Shown: positions 1 through 64,000 of the stretch, piece by piece
Numbering within the stretch: position 1 is the first letter of the stretch
How the letters are laid out: every line of letters starts with the position of its first letter
From: Bispira polyomma
Taxonomy: Eukaryota
Reading direction: 5' to 3'
Assembly: GCA_965649765.1 (NCBI GenBank)
Contig: OZ287757.1
Span: 11,718,001 to 11,782,000 of the forward strand
Length of the DNA: 64,000 nucleotides
The notes under the pieces: model-generated
Seen by the model: the letters and a program-made list of their open reading frames with translations, nothing else
Databases searched by the model: none
Told to the model about the DNA's origin: nothing
Position numbers and translations under genes: made by a program

Positions 1-2437
1 TACCACTCCCCTAGGCCTGTCAAGCGCATGGGAGGAGGGGGGGGGGTTGCTATCTTTGTCAAAAGAACTCTTTTCGAGAAATTCTCAATATTGATTACCC
101 TCCATCTTTCGAATGTACTACGTGCAAAATTTCAAATGGATCTCAATCATTTTTAGTTTCCTCCTTCTATCGTCTACCTAACCCTTCTATATCTGCCTTC
201 AATCAAGACTTTTCTGGTTCCCTTGAATCTATTAACCCTCCTCCCGCTGGAAACAATTGTACTTGGTGACTTCAACATCAAATTCGACATCAATAACACG
301 AAGATTTCCACAGCCTCTTGAATATCTTTCAATTCAAACAGTTTATTTCCTGTCCCACTCATCTCCATAACCACATTCTTGACCTGATCATGGCTCGACC
401 AAAGTCCAAGCTAATACAGGATGTATGGGTTACTGATGGAGTGCCTGAACATCTTGCCACTTTTGCACATCTCGTGCTGCCCAAACCACTGTCACACAAA
501 CTTAAGATAATAAAATTCCGCAGCATCAGGAAAATTAATATTCCCAAATTTCGGGATGACATACTTGCTTCTCGCCTTATTAAACACCCTTGTAAAAATG
601 CAGAAAGTCTCAGTCCACAATATAACCACACTTTGTCCTCTATCCTTAACAGTCATGCTCCTTGGGTTTCTAAAACCCTCCCATTGTCTGACACCCATGA
701 AAGCACCAACCCAGACATCAGGGAAGCTAAACGTCAACTTGAACGGCTATGGCGGTGCACTAAATCATCACTTGACAGGAAGAGCTACAGAACTGCCACA
801 AACCACTTCAATGCACTAATGACCACAGCCAAAAAAAAAGCACTCTGATTCAATCATCAATGAAAATTTAAATGCACCAAAAAGGTTATGGAGCTCTTTA
901 AATAAAATACTCCATCGCACAGCTTAAAAAGTTTTGCCTAAAAATCATTGCGTCACATTTCTTGTAGAAAAATTTTAGAAGGTTTTTAACAATGCTACAG
1001 TTCTCTCCACCATCCCCTGGCTATAAAGTCTGAAATCTGCTATATTTTAACCCACTTTCCGAGAACGATGTTCTCAAACTCATGAAATCCAAATACATCA
1101 AATCCTGTGAACTGGATCCTATCCCTGCCGCTGTCCTCACAGAATATCCAGACATTCTCATAACTCCTATCACCAACATCATAAATTTTTCGCTTAGAGA
1201 TGGTAGATTTCCCTCTTGTTTCAAAACTGCATATGTCGCCCCCTTGCTGAAAAACCAGGCCTTGACAAAAATGGGCTAAAAAACTATAGACCAGTCTCTA
1301 ACCTCAGCTTTGTATCTAAACTTATTGAGAAAGCTGGTGCTAAAGAAATCCATAACCACCTTAATATACAAAATCTAGGTAACTGCTACCAATCTGCCTA
1401 CAGAAAATTTTACTCCACGGAGAGTGCCATTCTATCAATCAGTGATGATATTAACCTTGCCTTAGATCGTGATGAAACTGTAGCCCTCACCCTTCTCAAT
1501 CTCTCCGCAGCTTTTGATACCATCAACCATGGCTTACTCTTTGACACCCTAAAACAGCGGTTTGGTCTTAATGGTACTGTCCTTGATTAGATCAAATCGT
1601 ACCTTGCTCTTGGAACCTAAAAAATCAAATTGGGCGACCACTTTTCATCCTCTTTTAACCTACTGTTTGGAGTACCCCAGGGGTCGGTTCTTGACCCTTT
1701 ACTGTTTACCCTCTACACCCATTCTCTCAGTGCAGTCATCAATAATCACAATGTTTAACATCACATGTATGCAGATGACACTCAAATCTATCTCTTCCTT
1801 AACTCTCCGGATGCCGGATACAACCTGGATTTACTTGCCACTGTCTCTCCTCAGTTCAGGTGTTGATGAATTACACCAAACTGAAACTAAACCCTGACCA
1901 AACTGAATTCATTCTTATTGGAAATAAGAAACACAGTGAATACTTAAGATCACTTTTCCCAATTACACTGCTGGGCAACGAGATTCAACCTTTAGACCTT
2001 TTATTCACTATCGAATCCTGTTTAAAATGCACGTAACCATTTTTGAAGCCGTTGTTTTGCAACAGCCTCACTACCTCGCTACTAAGCTCTCCGTCAGCAG
2101 CCTTAAAAGGGGAAAAAGACTATCTGTTTGCTCTAAAAAACCCACCAAGAGGGTTGGATCTAGAGCCTTCTCGGTCGTTACCCTATGTTATGGAATAGTC
2201 TTCCAGTTGAACTTAGACTGCTTGATACACTTTCTGGTTTTAGGAAAAGGATTAAAACCTATTTCTTCAGGCTCACTTATCCGTCGTAGTCCTCTTCCTG
2301 GGCTCTGACGCATCCATCCTTACGACCTGGCTATGTTTTTTCATTTTTCTATTGGCTGATTGATTGTGATCTTGCGCCTTAGAAGATGCCTAGCATCTAT
2401 AAGGCACGTTAAAAAAGAACAATACAATACATTACAA
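1..2437 (+). mobile_element. Decayed L2-clade LINE, ORF2 (APE endonuclease + RT) with 3' UTR; subfamily L2-a; 5' end lies outside the window
   Basis: Endonuclease motifs GGGVAIFVK, IVLGDFNI, PTHLHNHILDL; RT motifs [73 protein letters not shown], broken by frameshifts and stops; internal deletion near 2000; L2-type C-terminus (VGSRAFS..LWNSLP..LR..FRK..KTY.F); stem-loop GATGCCTAGCATC and (CAATA)n tail. Confidence 0.93.
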
Positions 2438-2454
2438 TTTTGCTTATTGCCTTT

Positions 2455-2781
2455 CCTTCAGTAACCTCTGTTAAACCTACCAAGAGGGTTGAATCTACAG
2501 CTTTCTCTATTGCTGCCCCTATGTTTTAGTCTTCCTGTTAAGCTAAGATCATTTGAAACACATTCTAATTTTTAGGGAAAAAAGCTTAAAGCCCACCTAT
2601 TCAAACTCGCCCACCCCACCCCCCGCCTCCCCTTAATTCCCTCTTTGTACTCCCCCAACATCCTTCTTTATGACCTTGGTAATGTTTTCAAACTTCTGTA
2701 TTGGTTAATTGATGCTGATGCTGCACTTTAGAAGATGCCTCGCATCAATAAGGTGTGTTAAAAATCCATAATACAATACAA
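2455..2781 (+). mobile_element. L2-a 3' fragment, in tandem behind the first LINE
   Basis: Repeats 2130-2435 (cctaccaagagggttg...agaagatgcctcgcatc...aatacaataca). Confidence 0.85.
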
Positions 2782-2857
2782 AAGATATGTAGCATAGTTT
2801 CCTCACATCGCAGGATACAGAGGGTTTCAACCCCACTCTCCTCAGACTTATGTTGAT

Positions 2858-3048
2858 TTCCAATTTATTTGGGTTTTACGTTGCTTTCAACGGCTTAGGC
2901 CATATTCAATGGTGGAAGAAACCACACAGTAAATCACTGACCAATGTCAAGTACCTGACAAACTGTTCGACATGAAGGAAGAAACAGGATTCAACCTCGT
3001 ACCAATGAGAGACCAATGATTGCGAAGCCAAAATGCCACTGTGGCCTG
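2858..3048 (-). mobile_element. tRNA-derived SINE, family B (degenerate)
   Basis: Reverse complement resembles 26969-27287 and 12971-13135 (head, ggtttcttccaccatt body, gaaagcaacgtaaaacccaa tail). Confidence 0.6.
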
Positions 3049-5227
3049 TGTGTTCTAACTAAAAAATATCCAAATAATTCCCACACAAAAAAAAAACACA
3101 ATTAATTTGCATTTGATGTGATTGTAATGACCACAAGTAGCAGTGTGACTTCACTGTATAAAAGTCAAGGTGATTTTATTTGAACAAAAAAGCTGAAACT
3201 TGGAGTTGGCTCGGTTTTTCTTTGTGTAGAAATGGAAACTTTAACTGAAAGAACAATCTGACTAATTTACTATTTTTAAAGAAATTTATCAGAAGTTAAA
3301 TTTTTCACAGTATAGACCATATTTATTTAGAATACAAATTTAAACTTTCAACAAGAATTGATTTTTTATTTGTTTCACAAATTAGTTAAAATATTGGTGA
3401 AAAATTCATTTCCTAGCTTGTGTACAAATTTGCACCAATACAGTATTCTTCTTAGGCTTCCAAGGCAAAAACCCAAGGTACCTGGTAAAAGGAAATTGGT
3501 TCATCATTGATGTTTACTTAATGCTATTTGTCCATCTTGATAACAGTCACCTCAGCTCCCCCCTCCCCACAACCCTCCTAGCCTCCCACCATACACTCTG
3601 GAATTCCTATTAATCCCTTACTTTAAGAAATAGTCTCATCAATAGATATATATAGCATTTTAAGCATACATTTTAAACTCGTTGTCTAGAAATCCTAAAT
3701 TGTTGACTGACATATCTATCTACATACATTGTTTTTCTGTGTGAATTTATTTGACTTGAGATATAAATTAAATTTTGAATTAACATTTTATGTACAGTTC
3801 AGCTTTTTGGCTGTAGTAACTTAAGAGTTTTTCAGAAGAGATGTCACTTATGTGAGATGTGTATTAGGGGTTAGTTGATAGCCCCCCCCCCCCCCCACCT
3901 CCACCTCTCCTTAAACAGAGTCCTCCCCTCCTCCCCTTATCTTCCCCCCTAAGGAGTACAGGCATGACCAGACTATGAAAACACCTCCAGAGTCACTAAA
4001 GTTAATTACCTGAATCCACGTCATATGCTGCTAAAAAGGAGGGAGACCTTCTTAAAAGGACTTATTTCTACCAAATCTAACATTCTCATATGAGCCCCTT
4101 TTTTGGGGAACAAAACTGTCTTCTGTGTTATTGAAAATTAACTCCCAAGAATGTTTTATTTCCTTTGCCCAATATGTCTTTTTTTGTTGGAAAATTTATT
4201 TTTTTCTTTGTATCTTCAATTCTAAACAGACACACACAAACACTTTTAGGATCTTATAAAAAATCTTTTATTATCCATGCTTTATCTTTTGGGCTATTTT
4301 TTTCAAATTAATCATCTGAAAAAAAAGGTTTATTAAACAACTGGTTTATGCTTTACAATAAAGCTTGCTATTAATAGAGATGTATACGTTACTGAAAAAA
4401 AAAACAATGAATTTCCAGCCGTTTTACAAGTGCCACCTTTACACATTTGTCATACAAGGATGTATTTTTTCACACAGCCCATTTGACTTGATCTTATCAC
4501 ATTTATTCTTGTCATGGGCAGACTATAAATTCTGATAATAAGTTCTGTGTTCTGGGAGGTAGGGTCTAAGAAATGGAAGTGATGCCACCCTAAGTTATTG
4601 CAAATGCATTTTTTTTATACTTCTTGGTTTACCAACTATGGTCAGTCTACCAATTATGATCACCCTGCATATTAATATCAATTTTCTTTATTACCAAAGG
4701 TAAAATACTTTTTGTTTCCTAGTTATTGTAATCGAAATGTATCTGGCATTAATAAACAATTGTTATATCCATGAAATTACAAGATTTGTGAATAAAAATT
4801 AGGGGTTTCCAATATTTTTGCTTTGACCATAATTGCTTTGCAAGTAGTAGTGTACTTTAACACCGCTTTTTTAACACGGAAGTTAGAAATTAAAACAGGG
4901 GTAGTTGGTCAACGTTTTCTGCTTTGCAAACCACCAGCCTTCAGCAAATCTACTGCCAACATACATGCCATGACTGAGATTTAAACTCAGGCTACAGAGG
5001 TGGGAGGCGACTGTGTTATCACTATACCACTTAAGGTTACATCTAACCAACTAAACAACAAACCAGACACACCTCTGTCAAACAAATCTCAACTAAGGGA
5101 AACCCTAAACTGATGCAAACTGCAATCTGTTAGCTCTTTGTATACTGCTATGATAAGACCTTGAAGTATTTATACACGGTGACAGTTAAATGGCAGTGCC
5201 TCCTCTAAGGTGCTTCACCCTCGAGAA

Positions 5228-5460
5228 TTGACCTTTTCCACCCTATATTGTCAACTAGCAGCCGACAGTATTTGTTACTCCCAGAACTAGACGCCTCCAA
5301 AAATATTTTTTTGAAATTTTCCTTTAGTTTCTTGCAAAAAGGAAATATTTTTAGAACAGCAGACTTCCCTGCTTCAAATATATATATGTGAGTCAATTAA
5401 TGAACGCCGGAAGTAGTCGGTGGGGTATGTTCTAACTATCTGTAATGTTAATGGTTTCAC
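5228..5460 (-). mobile_element. piggyBac-like MITE, family M5 (partial)
   Basis: Homologous to 16427-16770 (ccggaagtagtc, cagccgacagtatttgttactccc). Confidence 0.7.
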
Positions 5461-5477
5461 TTCTTTAACGTCAAAAT

Positions 5478-5750
5478 CCATGACCAGACATCCCCTGTGG
5501 TGCACAACCCAGTCAATATGCAAAAGAATAGTTCAAATAGGAGAACAGGCTCATGATCAGAGTTCAGGCGTGACCAGCTGGCGAAAAGTTGAGGCGGAAA
5601 AGCCAGTTGCTACAGATGCGTTTCAAAAAAATTCCTTCAGTTTGCGGTGAGAGATTTTCTAATAATAGTCTCAAAACAACATAGTCGTCTTTAACAGGCA
5701 ATGGCTTGTTGAAACCTTGTTGAAGAAAAGTTTTCTTTCCTAATGTGTGT
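5478..5750 (-). mobile_element. L2-c 3' fragment
   Basis: Reverse complement carries the tail tattgactgggttgtgcaccacaggggatgtctggtcat, shared with 49060-49100 and 63556-63597. Confidence 0.6.
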
Positions 5751-6691
5751 ATGATTATAATTGTTACCGTGACTTGAACCAATGTCCTTCCAATCAACCG
5801 CCCAACTCCCTAACCACTAGGCTACAGCAAACCACTACAGCTTAAAACACATGAGTTTAAGAGAAGAACTGAGAATCTAATGCAACCTTAAGCTATTACA
5901 ACTGTATTATTTGCTCTTGCTAGAAGTGAGGTAACACACTAACTAAGGAATGCAGAAAGCCTGGGGTAAGATACAGAAAGATACATATTGGCTTTGTGTC
6001 ACTTGTAATTCTATTTTTTAACATTATTGTAAACTTCAGAAGTGGCAATAATTGGCCAATCAAAATTGAGCATACACAAGCTTATTGTGACAAAAATAAC
6101 TATTGCTAAAGGAAATTTGGGTAAACCTCAAACTACTGTTGCTTGCTTGCTAACTTACACAGCAAGATCTTGAAGTATTTATATTGTGACAGTTAGCTGA
6201 CAGTGCATCATCCAAGGGGCTTGGTCCTCGGGGAAGAGAATTAAGTACTACAGCAACATGCCATTGGTTGTCATCACAAGTAAATAGGAATTTATCTACC
6301 ACTGCTGTTTAAAAAATGGGTAACACTCTTGATTTTAAACGCAGATGACCTGGGTTCAATCTAAGCATGAGGCTCTCAGGTATAGTCATATACATACTGG
6401 CTTAGCTGGCTGCTTAAAATGGTGGGGTCCTATCACCAATGTCTAATAACTTCTGCAATACCTAATACTCCCCGGTAATACATTCTTCCCGGTACACCTC
6501 TAGGCCAAATAGAGAATCGAACTGATCCAGAGCTATTTTCAAGAAGAAAAACAATTGTCCAGTCCACTCTGAGAGTGGTGAGCGAGTGTGCTACTACCAC
6601 CAATATGCCTAAGTTTGGCTGATTTTGATTATTTTTGACTACAGTATAATGGGTAATGCACATGCTTACACCACCACATCCTTCCTCACTA

Positions 6692-6830
6692 TGTGGCTTA
6701 CAGTGCAGTTAGAGTGTCATACTTTGGATCTGAGAGCTCGACCCTCGCTGCTGGCCTAGTGATTGTACCATTGAACAAGCTGCTTTACACAAAGTTGTCC
6801 CTCTCCACCCAGGTATATCAACCTTGGATA
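6692..6830 (+). mobile_element. CORE-type tRNA SINE, family D (5' part)
   Basis: ttgaacaagctgctttacacaaagttgtccctctccacccaggtata, a CORE-like domain; homologs at 22020-22240 and 53958-54222. Confidence 0.6.
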
Positions 6831-7529
6831 AGTTGATAAATGGTGAATGACATTTGAGAATCATATTTGAGCATCATATTTGAGAATTTAAATTTACTGT
6901 TCTATTTTAAACAACGAATTGAAGTGAACATGTTCGATGAAACAATTGTAACTGTGATGCATGAGGAATGACAGTCAAAAATACCTTTAATACCAATATA
7001 TTCATGCCAGGAACGCCTGATAACTATAAATCTGACACCCTTTCGGTTTGGTCAGGTGAATATGCTTCCAACTAGTTCATGAATGCCTTACATATAATTT
7101 CAATGGCGGCACCCATTTCAATGAATGAAAACAAGTTTATGCTTCGCCTGATAAAAAAGGAGCTCATCTAGTCCACAGCTGCAGTATCAGACAGGCCAAT
7201 CCCAAAGTTAAACACACTGGGGTCCCATATCTTCATTTCATGAGCTTTGGTGTCACTCCCCAGCCCAAAATATACAACCCTCCAACAGTACATAACACTG
7301 TCATGTATGCTTGTCATAAGTTGTCTACAATCACTGCTTTCTGATAGGGGTTGGCAGTGTGTTGGAGGGGTGATTGTGGAAGGGAAATTGTGAGTGTTTT
7401 TTCAGTTCATGTTATATAATCTTTCTACAATTTCATAACAGTAGTATTTTCTCTATTAACTGTTTGTTCCCTATGAAAATGTACTGTGTAATCTTAATAT
7501 GTATTTTCTTAGGAATACTGTATACATAT

Positions 7530-7815
7530 CAGGGTCCGTATTCACTAAAGTATTTATACTTAGAATAAGAAGTTTTTGTATCCACTAAATTCTTATACTT
7601 TTCTTATTCTTAGAAAATTTTCTAAGAATGAGCTTTGATTCTAAGAATGGTCAAGATCTTACTTAAGTTAAGAAAAAGATTATGTATTTTTTATTCACAA
7701 TTCTTAGCTAATAAAATTATTATACTTAAAATTTGTTCTAACAGTATAAGAATGATTATTATTCTAAGTATAAGAATGATTCTAAGTATAAGAACTTTAG
7801 TGAATACGGCCTCAG
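7530..7815. mobile_element. MITE family M3 with ~22-bp TIRs
   Basis: cagggtccgtattcactaaagt ... actttagtgaatacggcctcag; ATAT on both flanks; internal ttctaagtataagaa repeats. Confidence 0.8.
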
Positions 7816-8600
7816 ATATATATTACCCTCACAATACTTACAGTGTTGGCAATTCCATGTGCTGCAGATGAGACCAGACATGGGCATAATTTTCAGAATT
7901 TTTGTCTGTCAGGAAGCCCAAAAATCAGCAAGTCTGGCCTATATTGGGGTTTTCTTACTATGTCTTTTGAAAACGAATGAAATGTGACACACAGAGAAAC
8001 ATATTTTTAACAGCTGAATGGAAACATAAGAACATCTCACGATGTCAGGAATGCAAATTATACTTGGAAGAAATATTTCAGTCATCAAAATGTGGTGAGA
8101 AGTTTACTTGTCTTAATTTCCACTTTGACCATTATTTTAGTCAAACTATCACAATAACTTAAACTGTTTGTGGCTAAAAACTTTTTTTAATTAACTCATT
8201 AGCTAAAATGAACTCTTACTGACACATTTTTCATATTTGTCATTCAAAAACTTTTTTGGCTGACTCCTGGACAAAATATAGTTAGTAAATAATTATTTAT
8301 GTGTCATATTTACTTGTATATGTGTTTGTATGAAAATATAACTCAACTAAAACTCAACATATCTAATTTCAAAAAATTTGAAATAATGAACTGGAAAGGT
8401 CTTCTGGGCTCTGATAGCCATTGGCAAAGGCCTAACAGACCAAAGATACCCGGAAATCTGATCCAGTACATTATAATTGTATTAAATGTGAACAAAGTGT
8501 GCTTAAAATTATAATAACTATAACCACTGTTATTAATATTGTATTGTCAAAGTGACTTATAAGCCCATTGGGGCTGGGCAATTTTTATTTGCCTGTGTTA

Positions 8601-9244
8601 AAGCCTGGTCACACCTACGCGTGCTGAAGCTATGTGTGTGTTACATTTTGAATTGTTTTGAAACCTAGTACAAACGTAGTAGAATGTAATGCAAAAGTGA
8701 GGATCCCTGGTGTGTTCGTTCAGTGAAGTTGGTTAACGGATGATATCGTTCCGCAAACGTCTCTGTTTTGTCTGCTGCAACGATTGTTTCAAACTGTTTG
8801 AAACAATCGTGTCAGAGCTCCCGTTTCTCCACCTTTCTCTGTTTGTCACCGAACGTTTCCGAAAGTAGCATAGACGTGTCAGTAAGTAGCTCTACATAGC
8901 AGTAGGTAGCGAGGAAGTCCCAGTAAGTAGTGAAATCGTCTCCACTCGTCTCCGTTAGTTAAAAACGTTTCACTAAATAGCAGAAGGCAACAGAATGCAC
9001 CAGTAAGTAGCAGTATAGTAGATCTCCGTAGTAGAAGGTAATGATATCCTACCAGTAAAGTGTTAGATTTTGGCCCCCGCTTTGTGTGTATAAGTACCAA
9101 CATCTTCACGAAACGTCACAAAATGTAACAATCGACTACCCCTTTATGGAAATTATGTCACTTTGATACAAAACTACCACATTTTCAGTATATATTGCTT
9201 AGGTACGTGGGGGGGCGTTAACAAGTGTAGGTGTGATCAGGCCA
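8601..9244 (+). mobile_element. MITE family M1 (PIF/Harbinger-like)
   Basis: TIRs aagcctggtcacacctac / gtaggtgtgatcaggcca with TTA and TAA flanks; other copies at 39882, 62782 and 47043. Confidence 0.85.
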
Positions 9245-9364
9245 TAATTACATATTATTGTCATTATATTGCATGTCATTATAATAAAAAATTAAAATAA
9301 AATAATTAATATATTGAAGGCCATGGGTGAGAATAGGCTGCACACACATTTTATGATATGATCA

Positions 9365-9690
9365 ATTTTTACGGAGCCTTATTGATGTCAGACATCTTCT
9401 AAAGTCTACCAATATTGACAAAGTTGTTAAAATCGTAGTCCGTTTCCAATGCAAAGTCGTGATCAGGGAGGTGACATGGAGGAGAAAGATGTCTATGGAG
9501 GGTAAGCGAGGGTGAAGAGATGGGTCTTAAGGTTGCTTCTGAAACCACAGAGGGCTTTTTGGGGATCTTATATTGGTTGGTAAATTATTCCATAGTGTTG
9601 GTGCTGCAATAGAGAAGGCATTGGATCCAATCCGTTCACTTGTTCTGGTATCAGAGACTGAAAATTTCCCTTAGTAAGCCTGCTGAAAGA
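9365..9690 (-). mobile_element. L2-a-like 3' fragment
   Basis: Reverse complement reads RIGSNAFSIAAPTLWNNLP and ends in the agaagatgtctgacatcaataagg tail. Confidence 0.75.
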
Positions 9691-10638
9691 CATCTTTAGG
9701 TTTTAGGTTTTAGGTTTTGTTTCTGAAGGCTTGGAATCTCTTGAATTTAGAATAATGGAATTGTAAACGGTGAAAATGTACTGCCCTATATATTCATATA
9801 TGCAGACACAAAAGCAGCCCTAGATTCTGTCCAACCTCATCCTTGTCATTATAGTAGGCTATAATTATCAAGTACCAGTCTGCGTCCTAAAGCCCAATAT
9901 ACTGAGTGAACTGCTGAGATATCCCCTTGTTATGGCGACATACATATAGTAGTTCCAGTTTTGTGCAAAACCTCTCATTTTAAACCTGGCCTTTTGCACT
10001 GCATCTTAATAGTTAAGAAGAAATTATCCACAGAAAGAGATGCCATCGTGATATTGTGTTAACAACATGTAAGTGAAATATGTGTATCTGAGATCAAATA
10101 AAGAATAAAGTTATACAGCTAGTACTTGCCCTAAACCATTTTCTCTTTGATTTCGTATTTTGTTTACATAATGGTTGAGATTAAGTAAGAACAGGGTATA
10201 TGTAAGTTTTCCCCGGAAAAAAGGCCAAGCCAATGTTCTGGGGGCATATATTGGCAATGTTAAGGCAATTAAGGTCAAGGATATAGGAATATATGGGGTT
10301 AATTGACAGATATCTGAATAGGCAAGTAAGGATATTTGTGTGTCAGGAGGGTGGGGGGTGGGGGAGCTGTGGTTCAAGAGGAGGGGGGGGGTTGATGACT
10401 AAAGGGCCTATGTAGACCAGGTCCGATCCAAAATGATGTGACAATGATTGTGATCCAATAATTTTTTTAAAAACAAACACATTGTTTATTATTCAACTAC
10501 CCCTATCATATTGGAGCCGATCATGAAGTTTTTCCTCGTTTATAGTTTGCTTGTCAGTTCAATGATGACAGAAAGGTGGAAATCCCCCTTATTAAGGCAG
10601 GGGGTCACGAGAGGATATTGTGCAGTGTGAAAAACTAA

Positions 10639-10981
10639 TGTGATCCCCCGTGGTCTAGTGGTTAGGGTGTTGGTTTGATGATCAGAAGGTCCCTGGTTCA
10701 AGTCCTGGTACCAGTTGCTAGTTTTATTTAGTGGGATAACATACTTAGGCAAGATGTGATCACAAGTTTGCCTGGTGGCTCGGATGATCACTTAAAATGG
10801 TGGTCCTTTGTCACTGAGTAAAGCTTCAGTGGCAGATTAAAGATCCTTGGGGACCTTGATAAATGGTCATGCTCAAGCACCTCGGCATCCGTAGTGGCTG
10901 CCCATGAGGAAGAGCATTTGAAAGGACCTGTGTTCTATAAGTGCGCTATAATAAATGTACTATTTCATTTGATGTCATTTC
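10639..10981 (+). mobile_element. tRNA-derived SINE, family C (CORE-like + Deu/Nin-like central domain + L2-type tail), full length
   Basis: A box TGGTCTAGTGG, B box GGTTCAAGTCC; cggatgatcacttaaaatggtggtcc...attaaagatcc resembles the Deu/Nin domain; tail aagtgcgctataataaatgtactatttcatt. Confidence 0.85.
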
Positions 10982-11509
10982 AAAAACACCATTCCATCTA
11001 TTTCAGATGGATTGTGTGGTGTTCTTCGGTTCATTATTTTGCCAAACCTAGTTTGCAATGAACTTAAGTTTGAAAAGTGTTATTATATTTGCAACATGGA
11101 ATTTGTATCTACCATTTTTTTGCCAAATAAGTTACAGTAGGTTCATACATACCTGTAATCTACCATTACACACACCATTATTTTAAAAAATATTAAAACA
11201 ATTACTGGATTTGCCTTTGACGGCTAAATTTAAGAGGTTCTTCCTTGGTCCTATCCGTTAGGTCATGGGAGACCATACAAAATGTATCCATACAAAATGT
11301 ATGACTAAATATTGTTTTTAATTTTACCACAGTGCTTTTATATTGTTAAGACATAGAAAATTCACCTTTAATTTGTTAACAACCACAATTGACCTTTTTT
11401 GTGGTCCTCTTTCTTCCACATCGTGGTAAAATCTCAGGTAAAGCCATGGTCTGTCGTGGGATATACTATATTCTAAACTAGACTTGTAATTCTTAATATT
11501 GTATGAAAC

Positions 11510-11711
11510 ACTCGGCTGACCACTTAAAATGGCAGTCCTCTGTCACTGAGTAATATTTCGAGTGGCAGATTAACGATCCTTGGGGACGGTGATAAATGGT
11601 CATCCTCAAACACCTCGGCGCCCATAGTGGCTGCCCATGAGGAAGCGCATTTGAAAGGACACTGTGTTCTGTAAGTGAGCTATAACAAATGTACTATTTC
11701 ATTTCATTTCA
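11510..11711 (+). mobile_element. SINE family C, 3' half
   Basis: Near-identical to 10780-10975; (TTTCA)n tail. Confidence 0.85.
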
Positions 11712-11814
11712 AACACAAAACCAACTTAATAATGTCCATTTGGAAGTGTACACATTGATTGCAACTAAAAATGCTGTTGAAGACATTAAAACACATACCA
11801 CAAACTACATCCAG

Positions 11815-12006
11815 CATTCAATAATGGCCAAATGCATACTTTTTTAAATGGGGGATTTTGTGGTAGTAATAATTTACTATTGAAAGGAACTGAAGTAAAA
11901 TAAAATAATATTTTTGCGGTGTCAACTGCTTGCCGAAAGGCATAGGTTCTGTAAGCAATGACTGCTTTTGGCGGCTAGGCGATAACTTAGGGGTCCACAT
12001 GGTTAA
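11815..12006 (+). mobile_element. M5 MITE, 3' part
   Basis: gtgtcaactgcttgccgaaaggcataggttc; ends ggttaa. Confidence 0.6.
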
Positions 12007-12775
12007 ATGATCTTAGTTTTTTAATCTACTGATCCTAGTATATTAGTAGTGCATTAACAGACTGCTTGGAGTCTCTTTTATATATGTTCTCTACATGTGA
12101 AATGTAACTCCCTTTAGAATATTTTTCAGAAGTTGTCCAACATAAATAAGGCGTGTGAACAATGCATAATACAATACAATATTGTGTTAGAATTTTTTGC
12201 AGATGTATGTGTTCTACTGAGTATCCCAAGTCTCTTTACTTGGTTTACCCTAAGAACCATCACATATCCCATGATAGAAAGAGAAGATTATTTGCTTTAC
12301 CCATACGCAGACACTTACATCCACACAAACACATATGCACCCTATTCCCTGATACTTGTATTCAATTATTACCCCCTAAAGCCCCCATTAGCATGAGTCG
12401 ACCTCCCTATTATGTTTCTGAGTTGGACCAAGAAATGTTCCATGGTCAGAAACCCCGTTACTGAAGACAACACCCATTTTCAAAGAAAGAGATGAAAGAT
12501 ACGGTGACTGTAAGTGGGTGGATATATGAGTGTACTTTGTGTCTATAAGGGCATTACTCCAGTCCCTGTCATGTTTAAGGGTTCGTTGTTTTGCAAAAAA
12601 TGAAAATCACAACTATTTTTGTTGCTTTGCTTGAAGGTTTTTTCTTTGCAGATCTTGATTTTCATAAAAATGGAAACTTTCAGCAGTATACTGAAACTTA
12701 ATTTTCTTTCACCAATATAACGAGGCTATGGAACAACTACAGTGAAATCATGTTATGTTTCAATAATGATGTATA

Positions 12776-12970
12776 ATTACCTCTGCGCCAAGTAGGTTGT
12801 GTTTTTGTCACCTTGTCTGTTGATTTGTTTTTTATACTGCTAAATATATATATTTTTTAATTTGGTAGTTGAAAGGCATTGGTCAAAGAAGAATCTGTTA
12901 AAGTTTTGGCCTGATCCAAGCAGTATATCAGATTTATGAACTTTATCCTTAGTCATTTGGCGCAGGTATG
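12776..12970 (+). mobile_element. Non-autonomous Helentron-like (HINE/DINE-type) element
   Basis: Subterminal inverted repeats tacctctgcgccaa / ttggcgcaggta; ggttgtgttttt followed by a gtctgt tract. Confidence 0.55.
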
Positions 12971-13137
12971 GGCCACGTTAGCCAAATGGTTAAAAGCATT
13001 TTGCAGAATCACTGCCCTTTTACCAATTTAGATTAGAATCCTATTCATTCCCGTTCCTGTTCATTACAGGCATAACTGGTTTCCTCCATCATTGTATGTC
13101 GTGATATGACTAAATTCAAAACAAAAAATTAAATTCA
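12971..13137 (+). mobile_element. SINE family B (degenerate)
   Basis: Head ggccacgttagccaaatggttaaaagc..aatcactg; body ggtttcctccatcatt. Confidence 0.55.
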
Positions 13138-14409
13138 TATTTTTTGTGTCATATTATGACTGATAGTTAGTTCACTGGTGGAATAAATCAGAATGAGGTT
13201 ATTGGTAAATGCTTTTCGCTATGCACATCCAACAGACTTAAGCAAGTCTACTGCGATGAAAAAGCGGGTCTGCATTCAATTCCTCCTTGACCCCTGTCCT
13301 ATTCGATACCAAATATGAGATCAAATTATTTCAGCAGTGTTTCTTGATGACCAACAAAACCAACAAACACCCACGCAAACCAGATAACCTTGTTGTTGTT
13401 AAAGAATAACAGTCTTTGGAGAAATATGTGTGTTGTAGAAAGTAGAATTCGTGAGTAAAGGCTGTTAAGTGAAAGCCCATACATTCTTCATTTGCCCCCC
13501 CATAAATTTATGACCTGTGAACAGGGCAGGGTGGCAGTTAGGTGGGAGGGGGAGGGGGGAATAGGAGTGTAGGGGGTGTGTGGTTAAGTAGAAATAACAC
13601 AATAGGTAACCAATAAAACTAGGTGATTGCTGGTGTCTTTTATAATGCTCTACATATTTACTGGGAAAGCTTTGCAATAAAAAATACTGATATATATTAT
13701 GTATACGTACACAGATGAAAATATATGAAAATATACAAGAACAATTTTTTTTTTTAAATTGCTTGGTGCCATTTTTGTAGCCTATTTTTGTGAGATTAAG
13801 ATCAACAGTGAAATGTTTTTTTGTTTTTTTTTGTTTCATATATAAATACGGGAGCAAAAGGGGATTTGTGTGTTTTATTTGCCACTGTCTTAAGGTACAA
13901 TGGCCATGACACATGAAACAGGGGCATTATCGCCCAGTGGCCGTGGTTAATCTTAATATACCAAACTATCAAGGCAAAAGCACACTCAGGCACTCAGACT
14001 CAACAATCAAGTGGAGGCTATAACATAGATTATTAGTAAGATATGTGTAACTCGTGCACATAGAACTAACCTGTCCTTGTGACCATTCATCCTAATAGAG
14101 TTTTCAGCACTGAAATCAAATATTCAGTCAGATTTGATATAACTTCCATCTTTCCAGATGTACACGTAAAAATGAAATTGAGTTGGAATCTATGTTGAGG
14201 TCTTTTAGTTAAAAAATGGGATAAACAGTAATCTGTGACATTGGAGATTGAGCATTAATTTTTTGTAAAACCTAGAATAGTGTGTGTAATACCCATGCAC
14301 AGTATAATATAAATATAGAAAGAGTATATGAAATTTAACTGATATGCTCAAATAATCAAATTATTATCGAATTGTCTTTTAAAGCTGTTGTCTCTCAACA
14401 GCCATCTTA

Positions 14410-14650
14410 CATTGCAACTTGCCTTTCTTTTAGCAGTAACCTCAAGAGATGAAAGAGAATTTCTGTTTCCTTTATTAAACCAACAAAGAGGGCTGGATCT
14501 AAAGGTTCCTCAATGGCTGGCCTTTTGTTATGGAATAGTATCCCAGTTGAGTTTAGGTCACTAGATACATTTTCTGTGTTTAGGAGATAACTTAGAACCC
14601 ATCTCTTCAAACTTGCTGACCCCCCTTTACTTCACTCTCTGTAAACCACA
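14410..14650 (+). mobile_element. L2-a 3' fragment
   Basis: KPTKRAGSKGSSMAGLLLWNSIPVEFRSLDTFSVFRR-like, homologous to 2110-2290. Confidence 0.8.
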
Positions 14651-14769
14651 TCCTTCCAAATACCAAATTGACGACATTGCATTGTCTAAGGTGCTTTGGT
14701 AGCCAATGATGGATAGATAGCTCTGTAACAACATGGTATTGCTTGGCATCTGCAGACAATGGTGTTTTA

Positions 14770-15135
14770 TTACATCTAATTTAACTTTTATAGCGCTTAT
14801 CTCTATTAGCAGAGTTTAAGGCGCATGAGACAGAAAATCATTTTAACAATTTTATATAGTCATTGGACGTACATGGGTTGTGACCATGGAGACTCCAGAA
14901 AAGAGTAAGGTGGAAAAGCATTGCTAAATAGGTAGGTTTTGAGCTTTTTCCTAAAACAGGCAAATGATGAGGCAGTGAGAATGTCACAACATTCTACAGC
15001 TTAGGAGCACCATATGAGAAACTGTTGTTAAAATATCTTTTTGACTTGTGAACTGATCGTACAAAGGTAGGAACACTTGAGAAAGTATTTTCAGGCCTAC
15101 TATGCCTTGTATTGCGTTGACAGGTATAGGGATCT
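14770..15135 (-). mobile_element. L2-b 3' fragment
   Basis: Reverse complement reads HKSKRYFNNSFSYGAPKL..LKTYLFSNAFPP*; tail gcgccttaaactc..gataagcgctataaaa. Confidence 0.8.
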
Positions 15136-15184
15136 CACATCTTGAACACGTATGTTATCCTCCTCCCCTAAATATGTCCCCTAA

Positions 15185-15577
15185 GTTATCTCCTAAACAT
15201 ATCCTCCTCCCTACAAGTGCAATGTCATTACCAGGAGAGCCGCTCCCACAAATAGATTCCTTCTTGTTCCAAAGTACACAGGTCAAAGGTTCACTTTGAT
15301 TAAAGTTTTGCAAATGATGGCCCTACCCTATGGAATAGTTTGCCTCAACACATTAGGTCAGCTCCGTCCCTGTATTCCTTCCGGCGCAGTTTAAAGACCT
15401 ATCTGTTCAATGATGCGTTCCCTCCATAGTCTCTTTCCCATTCTCGGTGGACACATTGATGACGACTTCCTTCTGTCTATCACCTATGTGTTTTGACTCT
15501 GGCTTTGGTTTTTTTGCGTCTTAGAATTCGTTACAACGAAAATAAGTGCTAAAAAAGTCTGATATATTATTATTATT
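15185..15577 (+). mobile_element. L2-b 3' fragment
   Basis: FANDGPTLWNSLPQHIRSAPSLYSFRRSLKTYLFNDAFPP*; hairpin tail and (ATT)n. Confidence 0.85.
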
Positions 15578-16426
15578 AAATAGCTAGAAATTGAGCTAGA
15601 GATCCAACTCCCTAGCCACTAGGCCATTAGATACCTTACACTATGTTTATATATTTTTTATTTTCACCATAATAATAGAATGAAGTTTTGAGTTAGAATT
15701 TACTTGGGATTTACATGACTTTAAACGGCTTAGGTCATCTGACAGCCAGATTCTTGAAAAACTGTATCAAAGAAAATGCTTTAAATGTGAACTTTAACAG
15801 CTGGGAGAAAATTGCCTTAATTTTAAATTATAATTTTTTCTAAGAAAATTCACTGGCATTAATCTTCATTATTGGCCAATCTGTAGTTTCACAGATTGAC
15901 TGTAAAACTAATTTTCTCATCACTTATGCTTAACAAAACCTTTTATTAATTAACAACATAAGTAGAAATTTACACTTGTAAAACACTAAAATGAGAAGGG
16001 TATGTTTTAGTTACACCAATACAGATGACAATAGTAATGTTGTTAGTAGTGTTAGTTGCCAATCAATCAAATGCCCCTAGAGATGAGCTAGATGGAGGTA
16101 GGTGTGATTGTTCATTTAATGACCACTAACAAGGGGGAACAGTCATACAGAGCCTTGTGTGACACTCCCCTTTCTTCACCCCCTCCATCCCCCACCCCCG
16201 ATACCGCAAAAGAGGATATTTTGAGTGGAAGAAATTTTATTACTTTTTTCTCTTTAGAAGAAGTTAGACTGAAATGAATTTTCATTATTATTCAAATTTA
16301 AATCATTATTTATTTATTTCTTTATTGAAGTTATGTGCAGCATAATAATACCAAGTATAGATTGAACACTATAATATATCTGTTGCCCAGCCTTATAGAA
16401 AGAATGCTTATATATCACACAATAAA

Positions 16427-16770
16427 CCCTTTCGGCCCCAAGAGAAAACTATGGCCGGAAACTGAAGCAAACGTTTTTGAATAATAGTTTACCGATAGCT
16501 AGAGTCACTAAAACACAAACCACAGACTACTTCCGGTCATTCAATAATGGCCCTGCGTATAATTTAAAAAATATGCTGTATTTACAATCTTATATTGCGA
16601 AGAACTGAAGGAAACTCAAATGACATTTTTGCAGTTGTCGACTGCTTGCTGACAGACTTAGGTACTAGGAGTAAACAAATGCCGTCGACTGCTTGCCAAC
16701 AGACATAGGTCCTAGAAGTAAACAAATGCCGTCGAGTGCTTTCCGGCAACATATGGGTCGAAACGGACCG
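16427..16770 (+). mobile_element. piggyBac-like MITE, family M5
   Basis: Begins CCCTTT and ends at TTAA; family consensus TTAA-CCCTTT...AAAGGG-TTAA taken from about 10 copies; internal ~50-bp duplication at 16635-16740. Confidence 0.75.
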
Positions 16771-17419
16771 TTAATGTTCACAATACATTCTGAGAGTGGA
16801 CTCCTATCTCCCCTACTTTACAAAATCCAGGATGACACCTAATGGCTTGATACCCTACAGCCAAATATTGGCAATCCCTTGATCATGTTCCCCTCTCACA
16901 GACCACCTCCCCTTTATTGGTATATCTAATAATTGTGTGGTGTTGTTGACGGGGTAGATCAATGACCAATCAAGTCACACTTAATAGACTCATTAGTGTC
17001 AGTCGCATTATAGCTGCTCTTGATATGGTAGATTTAGTTTAGTTTGAGGCTTTTTTAACCCCTTTGCAACTGAGAAAGTGGCAGTTTCCTTGTGAAGAGT
17101 GACGAAAATTTCAGGGTAACACTTTGACCCACTTTCTAATTATGTCAGCTGTGACGTGTTACCGGACACAAAAATCTCAAAAAAATGAAAAATGATGTGT
17201 TGGCTTTTTCAACATAAAACATTGTATTTATGCATCCATTAATTCTTTCATTTTTTCTTACGACATCAATTTCTATCGGTCCACCTATGTACAAGAAAAA
17301 TATAAGAACCATAAATATGAGACAAATATAACATTAGCCACGTTAAAACAAGATACATGTTTCCATGAGTATTATCAATGACTCTACACCCTCTACAGGG
17401 TTAATCTTGTATGCTTGAT

Positions 17420-17685
17420 GGGGCCGCAGTGACCTAGTGCTTAACAAGCATTGCGCTTCACAATCACTGGTCTCTCACCTCTGGGCGGCGTGAGTTTGAA
17501 TCCCGTCGATACCTATGTGGGAAAGGTGGTAGTTCCTGACTGTGGGCCACTGGTTTCAGTGCAGAACCTTGATCAACTGTATGCAGTATTTCCTCCAGCG
17601 TTTCCAACTACCCATCCCAATATAACCTAAACAGGTACTAGAGTGGACGTTAAATATCCAAATTTGAAAAAAAAACAAAAAAAAA
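17420..17685 (+). mobile_element. tRNA-derived SINE, family A, full length
   Basis: GGGGCCGC start, A and B boxes, tail gtggacgttaaatatccaaatt plus poly(A); TSD ttgtatgcttgat / ttctatgcttgat. Confidence 0.92.
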
Positions 17686-18829
17686 TTCTATGCTTGATAC
17701 AACATAGCGGTCGTCCATCTAACGACTTAAAAAACAACAACTACAAGCCTCCTTTTGGGGTGACAGTACTTTGAGACTGAGAGTCTATTTCCCATTTAAT
17801 CAAGTTACTAGGCTTGATGAGTGTGATATGGTAAGTACATTGGCTGGCCAAAGAGCAATGGCCTTAAAGAAGACAAGACCATTTCTAATTTGAAACCAAC
17901 AGTCACATTGTGTCGCAATCTGGCATATCCTGGGCAAAAGCCCTGCCACCCCCGATCCCTCTAACCCTTGTCACAAATGCTTCATTAGTTGACATAGTGA
18001 GTACAATTGTATAGCAATTGTCCAATAGTTGCTATTGGGGTGGTGTGAGGGTAATTTACATAATTACATAGCAGACTGTTTAATGAAGTGTCCTGCAGAG
18101 TTTCTGTGTGGGTAAGCATACAGCTAGAGCCTATATTATACTAACATGTTTTGGGAACGCCTACTTTTGTTTGTATACCAGAAGCCTATGCAATGGAAGA
18201 GAGGCATTTCTGTGCAAAACAATTGCAAGACATAAATGTGGGACAAATGATGAAATCAAATCTTCAGATTAAGAGTATCAATTTTTTTAGTGCTTATTTC
18301 CATTGTGACAAGTTTGTGACAAATGGTAGGCTGTGCAATGCTCGTGAACCTGTTCCATCTTTGTGCTGTAGGCGCACAATAACTCGTGAAAAGATGGGTG
18401 TTCCGTAATGAAAACTTAAATATATACAGTAAAAAGACTCTCGGACTATATTTTTATGAATGTTTTTTTTAATCGTAAGTAATTTTCAAGTTAGTAATTA
18501 ATAATAAAGTAATAATAAAGTAATTTTAAATTTTTTTGGTGTGTGTGTGTGTGTGTCGGGGAGGGGGGGAGGTATTTTGACTGGCTTTTGTTTTGAAACT
18601 CTGTTATTGTGTAATTTTATATGATGGAATAGTTGTAACATGGAGCTGCCTACCTTGTAGTAATACTTTTTTTTGTACTTTTTTGTACCATGGGCTCATT
18701 TCAATGTAATTTAATGGTTTATTATTTTAGAATGGGTGTCACTATAGCATGAAATTTTGCTCTCTCCATAGAAAAGGGGAGGGGGGGGGGAGTCCAACCC
18801 TCTGAAATCCCCCACCCCTGGATTCGGCT

Positions 18830-18857
18830 ATGATATACATATATATATATATATATA
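18830..18857. repeat. (TA)n microsatellite
   Basis: Direct reading. Confidence 0.9.
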
Positions 18858-18864
18858 ATGTCGC

Positions 18865-19602
18865 ACAGACGTCACTCCTTACTTAAAAAAAATACACTGG
18901 CTGCCCTTTCTTTCTCGTATTTTGTCCAAGATTGAATTTACCACTTTTAAAGCTGTAGTAACGAAACAGCCCCCCCCCCCCCCCACCTTGCTTCCCTTTT
19001 CTCCTTTAGTGACCGTAAGAGAGGCAACAGCAGTCAGACCCATCGGGAAGGCGAGATCCAGAACGTTCTCCACTGCAGCTCCTTTGTTATGGAACAAACT
19101 CCCAGTTGACCTCAGATCAGTGTATACACTTATCTGTTTGAGGAAAAAGCTTCAAACATATCTTTTTAACCTTGCCTACCCACCTTAGCTTCCCTCGTGC
19201 ACGCGGGGCCGCGGTGCCCTGTTGGTTAGCAAGCATTGTGCTTCACAATCACTGGTCTCTCACCTCTGGGCGGTGTGAGTTCGAATCCTGTCGATGCCTA
19301 TGTGCAAAAAGTGGTAGTTCCTTACTGTGGGCCGCTGGTTTCAGTGCAGAACCATGATCAACTGTATGCAGTGTTTCCTCCAGTGTTTCCAACTACCCGT
19401 TCCAATATAACCTAAACAGGTACTAGAGTGGACGTTAAATATCCAAATTGAAAAAAAAAAAAAAATTCCTTTGTGCACGCTCCCACTTCCTTCCTTACAA
19501 CTTTGTTTGGTCCTTGGACCGAATGATTGGATCAATGATTCTGCTGTTGCTCTTTAGAAGATGCCTAGCATAAAAAAGCATGTTAAAAATTCAAAATAAT
19601 AA
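18865..19602 (+). mobile_element. L2-a 3' fragment interrupted by a SINE A
   Basis: HWLP..SRILSKIEFTTFKAV..RTFSTAAPLLWNKLPVDLRS..KKLQTYLFNLAYPP*; 3' UTR resumes at 19466 and ends in gatgcctagcat. Confidence 0.85.
19205..19465 (+). mobile_element. SINE family A, full length
   Basis: 15-bp TSD ttccctcgtgcacgc (19190-19204) / ttcctttgtgcacgc (19466-19480). Confidence 0.93.
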
Positions 19603-21365
19603 TCTAATCTAATCTAATCGTCCTTTATAGCACTTAATCTTCGTACAACAATTTTAAGGCACAACTAACCTAAGCATTATTAAAAAAATCAAAAATAGTG
19701 GGCTGATGGAAGTCATAACCAGATAGACTACCGGGATGGTTGCGATCGCTAAGGTGGAAGGGCCTGTTTGAAAAAGTAAGCCTTCAGCTAACTACGAAAA
19801 GAAGAGAACGTTTGAGCCAAGCGAACATGATCAGGCAGGCTGTTCCATATGAAGGGGTCATCATGAGCAAAGCAATGATTAAAATGTAGTTTGGATTTAT
19901 GGATGCGAGGGTAGAAACTGGGAATATTAAGATATAATTTATCAGAGTTACTGTGCCTAGTCCTGACAGAGCATGTATATTTGGATAGATGGGGGCTGAA
20001 ATAGGTGGGTGATCTATAATATAGAAATTTGTATATAATTGTTGCAGATTTGAAAACAACACGATATTTTAATGGGAGCCAGTGGATTGACTTAAGTACA
20101 GGAGTAATATGAGAAATTTTAGAAGTTTTGGCCACAATGTGAGCCAATGAGTGTTGAACGTTCTGAAGGCATTTGAGGTCATTACAAGATAGGGAATGGA
20201 ACAGAGAGTTGCAGTAATCAAGCCTACTGCTGACCAAGGCGTTGGCAACAGTGATTGCAGTGGTTAGATAACTTCGAATTCGCCTGAAATCACGGAGGCC
20301 AACAAAACATGATCTACACTTGAATGAAACATGGTTGGAGAAGGAGAATTCAGAGTCGAACAACACGCCCAGGTTGCGTACTTTGTCAGCTGGGAAAAGC
20401 CTGCTGCCAAGAATATCAACTGGGAAACAGCTGGAGAGTTTTTCCCATTGCGACTTGGAGCCAAAAATAATAAACTCAGTCTTATCAGGGTTCAGCTTGA
20501 GTTTATTTTCTGCCATCCAGTGTTGTACATCGACAAGGCAGTTCTGTAAGGAGGTGAAAGCTGCCTGGGCAGAATCGGGTGTAAGGTGGATGTACAATAG
20601 GGTATCATCCGCATAGAAGTGAAAGTTTATGTTTTTGTATGCAGCAAAGATCTTGCTGAGTGGAGTGGTGTACATTGAGAACAAAATAGGACCCAGGACT
20701 GAGCCCTGGGGAACCTTAAATTTTAACCATGTAGGGTCGGACAAGATGTTGCCAATTTTGACCGATTGGAATCATATCAGACAAATACGTCGTGAACCAT
20801 TTAAGTGCAGTACCGCTGATACCAAACCAAGACGATAGGCACTCAGTACCGCCGACAGATCCAGCAGTACTAAGGTAGTAGGCATACTTTTAGATAAAGA
20901 TATATGAACGTCATTTTTGATGCAGAGTAGTGCAGTCTCTGTAGAATAGCCACTTCTGTACGCTAACTGATACTTATTGCATAGATTACTAATGTCGAGA
21001 TGTTGTTTGATCTGTAAGGCGACCACTCGTTCAACCAACTTAGAGATATAGCAAAGGCCTGAGACAGGACAGTAGTTTTTCAAATCAGCCTTTGGAAAAG
21101 AAGATTTTTTTATTAAAGGAGTGACAATGGCTGTTTTAAAATCATTTGAAAAGATGCCATTGACCAATGAGAGGTTAACAGGTTTTCTGATTGAGGGCAA
21201 TAAAATGTCAATACATTCCTTCACAAGAAATGTAGGCCACGAATCAAACAAGCAAGATTTTACATGTGATGTAAGTATAATTTTTCTGACCTCATCAACA
21301 GTTACTGTGGAGAAACGGTTGAAGATGGTTGGTGGAGCTGATAGTAAAGGAGCATTTGGGGCAAT
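19601..21365 (-). mobile_element. 5'-truncated L2-clade LINE (L2-b), RT domain to tail
   Basis: ORFs 20772-21428 and 19788-20744: KSCLFDSWPT, NYCPVSGLCYISKLVE, LLDLSA, VPQGSVLGPILF, FYADDT, KLKLNPDKTEF, SRLDYCNSL, HWLP; (ATTAG)n tail at 19601-19618. Confidence 0.95.
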
Positions 21366-21624
21366 TGATCTAAATAATAATAGTAATATATGTAGGAACC
21401 TATGGTATATACATTTGTGACGTAACAAAACACTATTTTGAGTTAGGGCAAGGATTTTTCTGTTTGTAATTTGAATCTGTATGGCATGGTTATTGTTTAC
21501 TTATATAGTGCCAGAGGGTAGCTAGGAGGCGGGGGGAGCTCAATGGGTATTTATATATATTATTTTTTTCTGTCACTAAATTGGTATGCCTGGGCGGACT
21601 GGCTTCTACACTAGCTACACCTCT

Positions 21625-21905
21625 GAGTGCCATAATCTATGCATCCTCTGTGGTGCACATCCAAGTCAAATATGCAAAAGAACAGTCTGATAGGAGAAAA
21701 AGGTTTGTGAACAGAGTTCAATCGTAAAAAGCGAGTTGATACAGATGTGTTTTTCTGGTAGGTTATGTTCTTAAAGCCTGTAATCCTTGTCTCAATATGA
21801 TGACTGACAGGGTGACAGGTGTTGCTGCAACTTAAAATACTTTTGAACCTGCAAGTTTTTTCTTGGTAAGACGTCAGAGGTTGGGAGACAATTTCCTCTG
21901 GTGAG
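21625..21905 (-). mobile_element. L2-c 3' fragment
   Basis: Homologous to 63425-63510 and 48845-49100; tail gatgtgcaccacagaggatgc. Confidence 0.65.
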
Positions 21906-22019
21906 ATAGCCAAAAAAATTGCAAGTTAACAAAAAGAAGTAGTCAGTAATAAGGAACCTAAATTCCTACAGTCAATTATGAACATCACTGTTATCTAATG
22001 TGCAATTATTCAGTCTTGG

Positions 22020-22240
22020 AAGCATATACAATCTGTGCTGCCACATATGGCACACAAAGACTAACACCCATTAGCGGCCAGGTACCTATTTATACATCTG
22101 GGGGTGGAGAGGGACAAATTTGTGTAAAGTACCTTGTTCAAGGGTAGAATCTCCAAGCCTGCAGCGAAGATCCAACCGGGGCTGTAAGATCGTTTAGATC
22201 CAAAGTTCAAAACTCTAACTGCTAGGCCACAGAGACCACT
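22020..22240 (-). mobile_element. CORE-type SINE, family D
   Basis: Reverse complement: gtggcctagcagttagag A box; ttgaacaaggtactttacacaaatttgtccctctccaccc..gtataaataggtacc. Confidence 0.7.
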
Positions 22241-22364
22241 GGTATATCAATATTAATATTAATACACACGTTTAACAATACAAAAGCATTGATAAGGAAG
22301 TACCTAGCTGCCGGGGCAAATTCCAGGCAATTATATGTAAATGGCAGAGATAAAAAAAAAAAGA

Positions 22365-22712
22365 GGAAAAGACAAGGTTGAGATGAAACAGGCTCTCTGT
22401 TTCTTCGGTCAGACCCATCAAAAAGGCAGGATCAAAGCTTTCTCCATTGCAGCTCCCTTATAATGAAACAGTCTCCCAGTTGACCTTAGATCAGTTGATA
22501 CACTCATCGGTTTTAGGAAAAAGCTTAAAACCTATCTTTTTAACCTTGCCTACCCACCTTAGCTTTCATTGTGTACGCTCACACATCTTTCCTTACGACT
22601 TTGCTATGCCCATGGACTTTACGATTGGATCAATGAATCTACTGTTGTGCTTTAGAAGATGCCTAGCATCAAAAAAGACCGTTAAAAATTCATAATAATA
22701 ATAATAATAATA
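22365..22712 (+). mobile_element. L2-a 3' fragment
   Basis: Same C-terminus and UTR as 18865-19602 without the SINE; (AAT)n tail. Confidence 0.85.
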
Positions 22713-23173
22713 AAAAAAAAACAAAAGAGAACTAAACTGTCCTAATTTACCAATCTTAAAATAAAATTTTAAAACAATGTATATACACTGCTATAGACCT
22801 ATACATTGCATTATCAGTGATAGGTGTTTAAAGGCTCATATACTGTACCCCCTAAGCATTATTTCTACTGACGTAGATCAGACAAGCCTGTCAAAGAGAC
22901 AGTCACCTCGGGGGCTTATTATAAAGGATCTTGTCCTGCTAATTACCATATTTCTGCTGGTTGGGTTGAGTTGAGCAAAACTCTTTATAAGCTAAGGTCA
23001 CATGATCTGTGTTGATGTTCTAAAAAAACATTGGTCCTTTGTTTCTTTAGTTTTAGATGAGGTAAGTCTCTTTGTTATATTACACATTTGCCAGAGGCGT
23101 ATTCACAATCATGCTCAGAATGCAATTCTTAAAATTTGTTTTTAGTCTCAGCCAATGATAATCTTTGTGTAAA

Positions 23174-23450
23174 TACCAGCCGAGGAAGTGATGTCTTTAC
23201 ACACATGTTTGTTGGTTTGTTTGAGTTTCTTTTATCAGCAGGATTTTACCCCAATACAGTAACTAAACCAAATTAAACTTTTTATTAAATTTGTTTTTGA
23301 TTTGTTTTATTTTGAAACAACTGAAGTTTAACTAAACTCAGTGTATGATCAATTGGACTAATGCCACCACTAATCATCAGTTGTGGGTTGCAGTTATTGT
23401 TTAATTTTTATTACTTTCAACAGAAGTATGCACTCTACTGAGTGCCCTTA
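23174..23450 (+). mobile_element. Helentron-like non-autonomous element
   Basis: 5' tacc..gccgaggaagtgatgt with a gtttgttggtttgttt tract; 3' hairpin gcactc-tact-gagtgc. Confidence 0.55.
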
Positions 23451-23587
23451 TTGCTGACACATTTGTATGAATTGTACCTTCGAGGGGGGTGGGGGTGGGT
23501 GTCATTAAAGTTCAATATGCTACTTTAATAACAAATGAGTGGACGTTAAATATCCAAATTCAAATTCAAATTGACCAGCAATTCCAA

Positions 23588-23840
23588 AGCCATATTTACC
23601 CGGATGTCGTATTTTCGAAAGTAACTCAGGCTCAGACTCAGACTCAACTCAAATGAAAGATTACGTGGTGAAGTCCTTGTATACAGAGATAACCTGTACT
23701 TGTGACTATTTATTTTAATAGAGCTTTTAACCCTAAAGTCAAATATTGCTTAACTTAAACTCTAGCCTCTATGATTTTGTGGACTTTTGAATTTGAGCTA
23801 GACTGTAAGTTAAGTTAGAGATATTTCGGGAACATGGCCA
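23588..23840. mobile_element. MITE family M6 (actcag/tgagtt subterminal repeats)
   Basis: Core tacttgtgacc(a/t)ttcattttaatagagcttttaac shared with 14075-14140, 55780-55840 and 58595-58650. Confidence 0.55.
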
Positions 23841-26102
23841 GCGTCATCTATGTTATGCTTAAATTCACAAACTACACAAATAGCTTCCCTCAATAATGGA
23901 TAAACTCCTCCAACAAAACAAGTTAGCATGTCTAACTCATACGTGCAGTCAAATTTTGATATACTCTACCAGGCCATGTTGATAAAGATTGATATTCTTA
24001 GCATTCCTAGGATTCTTAGAATTTTCAACCCAAAAAATCTAAAAATTTCTGAAAACTAAAAATTCTAAAACTAAAATTTTTACATTTGTGGCTTTCTTTC
24101 TATTTTTGTAGATTTTAGCCTAATTCATTTTTTTTTTACAAAAAGAAACTTCCTAAATATTGCCCCAGGAATCTAACTTACCCAAAGATCAAATTAAACC
24201 ATTCATTGTTAAGTTCAGTTCAATTCCTTGCATAAGGTACTAACTAACCTTACATGTCAATGCAACGAACAATTAGCATCTGCAATTTCACAAGACATCC
24301 ATTGTTATCAACCGTTATGATTCCTTTTTCATCCCAGAAGTCAGATCAAAGGAATCAGGTATGAGATTTACTGATGCCTTAAAAACCTCACAAACCATGT
24401 TCTGCAATCTGTTTTCATTAACTTTACAGCTTGTGTGTGGGAAGTGGTATATGGTACCTTTATAGTTGTCCTTAAAAACCCAGTTCAATCGATCCCTCAA
24501 TAGATGAAAAAATACTGTTTGGGGGTTACAGTTACCCATAAGGTACATATCAGACATGCCATAGTTTAATAAAACAAATCACAATTCAAAATGCCCTTGT
24601 TTACACCATCGCCTCAAATCTAGAGTCTTCAAGACTGTCACTATATATTGATGTATTATGCAGTATAACTTCTATTATCCTGATTGTAGAGAAATGATGG
24701 CATTTGGAAGGTTCATCAAGTAGATGATATATTTTTAATATTAAAACAACAGAAAAAGGGGAAAAGTTGGAAAAGTGAATATGTTGTCCATAAAATTAAA
24801 TATTCAGATGATGGAAATTGAAAAATAGAGGTTTTACTTGTACTTGTTTAAGATCCATGATCAAAACGAGACCATTCAAACAATGTTTATGTTAAAGCCA
24901 TTGTTTTTGGCCACAAATTGGACACAACAAAATATTAATATTAAATTTCTTTAATATATGATATATATCAAATGGTTAAATCAGCAAAAGGCATAGAAAA
25001 TGTATGGTTTGTCTATAGTGTAGAGATTAAATAGCGAATGCTTCGTCATGAAATCTCATTATGGACACTAACAAACGAAATTTGTTTAGTTGAAATCAAT
25101 TTTAAAATAATACTTCAATTTGCATTGAAAATACAACAGTTTAGACTTAAGTTATTTGCTATTTTGTGAATCCCAATGTCTATAACACATAGAATATACC
25201 TTTAGCTTGCACTTAAACTAATAGCTTCAGTATTTGTTCACTCACAAAATACCCTTTGTGGGCAAAAGTCCTTGGGTGACATTTTGCTTACCTTTACAGA
25301 TTAAAGCTAAGCTCTATTTGTAAGCAACAGGTACGTCGTGTGATTGATGGCATCATCTCACAGACAAGGGCTCTATGTTTTACTTTACTACTGACAAGCA
25401 CTTGATTTGCAGCTAAATATAACAAAAGAGGGGGGAAAAAGACTAAACACTCGGCCACATATAATAGAGTGATATTGTCATGCAAAGGTAAGATGGCGTT
25501 GTGTAAGGGCTCGAAGGTCAGAATGAGCACTTAGAAGATGAAATTGTATCAAAATTTCCAGTCGAACTCACTTCACACAATAAACTTCAGGGCCGCCTTA
25601 TATTTATAACCCAACTTTATAGCTGGTAAGTTAGTACCGTAGTGTTATGAAGTTAAACTAACGTTAAATTAGAAAACGTGTGTCCATAGTATCTGTATAA
25701 AAGGCAATGTGAGGCTGGGTTTGTTGTATTTATGTTATTTCTAATTCTTAATTTAAGGTGTCCTTGTAAATAAGCTTGTAAAACCCTAACATGAAATATA
25801 AACTAATATATGTATATTCCAAAGTTGGTATTTTCATACCAAGGTCAAACATAGCTTTTAAGCTCACAGAGGAGAGTCACTGACGTAAAGTAAATTAAGG
25901 GACTAAAAACACATTGCATGCATTGCATAAATAACCTTGCGATGCATAGAAGTAGGGTCAATATATATTTGTAAGCATTGAGGGTTTAAAGTAGGGTTTA
26001 AAATTATTTTATATATTATGCGGCGAGATATTCATGAACGCAAACACAAAGCTTGTTACCCCTAATGATATTTAACCGAACCTAGCCTTTTCTTTGGCTT
26101 AA

Positions 26103-26458
26103 ACATTTTCAAACCCAAGAGAAAACTGTCGCCAGGAACTGAAGGATTTTTTTGGGGTGGATAATAGGTTTACAGATAGTTGAAGTCATTGAAACACACA
26201 CCACAGCCTACTTCCGGCATGCAATAATCACCTCACGTGTATCTTTTTTTAACAGTGAAGTGTTCTGTACTAACAATTTCCTATTGTATGTAAAACCATG
26301 CTCTATGCGCTTTTTAACTCGCTCTTTGTGAGTAACTTAATGAAAATTGAATAATATTTTTGTGGTGTCAACTGCATGCTGACAGACATAGACAGACATA
26401 GGTTATGGGGGTAACGAATGAAGTCGGCTGATATTTGACAACCTAGGAGTCAAAAGGG
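26103..26458 (+). mobile_element. M5 MITE
   Basis: TTAA left flank; ends aaaaggg; body homologous to 16427-16770. Confidence 0.75.
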
Positions 26459-26627
26459 TTTGTATATATTTATATATTGGTTAATTACTTACCACACCTG
26501 GTCTTGTGTGTTTCTAACTGAGTGCATTTTGTGTATTCGTGGATCTTTGGGAAGAATAATGGAACGAGCAAGTATATATTAGTCTGTTCTTCCAGAATTA
26601 TTGTCCATTATTTACCAAATAAAGTAC

Positions 26628-26887
26628 GATTTTTTTTTTTATTTTGGATATTTAACGTCCACTCTAGTACCTGTTTAGGTTAAATTGGGACGGAAAGTTG
26701 GAAATGCTGGAGGAAACACTGCATACAGTTGATCAAGGTTCTGCACTGAAACCAGCGGCCCACAGTAAGGAACTACCACCTTTCCCACATAGGCATTGAC
26801 AGGATTCGAACTCACGCCGCCCAGAGGGGAGAGATCAGTGATTGCGAAGTGCAATGCTTGCTAACCACTAGGCCACCGCGGCCCCCT
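26628..26887 (-). mobile_element. SINE family A, full length
   Basis: 12-bp TSD caaataaagtac (26616-26627 / 26888-26899). Confidence 0.93.
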
Positions 26888-26968
26888 CAAATAAAGTACA
26901 AGCATTGTGAACTTACATTGTGAAATTTCTTCAGATTGTATTTAAAAATTGTAATCTACTTTTGAGGC

Positions 26969-27287
26969 AGGGACAGCGGTGACCTAATGTTTAAAAGTAT
27001 CTGCTTCATAATCACTGGCCTCTCACCAATGTGGATTTGAATCCTTCTCGTTCCTTTATGTCGGAAATTATGTCAGGTAGAGATTCTACTTCCTATATGG
27101 CGGTGGTTTACATTGGTTTAAGTATTGGTTTCTTCCACCATTAAATCCGATGATTGTGCTATGAGCTAAGTTTAGGTTGGTGGTTTACAGTGGCTTTAGT
27201 ACTGGTTTCGTCCACCATTTTGAATCTGATGACTGTGCTATGAGCTAAGCTCTCGAAAGCGACACAACATCCCTACTAAATTCAATT
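26969..27287 (+). mobile_element. SINE family B with an internal ~75-bp tandem duplication
   Basis: Head like family A (aatcactggcctctcacc); ggtttc..ccaccatt..gtgctatgagctaag present twice. Confidence 0.7.
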
Positions 27288-28075
27288 TCTAGTTTTTAGG
27301 CTATTTTTGCCAATGATCCGCCTTTTTTAATAAAAAACTCGCCCCATTGTCAGAATGTTTTATTCACTGTGCACTTCATCAAATTGTTTATATGACACCA
27401 TTTGTTTTGGTTTTAGCCATTGACTATAGGAGATAAAATCTGTTTTTTTTGGTAATTTGAAAAACCACTTGCTACAGAATCATGCACTTAAGGCAGTATA
27501 ACAGTTGTAGTGACTATATATAGTTGGTTAAAACCCACTAAAACCATAAATAACACACTTCATCTCATGGGGTTGGATTTCCCCCTTATGTGTCTGTGAA
27601 ATACCCCCCACCCCCCATGGATTTTATGAGGTTGACATAAATACTTGTCATTATTTAGTGGACAAGTAAGAGTGTGGTGGGGAGGAGGGAGGGGAGGGGG
27701 GACCTCTGTTGTACTAGTACAAACTCTAAATAATTGTCTCTGACCCTGTAATTAACCTCTATCTGTGTGTATTGATTCACAAGGGAGAACATGGGTTGTC
27801 TTTTTAAAAGAAATACACTATAACATTGTTAACTTATTTTAAAATAGATGGGAGGTTAGACTGTCAAATAGATATGTCACATATGTAGATTCAATTTTGA
27901 TTTTCTCTCTTTTAAAAAGGTTTATGATTTGTGCCCATGTCCATTGGTTGGTTTATTTGATTTGTTTGAAACTGACCATAAATTATTATCCAGATATAGT
28001 CGGAAAATATCCAATATGGTCGAAAATGCTTGTGTAAAACACTATTATATTTATTTTAAACTCTGTAATTCTCAA

Positions 28076-28310
28076 CCCTTTCATCTCCTATAAAAAACTT
28101 ATGCTTGGAACTAAAGGACATTTTTTTTCGGAATAGGTCACAGATAGCTGAAGTTACTAAAACACAAACCACAGACTACTTCCGGCATTCAATAATGGAC
28201 TGCATACATATTTTTAAAACGAGGAATCTGTGCAACAATTTTCTGTTGCGAGGAACTAAATATATTTTTGGGGTGTCCACTGCTTACCGCCAGACTTAGG
28301 TTTTGGAGTG
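28076..28310 (+). mobile_element. M5 MITE (3'-truncated)
   Basis: CCCTTT start; aaaacacaaaccacagactacttccggcattcaataatgg. Confidence 0.75.
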
Positions 28311-28439
28311 GGCTAGTGGAGAGAAGGGGGCGTGTTCACAAACGTTCTTAGAATGAGACCTTTCTCCAGCACAGCAAATCAGATTGTTTACAAAATATAT
28401 TTTCAACCAAATCAAATTGGTTAATATTTAACTCTCTAA

Positions 28440-29077
28440 GCTTTCACTTCCTTTCAGCATGTTTTTTATCGGCCGACGTCCCCTCATTACACAATATCAC
28501 CAAGTGCTTCCTTTCAGCATATTTGTATCAGATCTGATCAGACGTCGTCCGACGTCTGTTTGGCAAAAATATTTTATCTGTCAGGAAGCGGAAAAATCGG
28601 GGAGGACTGTCTAATTTTGACATAAAAATGTCTACAGAAAGACTATCATAGGTATAGTTTTTATTCTATATATATATACTAAATATTCGTCAGATGTTGA
28701 CTTAAGAAATGCCATGAGAAAGCTTATTTTATTGTGATTACGATGCTTTTTTTCCCCAACAAAATCCGTTAAGAAACGGCTCAGATAATTATGTTTATAG
28801 ACGGGTAACCCTTTTAACTTTCCCCTTTACTGTTTATAATACATCACAGCAACGTCATAATGACATCGGTTTTGTAGCTACATCACCGTTTAGACACCTG
28901 AAGTAAAAATGGGCACCCTTATTTAACTGTATACATCTCAGCTGTAAAAAAATCACAATAAAGTAAGCTTTTTCATGCCATTTTTAAAGTCAACATCTAA
29001 CGAATATTGAGTGAATGTCGGATGAAAGAAAGCACAACGTCGGCCGACGTCAGAATTTGCTGAAAGGAAACATAGGC
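28440..29077 (+). mobile_element. MITE family M2 (Harbinger-like), split by M4
   Basis: TAA TSD on both sides; cttcctttcagca / tgctgaaaggaa TIRs. Confidence 0.8.
28686..29004. mobile_element. MITE M4 with ~55-bp TIRs, TA-flanked
   Basis: ttcgtcagatgttgacttaagaaatgccatgagaaagcttattttattgtgatt mirrored by aatcacaataaagtaagctttttcatgccatttttaaagtcaacatctaacgaa. Confidence 0.85.
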
Positions 29078-30211
29078 TAAGAATAAGAATCTTTGTGAAT
29101 ACCTTTCCACCACCAAGGCGCCTGGTCCCTTGGCAATGGAATGCAATCTACTGAGTTGAACTATTTAAAACCTAATTTTAAGAGTCCTTCTTGTTAGAGG
29201 TTTTTAGCCCTTTTGTGATGTGCTTTTTATTCGTTGTTAGCTTTTTCTAGTTTTAGTTTGCATTAAGATGCACTATTTGTTTCCATTTAAAAAAAGTTCC
29301 AAGGTAACTGGGCTGACAGAAAATCTATTGAATTGGAATTTACTATTGATAAAAACAGCAACAGCCCAGAAAATAAAACCTCCTCAGTCGATATCAAAAG
29401 AGATTCTGTAGGTGGCAAAGGTTCTTTATTACCGTAAACCTATACAAGCATTTATCCAATGCAAAACGTGAAACTATTTTGTTCTCCGACTGATTATTCC
29501 GAGTACTATAATAGCATCACTGCAATAAGATTACTTACATGAAGAGCTGCTTTACGTTGAATTAATTGCCAACACATTGTTTATGCTACATTAGCCAATC
29601 ACATAACAATACAAAGTGACCGTATGTCACATGCTATCTTTTGTCTGGTCATTTTCGGTTGCATGAATTTATTTGAGTTTTACGTTGCAGGGGTTGATAC
29701 ATGAACATGTATTTGAATTATGTATTATAGTGCTGTGTGTGGTGTGTATATTTCTGTCGTGCAGTGGTGTGTCGTTCCCTGCAGTGTAGTGAAGTGTGAT
29801 ATAGTGCAACTATATTGATTTTGAGAAATTCAAATACAGCACTTTCTGACCAAAATACAATCTTGTAACATTTCTTCTTGAAACTATTTATTATCATGCA
29901 AGGTAGACCTTTTAAATTTTATTTCTTGCTTTTATTTTACATTTTACACAGTTTTTATATTTAACCGTGTGTTTATATATGCTCTAGACAAAGGATGGTT
30001 GCAGTGTGGATTATATAAACTGAAATTCCTGGCTCCTGTGGATGTGTTATTAGTCAATGCTTTGACATATGCGAATTTGCTCATTTTGGGCTACGGTTGA
30101 GGGCTGTTCTTATTGTTATTTGAAATTTATCATATTTATTTCTTGAAATCACAAACAACCTCCACCCTAAATTCGCATGTTACAAAGCACTGCTTGCTAT
30201 ATATTTACAGA

Positions 30212-31273
30212 ATGGCACCTCGTGCAAATCATGATTGTCGTGTTTGCAAGACAAGTCACAAAAAACCCATAAACGATAACTGTCCGTTTATTAATCAGCC
30301 TGAAAACAATGACACTAATGACACTTCTACTATGTCTATTAAGGCACGTATTTTAGAAGAACTGAAAGGGCTAAGTGGAAGAATGTCAGCCATGGAGAAA
30401 CGGGTAGAGCAATCCGAAAATAGACAATTTGTTGCTAGCTCTACAGTAAGCCCTATAAATGTTGCCCCAAGTGGAATTCCCGCGGGGGCTGCGAGTGCTC
30501 TACAGACTGTTCCCACATTGACGCTGCCGACAGCCACCTAGACGACTCCTACTGTACCTGTCACCACAGACGATACACTGGTTCCTTCCCTGGCTACTCT
30601 GAAGACATCCGAGTACCTCCAGAATTCTGTAGATTCCAGACTGAGGGACTTAGCCAGCCTCAACGATAAAGGTAATGTCAAATCACAGAGAGGGGGGCCA
30701 GAAACGGTGTGGGTAAAACGCCAGGTTCCCTGGCCGCAGAACAATATTTTGGGAGGCACAACTAAGTCAAGAACTACATATGATAGTTTATCGATGGCTC
30801 AGTGGGTCGCAGGATTCTGCTCTATTGTTCGGGATGAAAATAACATTGAGACAAAAAATGCAATGTTAGATTATGTACAAGACTTAATGGAGGACTGCAA
30901 TGATTTTTCTTGGGCGGCTGCCAAAGGAAGTCATGCGGTTCTTCTATGTCGTATGGAAGAGGGTAAAGTTACTTGGCAAAAAATGGCCAAAATAGACAGA
31001 ATTAGAAGGGCGCATGCCCAAAGGGTGGTAAACAACACGGTTTCTTCCTCTCAATACAGTAAGACTAGACAGCAAAGTAGCGACAAGGGAATACCTTTCA
31101 GGTATTTCCAAAAAGGTTCGTGCCCACAAAGAAGGTATCACGAAACAAAGGGTCAGATGTACTTACACATTTGCTCTACTTGTTTCGCCATTGGGAAGTC
31201 TTATCCCCATGCCTCTAAAGATTGCCATAGAAACAAAGGCAAAACTGACCAGAATGTCGCAAAAAACGAGTAA
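30212..31273 (+). pseudogene. gag-like ORF1 (one in-frame TAG at 30539-30541)
   Basis: ORFs 30113-30541 and 30707-31273 share one frame and the gap between them is open; N-terminal CxxCxxxH..C, a coiled coil, VPSLATLK..VDSRL, WPQN..YDSLSMAQWVAGF..LMED..FSW, and a Cys/His-rich C-terminus. Confidence 0.8.
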
Positions 31274-33629
31274 GGCACTGCAGTACAGCAATGCACAAAT
31301 GTAAAATACTGAATACTGATCATGAATCTGTATATATTAGAGATCAAACGAAATATTGTAATACCAGAACTGTATATAATGTAAATTACCAAGCTGTGTG
31401 TAGTGACAACTGGAGGTCAGATTGGGCTAGATTCATTAATAAATCTTATGCACAAGTCGTGGCTCAAAACACAGGTAAAGTAAATAATAATCAAAAAACA
31501 CAACAGAATCCCGCCTCCAATTGTCACACAAGCGCGAAATGTCAAATGTACAGTGATGTATGTCCTAGTAATGTCAGTAGTTACAGGAACTCAAGGCAAC
31601 AGGTAGAAAGGGTGAAAGTTGGCACCTCTCAGGGTGTGAAACCTCTCATTAAAGAAACCCTCCTCTCCACTCCTATACCCAAGGGTCAAAGCCCCCCCTC
31701 TTTGAAACGTAGTGTCACAAAAATGTCACACAAATCAAGGGATAAAATGGGTTGCCAAAATAATCAATTACACTGTCAAAACAGATTTGCACCTCTTCAC
31801 AATTTGAGCATTGATGACGACCTTGTAATAAATACAAATCCTTGTAGTCAAAGTAGTCCAGCCTCACAGCCGGGTGATAAATATGCTCTGCAACTACAGG
31901 TAAAAAAGAAACACAGAGATGCTGTGTCAATGGCACAAGATAATAAATTGTTCAAAGCCTGGAATAGCCAAAATAAGGAAAAATTTGGGTTTATTCCCTT
32001 GCGGGATGCAAAATTGCCTAAAGAGGTTAAGGCTTGGTCACACTTGAGTTGCACAAAGTGGTTAAAGAAAACAAACTACCAAACTATCTAAATACCTGTA
32101 CAATCACAACTAAATGTCACTGAGTGGGAAAAGCTACTAGAACATTACTGGGATCGCCAGTTAATACAGCTTATCAAATTTGGGTTTCCTCTAGATTTTG
32201 ATAGGACTTGCTCCCTAGAGAATAAAGGGGAAAATCACAGCTCGGCCGTTCAGTACGAAAACGACGTTAAGGCTTACCTTGATTAGGAGAAAAACTTTAA
32301 TGCGATAATAGGTCCCTTCAGGGACCCTCCATTATCCAAACTTCATGTCTCTCGTTTTATGATGTGTCCAAAGCCAGATGCAAAACATAGACGGGTTACT
32401 ATAGATTTAAGTTGTCCTCAGGGTTGAGCAGTAAATTCAGCAATACAAAAAGACCAATACTTAGGTACTCCTTTTATTCTAACCCTGCCTACAGTTGACA
32501 ACATTACTAAAAACGTAATTAAATTGGGAAAAGGTGCACTGCTATACAAACTAGACATTAGTCGTGCATTTAGACACGTCAAAATTGATCCAGCAGATTA
32601 CAATTCATTAGGTTTACAATTAAATAATTACTACATAGATACTTGCTTGCCATTTGGATATCGGCACGGAAGCGCCATCTTCCAGCATCTCAGTGACGCC
32701 ATAAGGTTTATTATGACGTCAAATGGTCATGACGTCATCAACTATATCAATGACGTCATAGGATACGGACTTCCGGATTCAATTTCCCAGTCATTTGAAT
32801 TATTAAAAGACACGTTTCACAAATTAGGCTTCGCCATAAGTGAAAAGAAGATGGTAGCCCCCAGTACAAAAGTGATATGCCTAGGCGTATTAGTCGATAC
32901 AGAGAAATTTACAGTGTCAATCCCGGATAGCAAACTAGATGAAATTAAGCAAATATGTAAAAGCTGGAAAGACAAGAAAGTCTATAATAAATGGCAGCTA
33001 CAATCACTATTAGGCTCTCTCCTATACGTGTCAAAATGTCAAAACCTCTAGAGCATACCTTAACCGAATGTTAGATACTATCAGAGGGGCTTTTCAACAG
33101 GATTTGAACTGGTTTGATACATTCCTTACTTCCTTTAATGGGGTCGCATTTTTTGACCATAAACTCATCACTGATGAAGTACATTTAGATGCCTGCCTGC
33201 AGGGTTTAGGCGCTTCTTGCAATAATGAGATATACACTAAGCAGATACCATTGGGTTACAATAACTATACTATTGTCGATTTGGAAATGTTAAACATATT
33301 GGTTGCCCTAAGAGTCTGGAAAAATCACTGGTCGGGAAGAAAACTACTAATTCATTGTGATCATCAAGCTGTAGTGTCAATTTTAAACTCCGGTAAAACC
33401 TATGACCATACTTTGGCCGCAATAATGAGAAATATCTTTATGGTGGCAGCCCAAGCCGATATTGTGCTAAGAACAGTCCATATTTTGGGAAAAATGAACA
33501 ATACTGCCGACTTACTATCTAGATGGGCTATTACACCCAATAATGTTGACAACCTAAGCGAATTAGTAAAAAAAACCCACATGGCTTCAGGTCAAAGATG
33601 ACCTGGTACAGATAAATTGAGCTATTTAG
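31261..33629 (+). pseudogene. pol: reverse transcriptase + RNase H (DIRS/Ngaro type)
   Basis: FGFPL, GPF..PP, RRVTIDLS, LYKLDISRAFRHV, LPFGYRHGSAIFQ, YIND (YxDD decayed), CLGVLVDT; RNase H HLDACLQGLGA, LEMLN, IHCDHQAVV, HILGKMNNTADLLSR; stops at 32089, 32284 and 32425. Confidence 0.92.
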
Positions 33630-33645
33630 ATGTAAAATTTTTCAG

Positions 33646-34596
33646 GTTCTTCTACCTGGATGAACAGGCTAGCTGACATGGCGGCCAATCGAGCTCATCA
33701 AGCATTCCCACCAGCTACTCAAAAAGCTTCCTCTTCCATGTTTAGGGTGTTTCTAGCATACTGTTGTTTTGCTCACATTTCTATTCATCATATAACTCCA
33801 ATCACACTGCTTTCCTTCTTGGAAGTGCTAGTTGTCAATAATACGTCTCAGACATCAGTAACTACCTATCTGCCATTAAGGCTCAAATATCACTTTTCAG
33901 CCTCCAAGTGGGTGCCTTTTCTGATCAAAGAATTAAATACTTTCAAAAAGCTCTAATTTCACAAAGGCCTTTCAGAGCTAAGATAAATGGAATAATAGAT
34001 ATTGATCTGCTGGAAAAAATAGAAAAAACGTGTGACTCCATGTTTATGGATCAAATTTACAAAACTGCTTACCTTCTGGGTTTCTTTTATTTCCTAAGAA
34101 TTTCCAACCTAGTCCTACATTCCATGTCTACATACTCACCTCTTCACCAGTTAGCCAGGGCTGACATCATCTTCGCCCTCCTTGTGCTCATATTATTATC
34201 AAATGGACTAAAACCCTACAATCTAGAAATACCATTAAAGTCCTTAAAATTCCATCTTTACAGAATATTGCTATCTGCCCGGTTATGGCTCTAAAAGCCC
34301 TACTTACCATTACACCTGGCAGCAAAAACTCTCCCTTGTTTCAAGTAAAAAATAATGGTACCTGGGTTCCACTAACTGATTCTAAAATTCGTGCAAACCT
34401 AAAACACATATTGGCCAGGTTAGGTAAATCGGAATCCGCTCTGGCGCCACATTGGCATTCAATGCCCATGTTCCCTACAAGACATTCAGAGCCAGGGCAT
34501 TTGGTCCTCTGAATGCGTTTGAAGATACATTACACAAGATCTGACCAAGTAGCCCTCGCCCTTCAGTCTCTGCTCAACTCAACCCCTACCTCCTAG
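33646..34596 (+). pseudogene. Tyrosine recombinase (YR), frameshifted, HxxR box deleted
   Basis: AF..ATQ..MFRVFLAYC, GFFYFLRISNLV (catalytic Arg box), IKWTKTLQ, ICPVMAL, PLF, (R)SGATLAF, GIWSSECV*RY. Confidence 0.88.
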
Positions 34597-35180
34597 TTGG
34601 GCCTTGGTGGTTATTGTCTTATCTAATTAAAATTTACAACTTTTAACTTTACCTTTTGCTAACCTACTTAAGACCACCTTATAGTCAAAATTTTATGGTA
34701 ACCTCAAAGAGAAATGTAAGGCTAAGGCCAGTCTTAAATTATTTAATATAAAATGTTAAGGTTACCTTAAATTCATTAATAGTAAAATTAATATCCTTAA
34801 TTTACGTTCACCTTAAACCAAGTCTAACTCAAGCCACACTTAATGTAACTTAGACTATGGTCATCGTTATCTCACTAAGGTGGTCTTATTTAATTTAAAA
34901 TATTTTATCAATTCATATATATGTGTAGAAGTAGATAAATATATATAATCCTAACTGTTGTCTTATTTGAGGTCAAACTCCAACTCAAGGTCAGAGCACT
35001 AAACTTCTTATATACTGAAAACTTCAGGATTCCAGTTTTGCACTAGTCTTCCTGAAGGGCCCCGTCTTATTGCAGTTCAGAGAAGATCCTGACACTACCA
35101 TACTAATCTGTAATACTTTCGTCCCACCAAAACATTGGCTATCGTAATGTAATGATCAATTGGTGAAAAATCAACATTTA

Positions 35181-35422
35181 CCCTTTTCACCCCAAGGAAC
35201 AATTACCGCCCTGTACCGAAGGAAATTTCTCGGTAATAGGCTATGGAAAGCTGGAGTCACTAAAACACACCCCACAGAATACTTTGGGGATTCAAATGTA
35301 ATGCCCTCATGTATAATATTTTAATTTTATAACGGGGAACAATGCGGTACTAACACTTTCATATTGTTAGGACCTGAAAATTTAGTCCAATGTTTGCCGG
35401 CAGACATAGATTCTGGGAGTAA
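35181..35422 (+). mobile_element. M5 MITE interrupted by M2
   Basis: cccttttc start; agctggagtcactaaaacacac. Confidence 0.7.
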
Positions 35423-35730
35423 GCCTGTGCATCCTTTTAGCAGATTCCGACGTCAGCCAATTTATTAACATCCGAGCCGATCCGACATCAGCCAATGTAG
35501 CATTTCCTTTCATCCAATATTAAAAAACATTTTAATATAATTCTTTTTCTTCATTTTTGTTCAAAAATTGGACAGACGTCCCGATTGTTTCACTCTCTGA
35601 CCAATAAATTTTGATGGTACGTGTAACAGATGTCAGCCGACGTCTGATCTAATCTGAGGGAAATATGTTGAAAGGAAGCCATTAGTAATATTAAATAATG
35701 ATCGATAACATGCTAAAAGGAAGCCTAAGC
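35423..35730 (-). mobile_element. M2 MITE
   Basis: Reverse-complement homolog of 38165-38507; TAA and TTA flanks. Confidence 0.8.
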
Positions 35731-35744
35731 TTAGAGATGCTGTC

Positions 35745-36004
35745 TTTTGAATTGAATTTGGATATTTTTAACGTCCACTCCAGTACCTTTTAGTAGGTTA
35801 TATTGGGACAGGTAGTTAGAAACGCTGGAGGAAACATTGCATACAATTGATCAAGGTTCTGCACTGAAACCAGCGGCCCACAGTAAGGAACTACCACCTT
35901 TCCCACATAGGCATCGACGGGAGTCGAACTCAAGCCACCCAGAGGTGAGAGACCAGTGATTGTGAAGTGCAATGCTTGCTAACCACTAGGCCACCGCGGC
36001 CCCC
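35745..36004 (-). mobile_element. SINE family A, full length
   Basis: 14-bp TSD ttagagatgctgtc / ttatagacgctgtc. Confidence 0.92.
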
Positions 36005-37319
36005 TTATAGACGCTGTCAGCTGCTAGCTGGCAACAAAAGTGGTTGACACGGTTAATTTCAAAATTAAAATCCATGATACAATACCTAATGGTTGAAAAA
36101 AATTGGTAAAACAAATTGGGTTAATCGCTTATTTATCCTGGAGCTTCACATACAGGTATGTTAGGCCCAACAATGGATATATTTAGAAATTCACAGAGGA
36201 AAACAGATTAACTTAGTCCCAGCACAAACCAGTCCAGAATGGTTAATCCTCAAAGACCATGCAGTCTGATAAGGGTAAAGTGACTTACTTGTCTTTAAAT
36301 TTTTAACAGTTGTGATAGGATTTACCAACCAGTAAACAAATATTTCATTAGGAAAAGCTGTTACTAATTTAAACGACGGGTTAATGAGTTTAAGAAAGCT
36401 GCAAGTGGCTTCAAGATGGCACAGACAGCTTCTAGTATATGTTAATAGAAAGCCTTTAAGTATCATAAATTGGGATTTGCGAATCGATTCTTATCTGGTT
36501 TAGGTGCATTTTAATGCGCAAAGCGATGTAACCAAAGTAAAATTCAGAAATAAAAACTAAAAATCGTAGTTTTTTGGTTCTTGAAGTAAATAAGAAACCG
36601 TGTTAAAAAGTTATATTTTCAAGGTAAAGTTGAAATAACCTCCCCAAGGATCTAATTATCGGTACAATGGTAGATTTGTGACATTTGTTTTGATGGAGAC
36701 TGTAAAACTTAATAAAGACTACACATGCATATCATAATTCTTTGGAAGAGCATGTTTTTGCTAAAGAACCTGAAGATTGAATAAACCATTGCTTAATGGT
36801 AATTGCTTTTCTGAAATCAGAAAAGCCATAAAAACGTTGAAGTAATGGCTATATATTCAGTTCCAATGTCACATTCTATCAATGGTGTGTGATTTAATAA
36901 TGTAAATATATCTTTTTAATCAATATGATTTATTTATATATATATTCTTAAATGTTGATTACCTGTAGGAAATTTGACCAAATGTTACCAAAAATAGCTA
37001 CAGTCTTTGATTGCATTATAATACCATTCAAAAAGTATTGTCATAAATCTGCCAAATACTAATGGACACATTATGTGTGCATATATACAAAGGATAAATA
37101 TCTTTCAACAGCTAAAAATTACTGTAACTTAAAACTATTCAGGTCGTTCCCTGAAATTATAGATGTTGCACTTGACACCAGTTTGAGGGGCGGGGGGGGG
37201 GGGAGGGGGGGGGCTGATGTCATAGATGACTTGATTTCTGAGGTTCACTGTGACGTGTCCCTCTGGCAAGATAGCTGAGAGACAGCATATATGCTGGTAG
37301 CTTTAATGGGCAGTCTTTA

Positions 37320-37605
37320 AAAACGCTCTTTTATTGTTTCCGGCAACAATTTCAGATGAGAAGGTTACAGACAGCTGGAGTCACTAAAACACACACCACA
37401 GACTACTTCTGACATTCAATACCGGCCTCACATATAATTATAAAAAGGGGCGAATTCTGCTGTACTACCCATTCCCTACTTCGAGGGACTGAAGATAATC
37501 AGAATAATATTTTCAGCGTGTCGACTATTTGCCGACAAATATAGGTCCTGGGAGGAACAAATGCTATTGTCTGACAGTCGACAACCCAGGAGTCAAAATC
37601 AGGGT
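37320..37605 (+). mobile_element. M5 MITE
   Basis: cagctggagtcactaaaacacacaccacagactacttc..gtcgacaacccaggagtcaaaa. Confidence 0.7.
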
Positions 37606-38164
37606 TTGCATGTTAATATTATAAATGTTTTGTACACTAAACCCTTAACTTTCTATTCATTAAAAATGCCTTATAAACGATCATTAACAAATTTGCGAAT
37701 GATATAACCCAATAACTAAAACCACATCTTTAAATATAAATCTCGTGAGATTTCCTATAATATTTAATTTCTTGCACACCACATTTTTTCTATTTTTAAG
37801 TGACAGTTGATGGAACTCTTTTTGTTTAACTGGGTCTTTGAGAACCAATTTGCCAGTGTCAATGCTGCAGGTAGCCTGGGCTAAGGCCCATAAGTTATTT
37901 ATAACAATTTTTGGGGGGCGTGGTTTATAAGCATCTGGGGTTATAATATCGAACAACTAAAACTAAAATTTTACTTCCTTATACCCAAGTGCTATTCTCA
38001 AAAACAGGAGAAAACTTAAACACATATTTAACCTTAAAGATAAAGGTTGATTCTATGGCAAACTTAAGACAGTGAATTTTTTTGGAATAGTAATTTACTT
38101 ACGTAAATATATATGATGGTTCCGATACAGAAAATAGCAGTACAAAGCATAGGATGTTCACTTA

Positions 38165-38507
38165 GCCTACGCTTCCTTTCAGCATGTTTTTCTTGGCCGA
38201 CGTTGGCCGACATCGGTCTATTTCTTGGCTCATTACACAATACTACCAAGTGCTTCCTTTCAGCATATTTGCTACAGATCAGATCAGACGTCGGCCAACG
38301 TCTGTTGGGCTAACATATTTTATTTTTTAGGGAGGGGAAAATTCGGGGGGACTGTCAGATTTTTTAATAAAATATTAACAAAAAAAAAAATTTTTTTTTT
38401 ACATAGAATATTTCTGATGAAATGAAGCGATACATCTGACGATGTCGGATCGGCTTGGACACACGCAAATCGGCCAATGTTGGAATGTGTTGAAAGGAAG
38501 CGTAGGC
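38165..38507 (+). mobile_element. M2 MITE, intact (PIF/Harbinger-like)
   Basis: TIR gcctacgcttcctttca / tgaaaggaagcgtaggc; TTA TSD on both sides. Confidence 0.92.
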
Positions 38508-38683
38508 TTACTTGGATTCTAAGTAAGACATACTAAAGTATATAGGTTAATCTGGCTATGACTATGTGACCAAATATGTTTTGAAATATGTGCCAGTTCA
38601 AGTGTTCAAGTAGACATATGAGGCTTTCCAGTAGATCAGAAAATTTTTCTCCTTTAGAAAAAAACTGCCAAACATCACCTATT

Positions 38684-38892
38684 TACAGACGCCTATACAG
38701 ATCATATAAAAAAAATTATCTCGTAAGTACAAGATAGTGCTATGTAGTAATTACGAGATAGTGCTATGTCATAATTACAAGATAGTGCTATGTTGTAATC
38801 ATGAGATATATGTTAATATTACGAGGTATAAGTCATAATTACGAGGTATATGTAAAATAGTATTTTAGGTTTGACCTCTATAGGCTTACGTA
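38684..38892. mobile_element. Small TIR element with an internal ~22-bp minisatellite
   Basis: tacagacgcctatacagatca ... tgacctctataggcttacgta; repeats of taattacgagatagtgctatg. Confidence 0.6.
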
Positions 38893-39189
38893 GGCATTCA
38901 ACTCCACCCAATATGTTTACTTCATGCAAAGTTGAGCCTGCCCTGTATTATTGACCCTTTTCAATTGTTTTGAACAAAATTTTGGTTTTAGCATTCCTTT
39001 TTTTCAGGGAATATATTGTGCCTCTGACAAATTCGATTTACAAAGAATAGAAGCTTCGCAAAACTTTCTTGCATATAAAAGCCTTGAAACCAGGCTAGTT
39101 TTTTACAGAATGAAAAATGATGGAGTGTGCTAGATCTCAATTGATGAAATCCTCTCCACTTGACAAGTCATCTGTCAGTCTGTAGATAG

Positions 39190-39810
39190 CAGGGAATGAG
39201 CTATCACTCAAAACATCAACTGAGTACAGTAAACTATGTAAAATATGTCTGGGTGTGAATTGGCTGACTCATGGATACAGTAACGTATCTCAAATCTGGA
39301 TGTGAATATATACTACTCATAATAGCAATAATTGAACCATTTGTAAAGCGCCAAATTGATGAGAATATGCTCTGAGCTGCTAAACATCCACTAAGGTGCA
39401 CTGACCTAGAGGGAATGAACTATTAGTCAAAACTTTCGACTGGCAACAACAAACTTTAAAATAAGTCTGTGTGTGGCATAGCTGACTATTGGTGCTGTAG
39501 GGAATTAACCATCACTCAAAACATTAACTAGCTACTGTAAACTTTATAATACATCTTTGTGTGTCACTAACAACTCATGCTTCTGGAGAGAGGGAATAAA
39601 ACATGAGTGAACATGTAAACTGGCTGCAGTAATCTATATAATATATGTCACAGTGAGAAATATCTGACCTATGATACTGGAGGGAATGACATGTCGGTTC
39701 AAAAACATCAACTGGCTATAGTGACTCTCTAAAATAGGCCTAGTGTGAAATATTTGACTAATAGTAATGAGACATCAGTTACAAACATCAGTTGCATGAA
39801 GTAAACTCTC
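39190..39810. repeat. Diverged ~90-bp tandem repeat
   Basis: Units start agggaat at about 39190, 39409, 39499, 39591 and 39681, each with caaaacat..actg..gtaaact..tgtg..ctgact. Confidence 0.7.
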
Positions 39811-39881
39811 TTAAATATTTCAAACTAACTGCCCCCAGAGGCCATGGTGGCCTTGTGGTTACACGTCCGTTCGTTCCTTTA

Positions 39882-40456
39882 TGTCCTGGTCACACCTACA
39901 CGTTCTAGAGTACGTCTGTGTCACGTGTTAATTTTGGAAACGTTTTGAAACGTAGTAGGAAGTGAGGCTCCCTGGTGTGTTCATTCCGTGACGATGATTA
40001 ATGGATGGTATCGTTCCGGGAAATGTCTCCGTTTCGTCTTCTGTGTGTAGTGTTTCAAACTGTTTGAAACACTACAGTCACAGCTTCTGTCTCTGCCTGT
40101 TTCTCTGTTCGTCCCCGAAAGTTTCCGAAAGTAGCATAGACATAACAGTAAGTAGCTCTACTTAGTAGTAGGTAGCGAGGAAGTAGCAGAACGAAGCAGA
40201 ACGCACCAGTAAGTAGAAGTTCGTAGCTGTACATAGTAGTAGGTAGTGATATCCCACCAGTAAAGGGTCCATTTTTTGTCCCCTCTTCGTGTGTACAAGT
40301 ACCAACATCGTCACGGAACATCATGAAATGTCACAAAACGTCACAATTTCCTCTCCCCCCTTTATGAAAATGACATCACTTTGACAAGAAGCACTACGTT
40401 TTCAGTTTATATTGATTTGTTACGTTATGGAATGTGAGCATGTGTAGGTGTGACCA
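39882..40456 (+). mobile_element. M1 MITE inserted into a SINE B
   Basis: Homologous to 8601-9244; SINE B head at 39838-39881 and body/tail at 40460-40565 flank it. Confidence 0.85.
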
Positions 40457-41513
40457 TTTCATTATATGGAAAAGTGTGCTGTACTTCTGTGGTATTTAGT
40501 ACTTCAGCATTGTATTCTTCCGACATTTAATCTGGCCATTGTGGTGTGACTTATGCTGTTGAAAAAAAACGTATTATTATAGGAGAAGTTTTTAAGTGAT
40601 GTCAAACATCCAAAATTGTTGTAGTGATGTGCACAATTTATTTAGGAGGGCAAATTTTCTGTATTTTACTGTTACACAAAGAAATCCGTCTTGTTTGTTC
40701 TCCCCACTTCAAGTCTATCCAAGTGATTTGTCTGGGAAATGAGAGCATTGAGTTCTTAACAGGGAGAACTTCCCATATTTGGCAAGTTGACACTAAATTT
40801 ATTGGAATTTCATAACTCGTGCTTTGAATACCAAAAAACGGTTCACCTTTGTAAAGTTTGCTATTATTCCACCAATTTGGTGTGTCATGGACATGGATAA
40901 TGTAACTAGTATAGTTCTATCTTCTGTTAAAAATAAGCAAGTCAGCAAAACAAATAATGCAACAATTTGAGTAAACTCAATGAAATACTATAATATTACC
41001 TATTATTCTATGTTACAGTTATTTCATTGTTATTTTATTGTTGTTTCATAGTTATAGCTATGTTAAAGCTGATAACAGAACTTAATATATTATTTTGAAA
41101 GATGTTAATGTACTCATCATACCGCAAAATAGAACCACCATCTCCTAATTACCTATCACCTTTCTGCATGATATATCTCCTACTACAGTAAGAAATATGT
41201 CAAAACTAAAAACAAATTTTTGATTGAGCATTAAAATACAGGCACAAATTTACAATATTTGAGAAGTTTACTGGAATGTTTTGTCCAATCATCAATATGT
41301 AAATTAAAATTTCACTGAAAATTATTCACTGTTATCCAAATTCATTAGCTAAATAAAATCACAATGTCAATTTTAAAATACCAAGGTCAAAATTAATTTC
41401 AAGTAGCTTTTGCACTTCATGAACTGTAACATAAAATGAGTTTTAGTTCAAATATCAATGCAAGTTCAATTGGTCACTGGGAATTAATTCAATATCCCAA
41501 TTCAGTAGGTATA

Positions 41514-41852
41514 TACGAAGCTCTCCTGCTGCCATAGACAAAAATATTTTTGCCAATTAAATCGTTATAACAATTTAATTAAATCATTATAATGGATTAC
41601 TAAATCGTTCTAACAATTAAATTAAATTGTTATAATGATTTAGTAATCCGTTCTGACAATTTATTAAATCATTATAAGGGATTACTAAATTGTTATAACA
41701 ATTTAATTAAATCATTAAAACGATTTAAAAAAAAAACTGTCTTTTTAAATTGTTATAACGATTTAGTAATCCATTATAACAATTTAATTAAATTGTTATA
41801 ACGATTTAATTGGCAAAAATATTTTTGTCTATGGCGGCAGGAGAGCTTCGTA
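41514..41852. mobile_element. Foldback-like palindromic MITE
   Basis: tacgaagctctcctgctgccatagacaaaaatatttttgccaattaaatcgttataac mirrored almost perfectly at the right end; interior built from ~21-bp units. Confidence 0.9.
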
Positions 41853-42052
41853 GCTATATATGAATTCACAATGATAATTTAAAAGTACAAAGCTAAAATT
41901 AAATTCCAGGTTAAAGTTTAGAAACATATAAATTATCTATTGACCTGATTGTTTGGCCATTGCTAATTCTTGCTTGCACACTTCTTACGTCAATATCATT
42001 TTTTGTGTTGTCAATGTGTGATTTTGGCCCTTAAAATAGAAGGTCTTATAAT

Positions 42053-42200
42053 TTGAATTTAATTAGGTTTTACATCGATTTCAACAGCTTAGTTCATATC
42101 CCGTTGGCCACATCCAATCGTGGAATAAATCAGTGACCAAACAGAATTCAAACCCACATTGGTGACTTGAAGCAGGTGCTTCCAACAACTAAGCTACCGC
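42053..42200 (-). mobile_element. SINE family B (internally deleted)
   Basis: ttaggttttacatcgatttcaacagcttag tail; attcaaacccacattggtga head. Confidence 0.5.
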
Positions 42201-44829
42201 TTACAAAACTGTTGGGGTATTATCAAGTTTTCGCCACTCAATTTTATAATACTTGTGGCAAAAAGATACATATATTGCTGTTCAAGGCAAGGTTTTGAGT
42301 TAAATTTCTGTTTTCTTTTTGCATAAAATGTCAGTGTATATATTCAGAACAAAAGAACTTGTCAAAAATAAATTCAACTGAAAGTGTTTTCAATAAAAGG
42401 TGGGAAATATTTTACAACACCAGTATTGACAAGAAATTCAAATATGGTACTGTTCACAAAAACTTTTGTCTGCAAAAAGTCTTTGGTCCTTCAAAGTCAA
42501 TTGTGAGAACATGATTTTGTCATGTGTAACACTCAGTATATGTCTATGTATAAAATATATCTGTATATATGAAAAAATAAATAAAAATATATTTAAAAAA
42601 AACTAAGCCACCGCACCCCCTCGGAATCTCTTAGACTTGCAACAAAACTGATAGCATAATTGGGATGAGAATGGGTTCAGTTAAGACTGACTGTCATAAT
42701 AAACAGCAAAAACCTCATGTGTGCCAATAAAACTCAGACAAACCGACGAATTCAAACCCCTCGTTACAATTTATATCCCCCAGAGAAATTTATGCAGAGG
42801 GAAAAAATACAGCATCTATTTTGTCTGTAGCAGTAAATATACTATTCTATCAACAAGGTGCGGGTTATTTTTGGGCAGGAGGGGAAGAAAAAGGTGTATT
42901 TATAGCAATGTGTTTGCAAAAAAGGGCAAATAGAAATACCTATAATGTCTTACTTATCTTTTGACATACATATACATGTATAGTCTACCATATTAAAACC
43001 TTAGCTATGCACATCTTTTTTGGTTCATGTTGTCAGTTTTGCATATAGTTTGGAAACACATGAAGATAAATATAATAACATATAAGATTTATTACATCCA
43101 CTTATACAACATAAGGTCATTTTAAATGCGCTTCCTCATGGGCAGCCACTATGGGCACTGAGGCTTGAATAGAAAACAAATCGTTGTTTATTTTGTTTTT
43201 CCAAGATAAAAAGTTTAACAATACATTTTGACAAAGCAGTGTTTTAATTTTATAGCCAAACTATCTTAATAGCAATATATTTAATGTATTGTAATTAATT
43301 TTTGGTCGAGTTATATAAACAGACAATTTATGAGCATTTATTAATCTATTTTTGATCATATAATGGAAAAATCCTGTTATTTATTTTACAGCATAAATAG
43401 CTCAACACAACAGATTTTAAACAAGCACAATTTTAATCAGTAATGTGGATATATATTGTAATTGATAGTTGTTTTTCATCGATTTCTTAAATAATCCTAA
43501 TAAATAAACATCTGTAATAACTTAGGGGTAACTTTAGTATGTACCATTTTTTGTTTTCGTTTGGGTCGTAAACTAACTGAACACACTGGAAGATGAAAGG
43601 TTTATGGTAAGGCCCACTTTTTAGATGAATTTCTTTTTTACAAAGTCTGCCTGTCAGGTTGGCTGTATTAAGTAAAATAAAGTTTTCACTGATTTACCCT
43701 TTTTTGAAAGGTTTACTGGGGAATTATCTCTTTTCCCTATTGGCTATTGTTTTAGTTAAAATATGGATACAAGATTAAAATTGTTTCACTGAGAAAATTA
43801 ATTGTCACCATCCTAAAACACAAAGCCACAGATGAAATATATTCCTGGTGAACATAGTTCTAATTCCAGGGTAACTAAAACGTACCCCACAGAAAAACAT
43901 GGTGATCAATTAACACAGTGTGAGGTGAATATCTTTTGTGTACTGGAAAAGATGACCTAGTGCTCTGAGATATTTACAATCTGAAAATGTGAAATTTAAA
44001 AAATAATAACACATCATTCTGTTGTGTTTTTTAAAACAAGTAAGTATAAAATATGTGACTTAAGTTTTCTCTTAAACCCAAAAGTGTTGGCATCAAACCT
44101 GAGATCAACTAGGAGTTTTTTTCATAAAATGAGGGGGCAGTAACTTAGAAATCCCTAGATGCAACCCTTGTGATGAGTCTGAGAGAATAAACTGCATGAC
44201 AACTCTTTATGGTTGATCAAATACAAAAGAGGAAGCCATGTAAGCTAAAATGATTTTGCTTATAACCTGTGATGTTAAAAATACTCATTGATAAAGTTCT
44301 CTTACTTAATTTTTCAGTGCTAATTGCACTTGTTTAAAATGTCAGCAACAATCATACATTATACTACAAGTAATCGTCATCATTTTTGACATACATAAAC
44401 ATACATAAATATGTAATTATTATCAGTGATGGAATCGGAAGACACATATCCCATCAAACTGCCATAGTAATAGCAAATGCACTCTTAAGCAATCGATTGG
44501 ACTATTGCAATTAGTAGACTAAAGAAGGACCGCCTACCTATCAAGCACTGCATAATTTTCAAGGTCAGTGTTACTACATACAAAGCTGTAAAACTTTGTC
44601 AGCCCCCATATCTTGTCTCGTTGTTTGTCTTTCAAAGAGAGAACACTGGCATATATCCCTAACCTATACACATGTATATACGAATGGTTGGAATATTAAC
44701 TGGAACTTTTTTGTCTGTGATAAAACAGTCGAGCACATGATTTATTTTTTTTTCTTAAAGTCAGTTAAAAGTTTCGAAGTACTCAGCCTCTCCATGAATT
44801 ACAATCATAGTAACACCCCTAAAAGGTTA

Positions 44830-45110
44830 AACTTATATTGTATTATGCATTTTTAATGTGCCTTATTGATGCATCTTCTGAAGTGTCCTAAAAACCTAGC
44901 CATAAGGAAGGAAATTGGGGGTTACAAAAGAGGGAACTAAGGGGAATGTCTGAGTTTGAAGAGGTAGGTTTAATGTTTTTAAAGATCTAAACTGAACTGG
45001 GAGACCATTCCACAACATAGAGGCAGCAACAGAGGAGGCTTTATATCCAGCCCTCTTTGTTGGTTTTACAGAGGACACATATAGTATCGTTTATGTCTTT
45101 TGCTTGCTAA
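44830..45110 (-). mobile_element. L2-a 3' fragment
   Basis: ORF 44896-45078 SSVKPTKRAGYKASSVAASMLWNGLPVQFRSL. Confidence 0.8.
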
Positions 45111-45155
45111 AGGTAAAGTACTCACATGTCTTGGAAATTGTCAGCAGTCATTTTT

Positions 45156-45397
45156 TGTTGTCCCCTTTGGCCTAGTGGTTAGGGAGTTGGTCTGCTGATC
45201 AGAAGGTCCTGGGTTCTATTCCCAGTACCGGCTGCTAGTTTCATTAGTGGGATAACATCTTTTGGCAAGATGTAACTACAAGATTGCATATTGGCTCGGA
45301 TGACCACTTAAAATGGTGGTCCTCTGTCATTGGGTCCTAACTCCAGTGGTAGGCTAAAGATCCTTAGAGACGTTGATAAATGGTCATCCTCAAGCCT
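45156..45397 (+). mobile_element. SINE family C, 3'-truncated
   Basis: tggcctagtggttaggg A box, gggttctattcc B box, Deu/Nin-like domain. Confidence 0.85.
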
Positions 45398-45749
45398 CTT
45401 TCTTCAGTTAGGGGAATGACAGTGACTATATACGTTAAGTATAAATCTGATTAAAGTAATTACGAGAGACAAATAAACCTCAACAAGACCAGACAAAATT
45501 TTTCATTAAGAATCATTGTTTTCTTTTTTTACAAACAAAAAAATTGCAGTATTAGGTTATAGTAAGTAATATATCTACATAACATAGCAAGCTATTTGAG
45601 TATTAACCAATTTTCCGCTGAAACAAAACGTAAATTAGGTGAATCTCACTTTTGCTTGAAGTAAGTGAAAATGTATTTAGCTTCCCATGGAAAGATAGGT
45701 ATAATAACATCCCTGGGACGCAATTAATGGGAGATGGTTGATTAATATA

Positions 45750-46053
45750 ATATTGTATTATATATTACCAACTCGCTTTATTGATGCGAGGCATCTTCTA
45801 AAGTGCAACAACCGAAGCAAAAAAACAATAATGTGTCATACAACGCATATAAATACTTTCTGGTTTTAGGAAAAAGCTTAAAACATATCACTTCAAACTC
45901 TCCTACCCCCCTTATAGTTCCCTCTCTTCACACATTCACATCTTTTCTTATAACCTTAGCTATGTTTTTTTTTACTTCTTTGTTAGTAAACTGATTCCGT
46001 TGTTGCGCCTTAGAAGATGCCTCGGCGTGTAAAAATCCAAAATGGGATACAAT
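45750..46053. mobile_element. Two back-to-back L2-a tail fragments (- at 45750-45835, + at 45855-46053)
   Basis: gatgcgaggcatcttctaaag on - and gcgccttagaagatgcctcgg on +. Confidence 0.7.
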
Positions 46054-46385
46054 AGCCTGTGTTTTCATCAATGGGCAAGAGCATGTTCATATCTTGCCCA
46101 CAGATGTTATCATACTAAATAACCTAGTGGCATCAGCAGGAGTTTGAATCAGAGATCTTCTGATCACCAGACCAACTCTCTAACCAAAATGATTAAATTT
46201 TACTAATAAATGTCAGTTTTAATATTAATTTTGTGAAAGAAATCAATATCACTGGTGAGATATCGGTTTACATAATTTTATCAGTGAGAGTTTTCAGATG
46301 AATTCTTTGCTTGATTTTATGCTGCATGTCACTCTATCAACATGGTCAAAATATCAAGAATAGTAATATGTTTGTTGACCTATAA

Positions 46386-46715
46386 GCCTGGATGTCTTTT
46401 TAGCAGATTCCTATGTCGGCTGATTTATTAATATCTGAGCCGATCCAACATGAGCCAATGTAGCAGTTCCTTTCATCCGATATGTACTAAATATGTTATT
46501 ATAAAATTTTTTCTTTCTTATTTTTTGTTCAAAAATTAGACAGACCTCCCAATTTTTTTTCGCTCCCAAACCGATAAAATATGTTGGCCCAACAGATGTC
46601 TGCTGACGTTTGATCTGATCCGCTGCAAATATGATAAAAGGAAGCACTTGGTTATGTTTTGTAATGACCGATAAAATTGTCGGCCGAGAAAAACATGCTT
46701 AAAGGAAACCCAGGC
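46386..46715 (-). mobile_element. M2 MITE
   Basis: TAA TSD on both sides; reverse homolog of 38165-38507. Confidence 0.85.
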
Positions 46716-47974
46716 TAAGCCATTCCAAGGTGTCAACCGTAATGACCCATTATATGTGTGCATAATATAAAAAGCCTAACATTACTCTAATGAAGCACCA
46801 ATAGCAAACAGGAGTTGGCTGTTAAAAGTAACTGTCGGACGGTGGGAAATACATAAACGTTAATATTGCTACTATATACTGACACAAATCTGACAACCCT
46901 AAGTTTGGATGGATCAATTGCGTCCAACCAGTCTATGAAGGCCTTACATATTATCTCTAACATGATAGTACCTTTTTTCATTGAGGCACCTTTTTCCCCC
47001 CCCCAAAAAAAACAGTGTGCAAAGGTTATAATTTGTCCCTAAAAGCCAGGTCACACCTACACGTGCTGGAGCTACATGTGTGCGACATTTTCAAATGATT
47101 TGAAATAATTGTGGCAGAGCATGTAAGAGCAAAATTAAGTAAGAGTCTCATATAGGATACCGCCTTGCTAGGCCCAAGCTGGTCTTTAAAACCTAGGTCA
47201 TCTGTGTTCCTAAATGGGTATGATACCTACTCGGTATATTATCTCAACAGTTGTGAAGTAACATTTAGCAGGATGGCACACTGTTCTCCACAGTACTGTA
47301 ATAAAGAAATCAATCTTGTCAATGGATTCCATCCTTCACACCAATTTTAATGATTTGTCTAAAATGCTTAATTTTGTTCTACAAACTTAGTTGTTGTATG
47401 TTTATATGCTGAAACAGCCAAAACTTTTAACACTGTATGTAGTAGTAACACGTTTTAGGTATAATGGGCTCATTTCAACAAAAAAATAAAGGTTTATTAT
47501 TCAAGAATATGAATAAAATACTTAAACGTGTGTTTTATGCACATTTTAAGGGGTTGAATTAATCAATCTTTTAAAATGCGCATAAAAGACCAGTTTTATT
47601 TTATTTCTGTAATATACAATTTCATATCTCATCCATGTTGTTTACAAAATATTTTTGTTTCACATGCACACACTCACCCCATTGCACTTAGCAGGGCCCT
47701 GTTATGCTATTTTGGACAAAGTTATTTTCTGCTTTTGGTACAAAATTGCCACCAAAATAACGGCTGCATATGTCTGCAATCAAAGCAGGTTGAATTTGAC
47801 CCAAGTGAATCCAGTACAAAGATGTAAATTATAACAAGAAAAACATCAACAACAAAACAGAATTTGTTTAAGTTCTCGGATGTGGCATGATGACTTTGTT
47901 GTTCTCAAATGATTTGGTGTTATGATGTACTCCGCATACCTAAGATGGACTTAAAGTGTCATAATTATATAATG

Positions 47975-48293
47975 TACTGTATTTTGCATTTGAACACGCC
48001 TAATGGATGCCTTATTGATCAAATCACCAATTGACAAGTCCAAAATCATAACATGTCACAAGGAAGGAAGTGGATGTGTATAGGAAGGAAAACTAAGAGG
48101 AGAAGGCGAGTTTAAAGAATAGGTGTTCTCCTAAACCCAGAAAGTTTTTCCAGTGATCTAAGCTCAATGGTGACACTATTCCATAACATGGGGAAAACCA
48201 TTGAGGTTTACGGGAAACAGAAAACGTGTTTCCTCCTTCGAGGTTACTGAGGAAAAGACGAGTAGCAAGGTAAGCGGGGTTGTTCAGAGACAT
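47975..48293 (-). mobile_element. L2-a 3' fragment
   Basis: ORF 48093-48293 PAYLATRL..GNTFSVS matches 2027-2308. Confidence 0.75.
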
Positions 48294-48469
48294 CAGCTAA
48301 ATCGAGGTTAACTCAAAATCAACCTTTTTCAAAACTAATTTTTCCCGGTTACATGTCCAGCTACAGTAAAATATATAATTGATTATGATGACGGTATAGT
48401 CTTTTTATAGAGCATTATACTATTTATCATACTGAATGCATTCACAAAACATGTTTTAAACATCTGTCG

Positions 48470-49110
48470 ATCATGTTGCTGCAACATCTGAGATTTCCAT
48501 AGTATTCCTTGACACCTAATTCTGGGAAATACTGTTGCAGCTGCAATTGCCTTAGTAGCAAGTCGGCTTGAAAACTACAACTTACTACTGTATGGAATCG
48601 GACAGGGGCAAATAAACAAGCTGCAGAAAATTCAAAACAATCTATGCAGAATTGTATGCCATGCTGGTCCGCGCTTACACACAACACCTCTGCTTCCAAA
48701 ATTACACTGGGTACCTAATGGGTATCAAATTTAAGGTAAATATCTTAATTTGTAAAACAGTCCATTGCAGTAACCTGCCTACTTATCATCAATGTTGTCT
48801 ATTAGCAATTTCACCAGAGTCTCTCCACTTGTAGTTTCTTACCTAAAATCTGGCTGGTTCAAAATCATTCAAAGTTACAGCACCTGCTGAGTGGAATAAT
48901 CTCCTTAATAGTCTTTGCACTAAGACAAGGATTACACTCTTAGGAAAACGCTTAAAACACATTTGTGTCAACTCATTTTCTCTGCCTTAACTTTCATCTC
49001 CTGATCATCACTGAACTTTGATCACAAACCTTTATTCTCCCATTGATTGGATTCATTCTTACTGATTGGGATGTGCACCATAGAGGATGCCTGGTCATTA
49101 ATAGAAGTAA
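48470..49110 (+). mobile_element. L2-c fragment (end of RT to tail)
   Basis: LLYGIGQGQINKLQKIQNNLCRIV..LPKLHWVP; AGSKSFKVTAPAEWNNL; tail gatgtgcaccatagaggatgcctggtcat. Confidence 0.8.
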
Positions 49111-50003
49111 AACATTAAATTTAACTAGGATGGTTATTTGCATCATAGAAGATAATCTATAATATTAAATACACAAGTGTTGTTACAGTTTTGTGCACTT
49201 TCTAGGCCAATGTTGTTAGTACTGATGGAAACCTCCATACAGACACCAGTAACCTGATATTGTTTTCTTAAAGTTCCCAACTTTATATTTACAAAATTTA
49301 TTTTTTTGGGGGTTTTAACAGAAATTGCCTTCTTCGAACTAATTTCATATATAAATAGGTCAGAGTATGTGTTTAAAATCATGTCTTTATGACGTCAGTT
49401 CCCCCCCCCCCCCCATAACCATTTCTTTCATCATTAACTGATGCTATATAAGATGTATGCTCTCTTTATATATCTAATTTCAGTTCACTACAAGTTATTT
49501 TTATATTCTCACATGTGAACTCTCTCGTAATTCACAAGTAGCTGAAAGGGTCTAGCAATTTTATAAACAGCACTATTTATTTATATTTCCAGGTAAAAGT
49601 ATAATAAAGAATCTATCTCTCTACCATGCACGTGGCAATATGGATAGCTAGGTTATAAATAGTGTAAAGTTTTGGCGTTTGGCCACATGAATAAGGAAGC
49701 CCTTTGCTTGGGGACATAAGTGCAATAAGATGAAAGCGTTTAAATTAGACTGACTGCAATGCACCGACAAAACTGACAGTGATGTGCCAATTGAACTTGG
49801 ACAAACCCTCAAGTTTACAGCATTTGTCTGCCCATTAACAAGATATCCTCATGGAAATTAGGGCTGGGGAAGGCAAGACAGACCTTTACTTGCTTCAGCA
49901 ATGAGATCTAGGGGTAATTTGGAAGACATTTTGTTGTTATTTCATAGCTGTCTGCATATATATGAATATAACAGCTTAATGTTTAGCTATGTCTTTGGTA
50001 ATA

Positions 50004-50006
<3 letters not shown>

Positions 50007-50070
<64 letters not shown>
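50007..50070. repeat. (AT)n microsatellite, about 32 units
   Basis: Direct reading. Confidence 0.97.
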
Positions 50071-50072
<2 letters not shown>

Positions 50073-51320
50073 TATTTGAGCTCAGACTAATACATTTAAA
50101 TTAAATTTTTAAGTGGGTATTTATGTGTACTGTTTCAATAATGATGATATTTTTGTTTGTTTCCCTTGATTAACTAATTGATAATGTGATCATCGCTATA
50201 AAATAAATTATTTCATAAGTTTCATATACAAAGACACAATAATTACTAAAAAGTAACTGCTATCAAACAGTTACATACTGATACATCTAATACAAATTTC
50301 ATTGGTACTTTACCAATAAGGGGACATATGACACAAATAATATATGTTACATACATGAGAGCATTATGTAAGATAAGCACCTTGAAAGTAAAGTAAGAGT
50401 ACATCCTCATTGTAATTAGGATTACCCTAAACCCCAAATTGTAGGGGGTAGACAGAGAAACACGTTTAATGGGATCTGAAACTATGTAAAGCCACACTAT
50501 CAGAATGATGGGGAGACAGGGTACTAGAAAAACGGTAGACCGAGTTCTATGCCACCTTTACATGGCTTTTGTAGCCACCCGTGATGGAGCGGGTACCATT
50601 ACCAAAAAATAAAAAATCTGATACGACAGTTTATCAAATCAACCACACTGGGTAATAAAAGTGCTGTAAAATACAAAATATCAATAAAATAGTACTACAG
50701 CTATGTTTCAATATATAAATAACCACATTTTACATACTTTTTGTGGTAGGTTCTTAATTTCGAAGATATTTCATAGAATCAAATTTAATTTCTGCCTCAA
50801 AGTAAGCATGGAAGTCAATAATAAGACACTAATAATAATAAACTAATTGGTGGCTGTAGCCTGCGTAAAACTACTGATGTTACAATGATAAACTCAATGT
50901 GTACATAACATTTCCTGTCTGGCAGCCCAGACCCAAAACACAACTGAATTCTAGAAAATGAAAAAATAATTATATCCTAGTGTATTTCATGTTGTGGTAA
51001 AAAATAAAGATCTTCCCAGGATGAGGTATTCAGAATGCAATTTTCTAGCGATATAAGCTTAACTGGGCGACTGTTCCATAAATTAAGGGCAGTGACTAAG
51101 AAGAACGCTCAAAATCCAGCCCTCTAGGTGGGTTTAACAGAGGAGACTCTCTTGAGGTTACGGAAGGAGTGGCAAGTCAGGAGGGCTCAATAGGAGTAGA
51201 GTGTCACCAGCGAACTATATTTGCTTGAATTAGTATTATACTGCTTGCTGACAGACATAGGCTCTGGTAGTAACAAAATACTGTTGCTAGTGAATAAGCT
51301 AGAACTGAAAAGGGTTAATA

Positions 51321-51656
51321 TGAAATGAAATAGTACATTTGTTATAGTGCACTTACAGAACACAGTGTCCTTTCAAATGTGCTTCCTCATGGGCAGCCAC
51401 TATGGCCGCCGAGGTGCTTGAGGATGACCATTTATCAAAGTCCCCAAGGATCTTTAATCTGCCACTGGATATATTAGTTTGTGCCAGATGACTGCCATTT
51501 TAAGTGGTCACCTGACCCACTAGGCAAACTTGTGCTCACATTTTGCCTAAGGATGTTATCCCACCAAATGAAACTAGCGGTCGGTGCCGGGAATAAAACC
51601 CGGGACCTTCTGATCATCAGATCAACACCCTAACAACGAGACCACGGGGAATCACA
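51321..51656 (-). mobile_element. SINE family C, full length
   Basis: Reverse complement of the 10639-10981 family, with (TTTCA)n tail. Confidence 0.9.
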
Positions 51657-52605
51657 AGAATACTGGTCTAACGACGAAACCCTGTTTGCCAATAACATTT
51701 GGTCTTTAAATTAACTGCATAAACTATTTGTGTCACTTATGTTAGTGTTTTAATTAAAATAATTACTGTAATCCCTCTGTACACAGTTTGTGACAGTCAT
51801 ATTATATAATGTCATTTTGTATTGTATTGCACTAAAATTGAGTTTTATCAGATATCACAATCAAATCAAGTCTTGATCACTGAACTAACTATTCCATTGA
51901 TAATTGCACATTGTTACAGAACAGTAAAAGTGTAGCTAAGCAAAGTGCGGTCTAATCTTCTGAAGACCTCGATATATAAATAACTTTTAACAGTTGCAAC
52001 CTTATATTAGTTTTGTAGCCAAAAATAATGGAAAATGACATGTTGATGCCCCTCATATCAAACTCATTACAGAACAAGGCCACACTTTTGACAGTTCTTG
52101 GCAGTACTAAACACACCCTCACCTACCCCTCCCACACTCCCCCTAAAGCAATCACCTGGTAATAGGAACAAAACACTCACAGCCACAGAAGCTAGATTAT
52201 AAAAACAGGGATTGGGTGGAAACATAAGAGAGAAAACAGAAAAAAAAACAGAGAACAGGAAGTGTAAAAAAAAAAACACAATTGGGTTTGTCCTTAATGA
52301 AACATATGTAACACTTCCTTCTATAGGGCGTGTCTGCATCTTGTGGTGTTATATACAATAGAATTAAACTCCTGTCCATCACTCAATCCAAAGTCGTCTT
52401 CCAGTTTTCAGTTGGTCTTTAAGTTTTTGATTTTTTTTACTTTTTCCATTCATCAATTATGATAAATCATCAAAATTCAGCGATAAAAAGTATGATAATA
52501 TTAACATTTCTGTTTTTAGTCCAAGGACAGCTCTGTACAGCTGTGTGCTATTTCAAGTGGATTTGTCCAGAATACTAAGTTGCACATCATTCCATTGAAC
52601 TTACA

Positions 52606-52803
52606 TTGAGTTTTGGATATTTAACGTCCACTCTAGTACCTTTTAGTAGGTTATATTGGGACGGGGAGTTGGAAACGCTGGAGGAAACACTGCCACCTTT
52701 CCCAAATAGGCGTCGACGGGATACGAACTCACGCTGCCCAGAGGTGAGAGACCAGTGATTGTGAAGCACAATGCTTGCTAACCACTATGGCCACCATGGC
52801 CCC
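52606..52803 (-). mobile_element. SINE family A with ~60-bp internal deletion
   Basis: Perfect 15-bp TSD tccattgaacttaca (52591-52605 / 52804-52818). Confidence 0.92.
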
Positions 52804-53957
52804 TCCATTGAACTTACAAACAACTCCAAGTATTTGTATTGCCCTTTATCACTGGGCAAGAACCATGTTATAGCGGCAAGTACTGCCCTGGAGAAATTAA
52901 TTAAACCATCTTAATGTTGTTTTTTTTCTAACAACTTGTTGGTAGAAATGTGAAACTGTTACAACATTTCCTGATACCCCAGGAAAACTATATCAGATAA
53001 GCTAAATGAGAACTAAATGACTGATTGTTGAAATTGGAATTTTTATGTTGGGATTTTACATCACTTTCAACAAGTACTATTTTTTCAGTCGCTTTTGGCT
53101 AACGATGCTAAGAAACCAAACAAACAAACAGGCAGTGAAGAAAACATAACATCTTTGGTAAAAGAAATGCTGTATAAATGTACGTTTTTCAGTAGGCATA
53201 ATTTTAGCTAATGAGTTCATACAGTAAACATAAATTCCTTGATATTTTAACTAAAAATAAATTATTTTACAAAAATTAAATTAAAATTTTAATTAGTGAA
53301 ATTTTCTTCTCTAGCTAAACTTTTCACTTACTTACAACATCTTTATGTCACACTTCTTATTTGGCCATCTATGCATCCTGCGACATTATCTGCCATGCAT
53401 ACATGGAACAGATTGATATCCAGTATATGAATTTAGATACTACAATTGGTGTTCAATGTGTAAAACACTTGCGTATGACAAGCAGATACATAATGGCTTC
53501 AATGACCATTTAAAATGACAACTGGAAATGGGTACCAATTGCTGAAGGCTGCCATTTTTAGTGATCCTACAAGCTGTTCCTAGGTTAGCGTGTTAGACAC
53601 TATCTCACAGTATATTTGCCCATAATAAAGAGACAAAAAAGTTCCACCTAGAAAACTCCATTCCATATTTTAATCCATGGCAAATGTTTGCATAAAGCTT
53701 GACTGTCTGGCTCTAGGGATATACCTTGCTCAGAATATGTATAAATGTCTCTGGCCTTAAATGGGGACACAGTTTTTTCAGAAAGTCAATGTTGTTGTTG
53801 GTAAAAAGAGAAATAAGGACTAAAAATGGATATTCTTGTAGTCAGTAAAGCCGGAGTCCAACTTAGGTGACAAAAGTGGCCGACATGGTTGCAATAATTT
53901 GATGGCGATTGTAGAAATGTATTAATATTTTAATTAAAGATAAATTATAAAAATAAA

Positions 53958-54222
53958 TTGGTTACTAGTGTTAGACTTTGAATCAGAGTGTCGCAGGTTC
54001 GATCCTCGCTGCAGGCCTAGAGGGATTATCCCCTTTGACAAGGTACTTCCTTCCCCCAGGGGTATAAGTTGTTTTTTTTCTGCTAATGGGTGTTGATCCT
54101 TGTGTTGTATATGGCAGCATGGCTAGTATGCTCAATTAGGTAACTGAGAGTGAACAATTGGTTCACAAGTGGAACAACCCAGGCCGGGGGTGTAAAAGCA
54201 CTAAATACATTACATTTACATT
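53958..54222 (+). mobile_element. CORE-type SINE, family D
   Basis: B box ggttcgatcc; homology to 22020-22240; L2-like tail tgtaaaagcact..tacattacatttacatt. Confidence 0.6.
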
Positions 54223-54309
54223 ATCAGTGTGCAGTATAAATAACGAAGAAAGGGGGCTCAGAAATGCATCTTTAAAGTAGCATGATGACACTGATCAGAC
54301 GCCAAAGAC

Positions 54310-54916
54310 ACACAGATGGGACAGCCATGATACCACAGTAAGACACGGATAGGACACCCAGGAGACACAGATTAGACAGCCATGATACCACAGTAAAATA
54401 CAGATAGGACACACAGGAGACACACATTAGACAGGCATGATACCACAGTCAGACAAGGACAGGACAACAACACACAAAATCTTGTTGCTGATGGCGATTT
54501 TTGGACAAGCCCACTGTAAAACAAGTATGTGATAGTGTCAGGACAGTGTCGTCTCATTGTCTCGTTTACTGTAGCTTACTTTAGGATTACCTAGCCATGA
54601 TACTACATTAAGATGAGGATAGGACACCTAGGAGACACAAATTGGACAGCCATTATACCACAGTGAGATACAGATAGGACATCCAGGAGACACAGATTAG
54701 ACAGGCATGATACCACAATGAGATACAGATAGGACACACAGGAGACACGCATTAGACAGGCATGATACCACAGTCAGACAAGGACAGGACAACAACACAA
54801 AATCTTGTTGCTGATGGTGATTTTTGGACAAGCCCACTGTAAAACTAGTATGTGATAGTGTCAGGACAGTGTCGTCTCATTGTCTCGTTTACTGTAGCTT
54901 ACTTTAGGATTACCTA
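54310..54916. repeat. Higher-order tandem repeat: 56-bp units plus a ~140-bp block, duplicated with a period of ~323 bp
   Basis: gacagccatgataccacagt..gataggacac..aggagacaca units; block 54450-54593 repeated at 54774-54916. Confidence 0.92.
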
Positions 54917-55696
54917 CTTTTATTGGTTTGGCAACAATATAAGACTATATTACAACAGCAAAGCCACATGATGGCGACTTCATAGATAAAGATGAGACAA
55001 TAATGGATTATTTCCACATTGTCTACTCAAAGGCAGTGATTTTTAACATTTTCAATTTCCATGCCACAATAATCAATCGGAGATGATTTTTATTATATTA
55101 TTATATATATATATTTTGCATATACATCCATAGGACAGCATAGTGCTCTAAAGCCAGTTTACAGTAATTTTGGTATCTACTATTTCTATTAAGAGCTAAA
55201 TGACTAAATGAAACACAAAATGCAAAATTGTTTTGGACCAAAAAGGAAACCTTGGGTCTTAATGACGATATCCTAGGCGAGTTTAATCAAGCTGAACGCC
55301 TCACTAAGAGCTTAGTTAATGCTCTGTTCTTTCTGCATGCAGCTCACGTTTGAGCCTGTTAAGTTATTTGTAGCACATTAGCAGTAACTGATACAAAAAT
55401 CAATCTACCAAATTATATCGCTTAAAATAGAATCATGTGACATAAAAATATACTCTCTTGAAGGTTGTCCTCAATTATTTAGACAATTTACATATTTGCT
55501 TAAGTCCCTCAAGAATGTTTGAAAAAATAAGGTTTGTCCATAAAGTCTAAGGATTGCTATGTCTTCCTCCAGCTGTAAAGTTAAGTTCTCGCATATACCT
55601 CATCCAGTGCCCCACAAAAGTCAAAACAAAATCCTGGATGATAATATTAACTCTGCAATTGATCGAGTAAGTTCCTGTTGAGAGACTTGATCTGGA

Positions 55697-55936
55697 CTGG
55701 TATTCTCGAACATATACTTAGCTTAAACTCTACTCAGCTTATACAGGCCATGTGGAAATCATTCTATATGGAAATAACCAGTACTTGTGACCATTCATTT
55801 TAATAGAGCTTTTAACCATGAATTCGAATGTCAAGTCAGATTTTAGGTATATTTACCGTATCCAGATTTATAGATAATCCAGATTTGAGTTGAGTATGAG
55901 TTTGAGCCGAGTATACATTAGAGAATACAGGCCCTG
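55697..55936. mobile_element. M6 MITE
   Basis: gtattctc..tatacttagcttaaactc ... gagtttgagccgagtatac..gagaatac inverted ends. Confidence 0.65.
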
Positions 55937-56611
55937 GTGATCGGAAAGTACTTTGATAAACTTTTGATAGTTAAATCTATGACACTTAAATTTTTTCTAG
56001 TAGATGACTTTTCAGTCTTTTCTGTCATATTGGTTTCAGGATTGGTGCTCCCTGGATAAAGTCGTAGTTACAGTGGTGATTTGAAGATAACATCTACTGG
56101 CAAGATGTTGACCAGTTTCATGTTGTCCTAGGACTTAATCCATGGGAATGTAATTCTTACAATTTTTTTATTCTCAGCCAATCAGATTCCTTGAAAAATA
56201 TGTACAGCCAATAAAATTGCTTGAGACAAAAGTTAACACTAAAAGAATCTTTGTGAATACCAGCTCTTGATCGAAAAAAAAAATAGCCTTAAAGAATGTA
56301 CTGCTTCAATTTTAGGGCTATATTTGGCACATGTCATTAGATATGGCACTATGAATTTACTCAAACATATCTCCGAAAGGCATAGTCCTAGACCATAACC
56401 TGTGTTGTAGTTATCAGTAGACAATGGCATGCTCAGATCTTCCCAAAGGATGTTGTCCCACCCCCAAATGAATCTAGTGACATTAGTAAGAGTTACCTTA
56501 CAATCACATGACAAACTCATCCCCAACTGGAAGTCAAACCGGGACATTCGAATCACGAATATTAACAGGGTCTAGAATTTAACACATGACTGCAGAGGTG
56601 GTGGGCCAGAT

Positions 56612-56879
56612 TGTTACCACAATACCACCAATAACCCTATACCCCTAAAACATGTAAAGCCAGAGTGTTACCATTATACCACCAATAACCCTATACCCCT
56701 AAAACATGTAAAGCCAGAGTGTTACCATTATACCATCAATAACCCTTTTACCACTGAAACACGTAAAGTCAGAGTGTTACCACCATACCACCAATAACCC
56801 TTATACCACTAAAAATGTAAAGTCAGAGTGTTACCACTATGCAACCAAAACCCTTTTACCCTTTTAAAACATGTAAAGC
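56612..56879. repeat. ~54-bp minisatellite, 5 copies
   Basis: gtgttaccattataccaccaataaccctatacccctaaaacatgtaaagccaga, with gtgtta at 56665, 56719, 56774 and 56828. Confidence 0.92.
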
Positions 56880-57219
56880 TTTGGCCACAGATAAAAAAAA
56901 GTCACATGAGTATCCAATTTGATTGAACTTTTCTGTTTGAACATTCATAAGTAATGATTATTTTCTTTCATTAAAGAGAAAATTCAATATTTTTCAGCAT
57001 TTTTATGCAAGTTAATTACATTTATAAAAAGATCAAAAGCTAAACTACAAAAGAAGGAAGAAAAAAATACAAACTGGTCTACACAATGCCATCACATCAA
57101 ACAAATTTAATCCCTTTTTTGAAGAGTTCCAAATTAATTATTTAAATGAAAATAATTTGAACCCTGGGGAGATACTGCTATTATTATGTGTCTGTGTTTT
57201 TATAAAATGTCCTCAGTGA

Positions 57220-57406
57220 AAAAACCTTCAATCAAACTATTAATTTGTGCATCAAGTTCTTTAGTTGCCTATCTAGCAACTCCAACTTCCCTCCCTGTAC
57301 ACCACCCAACATTCTTCTTTACAACCTGGTTATATTTTTTGGACTCCTCAATTGTTAAATGGTGCACTTTAGGAGATGCCGCGTAAAAAATGAAAATACA
57401 ATACAA
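57220..57406 (+). mobile_element. L2-a tail fragment
   Basis: gcactttaggagatgcc...aatacaatacaa. Confidence 0.55.
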
Positions 57407-60400
57407 TGAGACTAAGCTTTAGAGTTGCTCGAGTTAGTGAGGTCAGGGCATATCTGACGTTTAGTTTGACCTTGAAGGTGAACGAGTTTAACCTTGCAAG
57501 GTCATGTGGTATGGGATTGGAGGTGATAAATTGGATGCTGTTTGGAAAAATTTTGTTTCTGGCTACTTGTCTCTTTTTACAACTATAAAAATAAAATTAA
57601 GATAAAATTAAAAAAAAAAGATGCCACTATGGGTACATAAAGTATAAAGCAATAACCATAACATGTAACAAAAAAACCATAACATGTAACATTTGTATGT
57701 TAAGTGACTAAACGGAAATTAGTATCTCTAAACATAAAATGTTGCCAAAAGACAAACATAGAATATAAGTTTTGTTAATGTATAAACGTACAACAGAATA
57801 GGTTGACGTAAACTAGCCTAAGTTTGACTAAAAATGTTAAACTATAGAAGAGGTGTAATGTAATTTGTAATAATTAATATCGTGTTCTTATAAGTCTATT
57901 TGTGGGGTTAGGCGCTTGAAACACTGGGCACCTATTCGCCTGCAGAGGGTCCAGCCGTACAGAGCTCTTATTCGACCCTGGAACCCTAGCGTGATCTCAG
58001 TCGAGGGGTAAGACGGGGGACTCTCCACACAGTTAAGGAGCTCCAACAACCCATAACAGGATAATTTTTAAATTTAAAGTCTAAACAATAGGTGGAGGGA
58101 TGTGAATTTTGTGTGTTGCTACATTGACTTGCAACTTTTGGAATGCCGATTATGGAGAAAAGGTGGCAAATTGACTTATTATTAAGAGAGCTGATTGGCT
58201 GTGATACTTTAGCATAAAATGCTGTGGCTGGTGTTTCTAAGGTAAACAAGTTTGGGCGGTTGAGTAATACCGTAATGTGTGTAATTTTTTTGACTGATTA
58301 GCCATGCTCATGCTAGCAGTGAGTACAACATTGTCAGGCTTAAAAGTTGGCCAACAGTCGCTGACGATTGCAGAACTGCTGTGCATGACGAGAGAGATTT
58401 TGTGTTGTGCAATACTTGCTGATTGAGAATCGCCTTACATGTAGCCTACAATTAAGAAGCCATCCCCATCCTCTTATATATTTACACATCTGGTCTGGGG
58501 TAGATTTTTTTAAATAAGCTCAAGCTTTTAAAACTCATATTTAGCTCAGATATGTAGGCTATAATGTGGAAATCCTTTTACATGGCAAGAACCTCTACTT
58601 GTGACCATACATTTTAATACTGAATACAAATATGAAGTAGATTTTAGATATGGTTAACTGTTTGAGTTAAGTCATACTCAAGTCAAAATATTAAGGATAT
58701 GTTGTGAAAAAAATCATTGTACTTTGAAGTAACTTTCAACACTGAATTTAAATATAAAGTCAGATTTGAGATATCCTAGAGTTATAGAGAATCCAGAATC
58801 CATTTGGGTATAATATGACTTCTGTGGCCGTCTCCACAAAGAGGTCTCAGTATTATCAACTCAGTTTTGATCTTAACATTGATGTCTAAACTATTTAAAG
58901 ACTGCCTACTGTTATTCTCAGTGTTAAGTGAAAAGTTAACACTAATCAAAAATTTTCTTTTCTTACTGTCACTGGGATTAAGATCAAAATCTTAACCTTT
59001 TGGGCCAAAAATCAAAAACCCAAATCTCAAGCTTCAGACTAAGTTAAGACTAAGACGATTAGTGCATACCGTGTCAGTTCTATCTGTATAAATCCCCAGG
59101 GATACAATCAAGGGGGGACCCTTGTTGTCCTTTTGTACAGATAGAAGTCTTATGTAAAGACCAATCCAAGGATATGCCTCTTAGTCTAAATATAACACAC
59201 CATCTTACTCCTACTGATTCTGTCAAAAGGAAGAGAGAAAAATCTAACAGCCAAAACTACCCTGGGGATTTGATGAGCATATCATGAAATGGGGAACAAC
59301 TCTCTTCTGTTATGAAACTAGAAAAAAATGTGTTGATTTTTTTGTGTGTGTGCCTGTTTTGAGATTATCCAATTTTTTTATACTGGGGACAAGAAGTTTG
59401 CATTAATGAGCATTTTTTGTCTTTTGTTTTCATATTGTATTGTTATATAAAATATAATAGGTGGGGAAGGGTGTCTTTAATATATAAAATTACAATTGTG
59501 ACTAACTAATGAGAATTAGTTTATACTGTAAAGTATGGAAATCTATATTTACACACTTTTCATTGTAAAAAGTTATGTGCAAAACAATAAACAAAAACTC
59601 ATTTATTCATGATGGTTAAGTAAGAGTGAAGATCCTTCTGCAATAATCTTCAAAGCTATCGAGTACAGATACAGTTTATATTGTGTAAATGTTGTCACTT
59701 TTCACACCACCACATGTTAACGTGACTAAGTTTGGATTGACATATGAACCCTCTTGTGTGGGCAGCGAAGTGTGTGTTTTTATTGTTTCAAGTGTTCCTC
59801 TGTTGATTGTATTACACATGTCACTGTAATGAAATGAATAAAACTACAAACAAAAAATACAAACAAACAATAAATACATATCTAAAATAATTGTGTGCTC
59901 TTTGTCTTTTGAATAATGTTATAATATTCATGAGCAATTGTGTTTCTCATTATGAAATTTTCGAAAATATTTGGGGATAACTATTAACCCATTATGCGAC
60001 TGTAGGATCAGTATTCTTGTCTATTACTGAAGGAAATACCAGGGTAACAGCTTGCAGATAGCTGGAGTCATTAAAACACACACCACAGGCAACTGCCGGC
60101 ATTTCATAACAGCCTCATGTATAATGTATAACAAATACCTCTGCTCCGCAACACTAGGACATTGCAAATACACGTTTCAAATACATGTTGCAAGTACTTG
60201 AAGAGAATTAAAGAATTTTTTGTTTTAATAAATATATACTGGTCTCTGCTCATGCGCTGAAATTAAAGGAGGTTATAAATTTATTGGTCTTACAATAGCA
60301 CACTGGTGCTATATCACTTTTGTGGGGTGAGTATATTTTTTTGTAAAGCCAAACTAGATATGTGTGTGTGTTTGCAGGGTTGACTGGTAAAGGAAGAAGC

Positions 60401-62567
60401 AAACTGAATTCTGGGTAATCACGTGATCACTTGGTCTGACAGCCCGTCTGGCATTTTGATTACAGTCCTTTATAATTTAGGCTGATGTGCAATCGATCAA
60501 TCGGGACCCGAACTTAATTATTTCCCATGACAGTCTGACACCACGATCAGCATTATTAGTGTGGTAGAGATGGTTTTAGGGTGGAACCCGATTTTTCTTT
60601 CCTTTTTTAGCATTTTGGTATATACAATATAGTTTTAAACAAGAACTAAACCGTTGAATTAATTTCATTCAATTGTTTAAATTACTTAAATTTATAGGAT
60701 GACAGTATGTTTATTTTTTTATTTTGTAATTTTCTCAATAGATTTTAAAATGTGATTTGAGAAGCATCCTTTTACTCGTAATTTTGTCTCAACAAGAAGT
60801 GTACTCAGGAGAGTGCATTTCTCCGCCACGTTAACAAAGTATAATATAAATTCGTAGATCCGAATATACAGGTAATATTGACACAATCTTTCAATTTTAA
60901 CTTGTTAAGTAAGAATATTATCTGGAAAATGCATGTTTTTCTTATATATTTAACCCTTTGGACCACAATGCTTAACGCACTCTTCCATTAACCAAGTGAA
61001 ACCCCATGAATACTAATTACATAGTCTTATTGAATCTGTTCTTTTTAAGCCTAAAGTAATAAAAAAAAACTGCTCATAAAACGGATCATAAATACCTCTG
61101 GAATCATACATCACTTTCATGGATTAAATAGTTTCAAAAACATACATTGCTTGTATTGCTTACATTGGGGTGACAATTTTACATTTAAACCGAAATTGTC
61201 ATTGCGAGGACCGCCACAGAAGTGAAGCAAAAGATTGCCCGGTCATGTCAGTAGGGTGTATCAGTCACCCGCAGCCCTGATAAAAAAAATCGAGTTGGAG
61301 TCAAGTTAGGGGAGAGTTAAAATGTAATCGCCAAAGTTGCTCCTTAATTAAGAATGACCACTGTTTGTCTGGTCATGAATTGTAGGTAGATGTATGTCTT
61401 TTAGATTGCCACAAACTAAAAAAAGTCAAATTATCTTCCAGCTAAAATTTTCACTTGTATAGTGCAATTTGAAACTTTGATTACAAAAGTTTACCTCAGA
61501 TCAAAACAACTTATTCCTCTGTGTCTATTAAGTACTATTCTATTTTAAATTTGCAGTAAACCAAAATAGTTTTAATTTTGGCCATAATGCCCCCCTTCAC
61601 TACAACAATACATAATGTACTCCTGCATTTAAAGTTCGACTTGAATAAATTTCTTTAAGTTTGAACTTAAAGTCAAAAGTCAATTATAAAATTTCAAACT
61701 TAAACTCATTTAAGTTAAGGCGACCTTATCCCCTTATGTATTATTCCTTTGTATCTGAACTGTATATAATTATTGCTAGTCTTATATCTTACTGTAATAA
61801 AATATTTAACTGCATTTTTTTACTGCCTTCAAATGTCTAGTTGAATATCTCTAATCTGACCACACCCAGAGAAATGGATTACTCTGTTTCTATAAGAATG
61901 CTTTTGTACACATGGATTTGCATAAGTTCAAATAAAATTAGCCACAATTTCTCATTTTGCCATTGATTTTTATGCCAACCTTCTCTTTAAGATTTTACAG
62001 AGGCAAAGAGAATGAAGTCTGTTTGTAACAAATTTCATTTCAGATGACACACTAAAAATAACAGAAACATCACATGGATTTTGTTAACACAGTTTTTACT
62101 CTAATCCAAATCCTAAAATAATTGAAAACAAACCAAAAAAAATGTCAAAAATAAATGTTGCAAGACATCATTATAAACCAAAATAGGATCAAGAATGACA
62201 TTCCCCATCTCCCTCTTGTATTAGGTTAAGATAGAAAAAAGTAAGATTAAAGTTTGTAAAAGCAGAAATGAACAAAAACACAAACAATTTTTAAGACCGA
62301 CATTTTTCCAAAAACAAATAAAAATTTAAATGAAAGCTGAAGGGAAAACCCCCCATGCAAGTAGGCACAGGAAAGCTTTTTTATCAACAGTCTACAGTCT
62401 CTTCTTGTTGGGTATATTTTTAACCACCAGATTAAAAGCCATTAACCTTTCCCTGGAACCCGATGCAATGCGTTTTAGTTTACTCTGGCCTCTCGTTTTG
62501 CGGATAGGATAAATAGATTTTTATAATTCACCACATTGCTGGTTGCCTGAAAATATTTTCATATTAA

Positions 62568-62780
62568 CACTTTCAACACTTATATTGTCGACCAGCAGCC
62601 GACGGCAATTATTTCGCCAAGGTTTGACACTCCAAAATATGATTTTATTTTCCTTCAGTTCCTCGCAATAGGAAACTGTTAGTACAGCAGACTTGGACGT
62701 TCAAAAAAATTAGCCCTTATTGAATACCGGAAGTAGCCGGAGATGTGTGTTTTAGTGACTCCAGGTATCTGTAATCTCTT
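62568..62780 (-). mobile_element. M5 MITE, truncated by M1
   Basis: TTAA at 62564-62567; gtcgaccagcagccgacggc..ccggaagtagcc..gtttagtgactcc. Confidence 0.7.
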
Positions 62781-62781
62781 A

Positions 62782-63347
62782 TGGTTACACGTGCTAATGT
62801 TCCACAATGTTAGTAAAGCAATATAAACTGAAGATGTGATAGTTACGTGTCAAAGTGACGTCATTTTTAGAAAGGTGCAGTCAAATGTGACGTTTCATGA
62901 AGTTCGTGACGATGTTGGTACACACGGAGCGGGGGCAAAAATGAAATACTTTACTGGTAGGGTATCACCACCTCCTATTATGTAAGGCTACTATACTGCT
63001 ACTTACTGGTGCCTTCTGTTGCGTTCGGATACTTAGTGAAACGTTTCACGACGGATACAGACGAGTGGAGACAATATCACTACTTACTGCTACTGACTAC
63101 TACATTATGCTACTTATACAGACAAGTGAGATGTCCTCTAGAAATGGAGAGCTCTGCCACGATTATTTCAAACAGTTCAAACAGAGGACCAAATGGAGAC
63201 GTTTCCGGAACTATATTATCAGTTAAGCAACACAATGGAATGAACGCATCAGGGATCCTCACTTTGGCATTATCTACTACTACGTTTCAAAGCAGTTCAA
63301 AACATCACACACACGTAGCTCCAGCATGTTTAAGTGTGGCCAGACCT
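62782..63347 (-). mobile_element. M1 MITE
   Basis: Reverse homolog of 8601-9244; ends gtgtggccagacct-tta. Confidence 0.85.
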
Positions 63348-63419
63348 TTACCGACAAATTTACTTCAGTTCATAATGATAGATTTCTGTTAGGGTCAAAA
63401 GTATTAAACCTTGCACTGA

Positions 63420-63610
63420 TGGCCAAAGAAAATTGTCTCTCCATCGCGGACTTGTTACCTAGAAAAACTAGCAGGTTCACAATCATTTAAATTTGCAGCA
63501 CCTCCTGAATGCAATGGTCTCACTACCATTACTCGTATCGGTTCATTACTTTCGATATTGACTGGGATGTGTGCCACAAAGGATGCCTGGTCATCGAAAG
63601 CTGAAATATA
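63420..63610 (+). mobile_element. L2-c 3' fragment
   Basis: KLAGSQSFKFAAPPECNGL; tail gatgtgtgccacaaaggatgcctggtcatc. Confidence 0.7.
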
Positions 63611-64000
63611 GTCAAACTTATTGTAGATTACAGTTGATGATATGCATGTGTTAAATATAGAAAACAGTAAAATATGTAACATTAATAAGGGTTTGTCTCA
63701 CAGTAAGAAATGAAGATGTCAATTTACATTACTCACAGGGTAAAGTGAGGGAGGGGGTAAACATACAGATGACATTGCTACAAGGGTTATAAACAGTGAA
63801 GCGTCTTGTCTTCTACTGACTGGCCGTATACTGGATTTTTAATACTGGATATATAATATGCTTTCAACAACTGTCTGTGATATTTTGCCCACTGGTAAGT
63901 TTTTGGTTGAAGAAAGCAAGAAACAGGGTAGATGTGTAACGGTTTTTCTGCACTGTAAACAACCACCATCCTTTAGCAGGTCTACTGGTAATGTTCCCAC

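Follow-up and report, generated by a model that had tools for sequence, protein, structure and literature searches.

Conserved, phase-matched splice signals point to a probable Gag-N–tyrosine recombinase fusion in an Ngaro-type retrotransposon family of Bispira polyomma

An Ngaro-type retrotransposon family in the genome of Bispira polyomma carries a conserved donor-like site within gag and a conserved, phase-matched acceptor-like site at the beginning of its tyrosine recombinase (YR) frame. Judged from the sequences, these two sites are probably real and joined to one another, in which case YR would be made from a spliced mRNA as a fusion of the N-terminal part of Gag (Gag-N) with the recombinase, approximately 460–490 residues in length. 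The copy at the origin of this work lies in a window of 64,000 nucleotides (GenBank assembly GCA_965649765.1, contig OZ287757.1, positions 11,718,001 to 11,782,000 of the forward strand), where it spans positions 29897 to 35000 (Table 1). Elements of this type are known, and it is their expression route that is apparently undescribed: in the literature examined, the translation of the last ORF of DIRS-order elements is a matter of guesses only (i.e., frameshifting), and our search found no report of a gag–YR splice, although an earlier mention in Goodwin and Poulter (2004) or Poulter and Butler (2015) is possible.

The copy is a decayed member of the Ngaro-type YR retrotransposons (order DIRS). 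It was classed by the structural definitions found in passages of three sources, which require gag, RT/RNase H, and YR on one strand, no methyltransferase, and split direct repeats of the arrangement A1...B1 A2 B2 (PMC4157794; PMC3783388; PMC9210276). The Ngaro-like identity put forward in the original prediction is upheld by the ORF order, the lack of a methyltransferase, the split direct repeats, and the YR residues. Three ORFs lie on one strand in the order gag, RT/RNase H, and YR, with YR last; pol ends shortly after RNase H, and a Pfam scan of three unbroken pol frames returned RT and RNase H families only. No Pfam match to DDE integrase or protease families was obtained in the element. 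Split direct repeats (A1..B1 A2 spacer B2) were recovered in 8 of 15 copies tested and in further families, while the window copy retains only the A1 stump and one B. For YR, the matches to PF00589 and to SAM-like domains fell below the Pfam cut-off, and both are listed for many of its relatives; the residues R157, K195, H275, and Y309 are invariant in 37 sequences. A DIRS1-like identity was rejected because the repeats are direct, not inverted, and there is no methyltransferase, and a PAT-like identity was rejected because split direct repeats are present but a methyltransferase domain was not found.

Gag-N has the content originally ascribed to it, a CCHC-like finger (C-x2-C-x3-H-x7-C) and a coiled coil; the coiled-coil helix carries an RhxxhE motif, and Gag-N also includes a second helix. 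In a modest Gag model (pLDDT 67, 16 sequences), for which no fold match in the PDB was found, a long helix is predicted at 47–76, and the RhxxhE motif within it is present in 26 of 29 representatives; this motif is often tied to trimeric coiled coils, as stated in a passage of PMC5381506. In the same model, the Gly codon that would be split by the donor closes a predicted helix at 115–134, in front of the conserved core. The window copy is no longer functional, with a TAG in gag (30539–30541), several breaks in pol, and a YR frame that shuts after 102 codons. It therefore makes nothing and, as had been recognized from the position of the TAG upstream of the donor, could not itself make the fusion.

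Table 1. Features of the window copy (positions in the window; the slash marks the predicted exon boundary).
Feature	Positions	Strand	Remarks
Left split direct repeat A1, 13-nt stump	29897..29909	+	Remainder of A1 (~200 nt in relatives) missing here
5' leader, common to other copies; T-rich AG just 5' of gag ATG	29910..30211	+	
Gag-N coding part, 153 codons plus first Gly base	30212..30671	+	Predicted first coding exon of YR mRNA
5' splice donor AAG/GTAATG, phase 1	30669..30677	+	Candidate
Whole gag ORF, unspliced reading; C-terminal zinc-knuckle-like region	30212..31273	+	
Predicted -1 frameshift signal for pol	31261..31295	+	Slippery A AAA AAC 31261-31267, gag stop, hairpin 31274-31295
pol: variable linker, RT, RNase H	31249..33629	+	-1 frame relative to gag; broken here; within predicted intron
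16-nt pol–YR spacer = candidate 3' splice site TTTTTCAG, phase 1	33630..33645	+	
Tyrosine recombinase exon: SAM-like and catalytic domains	33646..34596	+	Frameshifted here; ATG 33660 private
Repeat B; window copy stops here, without A2-spacer-B2	34607..35000	+	

The B. polyomma genome (1.04 Gb) holds many families of the element, with 13,730 first-look candidates for the YR protein. One hundred copies were taken, 40 near the family of the window copy and 60 from other families, and 96 of them had a usable YR anchor (three lacked one, and one deletion was dropped). The YR sequences formed 31 clusters at 80% identity and 38 at 85%, with a mean identity of 62% between the latter. One representative was used for each of 30 clusters, one cluster without gag being omitted; since representatives were chosen after the copies had been seen, with less broken ones preferred, counts over all copies are given alongside.

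The predicted donor was found as first described, reading AAG/GTAATG with the exon ending at 30671, where a GGT (Gly) codon of the gag frame has its first base (i.e., phase 1). Of the 87 copies that contain gag, 79 have GGTA at the mapped codon and two more have it shifted by an indel, giving 81 of 87 unselected copies. The donor Gly is encoded by GGT in 29 of 29 family representatives—which are not 29 independent events, because the families share ancestry—and among the 39 conserved Gly columns drawn from gag, pol, and YR the next reaches 0.73 for a single codon. Over 173 conserved fourfold columns the median is 0.44, and three columns reach 0.95: the donor and two in the frameshift hairpin. 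The residue ahead of the donor Gly may be K, S, T, A, or Q, with a codon ending in A in 28 of 29 representatives, while position +3 of the donor is A in 29 of 29 and T is found at +6 in 27. A Thr following the donor Gly is encoded by ACG in 10 of 11 cases against a background of 9%, yielding GTACGT. When its matches to the consensus MAG/GTRAGT are simply counted, the donor reaches 5.86 of 7, compared with 3.79 for the next of 48 conserved GT columns; a G at +5 is present in only 11 of 29 families and absent in 18. By these comparisons, the donor is under constraint at the nucleotide level, beyond what the protein needs.

At the other end, the predicted acceptor, aaatttttcag/G, likewise proved to be in place, its AG ending at 33645 in phase 1, 16 nt past the pol stop (TAG at 33627–33629 in the window copy). 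At 29 mapped loci, the acceptor CAG is kept in 26 and the donor in 28. The pol stop could be located in 94 of the 96 copies; for 86 of these, the first AG past it has phase 1 relative to YR. Two of the eight exceptions have lost the AG, and the other six retain it but carry an indel farther downstream. This count over unselected copies, together with the nucleotide-level constraint on the donor, takes the phase match beyond the 1-in-3 chance that the original prediction had conceded. The distance from pol stop to acceptor varies between 6 and 21 nt across copies; among the members of a single family at 95% identity, it is 7, 8, or 9 nt, and the phase is maintained. All 30 representatives have the acceptor in phase 1 with an invariant AG, preceded by T at −6 and −5 in 29 of them, and the triplet is CAG in 25, TAG in 3, and AAG in 2. 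The residues read over the site vary (SG, VG, LG, SD, TD, AD, PD, SA, and SV), so it is not the protein sequence that holds the site. Joint conservation of donor and acceptor in phase 1, by which the predicted splice was to be judged, is thus strong within the B. polyomma genome.

The YR start codon of the original prediction needs revision: the ATG at 33660 exists in the window copy, but it was found in 0 of 28 other mapped copies (a DNA search gave 30 loci, of which 29, including the window copy, could be mapped), which have GTG, GTC, GTA, or GCG at this codon. DNA contigs from three runs carry mostly or wholly G at the same position. Because this ATG is private to the window copy, the YR frame opens without a start codon. 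The first in-frame Met lies 26–30 codons past the acceptor in 28 of 30 representatives, and an in-frame ATG upstream without an intervening stop is found in only 3 of 30. By their pattern of substitution, the codons from acceptor to Met evolve as coding sequence, with mostly third-position change; differences at the three codon positions are 0.34/0.25/0.59 there, compared with 0.44/0.29/0.59 after the Met. With no conserved start of its own, YR depends on one located farther upstream, which neither one frameshift nor one read-through event can provide. Given that no ATG is conserved near the acceptor, the splice would be needed to provide the start codon and not merely be compatible with the sequence.

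According to the model that we favor, one transcript would yield three proteins, all starting at the gag ATG: Gag from the unspliced mRNA, stopping at the end of gag; Gag-Pol through a predicted −1 ribosomal frameshift at A AAA AAC and the hairpin; and Gag-N-YR through excision of an intron of about 3 kb, which would remove Gag-C and all of pol. The predicted intron covers 30672–33645 in the window copy (2974 nt), and in ten less-broken copies the join yields 462–488 aa with introns of 2988–3492 nt. The end of gag consists of A AAA AAC, one codon, the stop, and then an 8-bp hairpin. A slippery site followed by a hairpin is the classical arrangement for −1 frameshifting, and 60 of 87 copies have both parts; the hairpin of the window copy has one stem mismatch and folds poorly (z 1.43). 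Pol is in the −1 frame to gag, and its first Met lies anywhere from codon 39 to 317. Having a conserved frameshift signal of its own, pol needs no splice. A conserved acceptor for pol was not found; the sites in the linker of 16 copies are scattered, falling 14/14/2 in phases 1/2/0.

We infer that the two conserved sites are joined to each other in the RNA, and we assign only a small probability to their both being real with other partners, such that the YR acceptor would be paired with a donor in the leader or elsewhere, and the gag donor with another acceptor or with nothing more than U1, bound for the control of termination. A T-rich AG just 5' of the gag ATG, common to many families, hints at a leader intron, and passages of PMC5580714 describe the regulation of termination by U1 and splicing in plant Copia elements. 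Yet 25 leaders contain no conserved donor-like GT or upstream ATG, and with a non-coding leader, the first 30 conserved codons of YR would go untranslated. Moreover, the phases of donor and acceptor match, and no rival acceptor between them is conserved, the best being present in 14 of 29 (phase 0) and the best in phase 1 in 9 of 29, compared with 26 of 30 for the YR acceptor. Between the donor and the YR acceptor, each element contains 1–14 TTNYAG motifs, which would have to be skipped.

A different route has been published for YR, the translation of which was considered by Poulter and Butler (2015), as quoted in PMC13003380, to occur probably by frameshift. YR would then be reached from pol by ribosomal frameshifting or stop read-through, giving a Gag-Pol-YR polyprotein, and such a route could draw on the 37 of 94 copies in which YR is in the −1 frame and the two frames overlap over a short open stretch, on the 34 in which it lies in frame past the stop, and on the presence of a frameshift signal elsewhere in the element. 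However, YR is in the +1 frame in the other 23, and that the pol/YR frame takes all three values argues against this proposal. All three frames occur among young multi-copy families (spacers of 6, 8, 10, and 17 nt), and a quick tree restricted to the families of the B. polyomma genome shows many changes of frame. Neither a slippery site nor a hairpin was seen by eye at the pol/YR boundary, and the invariant phase-1 YAG and the GGT-only Gly in gag would go unexplained, making frameshift or read-through from pol very unlikely. Initiation at the internal Met of YR, about 30 codons in, through an internal promoter, re-initiation, or internal ribosome entry, with the splice-like motifs as by-products, is just as hard to credit: this Met is present in nearly all families of the genome, but the codons upstream of it are under coding-type constraint and form part of the SAM-like domain, relatives elsewhere (n=70) have Lys at this place in 31 cases and Met in 29, and the synonymous constraint on the donor is left without explanation.

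Several searches bear on a joined gag–YR form. No intron-less genomic copy with gag joined to YR was found, a weak test in which three junction motifs gave 4, 7, and 0 matches; the four matches lie within YR, and of the seven, six match nothing and one is near a YR piece. Deletions in three close copies do not have their ends at splice sites. No Gag-N-YR fusion was found among 150 Gag-N relatives and no fusion-length protein among the 120 YR relatives listed, both weak tests because these proteins are apparently genomic gene calls. A word-index search with Gag-N for fusion proteins found nothing, and in DNA-like contigs of three runs (80% likeness), the gag–YR join was not among the 15 of 96 joints listed.

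Relatives of the element were also compared in other organisms. The rule of taking the first AG past the pol stop fails in distant elements with long spacers or pol/YR overlap and is not transferable, so the distant loci were read by eye. Among 23 metagenome loci (22–40% YR identity, about ten lineages), a pyrimidine-rich phase-1 YAG was read at the YR start in 14, four of which have the acceptor-like site inside the end of pol; six of the remaining loci have the site with a broken frame, and three lack the region. Of 10 distant gag ORFs, only 7 (3 of ~6 lineages) have their best-scoring donor in phase 1; in two others, a weaker site in phase 1 lies at the corresponding position. Among the 120 YR proteins listed, 30 extend far enough upstream, and 26 of these fit a loose acceptor-type residue pattern. 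Of the 150 Gag-N relatives, 72 could be anchored and 56 have the donor Gly, with a second residue that needs a T-starting codon in 52 of the 56; they mostly read G-K-F/L/Y, as G/GTAAGT would, a pattern seen in proteins only and for which protein constraint may be responsible instead. No relative was found in viral contigs. On balance, we lean towards a broad Ngaro group, well beyond the B. polyomma genome, that would express a read-through Gag, a −1 frameshift Gag-Pol, and a long-intron Gag-N-recombinase, with both enzymes sharing a Gag-N oligomerization tag and being built into the particle, and with the annotated YR ORF representing the second exon.

If the splice is used, it would give the integrating enzyme both its start codon and a Gag-derived assembly tag, and the host spliceosome would set the balance between genomic RNA and recombinase mRNA. 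Speculatively, Gag-N, with its finger and predicted trimeric coiled coil, could allow the recombinase to assemble together with Gag and Gag-Pol on the RNA or cDNA of the element, the shared Gag-N playing the role that the Gag-Pol fusion has for integrase in LTR elements. The annotation of Ngaro elements would also change, YR becoming exon 2 of a protein of ~480 aa instead of one of ~300–330 aa. Passages of PMC3783388 note that, in every fungal Ngaro group, YR can be either in frame with pol or shifted relative to it, and the splice would explain this variable frame. The predicted junction is known to the base in about 30 families.

With respect to known systems, the published route for YR in Ngaro elements, as quoted in PMC13003380, is a frameshift from pol, whereas the sequences described here suggest a splice onto Gag-N, with frameshifting used for pol. 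The analogy with retroviral env splicing drawn in the original prediction holds in that a downstream gene would be expressed from a spliced subgenomic mRNA, as passages of PMC6669543 and PMC10309623 describe for foamy virus pol and retroviral env, but the closer match is CERV of the Caenorhabditis elegans LTR retrotransposon Cer1, and not simple env. Foamy virus Pol is made independently of Gag (passage in PMC6669543), whereas the product predicted here keeps 130–160 Gag residues; unlike in foamy viruses and retroviruses, RT and the integrating enzyme would also be made by different routes. In plant Ty1/Copia elements, conserved splicing likewise sets the protein ratio of a retrotransposon, although the spliced RNA there gives Gag alone (passages in PMC5580714), and here it would give the recombinase. 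The likeness to Cer1 extends further, in that the CERV mRNA is spliced across pol and attaches peptides from the N-terminal part of the Gag frame to the 3'-most ORF, the CERV product has a leucine zipper in common with Gag, and its TTTCAG acceptor is conserved among species, as reported in passages of PMC10309623. By the same account, CERV is an RNA-export factor encoded by five exons, in an element of another order, whereas the protein proposed here would be an integrating enzyme whose mRNA is formed by the removal of one intron.

The gag-pol junction of the window element, a decayed Ngaro-type tyrosine recombinase (YR) retrotransposon copy, carries a predicted -1 frameshift signal whose slippery heptamer, stop and hairpin are all kept in 60 of the 87 gag-bearing copies from the same genome. 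No such signal for the DIRS order turned up in the literature searched, and this predicted one is clean and open to testing. In the distant elements L103 (3006-3010), L106, L111, L114 and L116, a single TGA separates gag from in-frame pol, which suggests that pol would be reached there by read-through rather than by frameshifting; the predicted YR acceptor is retained in these elements.

Features and their positions
Feature	Position	Description
Predicted -1 frameshift signal, gag end	window 31261-31295	A AAA AAC, then stop, then 8-bp hairpin with free loop
T-rich AG upstream of gag ATG	window 30200-30212	found in many families
A2-B2 spacer	L068:7202-7963; L138:8191-9053; others	450-930 nt, 38-45% GC

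Across many families, the T-rich AG lies 1–40 nt upstream of the gag ATG and about 30 nt downstream of a conserved GTATCAAAGC-like motif. It could mark a leader intron or another cis signal; no conserved donor was found among the 25 leaders compared. In the L131 leader, a 72-nt sequence occurs four times in tandem between this AG and the gag ATG.

Many copies, including the window element (29897-35000; most of A1 also gone), L061-L065, L069 and L080, have the form A...ORFs...B and lack A2-spacer-B2, the arrangement expected if B1 had recombined with B2. The spacer is similar across families and contained no ORF longer than 118 codons in the nine copies checked.

Tandem repeats (units of ~78 and 188 nt) enclose several elements (L135, L156, L079, L070 and L091 flanks), hinting at a target preference. 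The flanks of the window element, at 26155-28600 and 35200-38500, contain several dispersed short repeats (70–212 nt, some as inverted pairs); DNA contigs cover the repeat near 35240 to a very high depth.

ATTGG, TTCCCGC and CGCCATNTT recur in the A1 repeats of L068, L076, L131, L138 and L161 and possibly constitute an internal promoter; they resemble CCAAT-box, E2F and YY1 sites.

Follow-up and report, generated by a model that had tools for sequence, protein, structure and literature searches.

A conserved A_AAA_AAC heptamer and downstream stem-loop at the end of gag point to -1 frameshifting into pol in a family of Ngaro-like retrotransposons of Bispira polyomma

Ngaro-like elements, according to the definitions that we applied (taken from sections of PMC9210276, PMC4157794 and PMC3783388), carry gag, a reverse transcriptase (RT)/RNase H region and a tyrosine recombinase (YR) on one strand, possess split repeats and have no methyltransferase (MT), and the family described here is like them in all of these features. 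Structure alone may mislead, a caution that is voiced in the excerpted text of PMC4157794 on account of the loss of the MT in a PAT lineage. In the portions of the literature examined, the translation of the second and third open reading frames of DIRS-order elements has so far been guessed from the overlaps of these frames and is untested; Poulter and Butler (2015), as quoted in a passage of PMC13003380, expected the YR to be expressed via frameshifting. A -1 frameshift between gag and pol is common in retroviruses and in animal LTR elements; among the latter, pol lies in the -1 frame in 28 of the 51 elements surveyed in the consulted part of PMC5009743, many of them with classical slippery heptamers, and A_AAA_AAC ranks there among the heptamers on which mammalian ribosomes are most prone to shift. 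Typical spacers between such a heptamer and its stimulator measure 6-9 nt, as given in the consulted section of PMC3835772.

The window analyzed here, a stretch of 64,000 nucleotides from the B. polyomma contig OZ287757.1 (positions 11,718,001 to 11,782,000 of the forward strand; assembly GCA_965649765.1), contains a decayed copy of a Ngaro-like YR retrotransposon that belongs to a large family in the 1.04-Gb genome (Table 1). Comparison with family copies places the start of homology at 29909-29930 and its end at 35000. The window copy is devoid of A repeats and of B2 and has kept only B1; no A repeat was found within 27000-38000, though close relatives have A1 directly upstream. The copy starts just past the place of A1 and ends with the end of B1. 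Its gag is 65.5% identical to the open Gag of a relative over 380 columns, the match to an open 840-amino-acid Pol used as tblastn query begins at 31261, and the RT core yields an RVT_1 match with an E value of 1.1e-7. Both pol and YR are interrupted by stops and frame changes. With its early gag stop, its damaged hairpin and its broken pol, the window copy is a fossil, and it is unable to use the frameshift site because the in-frame gag stop listed in Table 1 precedes it.

Table 1. Features of the element and of its surroundings (window coordinates).
Feature	Position	Strand	Basis or remark
Decayed Ngaro-like copy (gag, pol RT/RNase H, YR, B repeat)	29910..35000	+	homology to family copies
gag ORF, C-terminal Cys/His knuckle, end K-N-E-stop	30212..31273	+	in-frame TAG at 30539-30541
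Candidate 5' splice site AAG/GTAATG, gag phase 1	30669..30677	+	intron would begin at 30672
pol (RT, RNase H, no methyltransferase), -1 frame entry	31261..33629	+	several stops and frame changes
Slippery heptamer A_AAA_AAC, X XXY YYZ phase of gag	31261..31267	+	kept in 65/79, 30/30 and 15/18 copies
7-nt spacer: last gag codon and gag stop (31271-31273)	31268..31274	+	same length in 65 anchored copies
Stem-loop: 7-bp stem (31275-31281 with 31288-31294), 6-nt loop	31275..31294	+	one mismatch in window copy
Private ATG in 3' arm of stem, no conserved start	31291..31293	+	first base G in 60/65
Candidate 3' splice site directly past pol stop, YR phase 1	33630..33645	+	junction 33645/33646
Tyrosine recombinase ORF, frameshifted in window copy	33646..34596	+	tblastn
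B1 repeat	34607..35000	+	79% identical to B2 repeat of locus L108
Dispersed repeat copies	17415-17680, 19205-19465, 26630-26895, 35794-36013, 52689-52812	both	

Relatives with open frames encode a gag product of about 330-375 amino acids (counted from the start Met) with a C-terminal Cys/His knuckle, a Pol of 840-866 amino acids with RT and RNase H, and a YR of about 335 amino acids, all three in the same orientation as is characteristic of Ngaro-like elements. Their YR proteins match Phage_int_SAM_5 above and Phage_integrase below the Pfam cut-off, and catalytic-type motifs are present in the YR of locus L093. Pol ends 33 amino acids past the RNase H match, and 101 of 107 homologues end 20-39 amino acids past the RNase H motif; a domain search of the relatives returned no match to a methyltransferase domain. 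Split direct repeats in the order A1, ORFs, B1-A2, B2, with the internal pair downstream of YR, were found in seven of 20 long loci (L091, L098, L101, L103, L104, L108 and L109). An affiliation with the DIRS1-like or PAT-like elements was rejected on account of the missing MT domain, which concerns both groups, and of the missing inverted terminal repeats with an ICR, which concerns the DIRS1-like elements; likewise, the structure is that of a YR retrotransposon and not of an LTR element. By the structural definitions the element is Ngaro-like, this assignment being one by structure.

Several other repeats were noted along the way. The flank of L091 is repeated on both sides, so that this copy lies inside tandem repeats; a 188-bp satellite surrounds the copy at L103, units of about 65 bp lie alongside L102, and a 251-codon open frame downstream of YR at L100 (6970-7725) may be host sequence. 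Within the window, a dispersed SINE- or MITE-like repeat of about 210-260 bp recurs on both strands with 81-92% similarity, and the regions 41514-41852, 54238-54857 and 56581-56852 contain a 108-nt inverted repeat (95%) in AT-rich 43-nt units as well as 55-nt tandem arrays.

The initial annotation had noted an A AAA AAC heptamer in canonical phase at the end of gag and had proposed that Pol is made from it as a Gag-Pol fusion through a -1 ribosomal frameshift. Position and phase are borne out by the sequence: gag ends GCA AAA AAC GAG TAA (31259-31273), with the heptamer one codon ahead of the stop. AAAAAAC by itself is common in this AT-rich DNA, with 28 occurrences on one strand of the window and 20 on the other (48 in all); a single copy therefore proves nothing, and the question was settled on the relatives. 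Ninety loci were selected by Gag protein similarity (the best 30 matches and 60 hand-picked along a list of 150), and the removal of 11 place duplicates left 79, window copy included; since these copies are mutually related, counts among them represent non-independent events. The end K-N-x-stop, counted at the protein level, is present in 65 of the 79 copies, and all 65 read A_AAA_AA(C/T): the Lys codon is AAA, the codon before it has A in third position, and the Asn codon is AAC in 58 and AAT in seven. Six different residues precede Lys (Ala 44, Ser 10, Thr 5, Val 3, Pro 2, Ile 1), and the gag stop is variable as well (TAG 32, TAA 29, TGA 4). As a control, other conserved Lys codons of gag are AAA in anything from 32 of 73 to 72 of 77 cases, and silent positions differ between copies in nearly all of the other conserved gag codons considered (Lys, His, Cys, Gly, Ala and Val); the constraint therefore acts on the nucleotides. 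The 14 copies that fail the strict test, nine with an altered or out-of-phase motif and five without any, look like products of decay.

On a genome-wide scale, a 21-nt motif composed of heptamer, codon, stop and 5' arm of the stem occurs 419 times and a 34-nt motif with both arms 454 times, while the reversed controls occur 0 times each; hence the combination of heptamer, stop and arm is not a product of chance. More distant clades (40-49% Gag identity), which were reached with a distant homologue as query, carry the in-phase heptamer in 45 of 48 copies (all 30 of one clade, 14 of them from one near-identical subfamily, and 15 of 18 others). Gag homologues from other assemblies possess the K-N-x end in 52 of the 78 cases that have the terminal knuckle. 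A metagenome scan with the Gag alignment returned three loci at which only 19 residues matched (E 2e-4 to 3e-4), and these were discarded as uninformative.

The -1 frame had also been described as open and as the frame of the RT core, and this holds: the window ORF at 31249-32091, interrupted 276 codons past the heptamer, lies in frame with the RT-core ORF at 32428-33051. Across the 65 heptamer-bearing copies, the median open length from the heptamer onward is 152 codons in the -1 frame and 14 in the +1 frame, and at least 100 codons are open in 39 copies for the former and in one for the latter. On the upstream side of the heptamer, the median open length of the -1 frame is only four codons, and none of the 65 copies has a Met in this overlap. 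From these lengths and Met counts it follows that the frame opens at the slippery site and that there is no shared start codon. A -1 frame stop stands two codons on in the seven AAT copies, which we infer to result from CpG decay.

One of the alternatives to frameshifting is the translation of pol from an AUG of its own (that at 31291 in the window), be it through reinitiation once gag has been terminated, through leaky scanning or from an internal promoter. It can draw on the ATG situated 10 codons into the -1 frame of the window copy, on the seven of the 65 copies in which a Met follows the heptamer by no more than 30 codons (at four different positions; in three of the copies it overlaps a TGA stop), on a second-clade subfamily with a Met at codon 18, and on the poor conservation of the pre-RT part of Pol. 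However, the window ATG, against whose use the initial annotation had argued, proved to be private to this copy (Table 1); the other 58 copies have no Met within 30 codons, in three copies, whose frames extend for 839 codons, the earliest Met is at codon 115, and an own start would leave the codon-level conservation of the heptamer unexplained. We hence consider this route to be very improbable when compared with entry into pol by a -1 shift. In the subfamily of L099, L100 and L145, a TGA gag stop overlaps a -1 frame ATG next to an intact heptamer, and the overlap in these three copies would also permit reinitiation.

Folding of the sequence downstream of the heptamer uncovered a conserved hairpin that begins 7 nt past it. 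Of the 65 heptamer-bearing copies, 47 have a fully paired stem; 19 different loop hexamers occur, and conservation amounts to 92-100% per stem position, 71-95% in the loop and mostly 37-80% in the flanks. At 49 non-redundant junctions, a 40-nt segment starting 5 nt downstream of the heptamer has a mean z of -3.28 (below -2 in 35 of the 49), as against mean values of -0.94 to +0.24 for the 12 other segments; the folding signal is thus confined to the stretch just downstream of the heptamer. The fold of the window copy, as had been recognized at the outset, is weak: its energy is -6.6 kcal/mol, against -12.8 and -15.7 in two relatives, and it is no better than shuffles in the four segments assessed (z -0.48 to +1.18), so that the signal is found only across the family. 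An A in its 3' arm, where G stands in 60 of 65 copies, gives rise to the ATG at 31291 and leaves the hairpin with half the folding energy of its nearest relatives.

Distant clades possess different stems with longer loops, again 6-9 nt downstream of the heptamer; among 17 second-clade representatives, 15 have a spacer of 9 nt and two have one of 6 nt, and in another distant clade it measures 8 nt. In some subfamilies the gag stop is located 5-8 codons later, inside or beyond the hairpin, and heptamer and hairpin are still found together; copies of this late-stop kind are L186-L196, L202, L208, L215, L221, L228 and L229. A pattern search at one stem pair in the window clade found two variants, neither of them compensated, and compensatory changes are few within the second clade; because of this scarcity, the pairing is supported mainly by the replacement of whole stems between clades. 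In a weak test for a pseudoknot on 20 representatives, the longest pairing of the loop with downstream sequence averaged 4.35 against 3.89 in shuffles, and no conserved second stem was seen within 35 nt. The stimulator looks more like a simple stem-loop than like a pseudoknot of the mouse mammary tumor virus (MMTV) type, and a hairpin of 7 bp is a modest stimulator.

Between subfamilies whose Gag proteins are about 60% identical, the stem hardly changes in sequence, and it is found in other assemblies as well; among 120 proteins, Gag homologues with a lost stop or a shifted frame encode it in one or another of three frames (11, 9 and 1 proteins). The overlap with Pol coding (H-C-x-x-A-V), combined with pairing, may account for this near-invariance, as may a bound factor; that a regulator, for instance Gag, additionally binds to the stem seems rather doubtful to us. 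One could go further and regard the inverted repeat as a signal for RNA packaging or dimerization, or as a DNA target of the recombinase or of a transcription factor, with K-N being kept for the sake of the protein. The stem is indeed more invariant than pairing alone demands, and the repeat, with a 7-bp arm on either side of a 6-bp spacer, is similar to the core sites of recombinases. Yet in the other clades the same heptamer is followed at an equal distance by different stems with larger loops, a constraint on the protein cannot fix silent positions, and pol would be left without a route to its translation. As a replacement for frameshifting, such a function is therefore as improbable as an own start of pol; as a second role of the inverted repeat besides frameshifting, it is possible.

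For the third gene of the element, the relatives suggest a different mode of expression. One Gly codon of gag is the site of a donor-like G/GTA in 73 of the 78 copies that were mapped and reads GGT in 74 of them, whereas other conserved Gly codons vary. Immediately past the pol stop, the first YAG stands in YR phase 1 in 47 of 53 assessable copies (60 long loci minus seven that were unmappable), while YR is in frame 0 with respect to pol in 27 of the 53, in +1 in 6 and in +2 in 20. Since donor and acceptor phases match, a Gag-YR fusion is predicted from a spliced RNA, and a constant acceptor beside a variable pol-YR frame argues against a frameshift from pol into YR. We therefore regard it as likely, judging from these sequence patterns, that the YR would be made from a spliced RNA that links the beginning of gag with YR. 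For the second clade, a motif matching the gag donor was located in 13 of 30 copies, with GT in one of them, and the claim concerning the donor is thus limited to the window clade, being unconfirmed in the second. Three contig sets of one study that were placed on L093 match the predicted intron at none of the 15 joints listed out of 23, a result that is uninformative on splicing; the contigs accumulate, with loose ends, where the heptamer-hairpin island begins and where it stops, in agreement with its conservation and not independently of the genome. Just upstream of the gag ATG, a pyrimidine-rich, acceptor-like stretch ending in CAG is present at 30200-30214, and an AG within four bases upstream of the mapped ATG is, by rough mapping, frequent among 50 loci; the stretch is possibly the end of an intron in the 5' UTR.

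Splice signals conserved elsewhere in the family lend some initial appeal to the idea that the end of gag is itself a splice site (GA/GTAAG at 31269/31270) through which pol is reached, and the window sequence is donor-like at this point. The G of the GT in question is, however, present in only 31 of 65 copies, a donor at this position would remove pol instead of expressing it, and its phase 2 does not match the phase 1 of the YR acceptor, which leaves this idea hardly credible. Equally little can be said for slippage of RNA polymerase or reverse transcriptase on the six-A run with the addition of a base, although a few copies have indeed gained or lost an A there: six A residues are short for such slippage, and the geometry of the ribosome is matched by the phase, by the conserved C and by a hairpin at a spacing of 6-9 nt.

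Even when combined, these four alternatives retain only a small probability, and we consider it very likely that a -1 programmed frameshift at A_AAA_AAC would yield Gag-Pol in active members of the family, as the initial annotation had suggested; each computational check that it put forward turned out in its favor. The family has the canonical components of such a signal, namely a phased heptamer at the end of gag that is conserved at the codon level, a spacer, a downstream hairpin that varies between clades, and an open -1 frame with no conserved start of its own; the slippage itself and its efficiency would follow from the known mechanism, by analogy. In active members, the full-length RNA would be translated from the gag AUG, and the majority of ribosomes would terminate one codon past A_AAA_AAC to release Gag. 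A minority would be held up by the G+C-rich stem-loop, which lies 7 nt farther on, while tRNA-Lys and tRNA-Asn occupy AAA AAC, slip back by one base in tandem, and proceed through CGA to form Gag-Pol with its RT and RNase H as a minor product. The overall scheme that we favor, with somewhat less assurance than its parts, is a retrovirus-like one of which the literature consulted gives no description for the DIRS order: one RNA would provide Gag and, through the -1 slip, Gag-Pol, while a spliced RNA lacking the end of gag and the whole of pol would provide a fusion of the N-terminal part of Gag with the recombinase, in place of the second frameshift expected by Poulter and Butler (2015). The exact 34-nt signal, the natural variants of its stem and the predicted splice sites are all directly testable, and in annotation Pol is better modeled as a Gag-Pol fusion than from the first ATG.

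Goodwin and Poulter in 2004 and Poulter and Butler in 2015 are said to discuss frameshifting between the ORFs of Ngaro elements, possibly between gag and pol too. A heptamer with a stimulator was encountered for no member of the DIRS order in the literature searched, which comprised parts of PMC3266345, PMC3783388, PMC6681497, PMC8547959, PMC9210276, PMC7192593 and PMC4157794; the founding Ngaro papers may already propose one. With regard to the YR, the expectation of Poulter and Butler (2015) differs from what is found here, where the frame between pol and YR varies and the splice acceptor is constant. A further difference from the description of Ngaro-like elements is the presence of about 0.7-0.9 kb between A2 and B2.

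The gag-pro heptamer of MMTV is likewise A_AAA_AAC and is accompanied by a pseudoknot; the analogy with MMTV is valid for the heptamer only. As is proposed for this family, MMTV and the deltaretroviruses link Gag to enzymes by slippage where gag ends, and the deltaretroviral gag-pro stimulators are generally regarded as stem-loops in the text consulted of PMC3835772. Unlike retroviruses, the element has no protease, DDE integrase, env or LTR, it would employ one shift rather than two, and its loop sequence is variable. The -1 signal between ORF1a and ORF1b of astroviruses uses the same heptamer, with a spacer of 6-8 nt, and chicken astrovirus is listed as a user of a stem-loop according to Recode (same section of PMC3835772); virus and polymerase are unrelated to the element, and the pseudoknots that the section mentions as proposed for several astroviruses differ from the situation here, where none is supported. 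The animal elements treated in the consulted part of PMC5009743 are LTR elements, and Ngaro and tyrosine-recombinase elements go unnamed in it, the term DIRS having 0 occurrences in the paper. The mechanism that we propose for the B. polyomma family is thus a textbook one, and the class of elements that hosts it may be new for it.
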